From a virus (taxonomy: Duplodnaviria; Caudoviricetes): a stretch of DNA of 49,500 bases. The stretch is taken from positions 1 through 49,500 of the IMG/VR virus record IMGVR_UViG_3300020042_002050; one strand, written 5' to 3'. Shown piece by piece: positions 1 to 49,500 of the stretch. Made by a program: the position numbers and the translations under genes. Position 1 is the first letter of the stretch. Each line of letters starts with the position of its first letter. The notes under the pieces were generated by a model. The model was not told the DNA's origin. It saw only the letters and a list, made by a program, of their open reading frames with translations, and did not search any database.

Positions 1-671
1 CCCCGTGTCAATTGGTGCATATTGCTTTGGGCCTTCTGCGATGCGGTCTGTTTTTCAAGAACCCAATCTGCTTTAAATGACTGCCAATTTCGGACAATAG
101 TTTCTTTCAATGCGTCTTCAAGTGTCCACCCGGCTTTATTGGTTTCTTCAATAATCTTGTCAATCACCAACTGGGTGACTTTGGCTCTCTTGGATTTTCG
201 GTGTGAAACAAATTCCTGCCAAACGGATTCTGAAACGCCGTCAGGCGTTGCCACGGTAGTGGCTGTATTCTTTATTGGTTTATGGTTATTGGTTATTGGT
301 TCTTGGTTAGGGTTATGTTTGGAAACCTTTTGGGTTTCTTGTGGGTTTGTTTTAGGTCTGCCTCCAAGTTTGCCAACCTGCCTGTTTCTCTCGGCTTTGG
401 CCTGATAAGCCTCAATTGTTTCGTCACACCGTTTGTGAAACCAGCAATCGTTTTCTATGTCAAACATAAAAAATTCTTCCAAAACAATTTGAACAGCATT
501 GATGTGTTTAACCATTCGGATGCGTCTAGCAACCTCGTGGGTTTTGTTTGGGATTGGTTTTTCCTGCGTGTAATACAGGTCAAGAAGTCGGCGAAAAGCC
601 AAATCCTCGTCATTGCTTAAATGGGCAGTGTCGTGAAGGTAATCACTCACATGAAATGAATAATAGTGCAT
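1..671 (-). CDS. DUF1376/YdaU-like phage replication initiator (3' end outside window; absent from ORF track)
   Basis: Manual translation from ATG 671: MHYYSFHVSDYLHDTAHLSNDEDLAFRRLLDLYYTQEKPIP...WFHKRCDETIEAYQAKAERNRQVGKLGGRPK...VWQEFVSHRKSK...WQSFKADW. GGAG SD at 679-682. Lies downstream of a cro-like gene. Confidence 0.85.
   Translation of the reverse strand, partial: MHYYSFHVSDYLHDTAHLSNDEDLAFRRLLDLYYTQEKPIPNKTHEVARRIRMVKHINAVQIVLEEFFMFDIENDCWFHKRCDETIEAYQAKAERNRQVGKLGGRPKTNPQETQKVSKHNPNQEPITNNHKPIKNTATTVATPDGVSESVWQEFVSHRKSKRAKVTQLVIDKIIEETNKAGWTLEDALKETIVRNWQSFKADWVLEKQTASQKAQSNMHQLTR
275..316. repeat. Tandem 7-bp NTGGTTN repeats inside initiator gene (candidate origin/iterons)
   Basis: TTGGTTT ATGGTTA TTGGTTA TTGGTTC TTGGTTA GGGTTAT in an AT-rich, strand-biased tract. 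Lambdoid origins lie inside the initiator gene. Confidence 0.55.
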
Positions 672-676
672 TTTTT

Positions 677-763
677 TACTCCGCATACTCCCTGAAAGAA
701 ACAAGCGGCAGGGGGGGAGTACCCTTTTCGGTTTGGAGATCAAGCCAAACCTAGCCGTGTTTC
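677..763 (-). promoter_or_regulatory. Structured leader RNA (three-way junction with loop-SD pseudoknot) upstream of initiator
   Basis: Stems GAAACA-CGGC/GCCG-CT-TGTTTC, GGTTTGG/CCAAACC and AGGG/CCCT. Loop TACTCCC is complementary to GGGAGTA (692-686) and GGAGTA (682-677, the SD). Confidence 0.65.
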
Positions 764-769
764 AAAACA

Positions 770-925
770 TTATGCCTTAAACCACTCAGGCTTCAAAATC
801 ATTAACTGCCAAAGCCGCCCCTGTGGAATTGTCTGCCAGTTCCACACTGCGCCTCTTGTCACCCCCAGCAGCCTTGCCAAAGATGATTGTGAGCCAGCGA
901 GTTTGATTGCGTGTTCTTTAGTCAT
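770..925 (-). CDS. cro: Cro-like HTH repressor (51 aa; absent from ORF track)
   Basis: MTKEHAIKLAGSQSSLARLLGVTRGAVWNWQTIPQGRLWQLMILKPEWFKA; Cro/YdaS HTH pattern (GS-LA-LLGV---AV--W---P). Confidence 0.85.
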   Translation of the reverse strand: MTKEHAIKLAGSQSSLARLLGVTRGAVWNWQTIPQGRLWQLMILKPEWFKA

Positions 926-929
926 TTCC

Positions 930-1045
930 GTCTATTTTAGTTTACTTTTGCGCCATGCGCCCATAAATTTTACCTATTAAGAAACAAAAACCAATAGAAA
1001 TTATTTTGTTGCATCATGGTTTTTTTGTCTATTTTGCTATACAAT
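930..1045. promoter_or_regulatory. Divergent promoter region with two 16-bp operator-like sites
   Basis: GTCTATTTTAGTTTAC (930-945) and GTCTATTTTGCTATAC (1027-1042). They overlap -10-like hexamers TAAAAT (- strand, 939-934) and TACAAT (+ strand, 1040-1045). Confidence 0.55.
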
Positions 1046-1053
1046 ACAGCCAT

Positions 1054-1078
1054 GCCCCGAACATCTTGGGGTCTTTTT
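1054..1078 (+). terminator. Hairpin plus T-tract in early-operon leader (attenuator/terminator-like)
   Basis: GCCCCGA-ACATC-TTGGGGT followed by CTTTTT. Confidence 0.45.
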
Positions 1079-1091
1079 AGAAAGTAAGCAA

Positions 1092-1301
1092 ATGCACTCA
1101 GCCACCCTCACTTATGACAGCATCGTTTGGGAAGTCACCTACGAATGGGAAGACGCTCAAGCCGAGACGGACATTGACCCACCAATCCCCGCAATTGCCA
1201 CACTCACCGAAATCTACATCAACGGCGTTGAACTGTACGAACACATTGACGTTCACACCATCTACGCATTAGAAGCCATGATTGTGGAGTCGCACGAATG
1301 A
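1092..1301 (+). CDS. Hypothetical acidic phage protein
   Basis: 69-aa ORF, first gene of the rightward operon; ATGA overlap with the next ORF. Confidence 0.7.
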   Translation: MHSATLTYDSIVWEVTYEWEDAQAETDIDPPIPAIATLTEIYINGVELYEHIDVHTIYALEAMIVESHE

Positions 1302-1375
1302 AAGACATAGCCACCGCTTTTCTGTTTGCCGCCCTTGTCGGGCTTCCCTTTGTAATTTACTTTTGGAGGATGTAA
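1298..1375 (+). CDS. 25-aa single-TM micropeptide
   Basis: MKDIATAFLFAALVGLPFVIYFWRM; coupled by ATGA and TAATG overlaps on both sides. Confidence 0.6.
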   Translation: MKDIATAFLFAALVGLPFVIYFWRM

Positions 1376-1548
1376 TGAAAGGTTTAATTGCTCACTATAT
1401 GGAACTCATGGGGCAAGTTGAATTCTGCCCGTACTGCATGGAAGAAAAAGGCAGCAAACTTTCTTGCTGCCAAGAAAACCACTTTGTCCCATTCTCGGAC
1501 TTGGACACCGATTCACAGTTAGAAATCATTAAAGAGGAATTAGTATGA
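1375..1548 (+). CDS. Small Cys-rich hypothetical protein
   Basis: FCPYC...SCCQENHF motif; GGAGG SD upstream. Confidence 0.7.
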   Translation: MKGLIAHYMELMGQVEFCPYCMEEKGSKLSCCQENHFVPFSDLDTDSQLEIIKEELV

Positions 1549-2153
1549 AAGTTTATCAAGCAATCAACGCCGTTCAATCTGAACTGGCAAAAATTGGAAT
1601 CAGCAAAGATTCCCGCAATAGCCAAGGCGCAGGTTACAACTTCCGTGGCATTGACGCTGTTTACAACGTCTTGTCATCCATCATGGCAAACAATGGCCTT
1701 TGCATCATTCCCCGTATGCTTACCCGCAATTGTGAAGAACGTACCAGTAAATCAGGTGGAAATTTGTTTTATGTAACTGTGGAAGCCGAGTTTGATTTGG
1801 TAAGCGCAGAAGATGGCTCAAAACACACAGCACGGACTTTTGGCGAAGCAATGGACAGTGGGGACAAGGCTACAAACAAAGCAATGTCAGCCGCTTATAA
1901 ATACATGGCTTTTCAAACGTTTGCCATTCCAACTGAAGGCGACAACGATGCAGACAACCACACGCATGAAATTGTCCGAACACAAGTTTCTAGTTCAACT
2001 ATGCAAGCCTTAATAGCCGACATTGCAGCCTGTGCCAATGAAAACGAATTGAAAACCGCATATTTTGAAGCAATCAAAGTTGCTGGAAACGACCAAGCAG
2101 CCAAGACAGCAATTATTAAAGCCAAAGACGCAAAGAAAGGGGAATTGCAATGA
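1545..2153 (+). CDS. erf: ERF-family single-strand annealing protein
   Basis: GYNFRGIDAVYN...GEAMDSGDKATNKAMSAAYKY...FAIPTEGDNDAD; adjacent to an exonuclease. Confidence 0.9.
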   Translation: MKVYQAINAVQSELAKIGISKDSRNSQGAGYNFRGIDAVYNVLSSIMANNGLCIIPRMLTRNCEERTSKSGGNLFYVTVEAEFDLVSAEDGSKHTARTFGEAMDSGDKATNKAMSAAYKYMAFQTFAIPTEGDNDADNHTHEIVRTQVSSSTMQALIADIAACANENELKTAYFEAIKVAGNDQAAKTAIIKAKDAKKGELQ

Positions 2154-2779
2154 TAGAAATGATGGAACAAGGCACGGACGATTGGTTTGCGGCTCGGCTT
2201 GGCAAAGTGACTGCCAGCCGGGTTGCTGACCTGATGGCAAAGACCAAAGTGGGTTATGCCGCTACACGGGACAACTACATGGCGCAATTGGTGGTCGAAC
2301 GGCTTACCAACACCAAAGCCGAATCGTTCTCCAACGCAGCAATGCAATGGGGTACAGACCAAGAGCCATTTGCACGGGCAGCATACGAAGCCGCACAGAG
2401 CGTTTTAGTCGAGGAAGTAGGGTTCGTACCTCACCCACGGATTGAGTGGGCTGGTGCGTCTCCTGATGGCTTGGTGGGGTTGTTTGGTATGTGTGAGATT
2501 AAATGCCCAAACACGGCGACCATGATTGACACATTATTGACAGAAAAAGTGCCAGCCAAGTATTTTGCACAAATGCAAATGCAAATGGCTTGCACAGACC
2601 GGGCATGGTGTGACTATGTGGTTTACGACCCACGGATGCCAGCAAAGGCGCAATTGTTTATCAAGCGTGTCGAACGAGATGAAGCCTTCATTGCCGAGAT
2701 GGAAGCCGAAATTAACAAATTCTTGGGCGAAGTTACCGTCCAAGTGGAAAAACTTAACTCAATCATTGAAAGCAAATAA
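2150..2779 (+). CDS. YqaJ/lambda-exonuclease family protein
   Basis: QGTDDWFAARLGKVTAS, MQWGTDQEP.AR, GASPDGLV, EIKCP, QMQMQM..CTDRAWCDYV. Confidence 0.92.
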   Translation: MIEMMEQGTDDWFAARLGKVTASRVADLMAKTKVGYAATRDNYMAQLVVERLTNTKAESFSNAAMQWGTDQEPFARAAYEAAQSVLVEEVGFVPHPRIEWAGASPDGLVGLFGMCEIKCPNTATMIDTLLTEKVPAKYFAQMQMQMACTDRAWCDYVVYDPRMPAKAQLFIKRVERDEAFIAEMEAEINKFLGEVTVQVEKLNSIIESK

Positions 2780-3048
2780 TGTCAAAACTTAAAAAAGAAG
2801 TGTCTTGCATCATCGGGACATACACAAACGCCCAAGGCCAAAGCAAAAACCGCTACCAGCGCATCGGTTCTATCATTGAAACCAAGAATGGGGAAATGCT
2901 AAAGATTGACGTTATTCCGCTTAAAGAAGGCGGTTGGGACGGTTGGGCGTACCTTAACGACCCAAAGCCTAGAGAAGACCAGCCACGCCAAGCGCAAAGC
3001 CGACAAGGTAGCGGGTTTGACGATATGGAATCTGACGTACCTTTTTAA
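2779..3048 (+). CDS. Small SSB-like protein
   Basis: Acidic SSB-type C-terminal tail GFDDMESDVPF; follows ERF and exonuclease genes. Confidence 0.65.
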   Translation: MSKLKKEVSCIIGTYTNAQGQSKNRYQRIGSIIETKNGEMLKIDVIPLKEGGWDGWAYLNDPKPREDQPRQAQSRQGSGFDDMESDVPF

Positions 3049-3053
3049 AATAC

Positions 3054-3126
3054 GGAGGGAAAGCGGATGCTAGTTAGCTGTTGCGCACAGTGACCATAAA
3101 GAAACGCTAGTGCAGCGAGTACCCCC
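3054..3126 (+). ncRNA. Candidate structured RNA with loop E (GAA/AGUA) motif
   Basis: GG-GAA-AGC-GGA-TGC...GCA-GCG-AGTA-CC closes an inner CTGT/ACAG hairpin; intergenic. Confidence 0.45.
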
Positions 3127-3143
3127 ACCTATTAGGAGCAATC

Positions 3144-3437
3144 ATGTTTAGAGCAAGAAACACCGACCCCGTAACCAGTTGGCTGGCTGCGGATTCCGCT
3201 AAAGAATTGGCAAAACACCACGCCACAATTATTGTGGATTGCCTACGCAAAAACGGTAAATTGGGCAAAGATGGTATTGCCAACATCACAGGGCTAGATT
3301 CCAACCAAGTCGCAAGACGGGGAAAAGAAATTGAACGGGACGGGCTGATTTGTTTAACAGGTCAAACAGTACGCAGTAACTCAAACCGACAGGAGCAAGA
3401 ATGGCAAATCACACCAACCCAATTGACTTTGATTTGA
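3144..3437 (+). CDS. Winged-HTH-like phage protein
   Basis: RARNTDPVTS N-terminus; IA--TGL--NQVARR..E.ER.GLI pattern; AGGAG SD. Confidence 0.65.
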   Translation: MFRARNTDPVTSWLAADSAKELAKHHATIIVDCLRKNGKLGKDGIANITGLDSNQVARRGKEIERDGLICLTGQTVRSNSNRQEQEWQITPTQLTLI

Positions 3438-3468
3438 AAACAACTACCGTAATTGAGGAAACAAAATT

Positions 3469-3675
3469 ATGAGCAAGATAAAAATCCAATTGGTAGAAGA
3501 CGAAGAAACCCCTACCGTGTTTGAGCGGTTTTGGGACAACCTGATGACGTTTGTTAAGTGTGTGGGGGTGTTTGCCGCCATCTGCTTTGCGATTGGGTAC
3601 TTTGGCAACACTAAGGCGCAAACTATGCAGTGCGAACCCACTAAGACAGTTTTAGCAAGGAGCATATTCAAATGA
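3469..3675 (+). CDS. Small membrane protein
   Basis: One hydrophobic segment (VGVFAAICFAIGYFG); GAGG SD. Confidence 0.65.
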   Translation: MSKIKIQLVEDEETPTVFERFWDNLMTFVKCVGVFAAICFAIGYFGNTKAQTMQCEPTKTVLARSIFK

Positions 3676-3860
3676 ACAACACACCAGCATTTCCACTCCC
3701 CAACATGAACACAGGTATGACCCTGCGTGATTACTTTGCAGCCAAGGCTATGCAAGCAATGATTAAGTACGGGCCTTGGAGTGATTATGTAGATATGGAG
3801 CAAATAGCAAAATTAGCGTACAAGCAAGCAGACGCAATGATGAAAGCGAGGGAATCATGA
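3672..3860 (+). CDS. Conserved phage hypothetical protein (PAFP...GMTLRDYFAAKAMQ type)
   Basis: Recognisable motif GMTLRDYFAAKAMQ...AY..ADAM..AR. Confidence 0.8.
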   Translation: MNNTPAFPLPNMNTGMTLRDYFAAKAMQAMIKYGPWSDYVDMEQIAKLAYKQADAMMKARES

Positions 3861-4069
3861 ACCAACAACTAATTGAACAACTCATAGAAGAATGTACTGA
3901 GTATTGGACAGATAAGGGTGACATTTATTTCGACAAAAAAAAGTTTGCCGCCCTTGTCGCAGCAGCCGAGCGTGAGGCGTGTGCAAAGGTGTGTGATGAA
4001 GTAGCTGAAAGCCGTGGTGATGCGGATGAGTGCGCTACCGAAATCAGAGCAAGAGGAGAAACAAAATGA
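3857..4069 (+). CDS. Conserved phage hypothetical protein (EREACAKVC...IRARG type)
   Basis: Recognisable motif; ATGA overlaps on both sides. Confidence 0.75.
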   Translation: MNQQLIEQLIEECTEYWTDKGDIYFDKKKFAALVAAAEREACAKVCDEVAESRGDADECATEIRARGETK

Positions 4070-4443
4070 AAAAACTTATTACCGTAACACTACTAGCCGC
4101 AGCCTTAGCAGGTTGCCAATCTGATGCTGACATTGCATCGTCAAACATGAGCAAAGCTGCTGACAACTTTGAGGTATCACGGCGTGTAGTTTTTTATAAC
4201 GGCATCACAGGCGACTACATGATGACCATTGAGGGCTTGTGTTCGCTTGGTAACTACGACAAGGCAAGAGAACTTTCACTGACCTGCAAGACAGGGCCGA
4301 CTACATACAAGAAGCATTTTCTTGGGCTGTCGGACAACGTGACGTTCTTTGTCGAGCAGTTGGAGCCAGTGAAGGTAAGCGCGTACCACTACCGTGTAAT
4401 CTTTAAGCCAGCATCCATTGTCCCTGACATTGAGATTAAGTAG
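4066..4443 (+). CDS. Lipoprotein
   Basis: Signal MKKLITVTLLAAALAG-C with lipobox LAGC; GAGGAG SD. Confidence 0.8.
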   Translation: MKKLITVTLLAAALAGCQSDADIASSNMSKAADNFEVSRRVVFYNGITGDYMMTIEGLCSLGNYDKARELSLTCKTGPTTYKKHFLGLSDNVTFFVEQLEPVKVSAYHYRVIFKPASIVPDIEIK

Positions 4444-4452
4444 GAGCGCAAC

Positions 4453-4665
4453 ATGAACCACTTAAAGAACGTATGGCAATGGCTTGCAGACCACTGGGTA
4501 ATGCCAACACCCGAAGAACTTATTGCCGAGGAGTTAATTCACGCACGGCGCAACAAGTTACGCCATCAATCCAGCATGGAGTACCACACCGCCCTTGTCT
4601 CATACAACGTGGCACGAATTAAACGCTTGGAGTCGTTGACTGCAAAGACGGAGGTGGTGGAATGA
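4453..4665 (+). CDS. Hypothetical protein
   Basis: 70-aa ORF with AGGAG SD. Confidence 0.65.
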   Translation: MNHLKNVWQWLADHWVMPTPEELIAEELIHARRNKLRHQSSMEYHTALVSYNVARIKRLESLTAKTEVVE

Positions 4666-4793
4666 CTACAACACAACAATTAATATTGCTTGGGACAATT
4701 TGGGCGGCCCCTCACCTTAACAAGGATTACGCCTTGTTTGTTTCTGGGATATTTTTTATCGTGGCTGCTTGCAACGGACTGAAGTGGATATGA
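4662..4793 (+). CDS. 43-aa membrane micropeptide
   Basis: MTTTQQLILLGTIWAAPHLNKDYALFVSGIFFIVAACNGLKWI; ATGA overlaps on both sides. Confidence 0.55.
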   Translation: MTTTQQLILLGTIWAAPHLNKDYALFVSGIFFIVAACNGLKWI

Positions 4794-4999
4794 AAATCCT
4801 ACACACAAAAACCCTTAAAAGCGGCAAACGCCACGTTTTAATTGAACTGAATAACGATGACGAGAAACTTATGTCGTTCAAGCCTGAGAAGTATTACAAA
4901 CTTGGTGGGCAAGTGGATGATGTTGTTCAGGGTCATGTCATTACCGAATCCGATGCCGTGTACTGGTGTTCTATTGGACAAAGGTGGGAGGAAGCATGA
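4790..4999 (+). CDS. Hypothetical protein
   Basis: ORF MKILHTKTLKSGKRHVLIEL...; coupled overlaps. Confidence 0.65.
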   Translation: MKILHTKTLKSGKRHVLIELNNDDEKLMSFKPEKYYKLGGQVDDVVQGHVITESDAVYWCSIGQRWEEA

Positions 5000-5079
5000 A
5001 GTTCCAAATTACAGTTGCAGTATTACTGACCATTGGCGCAAGTCTTTGGATTGCGCTTTTAACAAAGGGGATGATGTGA
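4996..5079 (+). CDS. 27-aa single-TM micropeptide
   Basis: MKFQITVAVLLTIGASLWIALLTKGMM; GGAGG SD; ATGA and GTGA overlaps. Confidence 0.55.
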   Translation: MKFQITVAVLLTIGASLWIALLTKGMM

Positions 5080-5267
5080 AAGATGAAAAACCATTAGACC
5101 CTTGGGTCGTTGTAGCACCTGACGGTTTGCGTTGGATTGGTCTTGCTAAGAACGAGCACCACGCATGGCAGTTTGCTTTAGGCTGGCCTGACCAAAAAGA
5201 GATTGCGGATACCAAGGCGATTGGCTGGTATGCGGTTAAGGGTAACCTCACATGGAGCAAGCCATGA
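5076..5267 (+). CDS. Hypothetical Trp-rich protein
   Basis: GTG start coupled to upstream TGA; 3' part of ORF 4857-5267. Confidence 0.55.
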   Translation: MKDEKPLDPWVVVAPDGLRWIGLAKNEHHAWQFALGWPDQKEIADTKAIGWYAVKGNLTWSKP

Positions 5268-5776
5268 AAGAAGCATTTGAAAAGATGACAGGTATGCCTG
5301 ATGCGTGGACAAACCCTGCGCTGATGGTTTCACGAAACGCTTTTATTCAAGGGTGGGAAGCGGCGCAGACAGGGCATGATGTAGACGCAACCATCATTCA
5401 ATATCACGAAGCCACAATCAAAAGGTTGGAAAAGCGTATTGAAGAATTGGCGCAGCCAGCACAGCAGGAGCGTGTGCAGACCGATTCTCTTGCAGATATT
5501 GGGGCAGCATACAAAGACATTCATGCGTGTTTGACCGAAACTTTACAACTCTCGCGCAAGCAGAATGGTCATTCCCGCCAGCCAGCACAAGAGCCTATAA
5601 CTGTCCTTACGAGTGCGGGATACATCTCAGACGACGACGACATCCAAGTCTACCAACGCCCTTGGGCGGGCCTGACGGAGGCGCAATTCTTGGAAGCCAC
5701 ACGGCTTGCCGAGAATGGTAATTATTTAGTTGCATTTGTTCGCATTCAAGAATGGCTAAAGGAACAGAACACATGA
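5264..5776 (+). CDS. Modular hypothetical protein (QPAQ linkers; DDDIQVYQRPW.GLT motif)
   Basis: ORF track translation; ATGA overlap with upstream gene. Confidence 0.7.
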   Translation: MKEAFEKMTGMPDAWTNPALMVSRNAFIQGWEAAQTGHDVDATIIQYHEATIKRLEKRIEELAQPAQQERVQTDSLADIGAAYKDIHACLTETLQLSRKQNGHSRQPAQEPITVLTSAGYISDDDDIQVYQRPWAGLTEAQFLEATRLAENGNYLVAFVRIQEWLKEQNT

Positions 5777-5883
5777 CAACACGCAAGACACTAGAACAAA
5801 TGGCCCAAGAGGCCATAAGAGAACGCATGGCTGAAGACGATGACATCCAAGTCTACCAACGCCCTTGGGTGGGGCTGACGGAG
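5633..5883 (+). repeat. 48-bp direct repeat (5633-5680 / 5836-5883)
   Basis: GACGA(C/T)GACATCCAAGTCTACCAACGCCCTTGGG(C/T)GGG(C/G)CTGACGGAG; 45/48 identical. Confidence 0.9.
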
Positions 5884-5991
5884 CAAGAACTCGAATCTGC
5901 TTATTGGGACTACATGGCAATAGCAACACAAAACGGGTTTGAAAAAACTGTCAAAGCCATCGAAGCCAAATTGAAGGAACTCAACACATGA
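5773..5991 (+). CDS. Hypothetical protein (RPWVGLT...AIEAKLKELN type)
   Basis: Shares the motif with the upstream gene. Confidence 0.7.
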   Translation: MTTRKTLEQMAQEAIRERMAEDDDIQVYQRPWVGLTEQELESAYWDYMAIATQNGFEKTVKAIEAKLKELNT

Positions 5992-6416
5992 CTAAAGAAG
6001 AAATTGTAGATAGCTGGAACCAGCACTGTGTAGGTTCGAGCCGGTACAACACACTCGTTGAGGAAGGCTTTGTATTAAATGCACCTATAGATGTAGAGCA
6101 GTTACCGGACAGCTTTTATATGGGCGCGGGCTGCTACATTGTTCGGGGCAGCTTTGTTCTACCCAACGGAAAACTAAAGTACTGGGGTATTCCCAACAAC
6201 CCAAAAGCCAGCATATTATTTGACGCGGACGCATGGGACAACTGCCTAAAACAAATTGCTGTAACTTGGAAGCTGGAGCGCCCCGACGACACAGCTACGC
6301 CACGAACTTTCAATCACATGAAAGATGGTCTGGTGTATGTACCGGAGAAGAGCGACCCAGTACGACCCGGTGCTATGGATGCGCTCAAGATTCAAAGCCG
6401 AGGTTACCCAACGTGA
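5988..6416 (+). CDS. Hypothetical protein
   Basis: 142 aa; C-terminal RPGAMDALKI.SRG motif seen in phage accessory proteins. Confidence 0.65.
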   Translation: MTKEEIVDSWNQHCVGSSRYNTLVEEGFVLNAPIDVEQLPDSFYMGAGCYIVRGSFVLPNGKLKYWGIPNNPKASILFDADAWDNCLKQIAVTWKLERPDDTATPRTFNHMKDGLVYVPEKSDPVRPGAMDALKIQSRGYPT

Positions 6417-6628
6417 CTAAGTATCAGGCAGGGGGCGCAGAGTTCTTATACCCACACGTTGGTGATGAGATGCCCATAGGCGGTGCGAAGGTGCTGCTGC
6501 TAACTAAAGGCGGTGTGTGTACTGTCGGTGCGTGGGACTCATCGTTCTGCATAGGCTGGCTACCGCTACCAAAGAGAAACCAAAAGAAAGAGGAATCATG
6601 CTTACTCAACACCTACAAACAAGGTTAA
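6413..6628 (+). CDS. Small hypothetical protein (DUF551-like W.PLP motif)
   Basis: P.GGAKVLLLTKGGVC.VG.W...GWLPLPK; GTGA overlap. Confidence 0.6.
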   Translation: MTKYQAGGAEFLYPHVGDEMPIGGAKVLLLTKGGVCTVGAWDSSFCIGWLPLPKRNQKKEESCLLNTYKQG

Positions 6629-6855
6629 AAGATTTAGTACGCCCTAGAATCAATGGTGCGTACCAAGGCACAACAAACCGCAAACTTGACGAACTTATTG
6701 AACAGATGCAAGCGCAGTACCCCGAGTTTTTTCACCAAGATTCAAACTCATTACGAAAACGGACGTTCTTTGACGAGCCAGTGCGATTGCCCGGACATTC
6801 ACCAATGCTTATGGCAGGATTTACTAAACCTATAAAGGGGTGGCATAGTGAGTAA
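6598..6855 (+). CDS. Hypothetical protein
   Basis: ATG with GAGG SD inside ORF 6517-6855. Confidence 0.55.
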   Translation: MLTQHLQTRLKDLVRPRINGAYQGTTNRKLDELIEQMQAQYPEFFHQDSNSLRKRTFFDEPVRLPGHSPMLMAGFTKPIKGWHSE

Positions 6856-7087
6856 GTCAACGCACCCACAAATTCGTAGACTACTGCACCAATACCACGA
6901 TGGGCTTACCCCTATTGAGATAGCCGAAAGGCTTGAGTTGAAACCTGACACTGTGCGTAACGCATTAAAGAATATGCCGGACACTTACATTGACCGATGG
7001 AAGCCTATCGCCCACGAACCGCCGCATGCCGTATGGTGCGCAGTAATACCGCCCGATAATTGCCCTAGACCTACCACGAAAAGCTAA
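6848..7087 (+). CDS. HTH-containing protein
   Basis: DGLT..EIAERLEL...TVRNAL..MPDTYIDRW. Confidence 0.65.
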   Translation: MSKSTHPQIRRLLHQYHDGLTPIEIAERLELKPDTVRNALKNMPDTYIDRWKPIAHEPPHAVWCAVIPPDNCPRPTTKS

Positions 7088-7090
7088 AAG

Positions 7091-7267
7091 ATGTTACTAG
7101 AAACAGTACACCTAGTGCCACTTGACGATTTACGCGAACACGAAGCTAGTGTAGACTGTTGGTGCCAGCCCGAATTACTTGATGACGATTACCTAGACAG
7201 CGTGTACCTACACGCGTCGATGGATGGCAGAGAAGCGTTTGACTCAGGCACTCGAAAGATGTCTTAA
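7091..7267 (+). CDS. Small His/Cys protein (58 aa; absent from ORF track)
   Basis: MLLETVHLVPLDDLREHEASVDCWCQPELLDDDYLDSVYLHASMDGREAFDSGTRKMS. Confidence 0.6.
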   Translation: MLLETVHLVPLDDLREHEASVDCWCQPELLDDDYLDSVYLHASMDGREAFDSGTRKMS

Positions 7268-7282
7268 CTACTAATTGGAGAA

Positions 7283-7567
7283 ATGATGGAACAACTCGAA
7301 CTATTCCCAGAGGCGTATGCCACGCAACCGGGCCTTCGCCAAGTCGGCGGAGATCACTACAAACGCCTTGCGGTTCAGCCGTGGGATGTCGTTGACACAT
7401 GGCCCATCGAGCAACAGATCGGTTACTACCGAGGCGGCGCTCTTAAATACATTATGAGATTAGGAAGCAAAGATGAATCTACTCAAGAGGCTAGCAAAGG
7501 CTTGCATTACCTTGAAAAACTCGTTGAGTGCCTTCGTCGACAAAAAGAAGAGTCCCATGGCACTTGA
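7283..7567 (+). CDS. DUF3310-like protein (T7 gp1.7-related nucleotide kinase-like)
   Basis: QVGGDHYK...QPWDV...GYYRG.ALKY..R.G.K......KGLHYLE. Confidence 0.8.
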   Translation: MMEQLELFPEAYATQPGLRQVGGDHYKRLAVQPWDVVDTWPIEQQIGYYRGGALKYIMRLGSKDESTQEASKGLHYLEKLVECLRRQKEESHGT

Positions 7568-7865
7568 TACAAGCATATATGGTCAGGCAGTACTCGATCA
7601 GAAATTTGGCAGCGGCACCATCTCAAGTGCACAGAACGCAGCCATGCAGCGCGGAGCCTATAACTCCATGATGCAAAACCCACAGGCTGTCTGGAAAGAA
7701 TATGAGCGTACTAGCCCTAACGTCGGTATTAACATCGAGCGTGCGTCGAACGGGTACATCATTCGCTCTCAAGGGACGCTCGTCGTAGCGACAACGCTGG
7801 AAGACCTGCAACAGCATGTCACGGCCATAGTCGTCAGCAGCCTAGTTCTCAGTGAAGGTAAATGA
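7557..7865 (+). CDS. Hypothetical protein
   Basis: ATG 7557; IERASNGYII motif; ATGA overlap with polA. Confidence 0.6.
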   Translation: MALDTSIYGQAVLDQKFGSGTISSAQNAAMQRGAYNSMMQNPQAVWKEYERTSPNVGINIERASNGYIIRSQGTLVVATTLEDLQQHVTAIVVSSLVLSEGK

Positions 7866-9703
7866 TGGACATTCTTACTGTTGACTTCGAGACTTACTAC
7901 GACAAGGACTTCTCCCTGTCAAAGATGCAGACGGATGCGTACATCAACGACGCGCAGTTTGAACTTATTGGCGTTGCAGTTATCAAGAACGAAGAACCTG
8001 CTGTGTGGTTTAGTGGCTCTGATCTGGAGACCATAGGCTGGCTGCGTACCAACTTCGACTGGGAAAACTCTGCTGTCCGCTGCCACAACACGCTCTTTGA
8101 CGGGTACATCCTGACGCAGCATTGTGGGATCAAGCCCAAGCTGTGGATGGACACACTTAGCCAAGGCCGCATGTTGCTGCCATACCTGACATCACATTCA
8201 CTAGCTAACCTCGCCAAGAACTACAACTTGCCAGACAAAGGCACTGCTGTAGTAAAGGCACTGGGTAAACGTCGCAAAGACTTTAATCCCATGGAATTAA
8301 TGGAGTACGCCGAGTACTGCATGCATGACGCATGGCTGTGCAAAGAGTTGGGCGCTAAGTTTGACCCGTTCACGCCTGCGTTGGCTATTAAGCTGATCGA
8401 CATGACTGTGCGTATGTTCACAGAGCCTATGCTTGTCGGAGACCAGTTCAAGATGAAGCAGCTGTACGACGACGAGATCAAGCGCAAAGCTGATCTGCTG
8501 GAACGGGCTGAGACCAACCGTGACGTCATTATGTCCAACGACAAGTTTGCAGAAGCGTTGCTGGCGCTGGGCGTTACCCCGCCGATGAAGCAGAGCAAGG
8601 CCAACCCAGACAAAGAGACCTACGCATTTGCAAAGAGTGACAAGGACTTCACTGACTTGCAAGAGCATGACGATCCTGATGTGCAAGCGTTGGTAGCAGC
8701 ACGTCTTGGAGTTAAGACCACCATCGCTGAAACACGGGCGCTTAAGTTCCTTGAGACTGCCAAGCGTGGCGCTTTGCCTGTGTACCTCAACTTCTGGGGC
8801 GCTAAAACGACTGGGCGTTACTCAGGCGGCAACAGCATCAATTGGCAAAATGTTCCCGCTCGTGGCCCGTCCGCTGGACTGCGTAAAGCACTGCTGGCTC
8901 CCTCTGGGCACACTGTGCTGGTGGGTGACTCGTCGAACATCGAACTGCGTACTGTGATGGCGCTGTCTGGGCAAGAAGATGTGCTAGACAAACTCGGCGC
9001 TGGTATTGACTTGTACTGCGACTTTGCCTCTAAGTTGTTTGGGCGAGACATAACGAAAGCTGACAAGGCTGAGCGGTTCCTTGGGAAGACGGCTATGTTA
9101 GGCTTGCAGTACGGTGCTGGCGCTAAGCGGTTTCAAGAGATGGTGCGGTTAGCCAAGCGCGTAGACCCTAGCGTCGAGTTGATCGACGAGAACAGGGCGC
9201 ACTCCATCGTTGACTTGTATAGAACTGTCCACTGGAGGGTGGTGCAGTTGTGGAAGCGCTGCAACGACGTAATCCTGCCTGACATTGCCAACGGCTGCAC
9301 CATGCTGAACGTAGATGTTAACGGCTGGTTCATCACCCAGTGGGACGGCTTTGGTCGCCCCGGAGAACCCGGTGTGATGTACAACGACCTGAAGTATGAC
9401 GGCAAGGACTGGACTTACCAGATGGGCAGGCAGCGGATAAACATCCACGGAGCTAAAGTTGTAGAAAATTTATCACAACATGCTGCAATGCAGATCGTTA
9501 TGTGGCAAACTGCACGTATCAATCAGCGCTACCCAGTGAAGCTCTCAGTCCATGACGAGGCTGTCTGTGTGGTGCCGAACGACGAACTTACTGAAGCTCA
9601 AGCGTACATGGAAGAGTGCCTTGCAATGACACCCAAGTGGTGTCGCAGCATTCCCGTTGCGTGCGAGACAGGAACTGGATCATCTTATGGAGATGCGAAA
9701 TAG
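7862..9703 (+). CDS. polA: Family A DNA polymerase with 3'-5' exonuclease domain
   Basis: Exo motifs DFET, HNTLFD, YCMHD; TTGRYSG; motif A DSSNIELR; motif B RFLGKTAMLGLQYG; motif C SVHDE. Confidence 0.95.
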   Translation: MMDILTVDFETYYDKDFSLSKMQTDAYINDAQFELIGVAVIKNEEPAVWFSGSDLETIGWLRTNFDWENSAVRCHNTLFDGYILTQHCGIKPKLWMDTLSQGRMLLPYLTSHSLANLAKNYNLPDKGTAVVKALGKRRKDFNPMELMEYAEYCMHDAWLCKELGAKFDPFTPALAIKLIDMTVRMFTEPMLVGDQFKMKQLYDDEIKRKADLLERAETNRDVIMSNDKFAEALLALGVTPPMKQSKANPDKETYAFAKSDKDFTDLQEHDDPDVQALVAARLGVKTTIAETRALKFLETAKRGALPVYLNFWGAKTTGRYSGGNSINWQNVPARGPSAGLRKALLAPSGHTVLVGDSSNIELRTVMALSGQEDVLDKLGAGIDLYCDFASKLFGRDITKADKAERFLGKTAMLGLQYGAGAKRFQEMVRLAKRVDPSVELIDENRAHSIVDLYRTVHWRVVQLWKRCNDVILPDIANGCTMLNVDVNGWFITQWDGFGRPGEPGVMYNDLKYDGKDWTYQMGRQRINIHGAKVVENLSQHAAMQIVMWQTARINQRYPVKLSVHDEAVCVVPNDELTEAQAYMEECLAMTPKWCRSIPVACETGTGSSYGDAK

Positions 9704-9704
9704 T

Positions 9705-10397
9705 ATGACAACACCGATGCCTTTGTCGTTTAGCCGACTGTCCACCTTCGAGCAGTGCCCTGCGCAGTTCGATTACTTGTATGTGACCAGACGTGTGCAG
9801 AGCACGATGAACGAGGCATCAGAGTATGGAGATAGAGTACACAAATTGTTAGAAGCCAAGGGTAACGGCTCACTTGATGAAACCACACTGTCGCTAGAAG
9901 GCAAGCAGTCGCTAGAACGCTGGGGGCCGCTGGTTGAGAACATCACATCACGCGATGGCGAGAAGCTGTTCGAGCATCAGATGTCGGTCAATCGCCAGTT
10001 GCAACCTGTGGACTGGTTCGCCAAGGATGTATGGATTCGCTCTATCGCTGACGTGCTGGTCGTCGATGGTGACACAGCGTACTGCCTCGACTACAAGACT
10101 GGAAAAGTTAAGGAGAACCCAACGCAGTTGCAGTTGTTCGCGGCCATGGTGTTCTGGCATTACCCAGAGGTGACAAAGGTAAAGACCTCGTTCATCTGGC
10201 TCAAGTTTGACGAGGTGACAAACGCAACGTATGAGCGTCGCTTTCTTGACGCGCTATGGCGGGCACTGGAGCCACGCTTTGACAAGGTGCAGGAAGTGAT
10301 TGACCTCGGCGTATTTAAAACAAAACCATCGGGCCTGTGCCCATGGTGCCCAGCGAAGGGGTTCTGCCCTGACGCACGACTGAAAGGTAAGAGATGA
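9705..10397 (+). CDS. PD-(D/E)XK Cas4-like exonuclease
   Basis: LSFSRLSTFEQCP, IADVL, DYKTGK, QLQLFA, C-terminal CPWCP....C. Confidence 0.85.
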   Translation: MTTPMPLSFSRLSTFEQCPAQFDYLYVTRRVQSTMNEASEYGDRVHKLLEAKGNGSLDETTLSLEGKQSLERWGPLVENITSRDGEKLFEHQMSVNRQLQPVDWFAKDVWIRSIADVLVVDGDTAYCLDYKTGKVKENPTQLQLFAAMVFWHYPEVTKVKTSFIWLKFDEVTNATYERRFLDALWRALEPRFDKVQEVIDLGVFKTKPSGLCPWCPAKGFCPDARLKGKR

Positions 10398-10696
10398 ATA
10401 AAGAAGCTGACGTTAAGAAAATTGTGAAGACCGTGCTCATGAGTGAGCCCAAGTGCTGGTGGTTTATGCCACCCGCCAATGGTTATGGCCGTTCGGGTAT
10501 TCCTGACTTTGTTGGCTGTGTGAATGGGTTCTTGTTTGCCGTAGAGACTAAGTTCGGCAAGGGCACTACCACTGCCAATCAAGAAAGGGAACTACACCAA
10601 CTGACACAGAGCGGTGCAAAGGTGTGGATTGTCCGCGAGACATCAGTAGACACATGGGGAATTGAGTTCAAGGCATGGGCGGCTTTATGCTTGTGA
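10394..10696 (+). CDS. VRR-NUC domain nuclease
   Basis: E..VK, GYGRSGIPDF, AVETKFGKG.TT..Q. Confidence 0.85.
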   Translation: MNKEADVKKIVKTVLMSEPKCWWFMPPANGYGRSGIPDFVGCVNGFLFAVETKFGKGTTTANQERELHQLTQSGAKVWIVRETSVDTWGIEFKAWAALCL

Positions 10697-12240
10697 TACC
10701 GGACAAGCGCAAGATAATTATTGACAGCAATGAGAATGCAGCCGTAGCACAAGCTATCCCACACGCCAAGCTGCTGAAGCACGATGGCAAAGATATGCTG
10801 GCTATGCCCTACGGCGTTGACGAGTCGATGGTGCTTAAGAACTTAGGCTTTAATGTGCCAGCACCAATCTTGCAGTACTACAACTGGCCCGGTCGCTTCA
10901 CAGCAATGGATCACCAGAGAGAGACCGCCGCATTCTTAACGATGCATAAGCGTGCCCTGTGCCTAAACGCGCCGGGTACTGGCAAGTCAATTAGCTCGTT
11001 GTGGGCTGCGGACTTTCTGCTAGACGAAGGCATTGCACGGAAGGTGCTCATCGTCGCTCCGCTGTCAACAGTGAAGGTGGTATGGGGTAGCGAGCTTAGA
11101 CATCATTTGCCGCACCGCTCGTTTGTTATGTGCACAGGGTCTAAGCAAAAACGGATTGAGTTACTACAGACCCCCGGAGTGCAGTACGTCATCATCAATC
11201 ATGACGGATTCACAACGATGCAGAACGAGTTGGTTGGCTTTGACGTGGTCATCTACGACGAGGCTACGGCGCTCAAGTCTCCAAGTTCACAGCGGTACAG
11301 GATTTTTTCTAGGTGGATACAAAAGCACAGGCCATGGCTATGGATGATGACAGGTACGCCTATTTCGCAGACCCCCGCAGACGCGTGGACGCTGTCTAGA
11401 CTTGTCGACGCACCGCTGTGCCCAAAGAGCTTTACTACGTTTAAAGACATGGTGATGCAGAAGGTGACGACGTTTAAGTGGACGCCGCGACATGACGCGC
11501 TGGAGACCTGCCGCAAAGTTTTGCAGCCATCAATCAGGTTCTCGCTGGACGAGTGCAAAGACTTACCACAGACGAACTTTGTTGGGCGTAAGACAGAGCT
11601 TACAAAGCAACAGGAGAAAGCCTTCAAGGACATGAAGGACAAAGCTATAACTATTTTCTCGGCGGGTGAAGTGACAGCTGCCAACACTGCTGTAATGCTA
11701 AGCAAACTGCTACAGATTAGTTGTGGCGTTGTCTACGGGGATGGCACTACGATTGCCATAGACGCTTCGGAGCGTTATAATACGCTTACGGAATTACTTA
11801 CAGAGATCGGCGACAAAGCGATCATCTTCGTGCCGCTCAAGGGCGTGCAAGTTTGGCTGCGCGATAAGCTGACAGCAGATGGTTTTGATGTTGCAATGGT
11901 CAATGGTGACACTAGCAAGAAAGTTCGTGATGAGATTTTTAGTGACTTTCAGAACAAGGACAGGCCACAGATTTTGCTGGCTCATCCAAAGGTTGCTGCT
12001 CACGGGTTGACACTCACACGATCTAAGGACATCATTTGGTTTGCTCCAATTTATTCACTTGAACAGTACGAGCAAGCTAATGCAAGGATTCGCCGGTTGA
12101 CTACAACCGGCAAAACGACTGTGTGGCACATATGGGCTACCGGCTTTGAAGCAGAGTTGTACCGCAGACTCCGCGAAAAGAGAAACACACTTGCGGAATT
12201 TTTAACCTTGGTGCAAGGCATCAACAGTGACGATGAATAA
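10687..12240 (+). CDS. SNF2-like SF2 helicase
   Basis: PGTGKS, YDEAT, MTGTP, HGLTL, QANARIRR. Confidence 0.9.
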   Translation: MLVIPDKRKIIIDSNENAAVAQAIPHAKLLKHDGKDMLAMPYGVDESMVLKNLGFNVPAPILQYYNWPGRFTAMDHQRETAAFLTMHKRALCLNAPGTGKSISSLWAADFLLDEGIARKVLIVAPLSTVKVVWGSELRHHLPHRSFVMCTGSKQKRIELLQTPGVQYVIINHDGFTTMQNELVGFDVVIYDEATALKSPSSQRYRIFSRWIQKHRPWLWMMTGTPISQTPADAWTLSRLVDAPLCPKSFTTFKDMVMQKVTTFKWTPRHDALETCRKVLQPSIRFSLDECKDLPQTNFVGRKTELTKQQEKAFKDMKDKAITIFSAGEVTAANTAVMLSKLLQISCGVVYGDGTTIAIDASERYNTLTELLTEIGDKAIIFVPLKGVQVWLRDKLTADGFDVAMVNGDTSKKVRDEIFSDFQNKDRPQILLAHPKVAAHGLTLTRSKDIIWFAPIYSLEQYEQANARIRRLTTTGKTTVWHIWATGFEAELYRRLREKRNTLAEFLTLVQGINSDDE

Positions 12241-12252
12241 AAAAGGTGACTT

Positions 12253-12645
12253 ATGAATTACGACATTGCCGCAGAGAAATATCTGCAAGTTCGCAACGAG
12301 ATAGATGGTCTTGAACGCGATCACAAAACGGCTAAGGCCAAACTTACGGAAAAACTGGTAGCGCTGGAAAACTGGATGACAGCTAAAGCGCAAGAGGACG
12401 GACTGGAGACAGTCAAGACTCCACATGGTACGGCCTACTGGTCTGTACATCACACCGCAACAGTTGGTTCTCGTGAAGAGTTCTTTAACTTTTGCAAAGA
12501 GCATGACGCGTGGGATATGGTCGAGTCCCGCGCATCAAAAACCGGAGTCAAGAGTTACATCGAGGCTAACGGGGCACCTCCACCGGGGGTAAATTTTTCA
12601 TCGGCAAAAGTGTTCAATATGCGCAAAGCGCAATCTAAGGAGTAA
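12253..12645 (+). CDS. Conserved replication-module protein (coiled coil)
   Basis: 130 aa; KTPHGTAY and PPPGV motifs; lies between helicase and SSB-like gene. Confidence 0.7.
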   Translation: MNYDIAAEKYLQVRNEIDGLERDHKTAKAKLTEKLVALENWMTAKAQEDGLETVKTPHGTAYWSVHHTATVGSREEFFNFCKEHDAWDMVESRASKTGVKSYIEANGAPPPGVNFSSAKVFNMRKAQSKE

Positions 12646-12649
12646 ATAA

Positions 12650-13543
12650 GTGAGTAACATGATCGCAAATGTCCCAGCGCACATTGCTGCGCGTATCGCA
12701 GCCCGCCAACAGGCAGGCACTAAGTCCAGCGTAGCCTCGGCTATCGTCAGTGACAACGGCCCAAGCATCCCCCGCATCAGCATCCGTGCTGGTCGGTATC
12801 GCTTGAACGAGGAAGGCGTTGAGACCACAGTCGGTGTCACGCTGGATACTATCATTGTGGGAGCAAATCCACGGGTGTCTAAAGTGTTCTATGGCAAGGC
12901 GTTTGACGCTTCCGCCGAGAACGTACGCCCTGACTGCTGGTCTAATGACGGGCTTAAGCCTGACGTAACCCTCGACGCTCCTGTGCATAATTCATGCGCA
13001 GATTGCCCCAACAATGTGCTGGGCTCAAAGATTCTGCCGTCTGGTGCAAAGTCTAAGATGTGCGCCGACCAGCGCCACCTTGCCGTGGTAGCAGCCGCTG
13101 ACCCAACAAAGGTCTATAGCCTTACTGTGCCAGTAAGTGGCATGAAAGCCCTGCGCGAGTACTTTAAAGACTTGGGCAATTACAACATCGGCCCAGAGGA
13201 AGTGGTCACCGAGTTGGGCTTTGATGACGCTGCCAGCTATCCAAAGATCACATTTAAGCAGAAGGGATACGTGCCAGAAAAAGCCATCAACCGCGTGGAC
13301 ATTTTGCTCGTAAGCGACTCTGTTAAAGTAGCAACTCGCCAAATAGCCCCCAAAGACGCAGGCCCAGCATTGGCTGCTCCAGTGGGTAAAACAGCGATTG
13401 CTGCGCCAGCAGTGGACGATGCCTATGAGGAAGAAGCACCCACCCCAGTGGTCGCTGCGACACCAAAGTCTAAGCCCACAGTTGTCCCAGTAAAAGCGTC
13501 GGATGAACTGGCCGCAAAGCTGGACAGCCTGTTCGACGAGTAA
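12650..13543 (+). CDS. Putative ssDNA-binding/annealing protein
   Basis: PRISIR, P.CWSNDG..P, CADCP, K.C motifs; Ala/Pro linker; acidic tail LDSLFDE; typical position in PolA modules. Confidence 0.6.
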   Translation: MSNMIANVPAHIAARIAARQQAGTKSSVASAIVSDNGPSIPRISIRAGRYRLNEEGVETTVGVTLDTIIVGANPRVSKVFYGKAFDASAENVRPDCWSNDGLKPDVTLDAPVHNSCADCPNNVLGSKILPSGAKSKMCADQRHLAVVAAADPTKVYSLTVPVSGMKALREYFKDLGNYNIGPEEVVTELGFDDAASYPKITFKQKGYVPEKAINRVDILLVSDSVKVATRQIAPKDAGPALAAPVGKTAIAAPAVDDAYEEEAPTPVVAATPKSKPTVVPVKASDELAAKLDSLFDE

Positions 13544-13549
13544 TAGAAT
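13521..13549 (+). promoter_or_regulatory. Sigma70-like promoter
   Basis: TGGACA-17 bp-TAGAAT. Confidence 0.5.
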
Positions 13550-13563
13550 TCTCTAAAGCACAC

Positions 13564-13586
13564 CCCCGGCATATGCCGGGGTTTTT
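13564..13586 (+). terminator. Rho-independent terminator
   Basis: CCCCGGC-ATAT-GCCGGGG-TTTTT. Confidence 0.8.
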
Positions 13587-13602
13587 CATCTAGGGGCATG
13601 TC

Positions 13603-16566
13603 TTGGACACCAAAAACTTTCTTACTCGCGTATTTGCCCAGCTAGACGAACTCGTTATCTGCACCCATAAGCCTGACCAATCAGGCAAGAACCAACGTGG
13701 TTTCTTTTGGAACAGAGGATCGTTCACTAGCATCGACGACGCGTTACTTTCAATTTCACGCTGGGACTCTGAGCCCAACACAACTGTCTACTTCGGCGTA
13801 GGCTCATTTGCAGGGCATAGCTATGTGGATGACGGCAAGCAGAAGTGGTATCGAAAACAGGAACACGCTACATGGTTCAAGGCACTCGCTCTTGATCTAG
13901 ACATTGGAGCGGACAAACCATACGCTACGCAGAAAGAGGGCTGGGGCGTAATGCAAGCAGCGCTGCTGAAGATCGGTATGCCATCACCCATGGTCGTATC
14001 GTCAGGCAACGGCATTCACTTGTACTGGCCCTTGGTGCAGACGATCAGCAGAGATCATTGGGTCAAAGCGTCAACTGCATTGCGGGTAGCTCTAGAAGAG
14101 CATGGAGTAGAAATTGATACCTCAAAAATTCATGATCCGTCGATGGTGCTTAGGCCAGTCGGTACGCACCACAAAAAGCAACAGCCATGGAAAGATGTCC
14201 GGTGTGTTGCGGACTGCCCAGACTACGATGCAGTATCGCTATTCGGAATTCTTAAGCCATGGTTTGGCAAAGCAGCGACAGTTGCGGCCAAAGCCACAGC
14301 ACCGCGCAAAGGCGGCAAGTCCTCCATACTGGACGCAGTGCTCAACTCGAACGATGTACGCATAGACGCAGTAGCATCACGCTGTAATCAAGTTGGATCG
14401 TTGGTTGCCTCTGGTGGCGTGCTTGATGCTGCTGGTAGGCCCGTAGAAGAGCCGCTGTGGCGTGCATCACTAGGCTTAGCAAAGCATTGCACAGACGTGG
14501 CGGATGCCATAGTGAAGCTCGCTGGCAAGCACAAAGACTTTGACCTAAACGCAAATCTCGACAAGGTAAACGGGTGGAACGGCACGGGGCCTACAACCTG
14601 TGCAAAGTTTGAGCAGCTGTGTGCTAAGGGCTGCGAGGGTTGCCCAAGTCGAGGAAATATAACGAGCCCAGCGCAGTTATCTGTGGTCACAGAGACCGCA
14701 GTAGAAAACGAAAAAGGCGACGATATTGTGCTGGCTTTGCCGCCGAGTTACGTCATCCAGAACGGGCAGATTTATCGTGAAGTGAAGACCGAGGTCTCAA
14801 CTACGGATGCCAATGGCAATGAAGTAGCACAGGAAGTGGTTGAGTTTGACCATGTCAGTCGGTACGAGATGCACATAACAGGCGTGTACAACGACAACGA
14901 AAGCGGCAAGGCGGCGTTCAAGCTGCTGGTGAAATACCCGATGACGGGCTGGCTAGAGACAGAGCACGACATTGCAGTGCTAGCTTCGATAGGCAAAGAT
15001 TTCAGCGGCTTCCTGCTCAACAGGCAGGTATTTGTGAAGAGCATTCCGCAACAGGAAAAAATTAGGGGTTACTTAATGGATTACTTGACGATGGTGCAGC
15101 AGCAATCGCCTACAGGGCAGGACTTCGTTAGCTTCGGCTGGCAAAAAGATGGGTCATTCATGTGCGGCGCTAAGTTGCTTGGTTCAGCGCACGGAGAAAC
15201 AGACACGCGTTTGCGTGGGCCCGCTAAAGCCTTTGCCGATCTGATCGCTCCGCATGGGACTCGGGAGGGCTGGGTAAGTGGCATGGAGATGCTCAATAAC
15301 GCTGGCACCGAAACAATTCGTGCTGCTACGCTGCTGGCAACTACAGGCATCCTAGGGCCAGTGGCTGGCAACGCTACCCTTGTCGTATCCATTTACTCAA
15401 CAGAGACCACCACAGGGAAAACCCTATCCCTGATTTCTGCTAACAGTCTAATCGGCTCACCTAAGAAATTGTTCCTAAGCCAGAAAGATACGATGAATGC
15501 GCTGTACAAGCAGCGCGGTGTTCTGAACAATTTGCCATGCTGCATTGACGAGATGACCGCAGCGGACGATAAAGAGATGGTCGATATTACGTACCAGCTG
15601 AGCATGGGGCGGGAGAAGGTATCCATGACCAAAGACCGCGACCTGCGCGACCCTGCGACATGGGACGGCTTGACGCTACTGACGACAAATATCTCTATAT
15701 GGGAGAAGTTCCAGAGCGCACAAGCTGGCAACGAGCCCCTCAAAGCACGATGCCTAGAGCTACCCCAGCACGACCGCACGTTTGTCGCTACACGCCCTGA
15801 CGGCAAGAGCGATGGCTATGAGTTCTTTGACCTGATGGCAGAGAACAATGGCTGGGCTTTCCCTGAGCTTGTGCAGTTTGTGCTGGACAACGGCGGGCAG
15901 AAAAAAGCATGGGAGTGGGCAGAGCGTTCGTTTGTTAAGACGTTCGGCTTTGTCTTCGAGCCGCAAGAGCGCTTTTACCGCACGGCTATTATTTCTGCGT
16001 GGGGCATGGGCACTATCGGCGCTAAGCTGGGTCTGTTTCCATTCGATGTGCAGGGCACGATCCAGTACCTAGTTGACCACGTCAAGAAAGCACGGCAGAC
16101 CGCCATCGACAGCAAGACCGATGTGTTCGACATTATTGGCCTGTTCTTGGCTGAGCACAACGACCAGCTTATTGAGTGCAGGGAACGCTATGGTTCAGGT
16201 GTAGAGCAAGTCACATTGCCAGCACCGGAGAGAGCCGTTGCCCGTGTCAAGATTGTGTACGACGACAAGATTGCGATCATGCCCGGTAGTCAGGTAGCTA
16301 TCAATGCTGAGAAGCTGCGCTCATGGCTTAAAATTAAGCGAGATGGGCTGGATCGTATAGAGAACGAGTTGCAAGATGAGAACGCACTGCTGCGCCGCCG
16401 TGACCGCGTAACGATGTTTAAGGGTTGCCCGAAGCATGCACCGGGACAGATGCAGTGTCTCATCGTCAACCTGAATCACCCTAGGTTCATCGACAGCCTA
16501 ACGGGAACATCAGCACGGGCGCAGAGCAAAATTACGCTGGCAGTTCTCGGCGGTGTGTCAGTGTGA
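13603..16566 (+). CDS. Primase (RepB/AEP-like) fused to DUF927-type helicase
   Basis: LDLD, SSGNGIHLYW, LRPVGT.H.K, Cys cluster C..CEGCP, FGWQ, TTGKT Walker A, IDEMT; TTG start. Confidence 0.85.
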   Translation: MDTKNFLTRVFAQLDELVICTHKPDQSGKNQRGFFWNRGSFTSIDDALLSISRWDSEPNTTVYFGVGSFAGHSYVDDGKQKWYRKQEHATWFKALALDLDIGADKPYATQKEGWGVMQAALLKIGMPSPMVVSSGNGIHLYWPLVQTISRDHWVKASTALRVALEEHGVEIDTSKIHDPSMVLRPVGTHHKKQQPWKDVRCVADCPDYDAVSLFGILKPWFGKAATVAAKATAPRKGGKSSILDAVLNSNDVRIDAVASRCNQVGSLVASGGVLDAAGRPVEEPLWRASLGLAKHCTDVADAIVKLAGKHKDFDLNANLDKVNGWNGTGPTTCAKFEQLCAKGCEGCPSRGNITSPAQLSVVTETAVENEKGDDIVLALPPSYVIQNGQIYREVKTEVSTTDANGNEVAQEVVEFDHVSRYEMHITGVYNDNESGKAAFKLLVKYPMTGWLETEHDIAVLASIGKDFSGFLLNRQVFVKSIPQQEKIRGYLMDYLTMVQQQSPTGQDFVSFGWQKDGSFMCGAKLLGSAHGETDTRLRGPAKAFADLIAPHGTREGWVSGMEMLNNAGTETIRAATLLATTGILGPVAGNATLVVSIYSTETTTGKTLSLISANSLIGSPKKLFLSQKDTMNALYKQRGVLNNLPCCIDEMTAADDKEMVDITYQLSMGREKVSMTKDRDLRDPATWDGLTLLTTNISIWEKFQSAQAGNEPLKARCLELPQHDRTFVATRPDGKSDGYEFFDLMAENNGWAFPELVQFVLDNGGQKKAWEWAERSFVKTFGFVFEPQERFYRTAIISAWGMGTIGAKLGLFPFDVQGTIQYLVDHVKKARQTAIDSKTDVFDIIGLFLAEHNDQLIECRERYGSGVEQVTLPAPERAVARVKIVYDDKIAIMPGSQVAINAEKLRSWLKIKRDGLDRIENELQDENALLRRRDRVTMFKGCPKHAPGQMQCLIVNLNHPRFIDSLTGTSARAQSKITLAVLGGVSV

Positions 16567-16600
16567 GAAAATAGTCAGACAACTTCACCGGGAGATAATC

Positions 16601-16876
16601 ATGCCACGCAACTACAAGCAAGAGTACGCCAACTACCAAGGCCAGCCAGCGCAAATAGCCAACCGTGCTAAACGCAACGCTGCGCGTTCTGAGATGGAGA
16701 AAAAAGGGGTGGTGTCAAAGGGTGACGGCAAGGACGTGGGGCACGCCAAAGCACTTTCTAAAGGCGGCTCCAACCACCCAAAAAACCTTCGTGTAGAGTC
16801 TGTAACTGGCAACAGGTCTTTTGCTAGAAACAAAGACGGCTCTATGAAGGCAGAGGTATCGAAGCGTGGACGGTAA
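16601..16876 (+). CDS. Small HNH-like protein
   Basis: GDGKDV.H..ALSKGGSN...NLRV.....NRS; GGAG SD. Confidence 0.75.
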   Translation: MPRNYKQEYANYQGQPAQIANRAKRNAARSEMEKKGVVSKGDGKDVGHAKALSKGGSNHPKNLRVESVTGNRSFARNKDGSMKAEVSKRGR

Positions 16877-17420
16877 CTGCTCAAAATGCAGCGTGTTTAC
16901 AGCGCTTGCTGCCTCTAACAAGAGCCGTAAGACTGGGGCGCATCTGTATAGGAGCTGGTGCCGAGCGTGTGAAAAAGCGCGTAAAGACGCGTGGAGACAC
17001 GCAGACCCAGAACGCCACAACGAGAAGTGCCGCGCATGGGTTAGCGCCAATCCAGAAAAACGCGCTGAAACGTCCCGTAGGTATCGCGCAAATGTACCAC
17101 TAGGAGTAGCGAAAAAGCTGCGCCAAGAGTGGCGTAAAGCAAACCCAGAGCGTGCCAGAGCGCAGGTAAATGCACGGCGTAAATCACTACGTGTAGCAAT
17201 GCCAAAATCGCTCACGGAGTTTGATAGGCTTCACATTTCTGAACTGTACCATTTGGCCCAGTTGCGTAACCTAACTGTCGATCACGTAGTGCCAATAACG
17301 CATCCACTGGTCTGTGGTCTGCATGCGCCGTGGAACCTAGAGTTGTTGCCCGCTACAGAGAACTACCAAAAAAGTAACAAAGCTCCGGGCCTACGCGCTA
17401 TGCGTAAACTGCCCGGATGA
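16866..17420 (+). CDS. HNH homing endonuclease
   Basis: N-terminal CSKC...CRAC; W...NPE repeats; VDHVVP...GLHAPWNL....ENYQKSN; GAGGT SD before GTG. Confidence 0.85.
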   Translation: MDGNCSKCSVFTALAASNKSRKTGAHLYRSWCRACEKARKDAWRHADPERHNEKCRAWVSANPEKRAETSRRYRANVPLGVAKKLRQEWRKANPERARAQVNARRKSLRVAMPKSLTEFDRLHISELYHLAQLRNLTVDHVVPITHPLVCGLHAPWNLELLPATENYQKSNKAPGLRAMRKLPG

Positions 17421-17425
17421 AGTGA

Positions 17426-17527
17426 TTACTTCATCGACTTGGCCTTCATAGCGCATACGCCCATCTTGGCGCACTTAGCTGGAGTAGGGCAGCCCTTGCA
17501 GGGTTTGAACATGATAACTTTTTTCAT
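17426..17527 (-). CDS. 33-aa basic Cys4 micropeptide (absent from ORF track)
   Basis: MKKVIMFKPCKGCPTPAKCAKMGVCAMKAKSMK. Confidence 0.6.
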   Translation of the reverse strand: MKKVIMFKPCKGCPTPAKCAKMGVCAMKAKSMK

Positions 17528-17534
17528 GGTGGTC

Positions 17535-17726
17535 TCACTTCATTTTTGAGGTTGATTTTTTGCCTTCGTACTTCTTTTCCATAGCAGCGTAGGACTTGCC
17601 TTTAGCCATCATTTTCTCTTTGGCTTCCATCATTTTGGACTCGCCCTTACCGAAGGGATTAGCTTTGGCTTTGCTGGCTTTGTTGGTGGCGGTGCGTTGA
17701 CCGCGCATCGGCATTGAGTTCATCAT
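17535..17726 (-). CDS. Lys/Met-rich small basic protein
   Basis: 63 aa; GGAG SD. Confidence 0.7.
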   Translation of the reverse strand: MMNSMPMRGQRTATNKASKAKANPFGKGESKMMEAKEKMMAKGKSYAAMEKKYEGKKSTSKMK

Positions 17727-17746
17727 AGGGTTCTCCAGTTTAAAAG

Positions 17747-17854
17747 TTAACGGTACTTCGCGGTTTTCGCAGCGATCTTTTTAGGTTGCGCTACAAACTG
17801 TTTGCCTTGCGACTTGCCTTCGCGCTTGGCTTTGGTCGTTGCTGCATATTCAGC
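17747..17854 (-). pseudogene. Start-less C-terminal remnant of a small basic phage protein (DUF5872-like, from recollection)
   Basis: AEYAATTKAKREGKSQGKQFVAQPKKIAAKTAKYR*. An in-frame TAA lies a few codons upstream with no start codon between. Confidence 0.6.
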
Positions 17855-18110
17855 AGTTCCATGCTTTTAGTGAGAGAGCTTTGCGAGTGGGCCTACCCTT
17901 TTCGTCCTTCATCGGCCCCGGCATCCCACCCATCCGAGCGCAAAAACTAGCCCTGCGACCCTCATCTGCTTTCGTTTTGGGGTTCGGCGCTGGCGGCTTC
18001 AGTCCGGGTTTACCCGGATTGGCTTTATTATAGGACGCCCGCCCTGCGGCATTCAGACCCCCCTTGGGGTCTTTGCCTTCCTTGCGTGTCCACGCTGGTG
18101 TCTTTGCCAT
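17850..18110 (-). CDS. Small basic protein (DUF6321-like, from recollection)
   Basis: AWTRKEGK.PKGGLNA.GRASYN...RRASFCARM...SLKAWNC. Confidence 0.75.
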   Translation of the reverse strand: MAKTPAWTRKEGKDPKGGLNAAGRASYNKANPGKPGLKPPAPNPKTKADEGRRASFCARMGGMPGPMKDEKGRPTRKALSLKAWNC

Positions 18111-21100
18111 TACTCTTCTCCTCGTGCTTTAGCAATTTCTTCCTGTAGGCGAGTGCGCAAGTCATCTAACTCAGCGTCCAGTGCCTCATAGTCAGGATAG
18201 CCCTTACTGTACTCAGCACGCTTGGCTTTTGCAATAGCGGTATTGAACTCGCGCTTAAGATTTTTGACTTCTTTGCGCTGGTAGAAAGCAGACTCATCCA
18301 CGTTGAACTGGTACAGGCCAAGGCCACCCAAGTTGCGTGCAAGGAACAACGCACTCTTTTCTACACCTGTTGGGCCAGTAGCACCCTCGGCCAAATCGCC
18401 TATGTTTTTCCAGAAGTTGGCGTTGACCGCTGCTGGAGCCATGGTGTTATATACAGCCTTGCCCGTATTAACCAGCTTATCCCACTGAGTATCTGTAGGA
18501 TCGTGCATAGGCTTGCCGGTAAACGGATCGTAGCCATTCATAGCCGACAGCAATGTTGTCAGAGGGCCGCTAGGCGTTGCAAAACCGGGCACCCAATCCT
18601 GCCCTGCCAGTTTGGATTCGCCGGGAGGCGGCTGGAACAGGGTGAACATGGGGATGTACTTACCAAGGTTAAAGTACACGGGGTTCTCATCGTCGCCAAG
18701 GAACGGCAAGCGCATGTGCATGTACGGGCCCAAGCCACCCCACGCACGATCACGCAGGTAGTCCGGTGCCATTTTGCGCTTCTCTTCTTCCTCTTCACCG
18801 CCAAGTGCAGCCTGCATCAGCGCGTAGGTCATCAAGACGTTTGCCATAGCCCAAGGCTTCTCAATCGCGATACGGCCAAGTACCGGCATGATGGCGTAAG
18901 ACCACGAGATAAACGGCATGAACGACTGGCGCATTGCGCGAATTGCACGGGCATCAATATCGTAGTCCAAGAACATCTTGCGGCCAGCAAGGCCAGCTTC
19001 TTCAAGCTGCTTCGCGTCAAGGCTCTTGGAACCGTCACGCAGTTGGATGTTGCCAGCAGTATTCAGGAACGCGGCCAAGCGGAAGACGTTATCTTCTGCT
19101 GCGTATATCTCTGAAGCCTTGTTGTCGTATTTAGCCAGTTGGGCTTTGGCCCGCTCGTACGAACTAAACGTCTTCAGCTTGGTTATGTACGAACTGTCGC
19201 TGTCTGGTGTGATGGCTTGGTTCAGCTTGTCGTAGACGGTCTTCTTGACCTCAGAGCTAGAGAACTGCCCAAGCACAGCACCGGAGGCGTAGAACGCCTT
19301 CATCAGAGCCAGATTCTCTTTGCTCATGTTGTCAGGGTTCATCTCAAAATCCAGATACAGCTTAGCCGCGCGACCCATGGCGGTAGGCGTAATGCCGTGC
19401 AAGATGGACAGCGTTACGTTGGACAAGATGTTGGTGACGTGCGTGCCGGGGTTGTAGACAGTCTTGGACTTCTTAAAGAAAGCCATGACATCGTTGAACG
19501 CTTGGATGTTCACCAGCGGCGCACGATCGTGCATGTCGAGCATGGAGTTCCACACAGGGCCGGGGACGATCTTGCCAGCCAGAGGGCCGTATGTTCCGCT
19601 AGTTGGCAACTTGACCCAAACGCCAGTGCGCTGTGCTCTCCAGCGAATTTGCGGAGACTTAGACGACTCATCAGACACTTCGAGCAACTTCTCATTCGAG
19701 GTTTTTGCGTCGGGGTATGTAGCGTTAAGCTCGTTAACATCGTTAAACGCGATCGTGCCAGAAGTGGCTTTACCGTCTTCACGGCCAATGTTTGCTATGC
19801 CACCCAAGAAGTTGCGGCTAGCGAAAGTGTGCGCTAGGGCAGCTGTAGTGTTGAGAAGTGCAGCAGACAATTCTTCGGTGGTCAGCTGACGACGTGCGTC
19901 GCTAGTCGTAGCTTTGCTGGAGGTGAACTGGTATGCGCCTTCTTTGTACTGCGACATCTTCCATACACGGCTCTCGTCGACTTTGACGCCAGCTGGCACA
20001 AGACCATCCTTAAACTTCTCTGCGGAGATAAAGCCAAACGGAATAGTTTGCCCGCCCTTATCCTCAAACACTTGGTACAGGGGGTCGTTAATATCGACAC
20101 GGCCATCGGCGTCTTCCTTGAGCCAATCCTTGAACTCATCCAGCGAAGTTTCTCCACGGCGCTCAATGCCGAGCATAGAGGACAACTTTTGAACGCCAAA
20201 CGTAGAGCCAGCCACTTGGCCGATGCTATCGGGATGCAACAGGTACTGCGAGAACTTGACGTTCTGGAACACCCTGCGCTCTGGGGAGTTAGCTGGCAGC
20301 GACTCAATGTACTGAGTCATCAGCGTTTGCAAGTTCTCAGCAATGGCTTTGAATGCAGAGCCGTTCTTGATACCGTCCAGTGCTTTGCTGTTGCCGTCCA
20401 TGAAGTCGAGGAACGGCTTAGCTAACTCAGGGTGGTTGGCAAGGTGCTGGGCGATACGCTCCATCTGCAAATAGCCGGTGTTCTGCATGTACTTGAAGCG
20501 CTCGATGAGGTCGTTGACCAGTGAGCCGTTGCTAAACTTCGAGTTAAAATTCAGGATCATGCGCTCCAGCGTCGGCACGTTCTTGCGAATGTACTCGGCA
20601 ACCTTAACGCCAGATTCCTTAATCATGGAAGTAATGGGCAGGTCTTTGCCATTGACGCGGCCAAGGCCAATCAACTCAAAAGCAACTTGCGTAGGTGTCT
20701 TAAACCCACCGGGGCCTTTAGCAAATGCAGCAGCGTCTGCCCAGCCAGCCTCTTGGGCCACTGTGTCATTACTCTGCACAGCAGCTTCTAAGATGTTGTT
20801 TGAGTTGGGGTCATAGGTACCCCTGTTGAACACAGACTTGATTTGGTTCGGCTCAAAAGCAATGTAGATCGTATCGGTTGGTATGCTCTTACCGCTAATT
20901 TTTGCTATAGCTTTGTCAAACAGAGAAGGCGCTCGCTTGCCGTCGTAAGTGTTTTTAATAATTACGCCATCGTGCCCACCCTTTATGGCGCGGTCGATTA
21001 TGCTGGCGTAAGGTTCGTCGCGAAACGATTTGCCTTTTTGGTCAACAACGAGAGGATTTTGCAGGCTCAGGTACACCGGCATAATGTTTTGCCGCATTTC

Positions 21101-24100
21101 GCTAAATGTTACAAACGCTTCTTCCGCGCCAGCCAGTTCTTCTTTTGCGGCTTTAGTTTCTGTTTCGTTGTTTGTTTTTTCAGCAGCTAGCAATTTTTGT
21201 TTCTTGTCCTCAACATAAGCAAGAAAGTTAGCGTAGGACTGGTCAGCTGTAAGACTTTTTGACCTATTGGAAATTTGAGCAAAGCGTTCTGCTATTTCAG
21301 AACTGCCGCCGAAGAAAAATCCCTTTTTTGCCGAAGCAACCATTGTGGACTTTCCAAGCTCTGCTTTACTAAACTCGCTAAAGTCAGCCGTAGTCCCGTG
21401 GTACACAACGATAGGATTACCATTGGAATCAACAACCTTACTGTCACCAAACCAACGTTTGAACGCAGAAGTAGCTGTGTCTACAGCGTCTTCAAGGATA
21501 TTCCCGACGTTCTTTTCTGGTTTTACTTTGCTGGCTTTCTCAAGCAATGCAAGGCTGCTGTCCAGCACATCGGAAGCGACTGTATTTGGTCTGTCCAGCA
21601 TCCGAGCCATGGCGGCTTTGATGTAGCGCCACACGCTGTTGACTGAATCTCGGAATGACTGAGGAACGCCCTTAGACGGCATGGCTTCCAGTGCCTTGCG
21701 GAACTCGTTGAGCGTTGTGCCGTAGGAGACCAGTTCAAGAACAGCATCGAGTTCGTTCTTGTCAGCAACCAGCTTCTTAAGCAGGTCTTGTACTTCCTTG
21801 GCCTTGCCAGTCAGTTGACCTTTGTAGTCAACGACAGCTTTGAGCGAACGCTTCAGCTGCATGACCATTGGGTCTTTTGGATTATTGTAGATAAACGACT
21901 GCAACGCCGCGTGCAGCGCTTCGTGCAAAACTACCTCTGGGGACTCGTTTTTGCGCAGGTAGACCGTGTTGGTCTTTGGGTCGAACCGTGCATTACCTTC
22001 GCTGATGAACTTCAGCTTCACAGTGCTCATCTGGTCGTTTACGACATCACGGAGAACACCAGACAACATACGCTCAAACGGCGTGCCAGAGTTACGGATG
22101 TATTGCAGTACGCCTTTCAGCCCAGTAAAAGTTTCGCCTTGACCTTTAGGGTTAGCAACACCTTCGGTAGCTGCTCTTTCCAGAGGTGATATTTCGCCAG
22201 CTTGCTCGCGTGCTACGCGTACGGAGCCGCCACGGACATCGGCAAGATCAACTCGGGCGTTCATAAAGGTTTCACGCTTTGCCGCTGCCCATGCCTGTGA
22301 AAGCATGGTGTCTAGTTTTTTGCCAGCTTGAATTACTTCAGCGCGTGTTTTGCCGGGGGCCACAATCTTACCCTGCACCATGTCTTTGACAAGGCGAACC
22401 ACGGCTTCGATATTCTTGGCGTTACCGCCGACAGCCTCACCAAGCTCAGCAAGAGCCGCCTGCACATTGGCTGCTTGGGCTTCTGCACCGGAAACTTGTT
22501 CTTCCGCAAACTGCCCAGCAGTTTTTGACTTGGGGATTTTGTTGCGGCGAGACAACACTTGACCACCTTGGTCAGAGTACTTCTTATACGCTTCGGTAAA
22601 GTTGTTCAGTGCATTGACAATACGCTGCTCATTCTCACCAGCGCCAACGCCAACTTTGCCAGACGGACGCAGCAGTGCGTCACGGATTTTCTTAAGCATT
22701 TCAGTGCTAATCGACGAACGACCGGGGGCCCGAACGCTCTCAGAACCACGTACAGAGGCGGGTAGTGGGTTACCAACATCAGCTTTGTCAGCGTCTTCGA
22801 TTAGTTTAAGCAGCGCCTTGTCTTCTTCAGCAGTTACTTCTGCGGAAACTGAGGCGGCTGGTGCTTGCGCTCGTTGCGTTTTTGTTTCGACGGTTTTAGG
22901 GGCTTGAGTGCCAAGTGGTGCTCCAGTAGTTGCGGGGGTAGAAGAAACGCCTGCTGCACCCGTTGCAGCAGGCAAAGCGGCGGCAACTGCGTTTGATGCG
23001 CCGACAGGAGTAACAGGTTGTGCAGCGGGAATTCCACTACGTTGTGATGCACGGTCAACGATCCGCTGGATGATTGCAGCTACATTGCGGCGATCAGAAT
23101 CAGTCTCAGCAATATCGAATACAGCCTTGGCCTGCCGTACCGCGCGGTTCTCCTCCGGCGTAAGGTCTACGCCAATCGGGATGGAGGGAGCGGCAATGGG
23201 GGCTGGCGCTGCGGGAGCCTCAGCCACTACGGGGGCTGCAACTGGCGCGGGTTCTGTCGCTGCTGGCTCGATAACTCCCATGGGAGCGGTAGGCAACAAA
23301 TTCTCAACCGGCCCCGGCGCATCCCGTTGCGTGCTAGGTTTTCCCTGTGGGTATGCACCGCCGCGTGGGCCAATCATTTCCTGCTGCTGGGCCAGACCGC
23401 CGAATGCTTGCATGGCAAGGCCTTCGACACCAGCCTTTGTGCGCTCAGAAATCTTGTCGTCCGTCCGTACACGGTCGAACAACTCAGCGATTTGTGGCTG
23501 CTGTGCCGGATCAGCCATGTCTTTGCCAAGCAACTGGCGATACATAGGCGACTGCCGTGGCAACCCAAGCCCATCCAGTAGTTCCGCAGTAATACGTGTT
23601 TGGAAGCTAGGCTCAGCAGGGGCAAACAAGTCCCCTTGCTGCTCATCGACAAAAGGCGTAGGAGCTACGCCGCCACCGCCAAACAGGTCAATCTGCTCAC
23701 CTTGGACGGGGGCTGGAGGGGCCATGCCACCACGGGTATCAAACAAACCGCGCTGGACAATTGGCTCAAACTCTGAATCTGCCAACGCCTGTGGCCTACG
23801 ATTCTGAATCTGTGTCAGACGCTGCTCCGCCTGCGCGGGAGTCATCAGAACATTGCTACCGCCTGTGAGATCAGTTTCCCCGTCTATGCCTGTAAGCGGC
23901 TGGTCAGACGTAATAGTGCCATCTGGCTGGATGGTGACTGTGGGTTCTTGGCGTGTTCCGGCAAGCGAAGACAGGCCAGCGCGTATAGCGCCACCCCCGA
24001 GGAAACTCTTAGCTCCCGCAACGCCGTACTCACTCAAAGCCTCGGGGCTTGTAAGGTCAGCAGTCTGGCCGGATACGCCGTACCGCTCAAGCGCGGTCTG

Positions 24101-24832
24101 TGGAAGCTCTGTAACAAGTTCTTCGATACCGCCTCTGGCAAACTGTTTGGCTGCATTCTTTGTAAAACCTGTGCCGACTAAACGCCGCAAGAACTCAGTG
24201 CCTTCGCCAGCTACTTTAAGCGCTAAGCGCTCAGGCCCGCCAAAGCGCTCCAGCAGCGCCGCAGGGATGGTAACTGCCAGTGCGCGACCACGCTCGTCAA
24301 TGCCCTTCTCGCGCTGCTCAGAGCGGATACCGCCGTAGGTTTGTGCAGCTACGGGTGCAAGACCACCAAGAAATCCACCAACAAGCGCACCGGGAGGGCC
24401 AGCGATAAGACCACCCGCCAATGCACCCGCCGCGCGACCACCCAAGGCCAAGCCCACTTGCGGGATTACTTCGCCGACAGCCTCACGAGTCGTGGTAAAT
24501 GGGCGAGACAGCACATCGCCAAAGGAGCGAATTTCGCTTGGGTTGCGTTGCACCACACCAGTACCGTACTGTTCAACGGCACCGCCAATATCTTCAGCAC
24601 CTAGGTCACGCAAGGTAGAACCAACACCAGACACAAACTGACCAGAAGCCCGTGCAATATCTGAGGTAAACCCCGGAGAGCTAGTTGGCCTAGTAGGCGC
24701 AGGAGCAGATGGAGCGTAGTAGCTATCTGGGAGAATACCCGAGCCAAAAATAGAAGTATTAGCCTCGGCACCACCAAGGCCACGTTTCTTCCGGTCAGCT
24801 GGCTCAGGCACTAGGCCGCTAAAGTAGTCCAT
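18110..24832 (-). CDS. Giant internal virion / polyvalent protein with zincin and ADP-ribosyltransferase-like domains
   Basis: Gly-zipper hydrophobic N-region; HEALH (21911-21925); ART-PolyVal-type FKRWFGDSKVVD..G.P.VVYHGT...PVYL...NP...GHDGVII.N...F.PNQIKS; LPD38-like C-terminus (FMPFISW.Y, G.DPFTGKP). Last large gene of the ejection cluster. Confidence 0.8.
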   Translation of the reverse strand: MDYFSGLVPEPADRKKRGLGGAEANTSIFGSGILPDSYYAPSAPAPTRPTSSPGFTSDIARASGQFVSGVGSTLRDLGAEDIGGAVEQYGTGVVQRNPSEIRSFGDVLSRPFTTTREAVGEVIPQVGLALGGRAAGALAGGLIAGPPGALVGGFLGGLAPVAAQTYGGIRSEQREKGIDERGRALAVTIPAALLERFGGPERLALKVAGEGTEFLRRLVGTGFTKNAAKQFARGGIEELVTELPQTALERYGVSGQTADLTSPEALSEYGVAGAKSFLGGGAIRAGLSSLAGTRQEPTVTIQPDGTITSDQPLTGIDGETDLTGGSNVLMTPAQAEQRLTQIQNRRPQALADSEFEPIVQRGLFDTRGGMAPPAPVQGEQIDLFGGGGVAPTPFVDEQQGDLFAPAEPSFQTRITAELLDGLGLPRQSPMYRQLLGKDMADPAQQPQIAELFDRVRTDDKISERTKAGVEGLAMQAFGGLAQQQEMIGPRGGAYPQGKPSTQRDAPGPVENLLPTAPMGVIEPAATEPAPVAAPVVAEAPAAPAPIAAPSIPIGVDLTPEENRAVRQAKAVFDIAETDSDRRNVAAIIQRIVDRASQRSGIPAAQPVTPVGASNAVAAALPAATGAAGVSSTPATTGAPLGTQAPKTVETKTQRAQAPAASVSAEVTAEEDKALLKLIEDADKADVGNPLPASVRGSESVRAPGRSSISTEMLKKIRDALLRPSGKVGVGAGENEQRIVNALNNFTEAYKKYSDQGGQVLSRRNKIPKSKTAGQFAEEQVSGAEAQAANVQAALAELGEAVGGNAKNIEAVVRLVKDMVQGKIVAPGKTRAEVIQAGKKLDTMLSQAWAAAKRETFMNARVDLADVRGGSVRVAREQAGEISPLERAATEGVANPKGQGETFTGLKGVLQYIRNSGTPFERMLSGVLRDVVNDQMSTVKLKFISEGNARFDPKTNTVYLRKNESPEVVLHEALHAALQSFIYNNPKDPMVMQLKRSLKAVVDYKGQLTGKAKEVQDLLKKLVADKNELDAVLELVSYGTTLNEFRKALEAMPSKGVPQSFRDSVNSVWRYIKAAMARMLDRPNTVASDVLDSSLALLEKASKVKPEKNVGNILEDAVDTATSAFKRWFGDSKVVDSNGNPIVVYHGTTADFSEFSKAELGKSTMVASAKKGFFFGGSSEIAERFAQISNRSKSLTADQSYANFLAYVEDKKQKLLAAEKTNNETETKAAKEELAGAEEAFVTFSEMRQNIMPVYLSLQNPLVVDQKGKSFRDEPYASIIDRAIKGGHDGVIIKNTYDGKRAPSLFDKAIAKISGKSIPTDTIYIAFEPNQIKSVFNRGTYDPNSNNILEAAVQSNDTVAQEAGWADAAAFAKGPGGFKTPTQVAFELIGLGRVNGKDLPITSMIKESGVKVAEYIRKNVPTLERMILNFNSKFSNGSLVNDLIERFKYMQNTGYLQMERIAQHLANHPELAKPFLDFMDGNSKALDGIKNGSAFKAIAENLQTLMTQYIESLPANSPERRVFQNVKFSQYLLHPDSIGQVAGSTFGVQKLSSMLGIERRGETSLDEFKDWLKEDADGRVDINDPLYQVFEDKGGQTIPFGFISAEKFKDGLVPAGVKVDESRVWKMSQYKEGAYQFTSSKATTSDARRQLTTEELSAALLNTTAALAHTFASRNFLGGIANIGREDGKATSGTIAFNDVNELNATYPDAKTSNEKLLEVSDESSKSPQIRWRAQRTGVWVKLPTSGTYGPLAGKIVPGPVWNSMLDMHDRAPLVNIQAFNDVMAFFKKSKTVYNPGTHVTNILSNVTLSILHGITPTAMGRAAKLYLDFEMNPDNMSKENLALMKAFYASGAVLGQFSSSEVKKTVYDKLNQAITPDSDSSYITKLKTFSSYERAKAQLAKYDNKASEIYAAEDNVFRLAAFLNTAGNIQLRDGSKSLDAKQLEEAGLAGRKMFLDYDIDARAIRAMRQSFMPFISWSYAIMPVLGRIAIEKPWAMANVLMTYALMQAALGGEEEEEKRKMAPDYLRDRAWGGLGPYMHMRLPFLGDDENPVYFNLGKYIPMFTLFQPPPGESKLAGQDWVPGFATPSGPLTTLLSAMNGYDPFTGKPMHDPTDTQWDKLVNTGKAVYNTMAPAAVNANFWKNIGDLAEGATGPTGVEKSALFLARNLGGLGLYQFNVDESAFYQRKEVKNLKREFNTAIAKAKRAEYSKGYPDYEALDAELDDLRTRLQEEIAKARGEE

Positions 24833-24867
24833 CTATATTCCTCATGTAGCGCCATAATGGCCCTAGT

Positions 24868-26595
24868 TTAGCGGATATTGCGCTCAAATCTTTGCAGCGC
24901 AACTGCATCAGCTGTTGGAAGTTGGCTACGAACAGCGTCATACTTACGGCTCATTTCAATGGGGCTGAGTACCTTAGAATCCTCCGCAAACTGCGTTGAC
25001 AAAGCCTGTTGTTTCTGCGCCGCTGCGGCAGTAGTAGCCCGTTGCGTAACCAGACCCTGTTCCCTAGCTGCCGCAGCCCGACCTGCTGGGGAATTAGCTG
25101 GAGGGACATACGCAGCGGGAGCAGCGGCAGGAGCAGCTGGGGCAGCAGGAGCAGCAGGGACGAAACTAGGCGGCAGAGTGACACCAGCTTGCTTCGCCAA
25201 GCCAACAATAGTTTCATCGCCAACCCCAGCGTCTTGCAACTGTTTAATAGCAGCTGGCAAATCGTTTTTAGAGTTTGCTGTTTTTAAGCCTCTAACGATG
25301 GTTGTATTACGCTGCTTCAGGGCTTCACCTTTAAACAACTCAGTAATTGCAAGCTGTGCCTCTGCTAGTGCTTTTGGCGAATCATTTCCCTTAACGCTAG
25401 CAGTAATAGCTTCCAGCCGCGCAGCAGCTTCTGGGGACAACTTCTCCTGCTTAATACCGGCCATAGCCCTAACGTCTTCTGGAGATACTTCAATACCGAG
25501 TCTTCCCAGTGTTGCAAGATTTTTCTCGATAGAGCTTTTGCCAGCATCCCTAGTTTGCGCGTCAGAAGCACGAATGGCAGCGCGGTCTCTGTCCATAGCC
25601 AGTTTGTTTTTCTCCAAATTCATCGTGTAGTCAATAATGGTTGCAGGCGATACGGCAGCAGTGTTCAAGTATTTTATGGTCTCAGCCTCGTTGCCAGAAA
25701 ACACGTTTGGTTGAATTACTTTACCAGTGGTGGTGTCCACACGGTTGAGTGATAGAGCGCCACCTTTGCCTCGAATTATTTCAAAGTGCGAGTTGGGGTC
25801 AAGATCATTACTCTCTTTATGAGCCTTTAACAAACCATCTAGCCCTTGATTTTTAACCAGTTTCTCGACTCGCTGCGCAGACGCTTTAAACTCTTGCTCG
25901 GCAATCCCAGTGAGATTTGACGCAACTTTAAACTGCTCTTCCACGCCCATACCCAACTCCTGCACTTTGGTATTAATAGCCGTAAAGTCAGCTGTTGGGT
26001 TCTTAGAACGCCATGAGTTAAAGTCGTCCATGCGTACTCTTGCCGCCTGTGTCCTAGTCGCGTCTTCGATCTGCAAGCCTGTAAGCGTTTGCCGCGTTGA
26101 GAATTCCTGCCCCGCTCGGAGTTCGCCAGCTGCGGCTCGACCTTCGGCGGCAAGAGCACGTTGTTGTTCATACGCTCGAGTTTCCAGCGCATCGGCTTTC
26201 TCAACGTCACCATACCGGCGATACACACCCGCAAGGCCTTCGGCTCGCAGTGGGGCGGCAGCTTGACGGGCTTCTTGGCGGGTGGCGAAGTTCTGAGCAC
26301 CGCTGGCTACAGAATAGTCAGGGGCTTCCAAGCCGATACGGCGGCTTAGCTCAGACATTGCAGGGGTGTATTGATCGAGAACTCGTTGACGTTCTTCAGG
26401 ACTAGCTTGTTCGCCTAATGTTTGCAAGGCTTGGTCACGAGCACTGATGACTTGTTGTAGATTTTCACTAAGGCCTTGACCATAAGCGCCTTCAGTGACG
26501 TTGTAGCGTTCGGATTCTTGCGCTAAGTCTCTAGCTTTTTTGGCATCAGCGATACCTTCAAGCCCTTTGCCGATGTTGTTCCAATTTAGGCGCAT
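24868..26595 (-). CDS. Putative ejection/internal virion protein
   Basis: 575 aa, helical, Ala/Gln-rich; lies between pilot and giant protein genes. Confidence 0.6.
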   Translation of the reverse strand: MRLNWNNIGKGLEGIADAKKARDLAQESERYNVTEGAYGQGLSENLQQVISARDQALQTLGEQASPEERQRVLDQYTPAMSELSRRIGLEAPDYSVASGAQNFATRQEARQAAAPLRAEGLAGVYRRYGDVEKADALETRAYEQQRALAAEGRAAAGELRAGQEFSTRQTLTGLQIEDATRTQAARVRMDDFNSWRSKNPTADFTAINTKVQELGMGVEEQFKVASNLTGIAEQEFKASAQRVEKLVKNQGLDGLLKAHKESNDLDPNSHFEIIRGKGGALSLNRVDTTTGKVIQPNVFSGNEAETIKYLNTAAVSPATIIDYTMNLEKNKLAMDRDRAAIRASDAQTRDAGKSSIEKNLATLGRLGIEVSPEDVRAMAGIKQEKLSPEAAARLEAITASVKGNDSPKALAEAQLAITELFKGEALKQRNTTIVRGLKTANSKNDLPAAIKQLQDAGVGDETIVGLAKQAGVTLPPSFVPAAPAAPAAPAAAPAAYVPPANSPAGRAAAAREQGLVTQRATTAAAAQKQQALSTQFAEDSKVLSPIEMSRKYDAVRSQLPTADAVALQRFERNIR

Positions 26596-26596
26596 A

Positions 26597-27550
26597 TTAA
26601 ATCTCCATCATTTCTACACCAATCATGCCGTAGTTGACTGACTTGAAGCCATTTGCATCTGTAAAGACTGCTTCTGGCATAACTGCTTCAACTTCGTCCG
26701 CCATGACGCCACGGAACTTTTTGCCCGGCAAGAATGTGTACTCGTATTCGTACAGGTTAAAGCCAGACACTGGATCAATGCCAGCAAGTTCAACATTAGT
26801 TTTGAGGCGTCGGTCAGAGAAAGCTGTATACGCCGCTGCGCCGCCCTTCAAAAGACTGCCGATATCCAGCCCTTGTTGCGCCATGCTAGCGTTATACATA
26901 GAAGTCTTTGATTTAAGAATATCGCCGTACGTATTACCGGTAGAGGTAAGCCCAGCCATGTACTGGTTACCGGGAGCCATAGACGAGTTGATACCTGCTG
27001 AACCAGCGCCAGTAGCAGCGCCGTAAGCCGCAGTAGATGCGCCAGCAAGGCCGCGTCCAAGACCAACGGCATCTAATTTTCTAGCGTAACCTATTTGCTC
27101 AGCCCTATCGCGAGCACCCGTCATAGCACCAGCGCGTGACGAAGCAAGAGCAATGGCGTTCTGATTCTGCATAGCCATGGCGTTACCAGAGCCGGGGCCT
27201 ACACCTCGGCGGGCCAAGTTACGAGAAGTCATACCCTCGGCAGTACCAAACGCCCTAGCAGTATCAGCAGCAGCCTGTGAAGCAAGTCTTTCTCGATTTG
27301 CTTCAGTATCATATTCTTGCGCCTGCGTAACAAGCCCTTGCTCTAGCGGCCTAAACGTCTTTTGCTGATAGTCGTAGTAATCCTGCGCCTGCTTCATCTG
27401 TTGCTCTTGGGAAGCCAATTGCTGATCTGCAACGCGCTGGGCAATAGGTTTCATCTCGGCGTATTGCTGCTTGGAGAAATCCAGCTGCTCTCTGCCGAGT
27501 GCTTCCATACCGCTATAGTCTGGTGGTGGTGGACTAGATTTACCGCCCAT
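26597..27550 (-). CDS. Pilot/DNA-transfer-like protein with C-terminal peptidase S74 (intramolecular chaperone) domain
   Basis: MGGKSSPPPPDY N-terminus; Gly/Ala/Gln-rich body; SDRRLK...GVMADEV...P.AV......V.YG. Confidence 0.75.
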   Translation of the reverse strand: MGGKSSPPPPDYSGMEALGREQLDFSKQQYAEMKPIAQRVADQQLASQEQQMKQAQDYYDYQQKTFRPLEQGLVTQAQEYDTEANRERLASQAAADTARAFGTAEGMTSRNLARRGVGPGSGNAMAMQNQNAIALASSRAGAMTGARDRAEQIGYARKLDAVGLGRGLAGASTAAYGAATGAGSAGINSSMAPGNQYMAGLTSTGNTYGDILKSKTSMYNASMAQQGLDIGSLLKGGAAAYTAFSDRRLKTNVELAGIDPVSGFNLYEYEYTFLPGKKFRGVMADEVEAVMPEAVFTDANGFKSVNYGMIGVEMMEI

Positions 27551-27553
27551 AAT

Positions 27554-27970
27554 TTACTCCTTGCGCAGCCATCTACAGGTATCAGGCCGCATTACCAAAA
27601 TGTGCATATCGGCACCGGGGGCACCGTCTTTCATTACGAACTCTTCCTCAAACCCTAGGTGTTTGTCGAATTCTAGTATTTTAGGCTCATTTGATGGAAC
27701 CATGCCAGTCAATCTTTTTAGCTTGCAGTGGTTAAACGCATAATCACATACGGCTCGGAACAGCCAAATAATAGCTTTGGTCTGCTTTGCGATGGCTATA
27801 TGGCATGTAGCGTTTGCGCCGTTAAAGTTGTTGATTACCACTCCAGCCAAAATATGTTCTCCATTAACTACGCCTATTGCGTGATAACTACCCCAGTCCG
27901 CCTTCTGGTTAACTTGCGTGGCAACCCATGCGCCGATACGTTCTGATTGGTCATAGATTAGTTCTGCCAT
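27554..27970 (-). CDS. GNAT-fold protein (T7 gp13-like position)
   Basis: YAFN...LKRLTG.V...N.......HLGF.EE pattern; precedes ejection genes. Confidence 0.75.
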   Translation of the reverse strand: MAELIYDQSERIGAWVATQVNQKADWGSYHAIGVVNGEHILAGVVINNFNGANATCHIAIAKQTKAIIWLFRAVCDYAFNHCKLKRLTGMVPSNEPKILEFDKHLGFEEEFVMKDGAPGADMHILVMRPDTCRWLRKE

Positions 27971-27978
27971 GGCTTAGT

Positions 27979-28173
27979 TTATTGCAGTCTGGCTACGACG
28001 GCGTTAAGGCGTACGATAACATCGGCCAGCGTAGCTGTATCAGGCAAAGGGCTAAGCCGATTCACATTTCGAGCTTGGGCTGTAATCTCGTCGATATTTT
28101 GTTTCATGGACGACAGTGCCCGGTCTAAGTCGGCCTTACCTGTCAGCACTGCGGGGATAGCGGCCTTGGTCAT
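27979..28173 (-). CDS. Small virion-associated hypothetical protein
   Basis: 64 aa; ATGA overlap with nozzle gene. Confidence 0.65.
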   Translation of the reverse strand: MTKAAIPAVLTGKADLDRALSSMKQNIDEITAQARNVNRLSPLPDTATLADVIVRLNAVVARLQ

Positions 28174-30182
28174 GCAGATGTCCTAGACAACTCTTCGACA
28201 GATTCAGCCACAGTTACGTTGTACACATCGACAGAAGCATTTAAGCCTACGGAATACACATCGCTGCTAATGTTAGCGGGGAGCCTAAAGAATGTAGAAG
28301 AAGTTACGTTCTTGGTGAACACGGGAAGCTCGTTCGCGTACAAAGTAAATTGCACCCTACGCGCAGTAGCCAACTCAACTGGGACAATGTAGCTACCATT
28401 AATTTCCATCGCCAGCAGTTCAGCCCCGTTTAAATGTCCAGCAACTGCGTCAGCGCCTAGGGCAATAAGCGCCTCATTGGCTGTAATCTGGCTGGTATCC
28501 ACTGGCACGATGGCGCTAAAGTCAGCGTGAATTTGCGCGGCTGCAAACTTTACAGGCACGGGAAACTGCATGGCAACGCTTTGCCAGTCACTCTCGTAGT
28601 AATGCCCGCTGTCAACGTCCCACTCATACAATTTCTGGCCTTTGGCAATGTACAGTTTGCCGTCCAACTCGTTGCGGTACAGAGCGTCTGCGCTTTCGTC
28701 TACCTCGGTCACACTGTCAGGAGACTCAATATCTAGCACCAACATGCGGCTTTCCAGCTGCCCTGCGTAATACGCGTAATACCTGCCATCGTGGAACGTA
28801 GCATCGAACGTAGCTGGGTTAAGCAGAGTCCACTCTTCCTCACGGTACAGACTGCGTGTAATGCACCGAATCTGCTGGGGAGACACAAGCCACAGGCCGT
28901 CAAAGCTGGGGTACAGCGCACCGCCGCCAAGGTCTACGACACCGCGTTTAGCCACGCAAGGGGCGTAAGTGTCAAGCGTACTACCAGACATACCTTCTGG
29001 GTCTGAGCCTGTGTACAGAATAGGATAGGTCTCTGTCAAGACAATAACAGAGTTACTGGCGGCAATGGCGGCAACGCCCACACCAGCAAACGCGTATCGG
29101 TTGCGCACCGGCCACGAGTACGGCATGTAAGGGTCGCTAAAGCACAACTCATTGCCAGCAACGCCAGCCAAGCACCCGTTGGGCAGGCTGATAAGACTGG
29201 TCAAGTTTTTAGGTGGCGGAGAAGAATCTGCCGTGGGCAACTCTTCACCCAGATCAGCAGCAGCCACAGTATCGTTAAATGTTGTAGTTGCTACAGCAAC
29301 TTCGCCCACGTACAAAAACAAGCCGCTAGTGCCGACTGTGCGGTAAATGCGCTTGACCATGCCGGTAGTGTTGAACGGCGCGTTGCGTGCCCACGCACCG
29401 CCAGAAGTGTATGTCTGCGCTGTATCCAGCGACACAGTGACGCGGGTGTTCGTAACATCAACCGACTGCACGCGAAATGAGCCGTTAAGACTTGTCATCC
29501 CAACCACGCCAGAGAAAGTCAGCGTGTCGTACTGAGCGATGCCAAAGACGCTGTTGAGCGTTACCCGCACTGTGTTAGAGCTTATGGTCGAAGCTGCGGT
29601 AATGGTTCCAGAATTGAGAGGCGCAGTTTGCAGCGCAGTCAAATTCCACGTAGCGTTAAGGTACGTCGTGTACACAGTAGACGGAGGAGACGGGGGAGAC
29701 TCTTCACCGAATGTAGTGACGTACGTATATACGTAAGACCGAGACTCAGTAGCACCGCTACCGCCTGTATGCGCGACCGTAGGAGCTACCGTAGGAGCAG
29801 CAGTCCCCAGCGAATACCATGCAGTTGGGTATGGAGTCGATGAAATAGAAAGCGCATAGGTAGACATGCGCGGCTCAAACGACTCACTGGAGAAGTAGAA
29901 CCTGCCGTCTGGGTCGTTGGCGTTTGGCGATGGGACGATATTTACGTCTTGTGCCCAAGTAAGCCAGTTGTCAGCATACGCGCCGCTTACAAAAGCTCTG
30001 TACCTATAGACTGTTTCAATGTTGAGGCTAGTAGAAAACACTTGCCCGATGCCAGCAAGTGGGTCAAGACTGCCAGATGTTATCTTGCAATTTAGCGCAC
30101 GGGTTGCGTGATTAGGCGTAAGCAGGCGCTCGCTAATACGAGGAATCTGCCCACGGAACGCTTTAATGTTTACAGCAACCAT
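28170..30182 (-). CDS. Tail nozzle/stabilisation (tubular B-like) protein
   Basis: FRGQIPR N-terminus; Y.YTYVT.FGEES.PS; RIYRT; LCFS.PY.PYSWP; 670 aa. Confidence 0.75.
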   Translation of the reverse strand: MVAVNIKAFRGQIPRISERLLTPNHATRALNCKITSGSLDPLAGIGQVFSTSLNIETVYRYRAFVSGAYADNWLTWAQDVNIVPSPNANDPDGRFYFSSESFEPRMSTYALSISSTPYPTAWYSLGTAAPTVAPTVAHTGGSGATESRSYVYTYVTTFGEESPPSPPSTVYTTYLNATWNLTALQTAPLNSGTITAASTISSNTVRVTLNSVFGIAQYDTLTFSGVVGMTSLNGSFRVQSVDVTNTRVTVSLDTAQTYTSGGAWARNAPFNTTGMVKRIYRTVGTSGLFLYVGEVAVATTTFNDTVAAADLGEELPTADSSPPPKNLTSLISLPNGCLAGVAGNELCFSDPYMPYSWPVRNRYAFAGVGVAAIAASNSVIVLTETYPILYTGSDPEGMSGSTLDTYAPCVAKRGVVDLGGGALYPSFDGLWLVSPQQIRCITRSLYREEEWTLLNPATFDATFHDGRYYAYYAGQLESRMLVLDIESPDSVTEVDESADALYRNELDGKLYIAKGQKLYEWDVDSGHYYESDWQSVAMQFPVPVKFAAAQIHADFSAIVPVDTSQITANEALIALGADAVAGHLNGAELLAMEINGSYIVPVELATARRVQFTLYANELPVFTKNVTSSTFFRLPANISSDVYSVGLNASVDVYNVTVAESVEELSRTSA

Positions 30183-30198
30183 TGTGCGGCCTTATTGT

Positions 30199-31113
30199 TT
30201 AAGCAGTCCGGTTCCACACATAAACCACAATGTACGGCTGAAGGTTGGCGTTAGTGCCAGACACGCCAGCAGCATTAACTGTAGTAGACGAAGAAATGTT
30301 GGCGTAGCCAGTGGTGGTTGCTGTGTACGTTAAACCCTCCCACGCTTGAATTGTTGATCCTGTTACCGCAAAAGTTTGCGCCCTAAATGCAGAGGCATGA
30401 GTGTGTCCAGAATCAGAAGACGATGTTGACGCTGAATGGCTATGAGAAACCACAACTGCATCAGCAGAGCCGCCTGTAGCGCCAGCAGCGTATCCGCCGC
30501 CATTACCAATTAAAACGCGCCCAGCGCCAAACGCCACCCAAGTACCAACCCAAAGATGTTCCCGGATTGGTTGCAGATGTGCTGGTGTAAATAGACCCGA
30601 CTGGGTGCAACGCTGCAAGCGCAGCCTGAACAAACGCCGTGGTGGCTAACGCTGTAGAACTGTTGCCAAATGTTTGGGTAGTGGCGGTAGTTGCGCCCGT
30701 AAAATCATTTGTCCAGTAAAGCTGTTATTGCCAGTAAAGCTGTTATTTCCAGTAAAGGTGTTGTTCTGGCCGGGAAAATCCAAGGCTGCTTGTACGTCGA
30801 CGGCTGTGACGCGAAGTCCGACCACTGCACCGGCAACAAACGCCAGCGCAGTTGTGCCGTCGTAGCCACGAATGACGTTTGACAAAACACCGGAGCCCGC
30901 AGTGCGCGTGCGAACAGCCACAATTTCTACAGCACCCGAAGAGTCTTGCAGCGTAACCTTAAACCAGTCGCTAGCGGACGGGAGAGACCCAGTGCCTACG
31001 TTTGCTACAGGAAATAAATCGGCTTTAGCCGACTCAATCACAATTGAAGTAACAGAACTGTTGATACTAGAGACCAATAACGCTCGGGCGTTATTCTTAA
31101 ACTGTTGTGCCAT
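30199..31113 (-). pseudogene. Tail fibre gene interrupted by two small deletions (~30712 and ~30548)
   Basis: Reconstructed ...NNSFTG[T]NDFTG...LATTAFVQAALAALHPVGSIY...NPGTSLG[F]GTWVAFGAGRVLIG...NLQPYIVVYVWNRTA. May be an intact gene with sequence errors. Confidence 0.75.
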
Positions 31114-31136
31114 ATTGTGCTCCTGCGATAGTGTTC

Positions 31137-31165
31137 ATTGTAACTGTAGGCTGCTTAAGTGCCAA
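31137..31165 (-). promoter_or_regulatory. Sigma70-like promoter
   Basis: TTGGCA-17 bp-TACAAT ahead of the AGGAG SD of the fibre gene. Confidence 0.5.
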
Positions 31166-31754
31166 GTACCTCAAGCGCATGTGCGATGTGTTTCTTGCGG
31201 TCATCTAGGCCGATTGTCCCACCATTGATCTTTTTGGTCATGCCCTCGATATTGCCAGCATCAGCAAAAGCGTTGAGCCTGTTCTTATCCCAGAACCAAC
31301 CAGCTGTCAAGGCTGCGTACTTTGGCTGTAACACCAGATCAGGGGTGTTAAGCAGGTCAGCCACCAAAGAATCGCCAGCCAGCGTGTAGTTTGATTTTCC
31401 CGTCAACTGGATCAGGCCACGCCCAGAGTACTTCCAGCCATCCCCCGATGCTTCGTCGCCATTGCCCATGCGGTCGGCGTAGACTTTGTTTGCGATCTTC
31501 TCGGGGTTGCGATGGTACGGCGTTGCGCTTTCTTCCGTGGGGAACCGTTTAGGCCATGTAGCGCACAACCCCTTGGCGCTGTAGTTCAGGTTTTCTCTAA
31601 GCGTCTTAAAGTTACCCGATTCATGCTGGCACTGGCCGATAAACGACGCCATACGTGCAGGGGTAGCCATATCGTAACGGGCAAACACCTCGTTTAGCGG
31701 GTCAAGCCAGTCAGCCAAGAGCCCTAGTTCCTGTACTTGTGCAGCCGTTATCAT
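31155..31754 (-). CDS. GH19 (chitinase-like) endolysin
   Basis: Q..HESG.F...ENLNYS, Y..RMGN, GRGLIQLTGKSNY, INGG..GL.DR. Confidence 0.92.
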   Translation of the reverse strand: MITAAQVQELGLLADWLDPLNEVFARYDMATPARMASFIGQCQHESGNFKTLRENLNYSAKGLCATWPKRFPTEESATPYHRNPEKIANKVYADRMGNGDEASGDGWKYSGRGLIQLTGKSNYTLAGDSLVADLLNTPDLVLQPKYAALTAGWFWDKNRLNAFADAGNIEGMTKKINGGTIGLDDRKKHIAHALEVLGT

Positions 31755-32161
31755 TTGTTGCTCCTCATGTCGGCTAATTTCTCAAGCGTTCTGCCACCGA
31801 AATACGCACCCATTACAAGCATCCCCCACTGCCCAAGCAGCGTAACGTAAGACTCGGAAATCTTAAATCCAAAGCCGTCCAGAATAGCCAATGTGAGGTA
31901 CGCGGTCAGGATATACACCAAGGTCATTGGACGTACGTTTTTAGACAGCCACGAATCTGAGGACATATCCGCAGTCCAGCGGTCTGTGGTGTTTTCCTGC
32001 TCGGCTTTGAAAAGTTCTGTCTCATTCGCCATTTTCGCCAAGTCGCCGTTTTGGGCAAGCGTAGCAAGTTCCAATTGCGCTCGTGCTTTGGCCTCCGGGT
32101 CAGGGATTAACTTATCAATGATTTTGCCGCCTACTTGCAGCAGTCCTGCGATGTCAAACAT
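31751..32161 (-). CDS. Holin (3TM/GTA-holin type)
   Basis: IDKLIPDPEAKA, W..D..SDSWLSKNVRP, YFGGRT.EK; adjacent to endolysin. Confidence 0.8.
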   Translation of the reverse strand: MFDIAGLLQVGGKIIDKLIPDPEAKARAQLELATLAQNGDLAKMANETELFKAEQENTTDRWTADMSSDSWLSKNVRPMTLVYILTAYLTLAILDGFGFKISESYVTLLGQWGMLVMGAYFGGRTLEKLADMRSNK

Positions 32162-32164
32162 GGT

Positions 32165-32518
32165 TTAGTCCTTTCCGGTTAGGCTTTTAAGGGGGCTTTT
32201 TACAGGGTTTTTTTCTTCCAAAATTGCAATGTGCATACGGTTCTCTGCAATCTGGTCACGGTTGCGTTGGATTTCTTTTTCCAAGTCCTGCCGTAGTTTT
32301 TCACGGGCTAACTCTGCCCCTGAGTTTGGAGCTTGCCTGTTGTCGGACGTGACGACGAGACTAATTTTGCTGTTGAGTATGGTGACTTCATGGGACAGGT
32401 TTGACAGCGCAGACATAAGGTAGACCACGCAGCTAAATAAAAGTGGCAGTAGCGCAAAGGTTATTTTTTCAATCAGTTGGCTCTTTGCTTCCATGTTCTG
32501 CATTTTTTCGTCGCTCAT
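32165..32518 (-). CDS. Single-TM coiled-coil protein (lysis region)
   Basis: TM ITFALLPLLFSCVVYLM followed by a coiled coil; ATG 32518. Confidence 0.65.
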   Translation of the reverse strand: MSDEKMQNMEAKSQLIEKITFALLPLLFSCVVYLMSALSNLSHEVTILNSKISLVVTSDNRQAPNSGAELAREKLRQDLEKEIQRNRDQIAENRMHIAILEEKNPVKSPLKSLTGKD

Positions 32519-32988
32519 AACTTTCCTTTCATTGATATAACACCCCAAGCCACCAGCATAAATATGGCAGCAGCTACCAAGATACAAAGCCCCATTGTGA
32601 TGGCCTCGTCTATCTCTTGCTTGCGGTTTTTAGCCGCTTTAGCATCTAGTATCTCCTGTGTTCGCCTACGCTGCACAATCGAGTTGCGCTCCAGCAGAAT
32701 CTGACTCCAAAGCTGGCTGTGACCCTGATTGATAAAGTGCCACTTGAGTTCTTCTTCAGCCCGATTCAGTTCATGCAGTTGCATGACCGTGGACATTGCT
32801 TGGCTGGTGTCTGAACTGTATTTCTTCTTTGGGTCTTTAACCGCTTCCTTGGCTACTTTTTCCTTAGCGTCAAAAAACTTCATCACGTCATTCGTGATGC
32901 CCTGCACATCCTTACCCATCTTGATGGCGGCTTGGATGCCTTTAATGGCTCCTTGGGCGACTGCGAAGGCCGTTATGGGATCAATCAT
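32515..32988 (-). CDS. Hypothetical protein with C-terminal TM
   Basis: MIDPITAFA.A...IK.GKDV N-terminus common in phage lysis regions. Confidence 0.7.
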   Translation of the reverse strand: MIDPITAFAVAQGAIKGIQAAIKMGKDVQGITNDVMKFFDAKEKVAKEAVKDPKKKYSSDTSQAMSTVMQLHELNRAEEELKWHFINQGHSQLWSQILLERNSIVQRRRTQEILDAKAAKNRKQEIDEAITMGLCILVAAAIFMLVAWGVISMKGKL

Positions 32989-33146
32989 TTTTTAGGCTCC
33001 AGCACCCACCGGCAGACTCTGCCGTCCTTATCTAAAAACTCATTGGCTCCATACTTCTCGCTTGGCAGCACAACGCGGCACACCAGCACGATTTTTGTAT
33101 CCGTGTTGGGCCACGGTATCTGTGCTGATGCAAGTAAGTCAATCAC
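32985..33146 (-). CDS. 53-aa protein with two Cys (absent from ORF track)
   Basis: GTG start, IDLLASAQIPWPNTDTKIVLVCRVVLPSEKYGANEFLDKDGRVCRWVLEPKK; GTGA and ATGA overlaps. Confidence 0.55.
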   Translation of the reverse strand: MIDLLASAQIPWPNTDTKIVLVCRVVLPSEKYGANEFLDKDGRVCRWVLEPKK

Positions 33147-33379
33147 TTGAACCCATGATTCTTTGCAAAATCAAACACGATGTAAGCCAGCCCAGCCAAT
33201 GCAGCCCATACCAAGCCGCCCAAGGTCTTCTCAATGATGGCCTGACGCAGTTTGATTGACTGCTCCTGCTTTTCTATAGCGAGTTTGACCCAGCGCACCT
33301 CATCGTCAGATAGGTTAGACGATGCTCTAATTGCCTCGGCAATATCGGCAACGAGTTCAGCGCGTTCGGATTGGTTCAT
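33143..33379 (-). CDS. Small protein with C-terminal TM
   Basis: MNQSERAEL...GGLVWAALAGLAYIVF. Confidence 0.65.
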   Translation of the reverse strand: MNQSERAELVADIAEAIRASSNLSDDEVRWVKLAIEKQEQSIKLRQAIIEKTLGGLVWAALAGLAYIVFDFAKNHGFK

Positions 33380-33380
33380 G

Positions 33381-33533
33381 TTATTCGTCCGCAGGTAGTG
33401 GTGTGTTTCCGAGCGCAATCCATGCTAGGTAGGCTTGGTAGTCTGTGTTGTCAGGGTCGAAGGGGATACAAGCGTTATCTGACAGGCGAATGACGTATTG
33501 ACCAACAAGTGTGTTTAAAAGTTTATACATCAT
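33381..33533 (-). CDS. Small tail-fibre assembly chaperone (absent from ORF track)
   Basis: [26 protein letters not shown] motif directly after a fibre gene. Confidence 0.75.
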
Positions 33534-34501
33534 TAAAGCTCCGAATTTGCTGTGAAACCACCGCCAAGGAAAGTGCTGCCAGTTGTCACATAGTAAGTTA
33601 TAGAATTGAAAGGAGTAAAAGTTCCAGCTTCACTGCCAGAATAAGTACTTCCAGTACGAACCATTGTTGGCGTAGTTCTTTTTGGAACAACAAAACTTCC
33701 GCTAATTACATTTTGATTTGCAAAAACAATTGCGCCTATTTCGTAATACCGTTGGCAAAGCATAAATTCAGTGCCATACGGGCGGTAGTCAAACGATGTG
33801 GCTGTGCTGCCTTTTTCAAGTTGAACGCCTGTGATGTAGAAGGTGGCTCCGTTTGTGCCGACTACGCTGGTTGCGCCTGTGGCTGAGTCGTATTCTGTAC
33901 CAGCCCAAGCACCAGCGGTTCCTGAATATGTAGAGCCAACACCTAATCCAATAGAGATGTAAAGACCAACACCGTTTGTAGTTAGCCAAGTCCCCGATGT
34001 ATCTCCCGCAATAGTTACTGATTTTTGCTCCCATGTATTTGCGGAAGAAATTGTGTAACTAAAAGGATACGAGCGAGTATATGCACTGTTTCCAATTGAC
34101 CCGCCAAATGTTCCTGTTAAAGAACTGCGCACCCAAAATGACAAGGTTACTGAAGCCGCGCTTGCAGTCCCCCACGCAAAATCTGAGATATTTAAGCCTT
34201 CAACCCGTTGGACAATTTGAAACAAATCGGTGCTACTTATGGAATATGCCGAACTTGATGTAACTCCAAGATAGTTAATAAATCCAGCGGGCGGCGTTAC
34301 CGAACCAGCATTTTGCTGGACTGTAAATTTAGAAGCTACTGAACCATACGCAAACCATCTATCAAGGGTATATTGAACGGCAGTAGTTTGAGTAAATGAA
34401 GCTGTACTACGCTGACTTATTCCCATCGCGCCGTTGATGATTCTGTTTCTAAAAGATACGTTGTTTGCGCCGCTTTGCGCTATGTTGACGGCTAGGGTCA
34501 T
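33533..34501 (-). CDS. Tail fibre/receptor-binding protein (carbohydrate-binding-like)
   Basis: [46 protein letters not shown]. Confidence 0.8.
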
Positions 34502-34662
34502 GCTAACTGCTCCTGCGTTGGTCGTGCATAGGTTGGGTGTTCCCACTTGGCAATGTAGTCACCCTTGCCGTCAGAGTCGTTCTGCAAGAGGATGGTGGTC
34601 ATAAAGTCTTTGTCTTCCAAGGAAGGGTACAAAGATTTAATTTTTTCTGGAAGTGTCATCAT
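34498..34662 (-). CDS. XkdW-like fibre chaperone
   Basis: IK.LYP.L...DF...LQNDSDGKGDYIAKW.HP...RPT.EQL. Confidence 0.75.
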   Translation of the reverse strand: MMTLPEKIKSLYPSLEDKDFMTTILLQNDSDGKGDYIAKWEHPTYARPTQEQLA

Positions 34663-35690
34663 GCGCCCCTTACTAAACAACCAGACATGTAGGTGGAAAT
34701 TGAAGTAGCACCGCCATTAACAGTTAATGTTCCTGTTCCGGCCAAATTAGCATACAGTTCAATGTAATCAGTAGTTCCGTTTAAATAAACCAATGAAGAA
34801 AGGCTTCCATAGCTGCTAGTTCCAGCATATGGCCCATAAATAGCTATTGAATCAGAAGTCCCGTTTTTATAAATCTGTACCCAGTTATAAGTAAGACTGC
34901 CAGTTCCCGCTGCCCCAAGAGTTACATTAAATTGATAATATCCAGCTACTTGTGGAGTAAAACGATAATTTGTAGTGCTATCAAAAGCACTAGCAGTATC
35001 AAATGTTTCAGTATTTAAAGTAACTTTTGTTGCTACACCGGATGTTACCGTTTGATTGGCAGTTAAATATACCCTGAACGCAGGGCCAGTACCAGCCACG
35101 TTTGTACCCAAGTAAGTCTGAGTCAGGCCACCCGCACCGATGTTTGCCAAGGCAGCGCCACCAGCAATATAAGTCGAGTTAACCGCACCCGCCGTAGCAG
35201 GGATGGCATTCAGCACTGAACTGACCAAGAAGCTCTCTGTGACCACTGCATCGCCTACTGTGCAGGCGTTGTTTAAGACTACCGTTGTGCCTGTAGTGGC
35301 TACAAAGTCTGTAGATACAAGGCGTACCCCGTTCCTGTAAACGTCGATGTAGCCAACGGTATAGGAAGGCACACTAAATGATGTTTGGCCCGCTGTTGCG
35401 GTGAAGTTAGTTACGGTTCTGTAGGCTGTAGTCGTTACGCCACTGGCTGGGATGCCAAGGTATCTGACGCTGATGTTACTTGTGCCGCTTGGTGGAGCGG
35501 CTGAGAAGGTCAGGGTTGTGCCTGATACGGAGTATGTACTTGGGTCTTGGAGTACGCCAGTAACGGCAACAATGATGGATGACGTATTCGCAGGTGCGAC
35601 CGTCATGGTGTAGGCTACAGTCGTTCCATCCCCGCTGAACGTATCGGTCAGGAAGGCTGCTGAGATTGGGGCGTTGCCGATGTAACTCAT
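34659..35690 (-). CDS. Tail fibre with C1q/TNF-like tip
   Basis: MSYIGNAP...FSGDG adaptor; PAFRVY...FDT...FD...YRFTPQVAGYYQ...LNGTTDYIE. Confidence 0.8.
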   Translation of the reverse strand: MSYIGNAPISAAFLTDTFSGDGTTVAYTMTVAPANTSSIIVAVTGVLQDPSTYSVSGTTLTFSAAPPSGTSNISVRYLGIPASGVTTTAYRTVTNFTATAGQTSFSVPSYTVGYIDVYRNGVRLVSTDFVATTGTTVVLNNACTVGDAVVTESFLVSSVLNAIPATAGAVNSTYIAGGAALANIGAGGLTQTYLGTNVAGTGPAFRVYLTANQTVTSGVATKVTLNTETFDTASAFDSTTNYRFTPQVAGYYQFNVTLGAAGTGSLTYNWVQIYKNGTSDSIAIYGPYAGTSSYGSLSSLVYLNGTTDYIELYANLAGTGTLTVNGGATSISTYMSGCLVRGA

Positions 35691-36682
35691 GCTGTGTATG
35701 TCCCAGAGGCTGTGAAGGTGTGGATGGTGTACCCGCCCGAAGAGGTTACTGTTCCGCCTGTGCCACGTTGTGCGCCAGAGTAGCGAATAATAACGATACC
35801 AGAGCCACCAGTACCTGCGCCAACATAACCCGCTCCGCCGCCGCCGCCGGTATTGGTTGTTCCGCTTACACCAGTTCCAGAAACTGCGCCGCCGCCAGCG
35901 CCGCCACCACCAGAACCGCCAGTACCAGCACTTGATGTTTCAGAACCGCCGCCGCCGCCCCCTGCACGAGTTACGGCAGAACCTGTGATTGACGAAGAAA
36001 CACCAGCGCCACCATTACCACCACTCGCTGAAGACGATGCTGGAGAAACGCCAACAGCACCTGCGCCTCCACCACCGCCACCGGGGTAATTAGGGCTGCT
36101 ATATGAGCCAGAAGCGCCGCCAGCATATCCTTGAAGGGAAGTTCCAGAACCGCCAGCGCCTAAGTTTTGACCACCACCACCACCAGAGCCACCAGATAGT
36201 CCTGAGTAGGGGGCCACACTCGAACTTGCTCCACCACCACCACCAACTGATGTGATTGTTCCAAATAAAGAGTCAGAGCCGCTGGTTCCCTTTACGGTTG
36301 AACCTGATGAGCCAGCTCCGCCAGCGCCAACCGTCACCACATAAGCGGAACCAGAGTTAATGGTTAAAGTCGTCTCTGCGCTTCCGCCACCACCGGATGA
36401 CTCTCCAGTTACAGATGAGCGGTACCCGCCTGCGCCGCCGCCGCCTGCGCCGCCATAACCGCCTCGACCCCCTCCGCCGCCACCAGCGACAACCAAGTAT
36501 TGAACTGAATATGGAATTCCGTCACTAAATGAAACCCATGCCGCCACCGTAGCGCTATACCATTCAGGGGAGCCAAGAGTTGTGTTAAACCCCTGCATCC
36601 CGTTAAAAGGCGAAACAGGGCGCGTAGCCGTAGTCCAATTGGTAGGCCCAAATCCGTTTGAGTTTACTTGGCTGATAGCCAT
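35687..36682 (-). CDS. Glycine-rich tail/virion protein
   Basis: YLVVAGGGGGG...GGGGAGG, NTGGGGG, GSGIVIIRY, YTIHTFT.SGT. Confidence 0.8.
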   Translation of the reverse strand: MAISQVNSNGFGPTNWTTATRPVSPFNGMQGFNTTLGSPEWYSATVAAWVSFSDGIPYSVQYLVVAGGGGGGRGGYGGAGGGGAGGYRSSVTGESSGGGGSAETTLTINSGSAYVVTVGAGGAGSSGSTVKGTSGSDSLFGTITSVGGGGGASSSVAPYSGLSGGSGGGGGQNLGAGGSGTSLQGYAGGASGSYSSPNYPGGGGGGAGAVGVSPASSSASGGNGGAGVSSSITGSAVTRAGGGGGGSETSSAGTGGSGGGGAGGGAVSGTGVSGTTNTGGGGGAGYVGAGTGGSGIVIIRYSGAQRGTGGTVTSSGGYTIHTFTASGTYTA

Positions 36683-36683
36683 A

Positions 36684-37037
36684 TTAAGCCCTTGTTACTT
36701 CTTTCCAAGACGTAGTTGTCTCATCCCACTCGTAGACCTTATCGTCTGTTGGCATCGGTGTCGGTGCGCCCCATAGACAAGTCTCATCGTTTAGCACCCA
36801 GCTTGCAAACGGCTTTGGTGGGATGAATGCGTCTTTTATGCGGTCGTAGGAGTAACCAATACCTGCGTAGTTTTTACGCAGTGGAGTACCGCCGTTACGG
36901 TGCTGACCGCCGTGCGTGTTGTACGAAGTCTGAAGCCACTCACCGGGGCTTGAGTCCACGAATGTTTGGAAGAACTCAGGTTCAGCAACAATAACTTGTG
37001 TGACCTTGCCGTCTACTACTTTTGCAAAATGCGACAT
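36684..37037 (-). CDS. Partner of glycine-rich tail protein
   Basis: MSHFAKV, W.QTSYN, RKNYAGIGY.YD...DAFIPPKPF.SW. Confidence 0.75.
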   Translation of the reverse strand: MSHFAKVVDGKVTQVIVAEPEFFQTFVDSSPGEWLQTSYNTHGGQHRNGGTPLRKNYAGIGYSYDRIKDAFIPPKPFASWVLNDETCLWGAPTPMPTDDKVYEWDETTTSWKEVTRA

Positions 37038-37040
37038 TTT

Positions 37041-37310
37041 TTATCCCTTTGGGTACTTGGCTTTAACCGCTAGGCAGTCGGCAATGTATTTGTCAATCTG
37101 CGCTTGGTCGCCCTTGACTACCCCATCAAGGTAGTCGGTGTATGGGGGGTACTCTGGAGTGCGTTTGTCTTTGTAGGCGTTGGCATCCATGTAGGCTTGA
37201 ACAGCAGCCGCGTCATATATGACTTGATTACCCGCTTCATCAAACGCATCATCACCTCGTGTAACCACAACCTGCGGATACAAAACTCGGATAGCAGTAG
37301 TTTTAATCAT
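37041..37310 (-). CDS. Tail fibre assembly chaperone
   Basis: Y...R..EYP...D.LD......VKAKYPK motif. Confidence 0.75.
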   Translation of the reverse strand: MIKTTAIRVLYPQVVVTRGDDAFDEAGNQVIYDAAAVQAYMDANAYKDKRTPEYPPYTDYLDGVVKGDQAQIDKYIADCLAVKAKYPKG

Positions 37311-38146
37311 CCTGCAATCTCCATCAAAGTAAGTGTCGATAGATGTGGATACCCGGTGTAATTAATTGTTGGATAAGTAAAAGGAGACGCAGAGGTGGTT
37401 GTGTTGAACTCAATGGTATACGTTGTCGATGAAGTTGTAGCTGGTGAGTCCAAGTAACTTAAAGAAATTGGATAACTTAGATCAACAATTGCCGTTACAT
37501 TATTTGTAAGCGTATCTGTCATCAAAATAGTCCCAGAATTTTTATTTATGCGAATACCCGCTTGTAAACCATTTGAAGAGCCAAATCTAATAGGAGAGTA
37601 AGTTAAAATTAAAATTTTGCTTGTACTACTTGTAGGTGTAATAGCTTGCGATAAACCTGTTGAAACAAATGTTGCAGACGAATTAGATGTTTGTGTTGAA
37701 GTTGTCATTTGCACCACTTGCAGTACAGAACCCACTGGTAACCTTGCTTTTGGCAATGTTCCAGTTGAAAGATCAGTCGCAGAGCCAGAAGTTGCAACCG
37801 TGGCAAGACCAGATACGTTTGCCGAAGGTACTGCCAATGATGCCGATAATGAAGTTGTGGTAACAGTGCCCTGACCCGGTGCAATCACCTGAGTTATTGG
37901 GCTTGTGTAATACACATAAATGTTGTTAGTCCCGCTCAACGGAGCAGACGTAAATGTTATGGTGCTACCACTAACCGTGTATGCCGAACTGGGGTTCTGG
38001 GCTACGTTGTCAATCGTGACTTGGACTTGGGCCACAGACGCAACTGGGCGAGACAGTGTGAATGCCGTGGCAGAGCCTGTACCACTGAAGTAATCAATGG
38101 CTGGCGTGAAAGCCTGTGTGGTGTTGGTGTTGCCTATAAAAGCCAT
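37307..38146 (-). CDS. Tail fibre protein
   Basis: MAFIGN...FSG.G adaptor; GSVLQVVQ, ITPTSSTSKILI, LDSPATTS..TY, TLMEIAG. Confidence 0.8.
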   Translation of the reverse strand: MAFIGNTNTTQAFTPAIDYFSGTGSATAFTLSRPVASVAQVQVTIDNVAQNPSSAYTVSGSTITFTSAPLSGTNNIYVYYTSPITQVIAPGQGTVTTTSLSASLAVPSANVSGLATVATSGSATDLSTGTLPKARLPVGSVLQVVQMTTSTQTSNSSATFVSTGLSQAITPTSSTSKILILTYSPIRFGSSNGLQAGIRINKNSGTILMTDTLTNNVTAIVDLSYPISLSYLDSPATTSSTTYTIEFNTTTSASPFTYPTINYTGYPHLSTLTLMEIAG

Positions 38147-38472
38147 CAAGCAATCTCCAGCAGGGAGCAAACGACATCCGCAGACGTTGCTGCCGAAGTC
38201 ACAACAAGCAGCACATCCGTTGGCTCAAGCACAACCTTCTGGTCGCCACCCACAATGACAAGCGAACCGCCCACGGGGACAGTAGCCGTCTTAACCAAGT
38301 AGTAGTTCACCGCGCTGGAGGTGATGTACGCATCGCAGGTAATAGGAGACGCCGAAGTGTTGGCTATCGAGAACCCGATGATGGTGGTCTGCGTTGAAGC
38401 TGGGCAGGTATAGACCGTAGCGGCGGATGTGCCTACGTTTTTGCTCAGGAAGTTTTTAAATGTATTAGCCAT
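38146..38472 (-). CDS. Virion structural protein
   Basis: MANTFKN...YT.P...T.IIG...N...; ends S.LEI. Confidence 0.7.
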   Translation of the reverse strand: MANTFKNFLSKNVGTSAATVYTCPASTQTTIIGFSIANTSASPITCDAYITSSAVNYYLVKTATVPVGGSLVIVGGDQKVVLEPTDVLLVVTSAATSADVVCSLLEIA

Positions 38473-38475
38473 GAT

Positions 38476-39303
38476 TTATCCTAACGCAATTGCAAGAGCT
38501 ACGGCTGTTCCCGCAGGGTCTACTTGAAGATTAGTTTGGGCACCAGCCACTGTAGTAGCGCCTGTACCGCCATTAGCTAATGGAAGTGTTCCAGTTACAC
38601 CCGTAGATAAGGGTAAACCCGTAGCAGAACTTAGTATCGGCGCAAATGATTTTTCCCACAGGCTGGTGCTGGTGTTGTAGACCAGAGTCTGTCCATTGCT
38701 CGGGGATTGCGCCGACACGTTGTGCAACTCATCCATCTCGTAGCCGTTTTGCACCTTGACCAGTAACTTACCCTGAGTCGGATGGGCATGGGCAACCACC
38801 GCCATATAGACCAAATGCTGTGGTGCATAGGGCTTGGTGGCCGTCAAAGTTCCTGCTGTAGTTGGGCTGAGATAAAGCTGCGCCCCGTCCGTAAAAGCTG
38901 ATGTATTAATGTTGGCGAGCAAGCCGATGATAGTTACGTAGCCATTGGCGTTGTTCGCTAAGTCAGCCGTAATTAAACCCAAGGTCTGTGCGGATGTGGC
39001 GTCACCTGTTGCCAAGGCTTTAGAAACCGTCGGCGTTTGCCCCGTAGCCCCAGAAATATAGACCGCCGTGCCCTTGGTTAGAGTCGCGCCAGTGGTATTG
39101 CGCACTTGCTCAACCAGTACAGATGCGGGGGAGGTTAGTGAAACGCTAAGGTCTAGCGACGCCCCGGTTCCAGTTATAACAACAGAGCCGTCCGCAGACG
39201 CAAGCGTCTCAACCTTCTCTAGATTGAGGTTGTTAAAGTTGGCATCGACCTCCGCATTGGTTAGCGGAGTTCCTTTAACCGAGCGAAGAACAATGGTTGA
39301 CAT
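38476..39303 (-). CDS. Tail fibre-like/adaptor protein
   Basis: KG.PLTNAEVDANF.NLN N-terminus; ends AVALAIALG. Confidence 0.7.
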   Translation of the reverse strand: MSTIVLRSVKGTPLTNAEVDANFNNLNLEKVETLASADGSVVITGTGASLDLSVSLTSPASVLVEQVRNTTGATLTKGTAVYISGATGQTPTVSKALATGDATSAQTLGLITADLANNANGYVTIIGLLANINTSAFTDGAQLYLSPTTAGTLTATKPYAPQHLVYMAVVAHAHPTQGKLLVKVQNGYEMDELHNVSAQSPSNGQTLVYNTSTSLWEKSFAPILSSATGLPLSTGVTGTLPLANGGTGATTVAGAQTNLQVDPAGTAVALAIALG

Positions 39304-39313
39304 TAGCTAATCC

Positions 39314-39760
39314 TTAGCTGACGGTGATTGTCCAAGTTATGCTCATCGCGTCTGCCGCGCCTTTGTTGACGACTGAGAAGACAGTGCGGCAGAGCATTGT
39401 ACCCGCGCTAGCAGCGTTGAACACACCTGCCTCTGTAACAGCGCCAGTGCCTGTTCCGGCTGGAAAACTTGCTACGTACGTAACAACATTGGTCGATGCA
39501 GTGCCACTGGTTAGCGCAACACGCGAACTACCAATAGCAGTCTGCAAAGTAGTGTCGCCAACCGCTGCGGCTGTAGTCCCGGTGCCTAGCTCCATGAACC
39601 CCATGACAGTGGCCGAAACCCCAACCATGCGCGAAGCAATAAATGTTTTGCCTGCTGTGACAACAAGATTTTTTATTTCTCGGGTATCAGTTACAGTTCC
39701 ATCCGCACCGATGATGTCAATTTTGACATCGCCCGTGATTTTAATAGCGTCGTTTACCAT
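39314..39760 (-). CDS. Tail structural protein
   Basis: KNLVVT.G, GTGTTAA...DT.L, TEAG.FNA...GTML.R.VF.V.NK. Confidence 0.7.
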   Translation of the reverse strand: MVNDAIKITGDVKIDIIGADGTVTDTREIKNLVVTAGKTFIASRMVGVSATVMGFMELGTGTTAAAVGDTTLQTAIGSSRVALTSGTASTNVVTYVASFPAGTGTGAVTEAGVFNAASAGTMLCRTVFSVVNKGAADAMSITWTITVS

Positions 39761-39773
39761 AAAATACTCCTAC

Positions 39774-40463
39774 TTAAAAAGTTCTGGATTCCCCGACATA
39801 ATCTTCGGCAAAATAGGTCAGATCACAATATCCTTGAGAGGTGACTGTACCACTGTCTGCTAGAGAGATCAAGTCTGAAAGCCCCTTGGCGTTATCCACC
39901 ACAGAGCTATCTGAGGCTGAAACTGTGTTGTTTGTGAAATCAGCGAAAGAAAATGTCGGCCCTGCGGCGTCTGACAAGTCGTTTAACGCAAAAGAATCAG
40001 TCAGAGCCTTGTCTATTGAGAGCGCAGACGTTTCACTTGCAGCGACCGTATCTGAATAAGCTGGGCTAACAAGCAGCGTATTGTCATCTGCCAAACTAGC
40101 CGTATCTGCAAACTCGCGGATAAAGATCAAGACCGTCAGCACACTGTCACCCATCGTGGCCGTGTCGGCTAAAACTTTGTCAGCGCTTAAAGTCGTGTTG
40201 TCAGTTGCCGCAAATGTATCAGCGTCTGCTACTTTGGCTGTGCTAAAGCTGGTGGAATCAGCAATGTTAAAGATGTCAGTGGTGTACTTAAACCGGCCCG
40301 TTGTATCTAAATACGCTCCAACTACAAGAAGGATATACGCAACATTGACAACTGGGTACGCACTGGTAATACCTGCTATCGGGATAACTGTAGCAACGCT
40401 CGCCCTCAGTCTGACTGAAGAGGACGCCGCAGAAATGCTATTCCCAATAATTTGTGCAGGCAT
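39774..40463 (-). CDS. Acidic Ser/Thr/Ala-rich repeat virion protein
   Basis: Repeated D..S..D units; C-terminal YFAEDYVG. Confidence 0.6.
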   Translation of the reverse strand: MPAQIIGNSISAASSSVRLRASVATVIPIAGITSAYPVVNVAYILLVVGAYLDTTGRFKYTTDIFNIADSTSFSTAKVADADTFAATDNTTLSADKVLADTATMGDSVLTVLIFIREFADTASLADDNTLLVSPAYSDTVAASETSALSIDKALTDSFALNDLSDAAGPTFSFADFTNNTVSASDSSVVDNAKGLSDLISLADSGTVTSQGYCDLTYFAEDYVGESRTF

Positions 40464-40795
40464 TAAAAATCACTCCGCACCTTGAATTTCAAAAGGTCAT
40501 AGACAGTCTGAATCTGGCCGTCCGAAAACGTAATCTGTATCTCACCCTCGTAGTCACCAGCGTCGCCGGTTAGCATTTCAGGCGCAGAAGCGGGGTAGAA
40601 AACAACGACCCCATTGGGGCCATCGGTTACAACACCCGTAACTGTTGCTTGCAAAGTCGTAGACCCAGCGGCGCGGAACTTCAGCAAAACCGTAGCGCCT
40701 GTCAAAGCAACGATTGCACCAGTCGTGTCGTCTGTGATTGCACAGACTACTGCTGGGCGGGTATCGTCCTGAACTAACCTAATTTTTTCAGTCAT
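40463..40795 (-). CDS. BppU-like N-terminal domain protein
   Basis: LVQDDT.P, LTGATV, G.YEGE..ITF.DG..QTV. Confidence 0.65.
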   Translation of the reverse strand: MTEKIRLVQDDTRPAVVCAITDDTTGAIVALTGATVLLKFRAAGSTTLQATVTGVVTDGPNGVVVFYPASAPEMLTGDAGDYEGEIQITFSDGQIQTVYDLLKFKVRSDF

Positions 40796-40804
40796 GGTGT
40801 TTCC

Positions 40805-41416
40805 TCAAGCAGCAGGGCGCTGGCGTACCATAAGATGGACACCGCGAAAATCTCGAATACGTGCGTTGGTAATAGCGCGTTCGTACAGACCCTTGTGCAT
40901 GCCAGCCATGGTTATATCAGACCACTCCTTACCGGGGATCATAGCCAGCTGCGCAATGGCACCACTCACAATAGTGTCTGCAAAAGTTTCGTATATCCAG
41001 TCCTCAACACCCGTACCAGAGCGGTTTGGCTTGAGTACAGCGTATACCTTGAGGGTTGTGCGGGCTTCCGGTGTAGGAAATACTCGGATGCTGTTGTCGG
41101 CGTAAATCCAGTATTCGCGTGGTTCGCCAACCTCATCCAGTTTTTCAGCACCAATAATCCGCAAGTCTGTGCGTGTCAATGGTGTCTCGTTGTACACCAC
41201 TGAAATTACGCTTTCGACAAGCCCGGTGTCCGTGTCCAAGTCGTAGTCGACTTGATTGGGGGCTATGTAGATCGCGTCGATCTGTTCCCGCCACAAGTAC
41301 GTACGGGCAAAGAAATCCGCAGCCGTAGAAGCCAGATACAAACGCATAGATGCGTTAAGGCATCCGGGCAGATGCGGTGAAATCAAGGGAATAAAATCAT
41401 CCCAAATTTTAGCCAT
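40805..41416 (-). CDS. Head-tail connector/adaptor-like protein
   Basis: P.LPGC...A.DFF..T..WR; I..GA...L...PGK.WS; position after capsid genes. Confidence 0.6.
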   Translation of the reverse strand: MAKIWDDFIPLISPHLPGCLNASMRLYLASTAADFFARTYLWREQIDAIYIAPNQVDYDLDTDTGLVESVISVVYNETPLTRTDLRIIGAEKLDEVGEPREYWIYADNSIRVFPTPEARTTLKVYAVLKPNRSGTGVEDWIYETFADTIVSGAIAQLAMIPGKEWSDITMAGMHKGLYERAITNARIRDFRGVHLMVRQRPAA

Positions 41417-42093
41417 TACGCGACTCCCGGCTGCGAAGCAGCATTAGCTTGAGCAGATACGCCAAGCGAACTTTGAAAGGCTTGGAAATGGCCTACCGCA
41501 CGGGCAGCATTACCCTGCTGCTCTGCGTCTTTCGTATAAGCCCGATACAGCATGTAGTCAAGCAGCGAATTAGCAAAAGAATCGTCGATGCGGATCACCT
41601 CTGCCGTAGCTGTGTTGCTAAGCTGAACATCAGACAGGGTGTGTGGCGTGGGTACTTGCGCGTAAGCTATTTCTAGTCGAGCAGTTGTCGTAGCTGGGGG
41701 GTAGACAAGAAATTCTTTTGGTTGCCTAGCGTCAAACATATACTTTTCGACGCTGACAGACGCTGTTTCCGTGTACCAACCTTTACGCTGATCGTCAAGT
41801 CCACGCCTGTCCACAAGCCGCACAGCGTACTTATTGGAAGTAGCAGCGGTGTTCCGCACGACAGAAATAAGGCGTGTCGCGTTAGGAAACACGGTAGTGA
41901 TAACTTGGCGTGGCCCATCTACGCAAGCAAACTCGGCAGTAATGGTATTAGAGTCGGGGCGAACAATTAGCGTTTCACGATACCCGTCGTTTAACCAGTA
42001 CTGTAGTTCCGACAATGACCATCGTACAGAATCCTCGTCTTGGAGGATTGTCTTTGCCCGTTCAATCAGGTCAACTACTTTTACGATAGCCAT
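41416..42093 (-). CDS. Head-tail adaptor (DUF6682-like)
   Basis: LQD...VRW...EL..WLNDG......RPD; F.VYPP; L.DY.LYRAY.KD.E. Confidence 0.7.
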   Translation of the reverse strand: MAIVKVVDLIERAKTILQDEDSVRWSLSELQYWLNDGYRETLIVRPDSNTITAEFACVDGPRQVITTVFPNATRLISVVRNTAATSNKYAVRLVDRRGLDDQRKGWYTETASVSVEKYMFDARQPKEFLVYPPATTTARLEIAYAQVPTPHTLSDVQLSNTATAEVIRIDDSFANSLLDYMLYRAYTKDAEQQGNAARAVGHFQAFQSSLGVSAQANAASQPGVA

Positions 42094-42101
42094 GGTTTAC
42101 C

Positions 42102-42404
42102 TCACTTTTCAGGCGCTACTTCGCTTGATTCTACCGCAATAGACTCAACTACGGTAACAGACTCAACTACCGCAACAGGTTCGACTGGGGTTTCTTTTAC
42201 TTTACGGGTGCGGCTACTCTTGCTCTCGGCTTCAGCCGCAGCTTCGTTAGAGTGCGTGTTAGCCAACTCTTGGCCCTCATCCGTATACACCCATTCGTCG
42301 CCATTCATGCGAGCCAAGATAACAATCTTGCCATCAACTACAGCGCGGGCTTTGTTTGCGAGAATTTCGCCATTAAGACGAGATAACAGGTCGACTACGT
42401 TCAT
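42102..42404 (-). CDS. Hypothetical protein
   Basis: ATG 42404 with GGAG SD. Confidence 0.65.
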   Translation of the reverse strand: MNVVDLLSRLNGEILANKARAVVDGKIVILARMNGDEWVYTDEGQELANTHSNEAAAEAESKSSRTRKVKETPVEPVAVVESVTVVESIAVESSEVAPEK

Positions 42405-42421
42405 TTGATACTCCAAAATGT

Positions 42422-42446
42422 AAAAGGGGCTCCGAAGAGCCCCTTT
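42422..42446 (-). terminator. Rho-independent terminator
   Basis: AAAGGGGCTC-TTCG-GAGCCCCTTTT (cUUCGg loop). Confidence 0.8.
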
Positions 42447-42459
42447 ATTGTGCCACCGA

Positions 42460-42792
42460 TTAAGCGCTAAGAACAGCGCCCCAGTTTTCACTGCCCAAGC
42501 TGATGTAAGCACCAGACATGTTAGCGGCCAAAGCCTTGGTTGCATTGGCAGAACCGTTGTTGATCTTGCCACCAGTGGCAGGATACACGTTCAACGAAGC
42601 AGCCGAGCTATTAACGATGTAGACCACATCGCCAACAGGACGCTCAGCAGGCAACATAACGCCGTCGGCGGCAGTGCCAGTAGTGACGAAATTAACAGCA
42701 CCAGTCAGCGCAGTAGCACCGGCCTGAGTTTGCGTTGTACCAGCTGTAGCTGTGGCGTATCCGCCGATGCTACGAGAAAATTGAGTAGACAT
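42460..42792 (-). CDS. Putative capsid decoration protein
   Basis: Small Ala/Gly/Thr-rich beta protein directly after the capsid gene. Confidence 0.55.
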   Translation of the reverse strand: MSTQFSRSIGGYATATAGTTQTQAGATALTGAVNFVTTGTAADGVMLPAERPVGDVVYIVNSSAASLNVYPATGGKINNGSANATKALAANMSGAYISLGSENWGAVLSA

Positions 42793-42815
42793 ATTGATCT
42801 CCAAAAATAAAGATT

Positions 42816-42836
42816 AAAAATAGGGGCCGAAGCCCC
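42816..42836 (-). terminator. Rho-independent terminator after capsid gene
   Basis: GGGGC-TTCG-GCCCC-TATTTTT. Confidence 0.75.
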
Positions 42837-42842
42837 CACTTA

Positions 42843-43844
42843 TTAGCTGGCAGAGCCAACCTGAGCCATTACCAGAGCTTCTGGCTTGACAGTCTTGCGA
42901 CCGTACACAGCCAAACCACGGACGATATCGCCGAAGTCAGTCTGGTTACGCAGTGGCTCGGTCTTGTTCACGGTCATGGCGAAGGACATTGCTGCCTTGG
43001 TGCCAGCCATCATGGTACGACGAGCCTTAGCGCTAGACACAGCACCGCCGGTAGCTGGGTCAGTAAGACCAGCAACCAGTGCTTTGCCAGCAGCGCCGCG
43101 TGGCAGCAAGTTGGACACGTATACAGTGAAGCGATCCAACATACCGATCTTGCCGCTACGGATGGTCGACTGAGCGTCGCCAGTGAAGTAGGCTTGAGCG
43201 ATGTTAGATTGCATCAACAGGTGACGGTCAAACGGGCTGATAATTAACCAGCGGCCATCTTCAGGCACGTTCTGCTCATCCAGCACTGTGGACATACGCA
43301 AGATAACCTTTAGCACGTTCTCAGGCGTAGCTTGGTCGATGGGGGTAACGTCTGTGCCCAAGTTGTAGGCAGCAGAGATAGCACCAGCGGTAGCGCCTTC
43401 GTTAGCAGCGGCAGGGCCTTCGGTAATCAGATTGTTGAAGAAAACTTCGTTCTCAATCGAGATTTTCAACTGCTTAGCAGCGTCTTCGGTGAACATGTTC
43501 ATCAGGTTCATGTCGGACTGATAAGACAGCACGTCGTTGACTTGCACGCCGAAGTACTTGCCCTTGTTCACTTGCATATCTTGGAAGATAGGAGTGGGGA
43601 CTTCGTACGACAGGTTCTGACCAACGGTGTAGTCGGAGATGCTGATCGAAGGAGCCAGACGGATACGGATGGTATCGCCTTGATTCTTCAACTCGCCTTC
43701 GTAATCGGTGTTAGCGATTTCCGACAACATGGTGTTCTGGTAGAACTTGGCAAGCAATTTGCCAGACCACAAGGTGGGGATAAATGCACCGGAATACGAG
43801 GTACTCGTATTAAACGGGGCTTGGACAGGATAAACAGCAGCCAT
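42843..43844 (-). CDS. Major capsid protein
   Basis: FIP.LWSGKL...NTDYEGE....GDT..I; LDEQNVPEDGRW; F.DIVRGL.VYG.K.VKPEA; AGGAGG SD. Confidence 0.9.
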   Translation of the reverse strand: MAAVYPVQAPFNTSTSYSGAFIPTLWSGKLLAKFYQNTMLSEIANTDYEGELKNQGDTIRIRLAPSISISDYTVGQNLSYEVPTPIFQDMQVNKGKYFGVQVNDVLSYQSDMNLMNMFTEDAAKQLKISIENEVFFNNLITEGPAAANEGATAGAISAAYNLGTDVTPIDQATPENVLKVILRMSTVLDEQNVPEDGRWLIISPFDRHLLMQSNIAQAYFTGDAQSTIRSGKIGMLDRFTVYVSNLLPRGAAGKALVAGLTDPATGGAVSSAKARRTMMAGTKAAMSFAMTVNKTEPLRNQTDFGDIVRGLAVYGRKTVKPEALVMAQVGSAS

Positions 43845-43894
43845 GATGGCCTCCTAAAAAGTTAAACAGGTTGGGTAGATACTTTGCCCACGGA

Positions 43895-44854
43895 TTACGC
43901 AGTTACGCGACCTTCCATAAACGCTGCATCAATTTCAGCTTCAAGTTTCTTTGCCGCGTCGGTTTGCCCTCGGATACCCAGATCAGTAGCCTTGCGAAAC
44001 ATTTTTTCAATGTCTGCATTGGTGTACATCTTGCCTTTTTGTGAGTTAGGCGGGGTACTCGTAGCGCTCCTATTCGGCTGAATTTGAAGTTCAAGCTCGT
44101 TGGTTTTGTCGGCAGTGGGCTCTACGGAACTAATACTCTGTCTAAACAGACTTACGTAGTGTGCTACTCCTTCAGCGTCGCCTCGGTTGAACGCTTGCTG
44201 TGCAACAGAAGATCGTGGGGCTCGGAGCAACGGGTCAATTTCGTTAAGCCAGTTAATCCACTGGGGATCAGTGTTAACTGCTGCGAAATCCGGCACCATA
44301 CGGTACAGACGTTGCTCAAAACCTGCTTCAGACACTTGAGTATCGGTACTGTTAAGCTGCTCTCGCAACTTACCATTCTCGGCCCTCATGGCGTCTAGCT
44401 CACCTCGAAACTCTGCTGCCACTTCGCGGGCAACTTTGCGCTGGACTTCAATTAAGTCCGAACCAAATGCTTCAACATCAGCATCAGTCACCAGCTTTTC
44501 CGCCACGGCGGGCTTTGCTTGCTCGGCAGGCTTGGTCTCTGCGGCTTTGCGGAGGTTATCCACTTGGGCCTTGAGATCACGCATGTCGGCGTGCAAACGA
44601 GGAACTTCGGCATCGTACATACCCTTAAGGGTTTTGTACTTCTGCTCCCATTTCTCTTCCGCCACGACTGGTTCAGTCGGTGTCGGCGTTGGCTCAACAG
44701 GTTTTGGCTCTGCGGGCGCGGGCTGTGGGTCTTGGGGAGGCTCTGCTGGCGTTTGGTTAGGCGCTGCGGGTGCAGGGTTTTGGCCTTCGGCTAGCTGCTT
44801 TTCCAGTGCTTCCAGTTCACGTAACTGAGCTTCTACTTGTCTTGGCAATGCCAT
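43895..44854 (-). CDS. Capsid scaffolding protein
   Basis: Pro-rich N-terminus; WEQKYKTLKGMYDAEVP; coiled coil; ends EID.A..EGRV; directly upstream of capsid gene. Confidence 0.75.
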   Translation of the reverse strand: MALPRQVEAQLRELEALEKQLAEGQNPAPAAPNQTPAEPPQDPQPAPAEPKPVEPTPTPTEPVVAEEKWEQKYKTLKGMYDAEVPRLHADMRDLKAQVDNLRKAAETKPAEQAKPAVAEKLVTDADVEAFGSDLIEVQRKVAREVAAEFRGELDAMRAENGKLREQLNSTDTQVSEAGFEQRLYRMVPDFAAVNTDPQWINWLNEIDPLLRAPRSSVAQQAFNRGDAEGVAHYVSLFRQSISSVEPTADKTNELELQIQPNRSATSTPPNSQKGKMYTNADIEKMFRKATDLGIRGQTDAAKKLEAEIDAAFMEGRVTA

Positions 44855-44945
44855 TCAATTCTCCTTGGGCTCCAACTCTGCTTAGGGCTCCTACTTCGGT
44901 CTGCCGTCAACATAATGGTTTGCTCGGATTTACAAAAAATACGAA

Positions 44946-45188
44946 TCATTTGATTCGCTCGAAAACCTCTGACGATTTTTCAACCGCTTCGAGGAAATCT
45001 GATAAGGCCTGAGCCTGACCTTGAAGCCGGTACAGTCGGTGTTGTTCTTCTACAACAACTAAGGAAAGTTTAATTTCCTCTAGCTTTGTTTTGAACAGCG
45101 CGAGTAGCGGCTCATTTTCTTGCAGCTTGCATCGTATTAACGTTTGCATGTGCTGCCGGTCAGGCTTTTGGCCTATAAAAATCTTCAT
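44946..45188 (-). CDS. Conserved small protein between portal and scaffold
   Basis: LYRLQG.AQAL.D motif. Confidence 0.7.
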   Translation of the reverse strand: MKIFIGQKPDRQHMQTLIRCKLQENEPLLALFKTKLEEIKLSLVVVEEQHRLYRLQGQAQALSDFLEAVEKSSEVFERIK

Positions 45189-45194
45189 GTGTTG

Positions 45195-45224
45195 ATTCTA
45201 TACAACAAATTGGTAAAAAGTCAA
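45195..45224 (-). promoter_or_regulatory. Sigma70-like promoter (leaderless candidate)
   Basis: TTGACT-18 bp-TAGAAT-6 nt-ATG. Confidence 0.6.
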
Positions 45225-47314
45225 ATACCGTTTGGTCTTGCAGAAATCATATTACCTTCACGGCCACCCACTTGACTGCCATCAGGCAACATATTCTTCG
45301 GGGCTGGGCCTTGTGTCATGCCGGGAGCGCCGCCTTGAGCAGCCCCTTGTAGCTCGCCCATCATGACATTTAACTGCTCTTGCAGTTGTGCGTTTTGCTG
45401 CTGCAAATTCTGCATAGCTGTCAAAGTTTGGCGATCAGGAACGATACGATTCACATTACCGGTCAAATTACGGGCCTGTTCACGCAGTAATTCAGCAGCG
45501 CCGTCCATACCAACGATCTGCTGAGCCACAGGGCTATTCAAAACGATCTGTAGGAACTCATTACGGCGCACTGCCTCGGCTTCCTTGATTACCAAGCTAG
45601 TAGCCCCCTTGGCAACAGCTTTAACGTCTCCAATGAGGTCTGGGTCTTTGCTGTAGCGCAGATTGTCTTGGTACAGGCGCTCAATAGACGGCACGATAAC
45701 AGCGCGGTCGATGTTGCTGATAACCTGTTTAATACCTTTGCCAGCGTTCGAGATCAGCATGGACAAGCCAGACGACGTACGGCCAGCGCCCGGAGAGCTT
45801 TCTCCGGTCATATACCGTGGAATCATGGTGTCTTCGTCTGCACGGGCAGAGAATTTCTCAAACACACCCATCAGTTCGTTGGCGTTAGTGCTAGGCTGAA
45901 AGAATGTCAGTGGTTGCGAGCCGTCGTTAAACTCAGAACTCTGGAACTGCCAAATCTTCCATGGGTACATCTCTGTAATATCTTCGCCCGGTGGAAGGCG
46001 TGACACATTGACGCTAACTTGCGGCCCAGAGCTAATACCCATGTTATTAGCCAAACTGCGAGCAGCGGCGTTAACCATGCTTTGAGAATCACGGCATAGG
46101 TCAGCTACACCTTTACCAGCGACAGCGCCGGGGACTTTCTCATACGAGGTCACATAGTATGGTTTGCGGCCTAGTTGGTCATAGTTCAACACAGCGCGGA
46201 TAACAGTAGAGCCTACGAGCCACACTTCACACGGGTAGTTGAGGTCTGGGTCAGGAATCTCTTTGGCCGACAGCCCCCAAGTCAACAGGTCTTTGCCCTG
46301 CACGCTGTCCCACATCTGTAGCGCGTCAATCAGGTCTGTCGTGAAAATAGTCTGCGTGGTGTCTTTTCCTTCGGCAACAGACTGAGCGCTGTCTGTCCAG
46401 AGCCACTCGTTTAAATTTCCAGACTCAAACGAATTAAGAACGGAACGAATAGCATCGTCGTTGTAGCCGGGGACACCGATCAACGCCTGTAGATCATCTC
46501 GCGTCATGCGATGGCGCTCTACGATAAAGCCCTCTTGAATATCTGAACACCACGGTGCCCAGTACAGCATGAAGGGGTCAACGCGCTCCCACTCATTGCG
46601 AATCTCTTCAGACGGAACTAACTCACCATTTTGCCAAGCCAAGGTCTTACGCTTGCGCTTAACCGGCCCTTTCATCACAGCGTACGGGAACGTCACAACG
46701 TCGTCCAAGAACGCGTTCAGGGCATCAGTCCAACCACCTTCAATAAGCTGGTCTTCCATCTTCAGTTCCATGCGGTCAACGCGGTCGTTGGCCTCTTCAC
46801 GCAGTTTGCGCATCGCTGCGTCTTTCATCTGCATGGCTGCGTCACGAAGCTGCACTGGGTCTGCTGGCCCCATACCCTGCTCCATCTGCGCCTGCAACTG
46901 CTGCTGCATACTCGCCATAAGTTCTTGTATCAACTCAGGTGGAAGTGTGGGTTCTGGCGTAGCCTCAAGACTCCACGGCCTATCAGAGCCAATACCGAGC
47001 AAGGTATCACGCAACCAGCTGGTAGCAGCGCGGCACTTTACCGAGGTCAGCTGGATGTAAATCTCAGAGCCGCCTTGTCTTTTAATCTCAGCGAGTTTGT
47101 CGGGGTCGTACTCACCATTGCGCTGACGCAAACACTGGAGCATGCGCTCCTCAATTGTTCGCTTAGCCTCACGGGCAGATTCCCAGCGCTTGCGAGCGTG
47201 AGCAGCTAAACCCTGAATGACAGGCGTGGCCTGCATATCAGAATTACGTTTCTGGGACTCTCGTTCCAGATCAGAACTACGAGCGACGGGGATAAGCGCG
47301 ATGCCTGTTGCCAT
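45221..47314 (-). CDS. Portal protein
   Basis: 697 aa after terL; LRQRNGEYDP, RVDPF..Y, RTSSGLSML; Gln-rich tail. Confidence 0.85.
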   Translation of the reverse strand: MATGIALIPVARSSDLERESQKRNSDMQATPVIQGLAAHARKRWESAREAKRTIEERMLQCLRQRNGEYDPDKLAEIKRQGGSEIYIQLTSVKCRAATSWLRDTLLGIGSDRPWSLEATPEPTLPPELIQELMASMQQQLQAQMEQGMGPADPVQLRDAAMQMKDAAMRKLREEANDRVDRMELKMEDQLIEGGWTDALNAFLDDVVTFPYAVMKGPVKRKRKTLAWQNGELVPSEEIRNEWERVDPFMLYWAPWCSDIQEGFIVERHRMTRDDLQALIGVPGYNDDAIRSVLNSFESGNLNEWLWTDSAQSVAEGKDTTQTIFTTDLIDALQMWDSVQGKDLLTWGLSAKEIPDPDLNYPCEVWLVGSTVIRAVLNYDQLGRKPYYVTSYEKVPGAVAGKGVADLCRDSQSMVNAAARSLANNMGISSGPQVSVNVSRLPPGEDITEMYPWKIWQFQSSEFNDGSQPLTFFQPSTNANELMGVFEKFSARADEDTMIPRYMTGESSPGAGRTSSGLSMLISNAGKGIKQVISNIDRAVIVPSIERLYQDNLRYSKDPDLIGDVKAVAKGATSLVIKEAEAVRRNEFLQIVLNSPVAQQIVGMDGAAELLREQARNLTGNVNRIVPDRQTLTAMQNLQQQNAQLQEQLNVMMGELQGAAQGGAPGMTQGPAPKNMLPDGSQVGGREGNMISARPNGI

Positions 47315-47341
47315 AGTGGCTCCAAGAATAAATTAAATTTG

Positions 47342-47369
47342 ATTGTACCCTTACAGGAGTGCTGGTCAA
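47342..47369 (-). promoter_or_regulatory. Sigma70-like promoter for portal gene
   Basis: TTGACC-16 bp-TACAAT; the -35 overlaps the terL stop codon. Confidence 0.6.
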
Positions 47370-48811
47370 GTATAGGCGTAGCTGGACTTCTTTATTTCCC
47401 GCTTTCCCTGCTGCAAGCCAAACCCTCGGATATTCATGTCGATCACCGCGCACCCATACTGATTGGCGTCGTGAACGTGTGACCACTCGTTCTTGTCCGG
47501 CTTGTCTTCCATCTCTCCACTCTTCTTTACCTTGTACCGATAACCCGATCTATACCCCTTGATGAGCATAGTGCAGCGCGGGTCGATGAGATACATGGCC
47601 TTGCCTTCTAGCTGCTGAGTGAGCAGGCGCTCGACTGCCGCGATGCGTTTGTCAGGGTCATTGGTCGGCGGCTTAACACATTTAAAGCCTGCGTTCTTAA
47701 GCGCGTCCACCAGCGTCATCTCGTTAAGCTGCTGCTTCATAAACCCCGCTGGGTCAGGCGCAACGACGAACTGATACCCTTGGTAACTATTGGCGATGTG
47801 TGGGTTGAGTTTCGTGGTAATAAAAGTCTCGATACCCATGTTTTCGCTGGTAATCTCACTAAGCACCAGTACCCGACCGCGCGGGTCTCGCTGCATAAAT
47901 ACAGCCGATGGTGTGCGCCCAAAGTCCAACCCGATCGTTATCGGATAGTCGGCGTTCTGTATCGGCTTTATATTTTCTTTGGCAACGTGAAAGTCCGAGG
48001 TAAACGTCTTGTCGTACACCGGCAACCCCGAGAGGCTCTTACCCCATTTACCGTGGATATACACGTCGACCCAGTCCTCGCCCTTGCCCTCCATCAAGTC
48101 CTCGTAGTAGTGCGACGGCAAGTGCTGCACCCAGTCGGCCTCCTCCGACATACCTGACGGCTGTATCGTGACATGCACTTTTTCTGGGTCTGCGTTGGTA
48201 AGGTACTGTTCCCAGTGTGAGTCAAGGTCTGGCGGATTCGTAGCCCCCCAGACTTTTTTCATCTGGTTACCCTCGTCGTCGACACATCCCTGTACGGGAT
48301 TACCCTTATCGTCAACCCCCCACTGAGTGCGGTGCGGCACCATCATCCCATTAGGGTATCTACCTAGTCGTCCAGTCAGCGCGTCGAACACGTCCGAGTT
48401 GATCTCCCGCACCTCGTCCACCATGGCAAAGGACAATTGCAGCGACAGGAGCCGCCGCACGTCGTTGGCATCATCCAGCCCCCGAAACAACACGTCACAC
48501 TCCACGTCGTCAAAGCGCAAAGTAAAGCGGAGTTCCGTGCGGTGGTAAATACCAGCCTGTCCCTCTGGGAAAAGCGCCAAGAAGTCTTTGATGGTCGAGT
48601 CCAGCAGCATCTGCCGCGTGTTCCGCACAACTGCACACCGAGACCTGCGAATACCATCTGCGCATTGTGCGACCTTGCGAGCTTCGATCGGTATTTTCAT
48701 GAGGGACGCAGTTGTCTTGGTGGAGCCCACCGGCCCTACGATGAAACTCTGAAATTTGTCGCTGAGAATATATGGCGTTACGCTAAGCACCGGAGTGTAG
48801 TTAACGCTCAT
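47366..48811 (-). CDS. terL: Terminase large subunit
   Basis: Walker A GPVGSTKT, Walker B VDEVRE, ATNPP, nuclease GLDFG.TP, DPAG, SHVHDA.QY. Confidence 0.93.
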   Translation of the reverse strand: MSVNYTPVLSVTPYILSDKFQSFIVGPVGSTKTTASLMKIPIEARKVAQCADGIRRSRCAVVRNTRQMLLDSTIKDFLALFPEGQAGIYHRTELRFTLRFDDVECDVLFRGLDDANDVRRLLSLQLSFAMVDEVREINSDVFDALTGRLGRYPNGMMVPHRTQWGVDDKGNPVQGCVDDEGNQMKKVWGATNPPDLDSHWEQYLTNADPEKVHVTIQPSGMSEEADWVQHLPSHYYEDLMEGKGEDWVDVYIHGKWGKSLSGLPVYDKTFTSDFHVAKENIKPIQNADYPITIGLDFGRTPSAVFMQRDPRGRVLVLSEITSENMGIETFITTKLNPHIANSYQGYQFVVAPDPAGFMKQQLNEMTLVDALKNAGFKCVKPPTNDPDKRIAAVERLLTQQLEGKAMYLIDPRCTMLIKGYRSGYRYKVKKSGEMEDKPDKNEWSHVHDANQYGCAVIDMNIRGFGLQQGKREIKKSSYAYT

Positions 48812-49353
48812 AGGTAGTCATCCCCTGCATACTCGTATTCGTCACCCTCTGTCAACAATATCGGCTCTTTTTGCACGACATCTGTAATTTCAAGGGTAGT
48901 TTGGGGGGTCTCTGCCTCCAAAACCAGTGTTTTTGATGCCGAATTGGGGGTGCTCGGCAGGTTAATAGTGATCGAAAAACCCGGCCCAGCAGTGGAAATT
49001 CCGTTGTTTTTTGGCTTCAGATCAGCCCAATCGACCAGATTTTCGATCATTTTGGCCCTTGTAGCGGCTGGAACGTCGGGGTCTTTAGCCATGTGATACG
49101 CAGTGGGGAGTAAATCCTCTGCCAATACCCTGCTTTTCGCGGCAAAAGAGAACCCGTTCTCCTTTAGCTCGGTCGTGTACGCGTCCAAGTAGCGTACGTA
49201 CTGGGGATTTGCTGCTATTTGATCGTATTCTGGTTGCGTGAGTCCCTCTCCTGCAACAACACTGTAGATTGGCAGCTTGGCCCCTACATTGTTTCGCGCT
49301 ATGGATAAAGCAAGTTCACGCAGCAGCTGATCTGAATTGATTGAGCTATGCAT
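48808..49353 (-). CDS. terS: Putative terminase small subunit
   Basis: Directly upstream of terL with ATGA overlap; helical, with GFSITINL beta-strand. Confidence 0.6.
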   Translation of the reverse strand: MHSSINSDQLLRELALSIARNNVGAKLPIYSVVAGEGLTQPEYDQIAANPQYVRYLDAYTTELKENGFSFAAKSRVLAEDLLPTAYHMAKDPDVPAATRAKMIENLVDWADLKPKNNGISTAGPGFSITINLPSTPNSASKTLVLEAETPQTTLEITDVVQKEPILLTEGDEYEYAGDDYL

Positions 49354-49359
49354 TTGCCG

Positions 49360-49388
49360 AATGTACCACAGGAAAAAAATTTTGGGAA
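49360..49388 (-). promoter_or_regulatory. Extended -10 promoter for terS (leaderless candidate)
   Basis: TTCCCA-17 bp-TACATT with TG extension, 6 nt before ATG. Confidence 0.45.
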
Positions 49389-49401
49389 TGCTTTTATGGG
49401 G

Positions 49402-49500
49402 GCGGGAAATAAAGAAGTCCAGCTACGCCTATACTTGACCAGCACTCCTGTAAGGGTACAATCAAATTTAATTTATTCTTGGAGCCACTATGGCAACAGG
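49402..49500 (+). repeat. Perfect 99-bp inverted copy of 47304-47402
   Basis: GCGGGAAATAAAGAAGTCC...CACTATGGCAACAGG is the exact reverse complement of the terL end/portal start. Confidence 0.95.

Follow-up and report, generated by a model that had tools for sequence, protein, structure and literature searches.

Results

A structured leader between a Cro-like gene and a likely replication initiator gene

The DNA analyzed here, hereafter the window, is the whole stretch of 49,500 nucleotides (positions 1 to 49,500) of IMG/VR virus record IMGVR_UViG_3300020042_002050 (Duplodnaviria; Caudoviricetes). Close to its first position, a Cro-like gene and a likely replication initiator gene follow each other on the - strand, and between them lies a three-way-junction RNA leader with three helices (P1, P2, and P3) and two short sites further downstream (Table 1). 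The initiator gene begins with an ATG at 671 (-), matches Pfam PF07120 (E 4e-23) and the PHROGs annotations primosomal protein and replication initiation O-like, and carries iteron-like repeats inside the gene at about 301, 294, 280, and 144. The stop codon of the Cro-like gene overlaps the -10 hexamer of a predicted sigma-70 promoter and lies 6 nt upstream of P1; the promoter prediction scored 9/12, and two sites were found where 1.0 was expected.

The region 925-1092 is a divergent promoter region with the Cro-like gene, and no CI-like ORF was seen there before the ERF/YqaJ recombination genes. We also noted two replication modules in this one record, at 3-671 (-) and at 7862-16566 (+), the latter with DNA polymerase A, an exonuclease, an SF2 helicase, and a 987-aa primase/helicase; with such paired modules, the phage would be a mosaic or the contig a chimera. 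An RDF-like match was found at 4030-4443.

Table 1. Genes and leader elements in the window (positions are those of the window; in the - strand transcript, elements are read from high to low numbers).
Feature	Position	Strand	Description
Cro-like gene	770..925	-	51-aa ORF; Pfam P22_Cro E 1.2e-9
Predicted sigma-70 promoter	769..796	-	-35 at 796-791, -10 at 774-769; start ~763 = first P1 base
P1 5' strand	754..763	-	pairs with 709-698; GAAACA-CGGC
Other junction linkers	UA 753-752, CU 711-710	-	as in int-alpA consensus
P2 hairpin	730..751	-	7-bp stem 751-745/736-730 (GGTTTGG/CCAAACC); 8-nt loop L2 744-737
L2 self-complementary core GAUC	738..741	-	predicted kissing (dimer) element
Junction linker GAAAA	725..729	-	as in int-alpA consensus (cmscan alignment)
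P3 hairpin	712..724	-	GGG/CCC stem; 7-nt loop L3 UACUCCC 721-715; register from covariation
P1 3' strand with CU bulge	698..709	-	GCCG-CT-TGTTTC; then U-rich linker 697-693
Site 1, GGGAGTA	686..692	-	complementary to all 7 nt of L3; predicted to pair with it in a cis pseudoknot (parking site)
Site 2, GGAGTA	677..682	-	6-nt complement of L3; GGAG Shine-Dalgarno 7 nt upstream of ATG
Likely replication initiator	3..671	-	cut by window end; DUF1376/YdaU N-terminus, O-like C-terminal part

Fold of the leader and register of P3

A first-pass annotation, made from the letters of the window, had described P1, P2, P3, and both sites; each element was found on the - strand where it had been placed, and RNAfold recovered the three-way junction. 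The junction alone (697-763) folded at -24.0, compared with -13.7 ± 2.9 for shuffled sequences, of which 3/1000 matched it; the longer stretch 660-780 was not unusually stable relative to shuffles (z -0.13). In an alignment of 22 rows, among them one mis-cut row (L071) that does not represent a leader, five of the seven P2 pairs showed compensatory changes.

The same alignment settled the register of P3. The first-pass annotation had drawn an AGGG/CCCT stem, and the corresponding AGGG/CCCU register with an 8-nt loop is also what RNAfold chose for the single sequence (-24.0 vs -21.8). Across the 22 rows, this register was 72.7% paired with zero compensatory changes, and we rejected it, whereas the register GGG 724-722 / CCC 714-712 was 100% paired with 13 compensatory changes. 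The homologues thus fix a GGG/CCC stem and the linkers UA, GAAAA, and CU, together with the loop UACUCCC, which complements site 1 at every position.

As free duplexes, L3 would pair with site 1 at -10.8 kcal/mol and with site 2 at -8.6 kcal/mol. Two separate 6-nt matches to L3 in the 35-nt tail arose in 22/200,000 shuffles (a post-hoc test), and the other GGAGTA hexamers in the window are single. Neither the parser described below nor a covariance-model search that accepted E values up to 1 found another copy of the leader in this genome. We also considered a hammerhead or other ribozyme reading; Rfam returned no such match.

The leader is a sub-threshold relative of int-alpA

The first-pass annotation had remarked that a strong Rfam match would make the structure a known motif instead of a new one. 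At the gathering level, Rfam gave no match in the window, and a cmscan against Rfam aligned the full int-alpA model (RF02996, 1-71 of 71) to 690-761 (-) with 29.8 bits (E 3e-4), a score that does not reach the gathering cut-off of 35.8 bits. The features that mark int-alpA were present: the UA, GAAAA, and CU linkers, the G-C closing pairs of P2 and P3, and a position ahead of phage/mobile-element genes. Related loci spread across the cut-off. Of 20 searched with the model, 13 passed, including one ahead of the same initiator family (L007), six scored 25.7-34.9, and one had no match; of 50 virus records, 39 matched and 28 passed. We therefore filed the window leader as a long-P2, sub-threshold relative of int-alpA, not as a formal member.

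The two share the UA / GAAAA / CU junction and differ in P2, which has 7 bp and an 8-nt loop in the window leader but 4 bp and a 5-nt loop in int-alpA. The Rfam model stops within site 1, so that site 2 is outside the model, and neither L3 nor L2 pairing is drawn in its printed structure, although cmscan omits pseudoknots and the seed may hold one. The motif reportedly originates from the Weinberg 2017 survey. Rfam gives its entry type as 'Gene; sRNA'. The main text of PMC5737381 does not name 'alpA', and int-alpA is not named in the parts covered of PMC12990946 and PMC10690425. In the mostly non-subscription literature that we covered, int-alpA occurred as a table entry and as a gene-order label, and no mechanism was found. 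Our searches on dimers, kissing loops, and phage leaders likewise returned no account of this RNA, although the pseudoknot or the palindrome may already be described in supplements.

Leaders of this type are common and occur ahead of nuclease, initiator, and integrase genes

We gathered 80 loci by homology of the initiator protein; inspection by eye found the whole leader right before the ATG in 76, a cut leader in one, and none in three. Four junction patterns added 120, 120, 120, and 122 loci. A parser that considers stems and linkers only, and is blind to the loops and to what follows the junction, found 363 instances, distributed over 359 of 563 sources; the 204 sources with no call comprise chance pattern matches and many true leaders with irregular stems. 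Conservation of the linkers is built into the pattern-derived sets by selection, but the linkers were also near-invariant in the leaders gathered by protein homology. Twenty of the 363 instances were excluded from the site test and 14 from the L2 test described below.

By record title, the pattern-derived loci include genomes of Pseudomonadota, Planctomycetota, Acidobacteriota, Bacillota, Chloroflexota, and Nitrospirota. One junction pattern occurred in about 6,500 IMG/VR stretches, and 77 of 120 sampled were parsed as true leaders. Twenty records of cultured phages, from Enterobacter, Klebsiella, Salmonella, Vibrio, and Pseudomonas, carry the leader as well, and Enterobacter phage Tyrion is among them. 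A promoter-like TAnnnT hexamer ended 3-7 nt upstream of P1 in 61/66 distinct initiator leaders and, in the whole family, in 82/191, compared with 20 and 17 in control windows.

Among 150 non-redundant downstream proteins, many of them cut by the flank, 48 had a Pfam match: 16 HNH/NUMOD4, one NUMOD3, five GIY-YIG, six DUF1376, five HTH_36, four integrases, and 11 others, that is, 22 of homing-nuclease type, 11 of initiator type (DUF1376, HTH_36), and four integrases. Homing nucleases, initiators, and integrases are all dose-sensitive. Two loci had a context of their own. In one of the cultured phages (L568:2501-2585), the leader precedes a small gene between lysis and terminase genes, and at L179:212-288 (+), an Rfam isrJ match (39.5 bits, above its cut-off) ends ~12 nt before an int-alpA-type leader.

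The P3 loop covaries with two downstream sites, the second of which overlaps the Shine-Dalgarno

From the window alone, the first-pass annotation had proposed that the P3 loop is complementary to two tandem downstream sites and that the second contains the Shine-Dalgarno (SD). Both proposals hold in the homologues, where each site covaried with the loop far above swap controls. We compared 191 distinct L3 loops (343 usable instances) with their own downstream windows and with those of other leaders. The longest Watson-Crick run between L3 and its own site 1 window was 5.49, compared with 3.07 when swapped (maximum of 10,000 permutations, 3.31); for site 2, it was 4.79 compared with 3.34 (maximum 3.59). 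Matching in coding-sequence and upstream control windows was at the null level. Both sites matched L3 in 149 of the 191 loops, compared with 5.0% when swapped. Forty-one loops have no anti-SD content, and even these matched site 1 in 37/41 and site 2 in 34/41 (15.5% and 22.1% when swapped); the two-site covariation is thus not an artefact of the SD.

The geometry of the sites was regular. Site 1 begins 12-13 nt past the top of P1, site 2 follows with a period of ~12 nt (12 ± 2), and the end of site 2 lies mostly 5-10 nt upstream of the start codon, with an overlap of an SD-like 4-mer in 120/133. This period was independent of the P2 arm (short arms 12.5, n = 117; long arms 12.4, n = 35; p = 0.84). 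Site 1 is transcribed before site 2 and is the stronger in 116/191, with site 2 stronger in 70/191. Pairing was flush with the 3' end of L3 in 129/158 for site 1 but in 37/158 for site 2, a difference suggesting that the two sites are engaged differently. Within L3, the footprints of the two sites share 4-5 nt in 119/152, hence a single L3 would be unable to hold both. In six leaders (L196, L197, L279, L472, L507, and L561), site 2 lies 27-44 nt past site 1 with a predicted hairpin between them; these hairpins reached p < 0.05 against shuffles in just two of the six.

In the sequences compared here, both sites clearly covary with L3 and site 2 clearly overlaps the SD, and this two-site reading is well supported. 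Control of translation through site 2 is very likely. The first-pass annotation had gone further and suggested a two-position switch controlling initiator translation. The covariation, the overlapping footprints, and the SD overlap bear out its two positions; on the other hand, the leader is not specific to initiators, the proposal named no input, and it missed the self-complementarity of L2, the best candidate for such an input.

The P2 loop is self-complementary

A palindrome of at least 4 nt was present in 64 of 85 distinct L2 loops, compared with 26.2 ± 3.8 in shuffles (maximum 41 of 5000), and one of at least 6 nt in 24 of the 85, compared with 3.0. Among these loops, 15 of the 16 possible palindromic 4-mers are used. 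L3 loops were depleted in palindromes (16/187 vs 32.5). When one leader was taken per downstream-gene cluster, 98/138 had an L2 palindrome, compared with 35.6 ± 4.7 in shuffles (maximum 53) and with 46/323 control hairpin loops; 15 more of these 138 contexts have a GACG loop (a tetraloop found in 27/363 instances overall), and among the 25 that are left, a GC or CG core is retained in 24.

The self-complementarity is maintained by covariation. In a gapless alignment of 35 distinct 13-nt P2 arms, one pair of adjacent columns was Watson-Crick in 35/35 (GC 16, CG 11, AU 4, UA 4), the next flanking pair also in 35/35, and the third in just 16/35; the L2 register was set on these same 35 rows, so that a slide control is favourable by construction, but no other centre exceeded 50% within this class. 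In the 22-nt P2 class to which the window leader belongs, the same two pairs were complementary in 47/47 and 42/47. The flanks of the core are unpaired and mostly adenine, and the palindrome sits in a fixed register to the RNA stem, off the stem centre. Among close relatives, L2 is exchanged, with 22 distinct L2 loops in 101 leaders of one gene family.

We also considered L2 as a second cis-pairing loop and rejected this candidate, since its complementarity to the flanks was at swap level (run 3.63 vs 3.70 swapped) and no cis partner was found there. Adjacent bases cannot pair within one strand and no cis partner lies nearby, hence L2 pairing is most simply intermolecular, and kissing between L2 loops of two molecules is likely. 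The 4-bp GAUC kiss of the window leader would be weak (-4.2 kcal/mol as a free duplex).

Genomes with two leaders offered a further view of L2. It differed in five of seven same-genome pairs (L263, L345, G038, G018, L227/L240), which is not beyond chance, and two pairs share both L2 and L3 (L497/L498, L209/L280). In L263, the leaders are near-identical duplicates in which one L2 palindrome has been swapped for another. In each of four records (L345, L354, L373, and L387), a pair of leaders, at about 255 and 600 and separated by 345 bp, precedes two consecutive genes; the L2 palindromes of the pair differ, and the L3 loops are one base apart. In L345, the Rfam model detects one of the two. A single lineage has a non-self-complementary L2 (20 instances); it has no sites and instead carries a 6-nt palindrome in L3. 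This lineage, seen in L448, L449, L453, L465, L553, and others, lies ahead of primase-polymerase genes. Lastly, one leader (L099, -, 501-545) is arm-swapped: it has the junction core, but its P2 loop matches both sites with an 8-nt run, and its P3 is tiny.

Discussion

Comparison with known systems

The first-pass annotation had likened the locus to the pseudoknot control of IncI/IncB plasmid rep genes. In IncI1/IncB repZ, translation depends on a pseudoknot that an antisense RNA from the opposite strand blocks (PMC8053102, as far as covered). A leader pseudoknot before a replication initiator, with possible copy-number feedback, is common to both, but the plasmid systems use an antisense inhibitor and a leader peptide, whereas here L3 targets the ribosome-binding site itself. 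The start region offered no conserved hairpin hiding the ribosome-binding site that site 1 could open: across 152 leaders, accessibility was 0.50 with the own coding sequence and 0.51 with swapped ones. The analogy is accordingly a poor fit. The specific candidate, in which site 1 acts as an anti-start-region strand for IncI-like activation, was rejected too, as RNAfold gave a weak hairpin between site 1 and the coding sequence in the window that is not conserved. On the + strand, the region 600-1150 has no promoter-like site, and the terminator-like call there (710-726, +) is the reverse of P3.

A closer likeness is to phage P4 CI RNA and Gifsy-1 IsrK, small leader-derived RNAs that pair in trans with their own transcript. 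In the parts of PMC4825925 covered, IsrK is a short isoform of its own leader that activates the long mRNA in trans ~140-fold, and P4 CI RNA has two targets, one upstream and one downstream, causing termination. In the window leader, by contrast, one loop has both its targets in tandem further downstream, and there is a self-complementary loop besides. No C4-type or IsrK model was among the six Rfam matches up to E 10 in 600-1100.

L2 for its part resembles the retroviral kissing-loop dimers, of which the HIV-1 DIS is one. The cores are self-complementary and kept so by compensatory change, as in kissing homodimers, the flanks are unpaired and mostly adenine, and the same GACG tetraloop recurs; in Moloney viruses, GACG loops form a kissing homodimer of two base pairs (PMC7357161, in the parts covered). 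Retroviral kissing loops serve genome dimerisation and packaging, whereas here the loop belongs to a phage or bacterial mRNA leader and would be tied to occlusion of the ribosome-binding site. By analogy, the leader would work most like P4 CI and Gifsy-1 IsrK joined to a retrovirus-type kissing loop.

A proposed self-sensing translational brake and its alternatives

A kissing dimer holds two L3 loops and a leader holds two L3 sites, which led us to read the two together. In a lone leader, L3 would be parked on site 1, leaving the ribosome-binding site open and translation on; we take site 1 as the cis parking site because it is made first, is more often the stronger, and allows flush stacking. 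A second copy would dock through P2-P2 kissing, and the L3 of the partner would close site 2. Candidates for the partner with a free L3 are a nascent leader, a full leader in a domain-swapped dimer, and a short RNA from the 5' part that ends ahead of site 1 through termination or trimming. Initiator or nuclease would be made in a burst when transcription first begins, and output would then be capped by the growing amount of leader RNA, with the sequences of L2 and L3 setting self-specificity. Output that falls with leader RNA would suit initiators, nucleases, and integrases. That dimerisation is the input and shuts translation off has moderate odds, and the whole chain, from L2 kissing through closure of site 2 to feedback, hangs in the balance. 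The lineage that lacks both a self-complementary L2 and the sites, and the exchange of one palindrome for another in L263, speak for it. Several observations weigh against it. A strong U-tract, from which short RNAs could be made, is not general (at least 6 U in 8 nt in 68/191). The weak 4-bp kiss, the loops in which site 2 is the stronger, the spacer hairpins that beat shuffles in just two of six leaders, and the two same-genome pairs with shared L2 and L3 do not favour it either. The strength of site 2 did not rise with the L2 palindrome (mean run 4.5 for 6-nt palindromes, 4.8 for 4-nt palindromes, and 4.8 for GACG). The independence of the site period from P2 length counts against a rigid tethered geometry. 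Moreover, a symmetric dimer of full leaders could keep both L3 loops on their own site 1 and give no repression.

The same two sites might instead be served within one molecule, with a single L3 moving between them and L2 kissing, if any, serving otherwise; the driver of the move could be folding kinetics, a ribosome that finishes on the gene upstream, or a ligand or protein bound to the conserved junction. The overlapping L3 footprints would suit such a pseudoknot, as would the fixed register of site 1, a period that ignores P2 length, and the near-invariant linkers of the homology-gathered leaders, and a stop codon lies within 19 nt upstream of P1 in 61/66 initiator leaders. Yet this cis-only scheme gives no reason for L2 to be self-complementary, with compensatory changes, across most downstream-gene contexts, the downstream proteins are too diverse for one autogenous regulator, and a promoter that starts the RNA at P1 would free many leaders from upstream translation. 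We regard it as rather unlikely. Kissing could also work in the opposite sense, the monomer holding L3 on site 2 (off) and the dimer moving it to site 1 (on), for a threshold or positive feedback. The L2 and two-site data fit this equally, site 2 is the stronger in a sizeable minority of loops, and IsrK offers a precedent for activation of its long mRNA in trans (PMC4825925, in the parts covered). Against this, site 1, being made first, more often stronger, and mostly flush, looks like the default cis state, and positive feedback on nucleases or initiators seems to us a less likely design; such activation appears improbable.

It is also conceivable that only the L3 pairings matter and that the L2 palindrome is a feature of the DNA (methylation or restriction, hairpin template switching) or a site for a protein or RNase. 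Many L2 cores are common restriction or methylation sites, and the motif lies just downstream of the promoter. A DNA feature would scarcely be held in register with an RNA stem and off its centre, however, and the palindrome is swapped among close relatives and differs between copies in one genome. In some leaders, GACG or a 2-bp core between mismatched flanks stands in its place, a mark of RNA kissing loops, not of DNA palindromes, and we consider this explanation very improbable.

Implications

The structure is real and conserved; as a variant of a motif already in the catalogue, it does not make a new RNA family. Natural RNA oligomers are seldom reported (PMC12990946 and PMC7357161, in the parts covered), and the literature that we covered, mostly outside subscription journals, yielded no mRNA leader whose homodimerisation gates translation. 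The self-complementarity of L2 thus points to a specific and possibly new mechanism, a leader sensing the concentration of its own RNA, and it provides a testable mechanism for a common catalogued motif that has no known function. More tentatively, and with the balance tipped slightly against it, int-alpA-type leaders at large may be widespread self-counting riboregulators whose ligand is another copy of themselves, with L2 and L3 defining orthogonal self-recognition groups.

If the self-sensing brake is true, it would give replication initiators, homing nucleases, and integrases a negative feedback that requires no protein. It might also contribute to superinfection control, and at 70 nt the leader would offer a programmable part for which nature supplies orthogonal variants. 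Phages and mobile genes would then sense their RNA dose with neither a protein nor an antisense gene, and through it the copy number of the genome, the time since entry, or the presence of a resident prophage.
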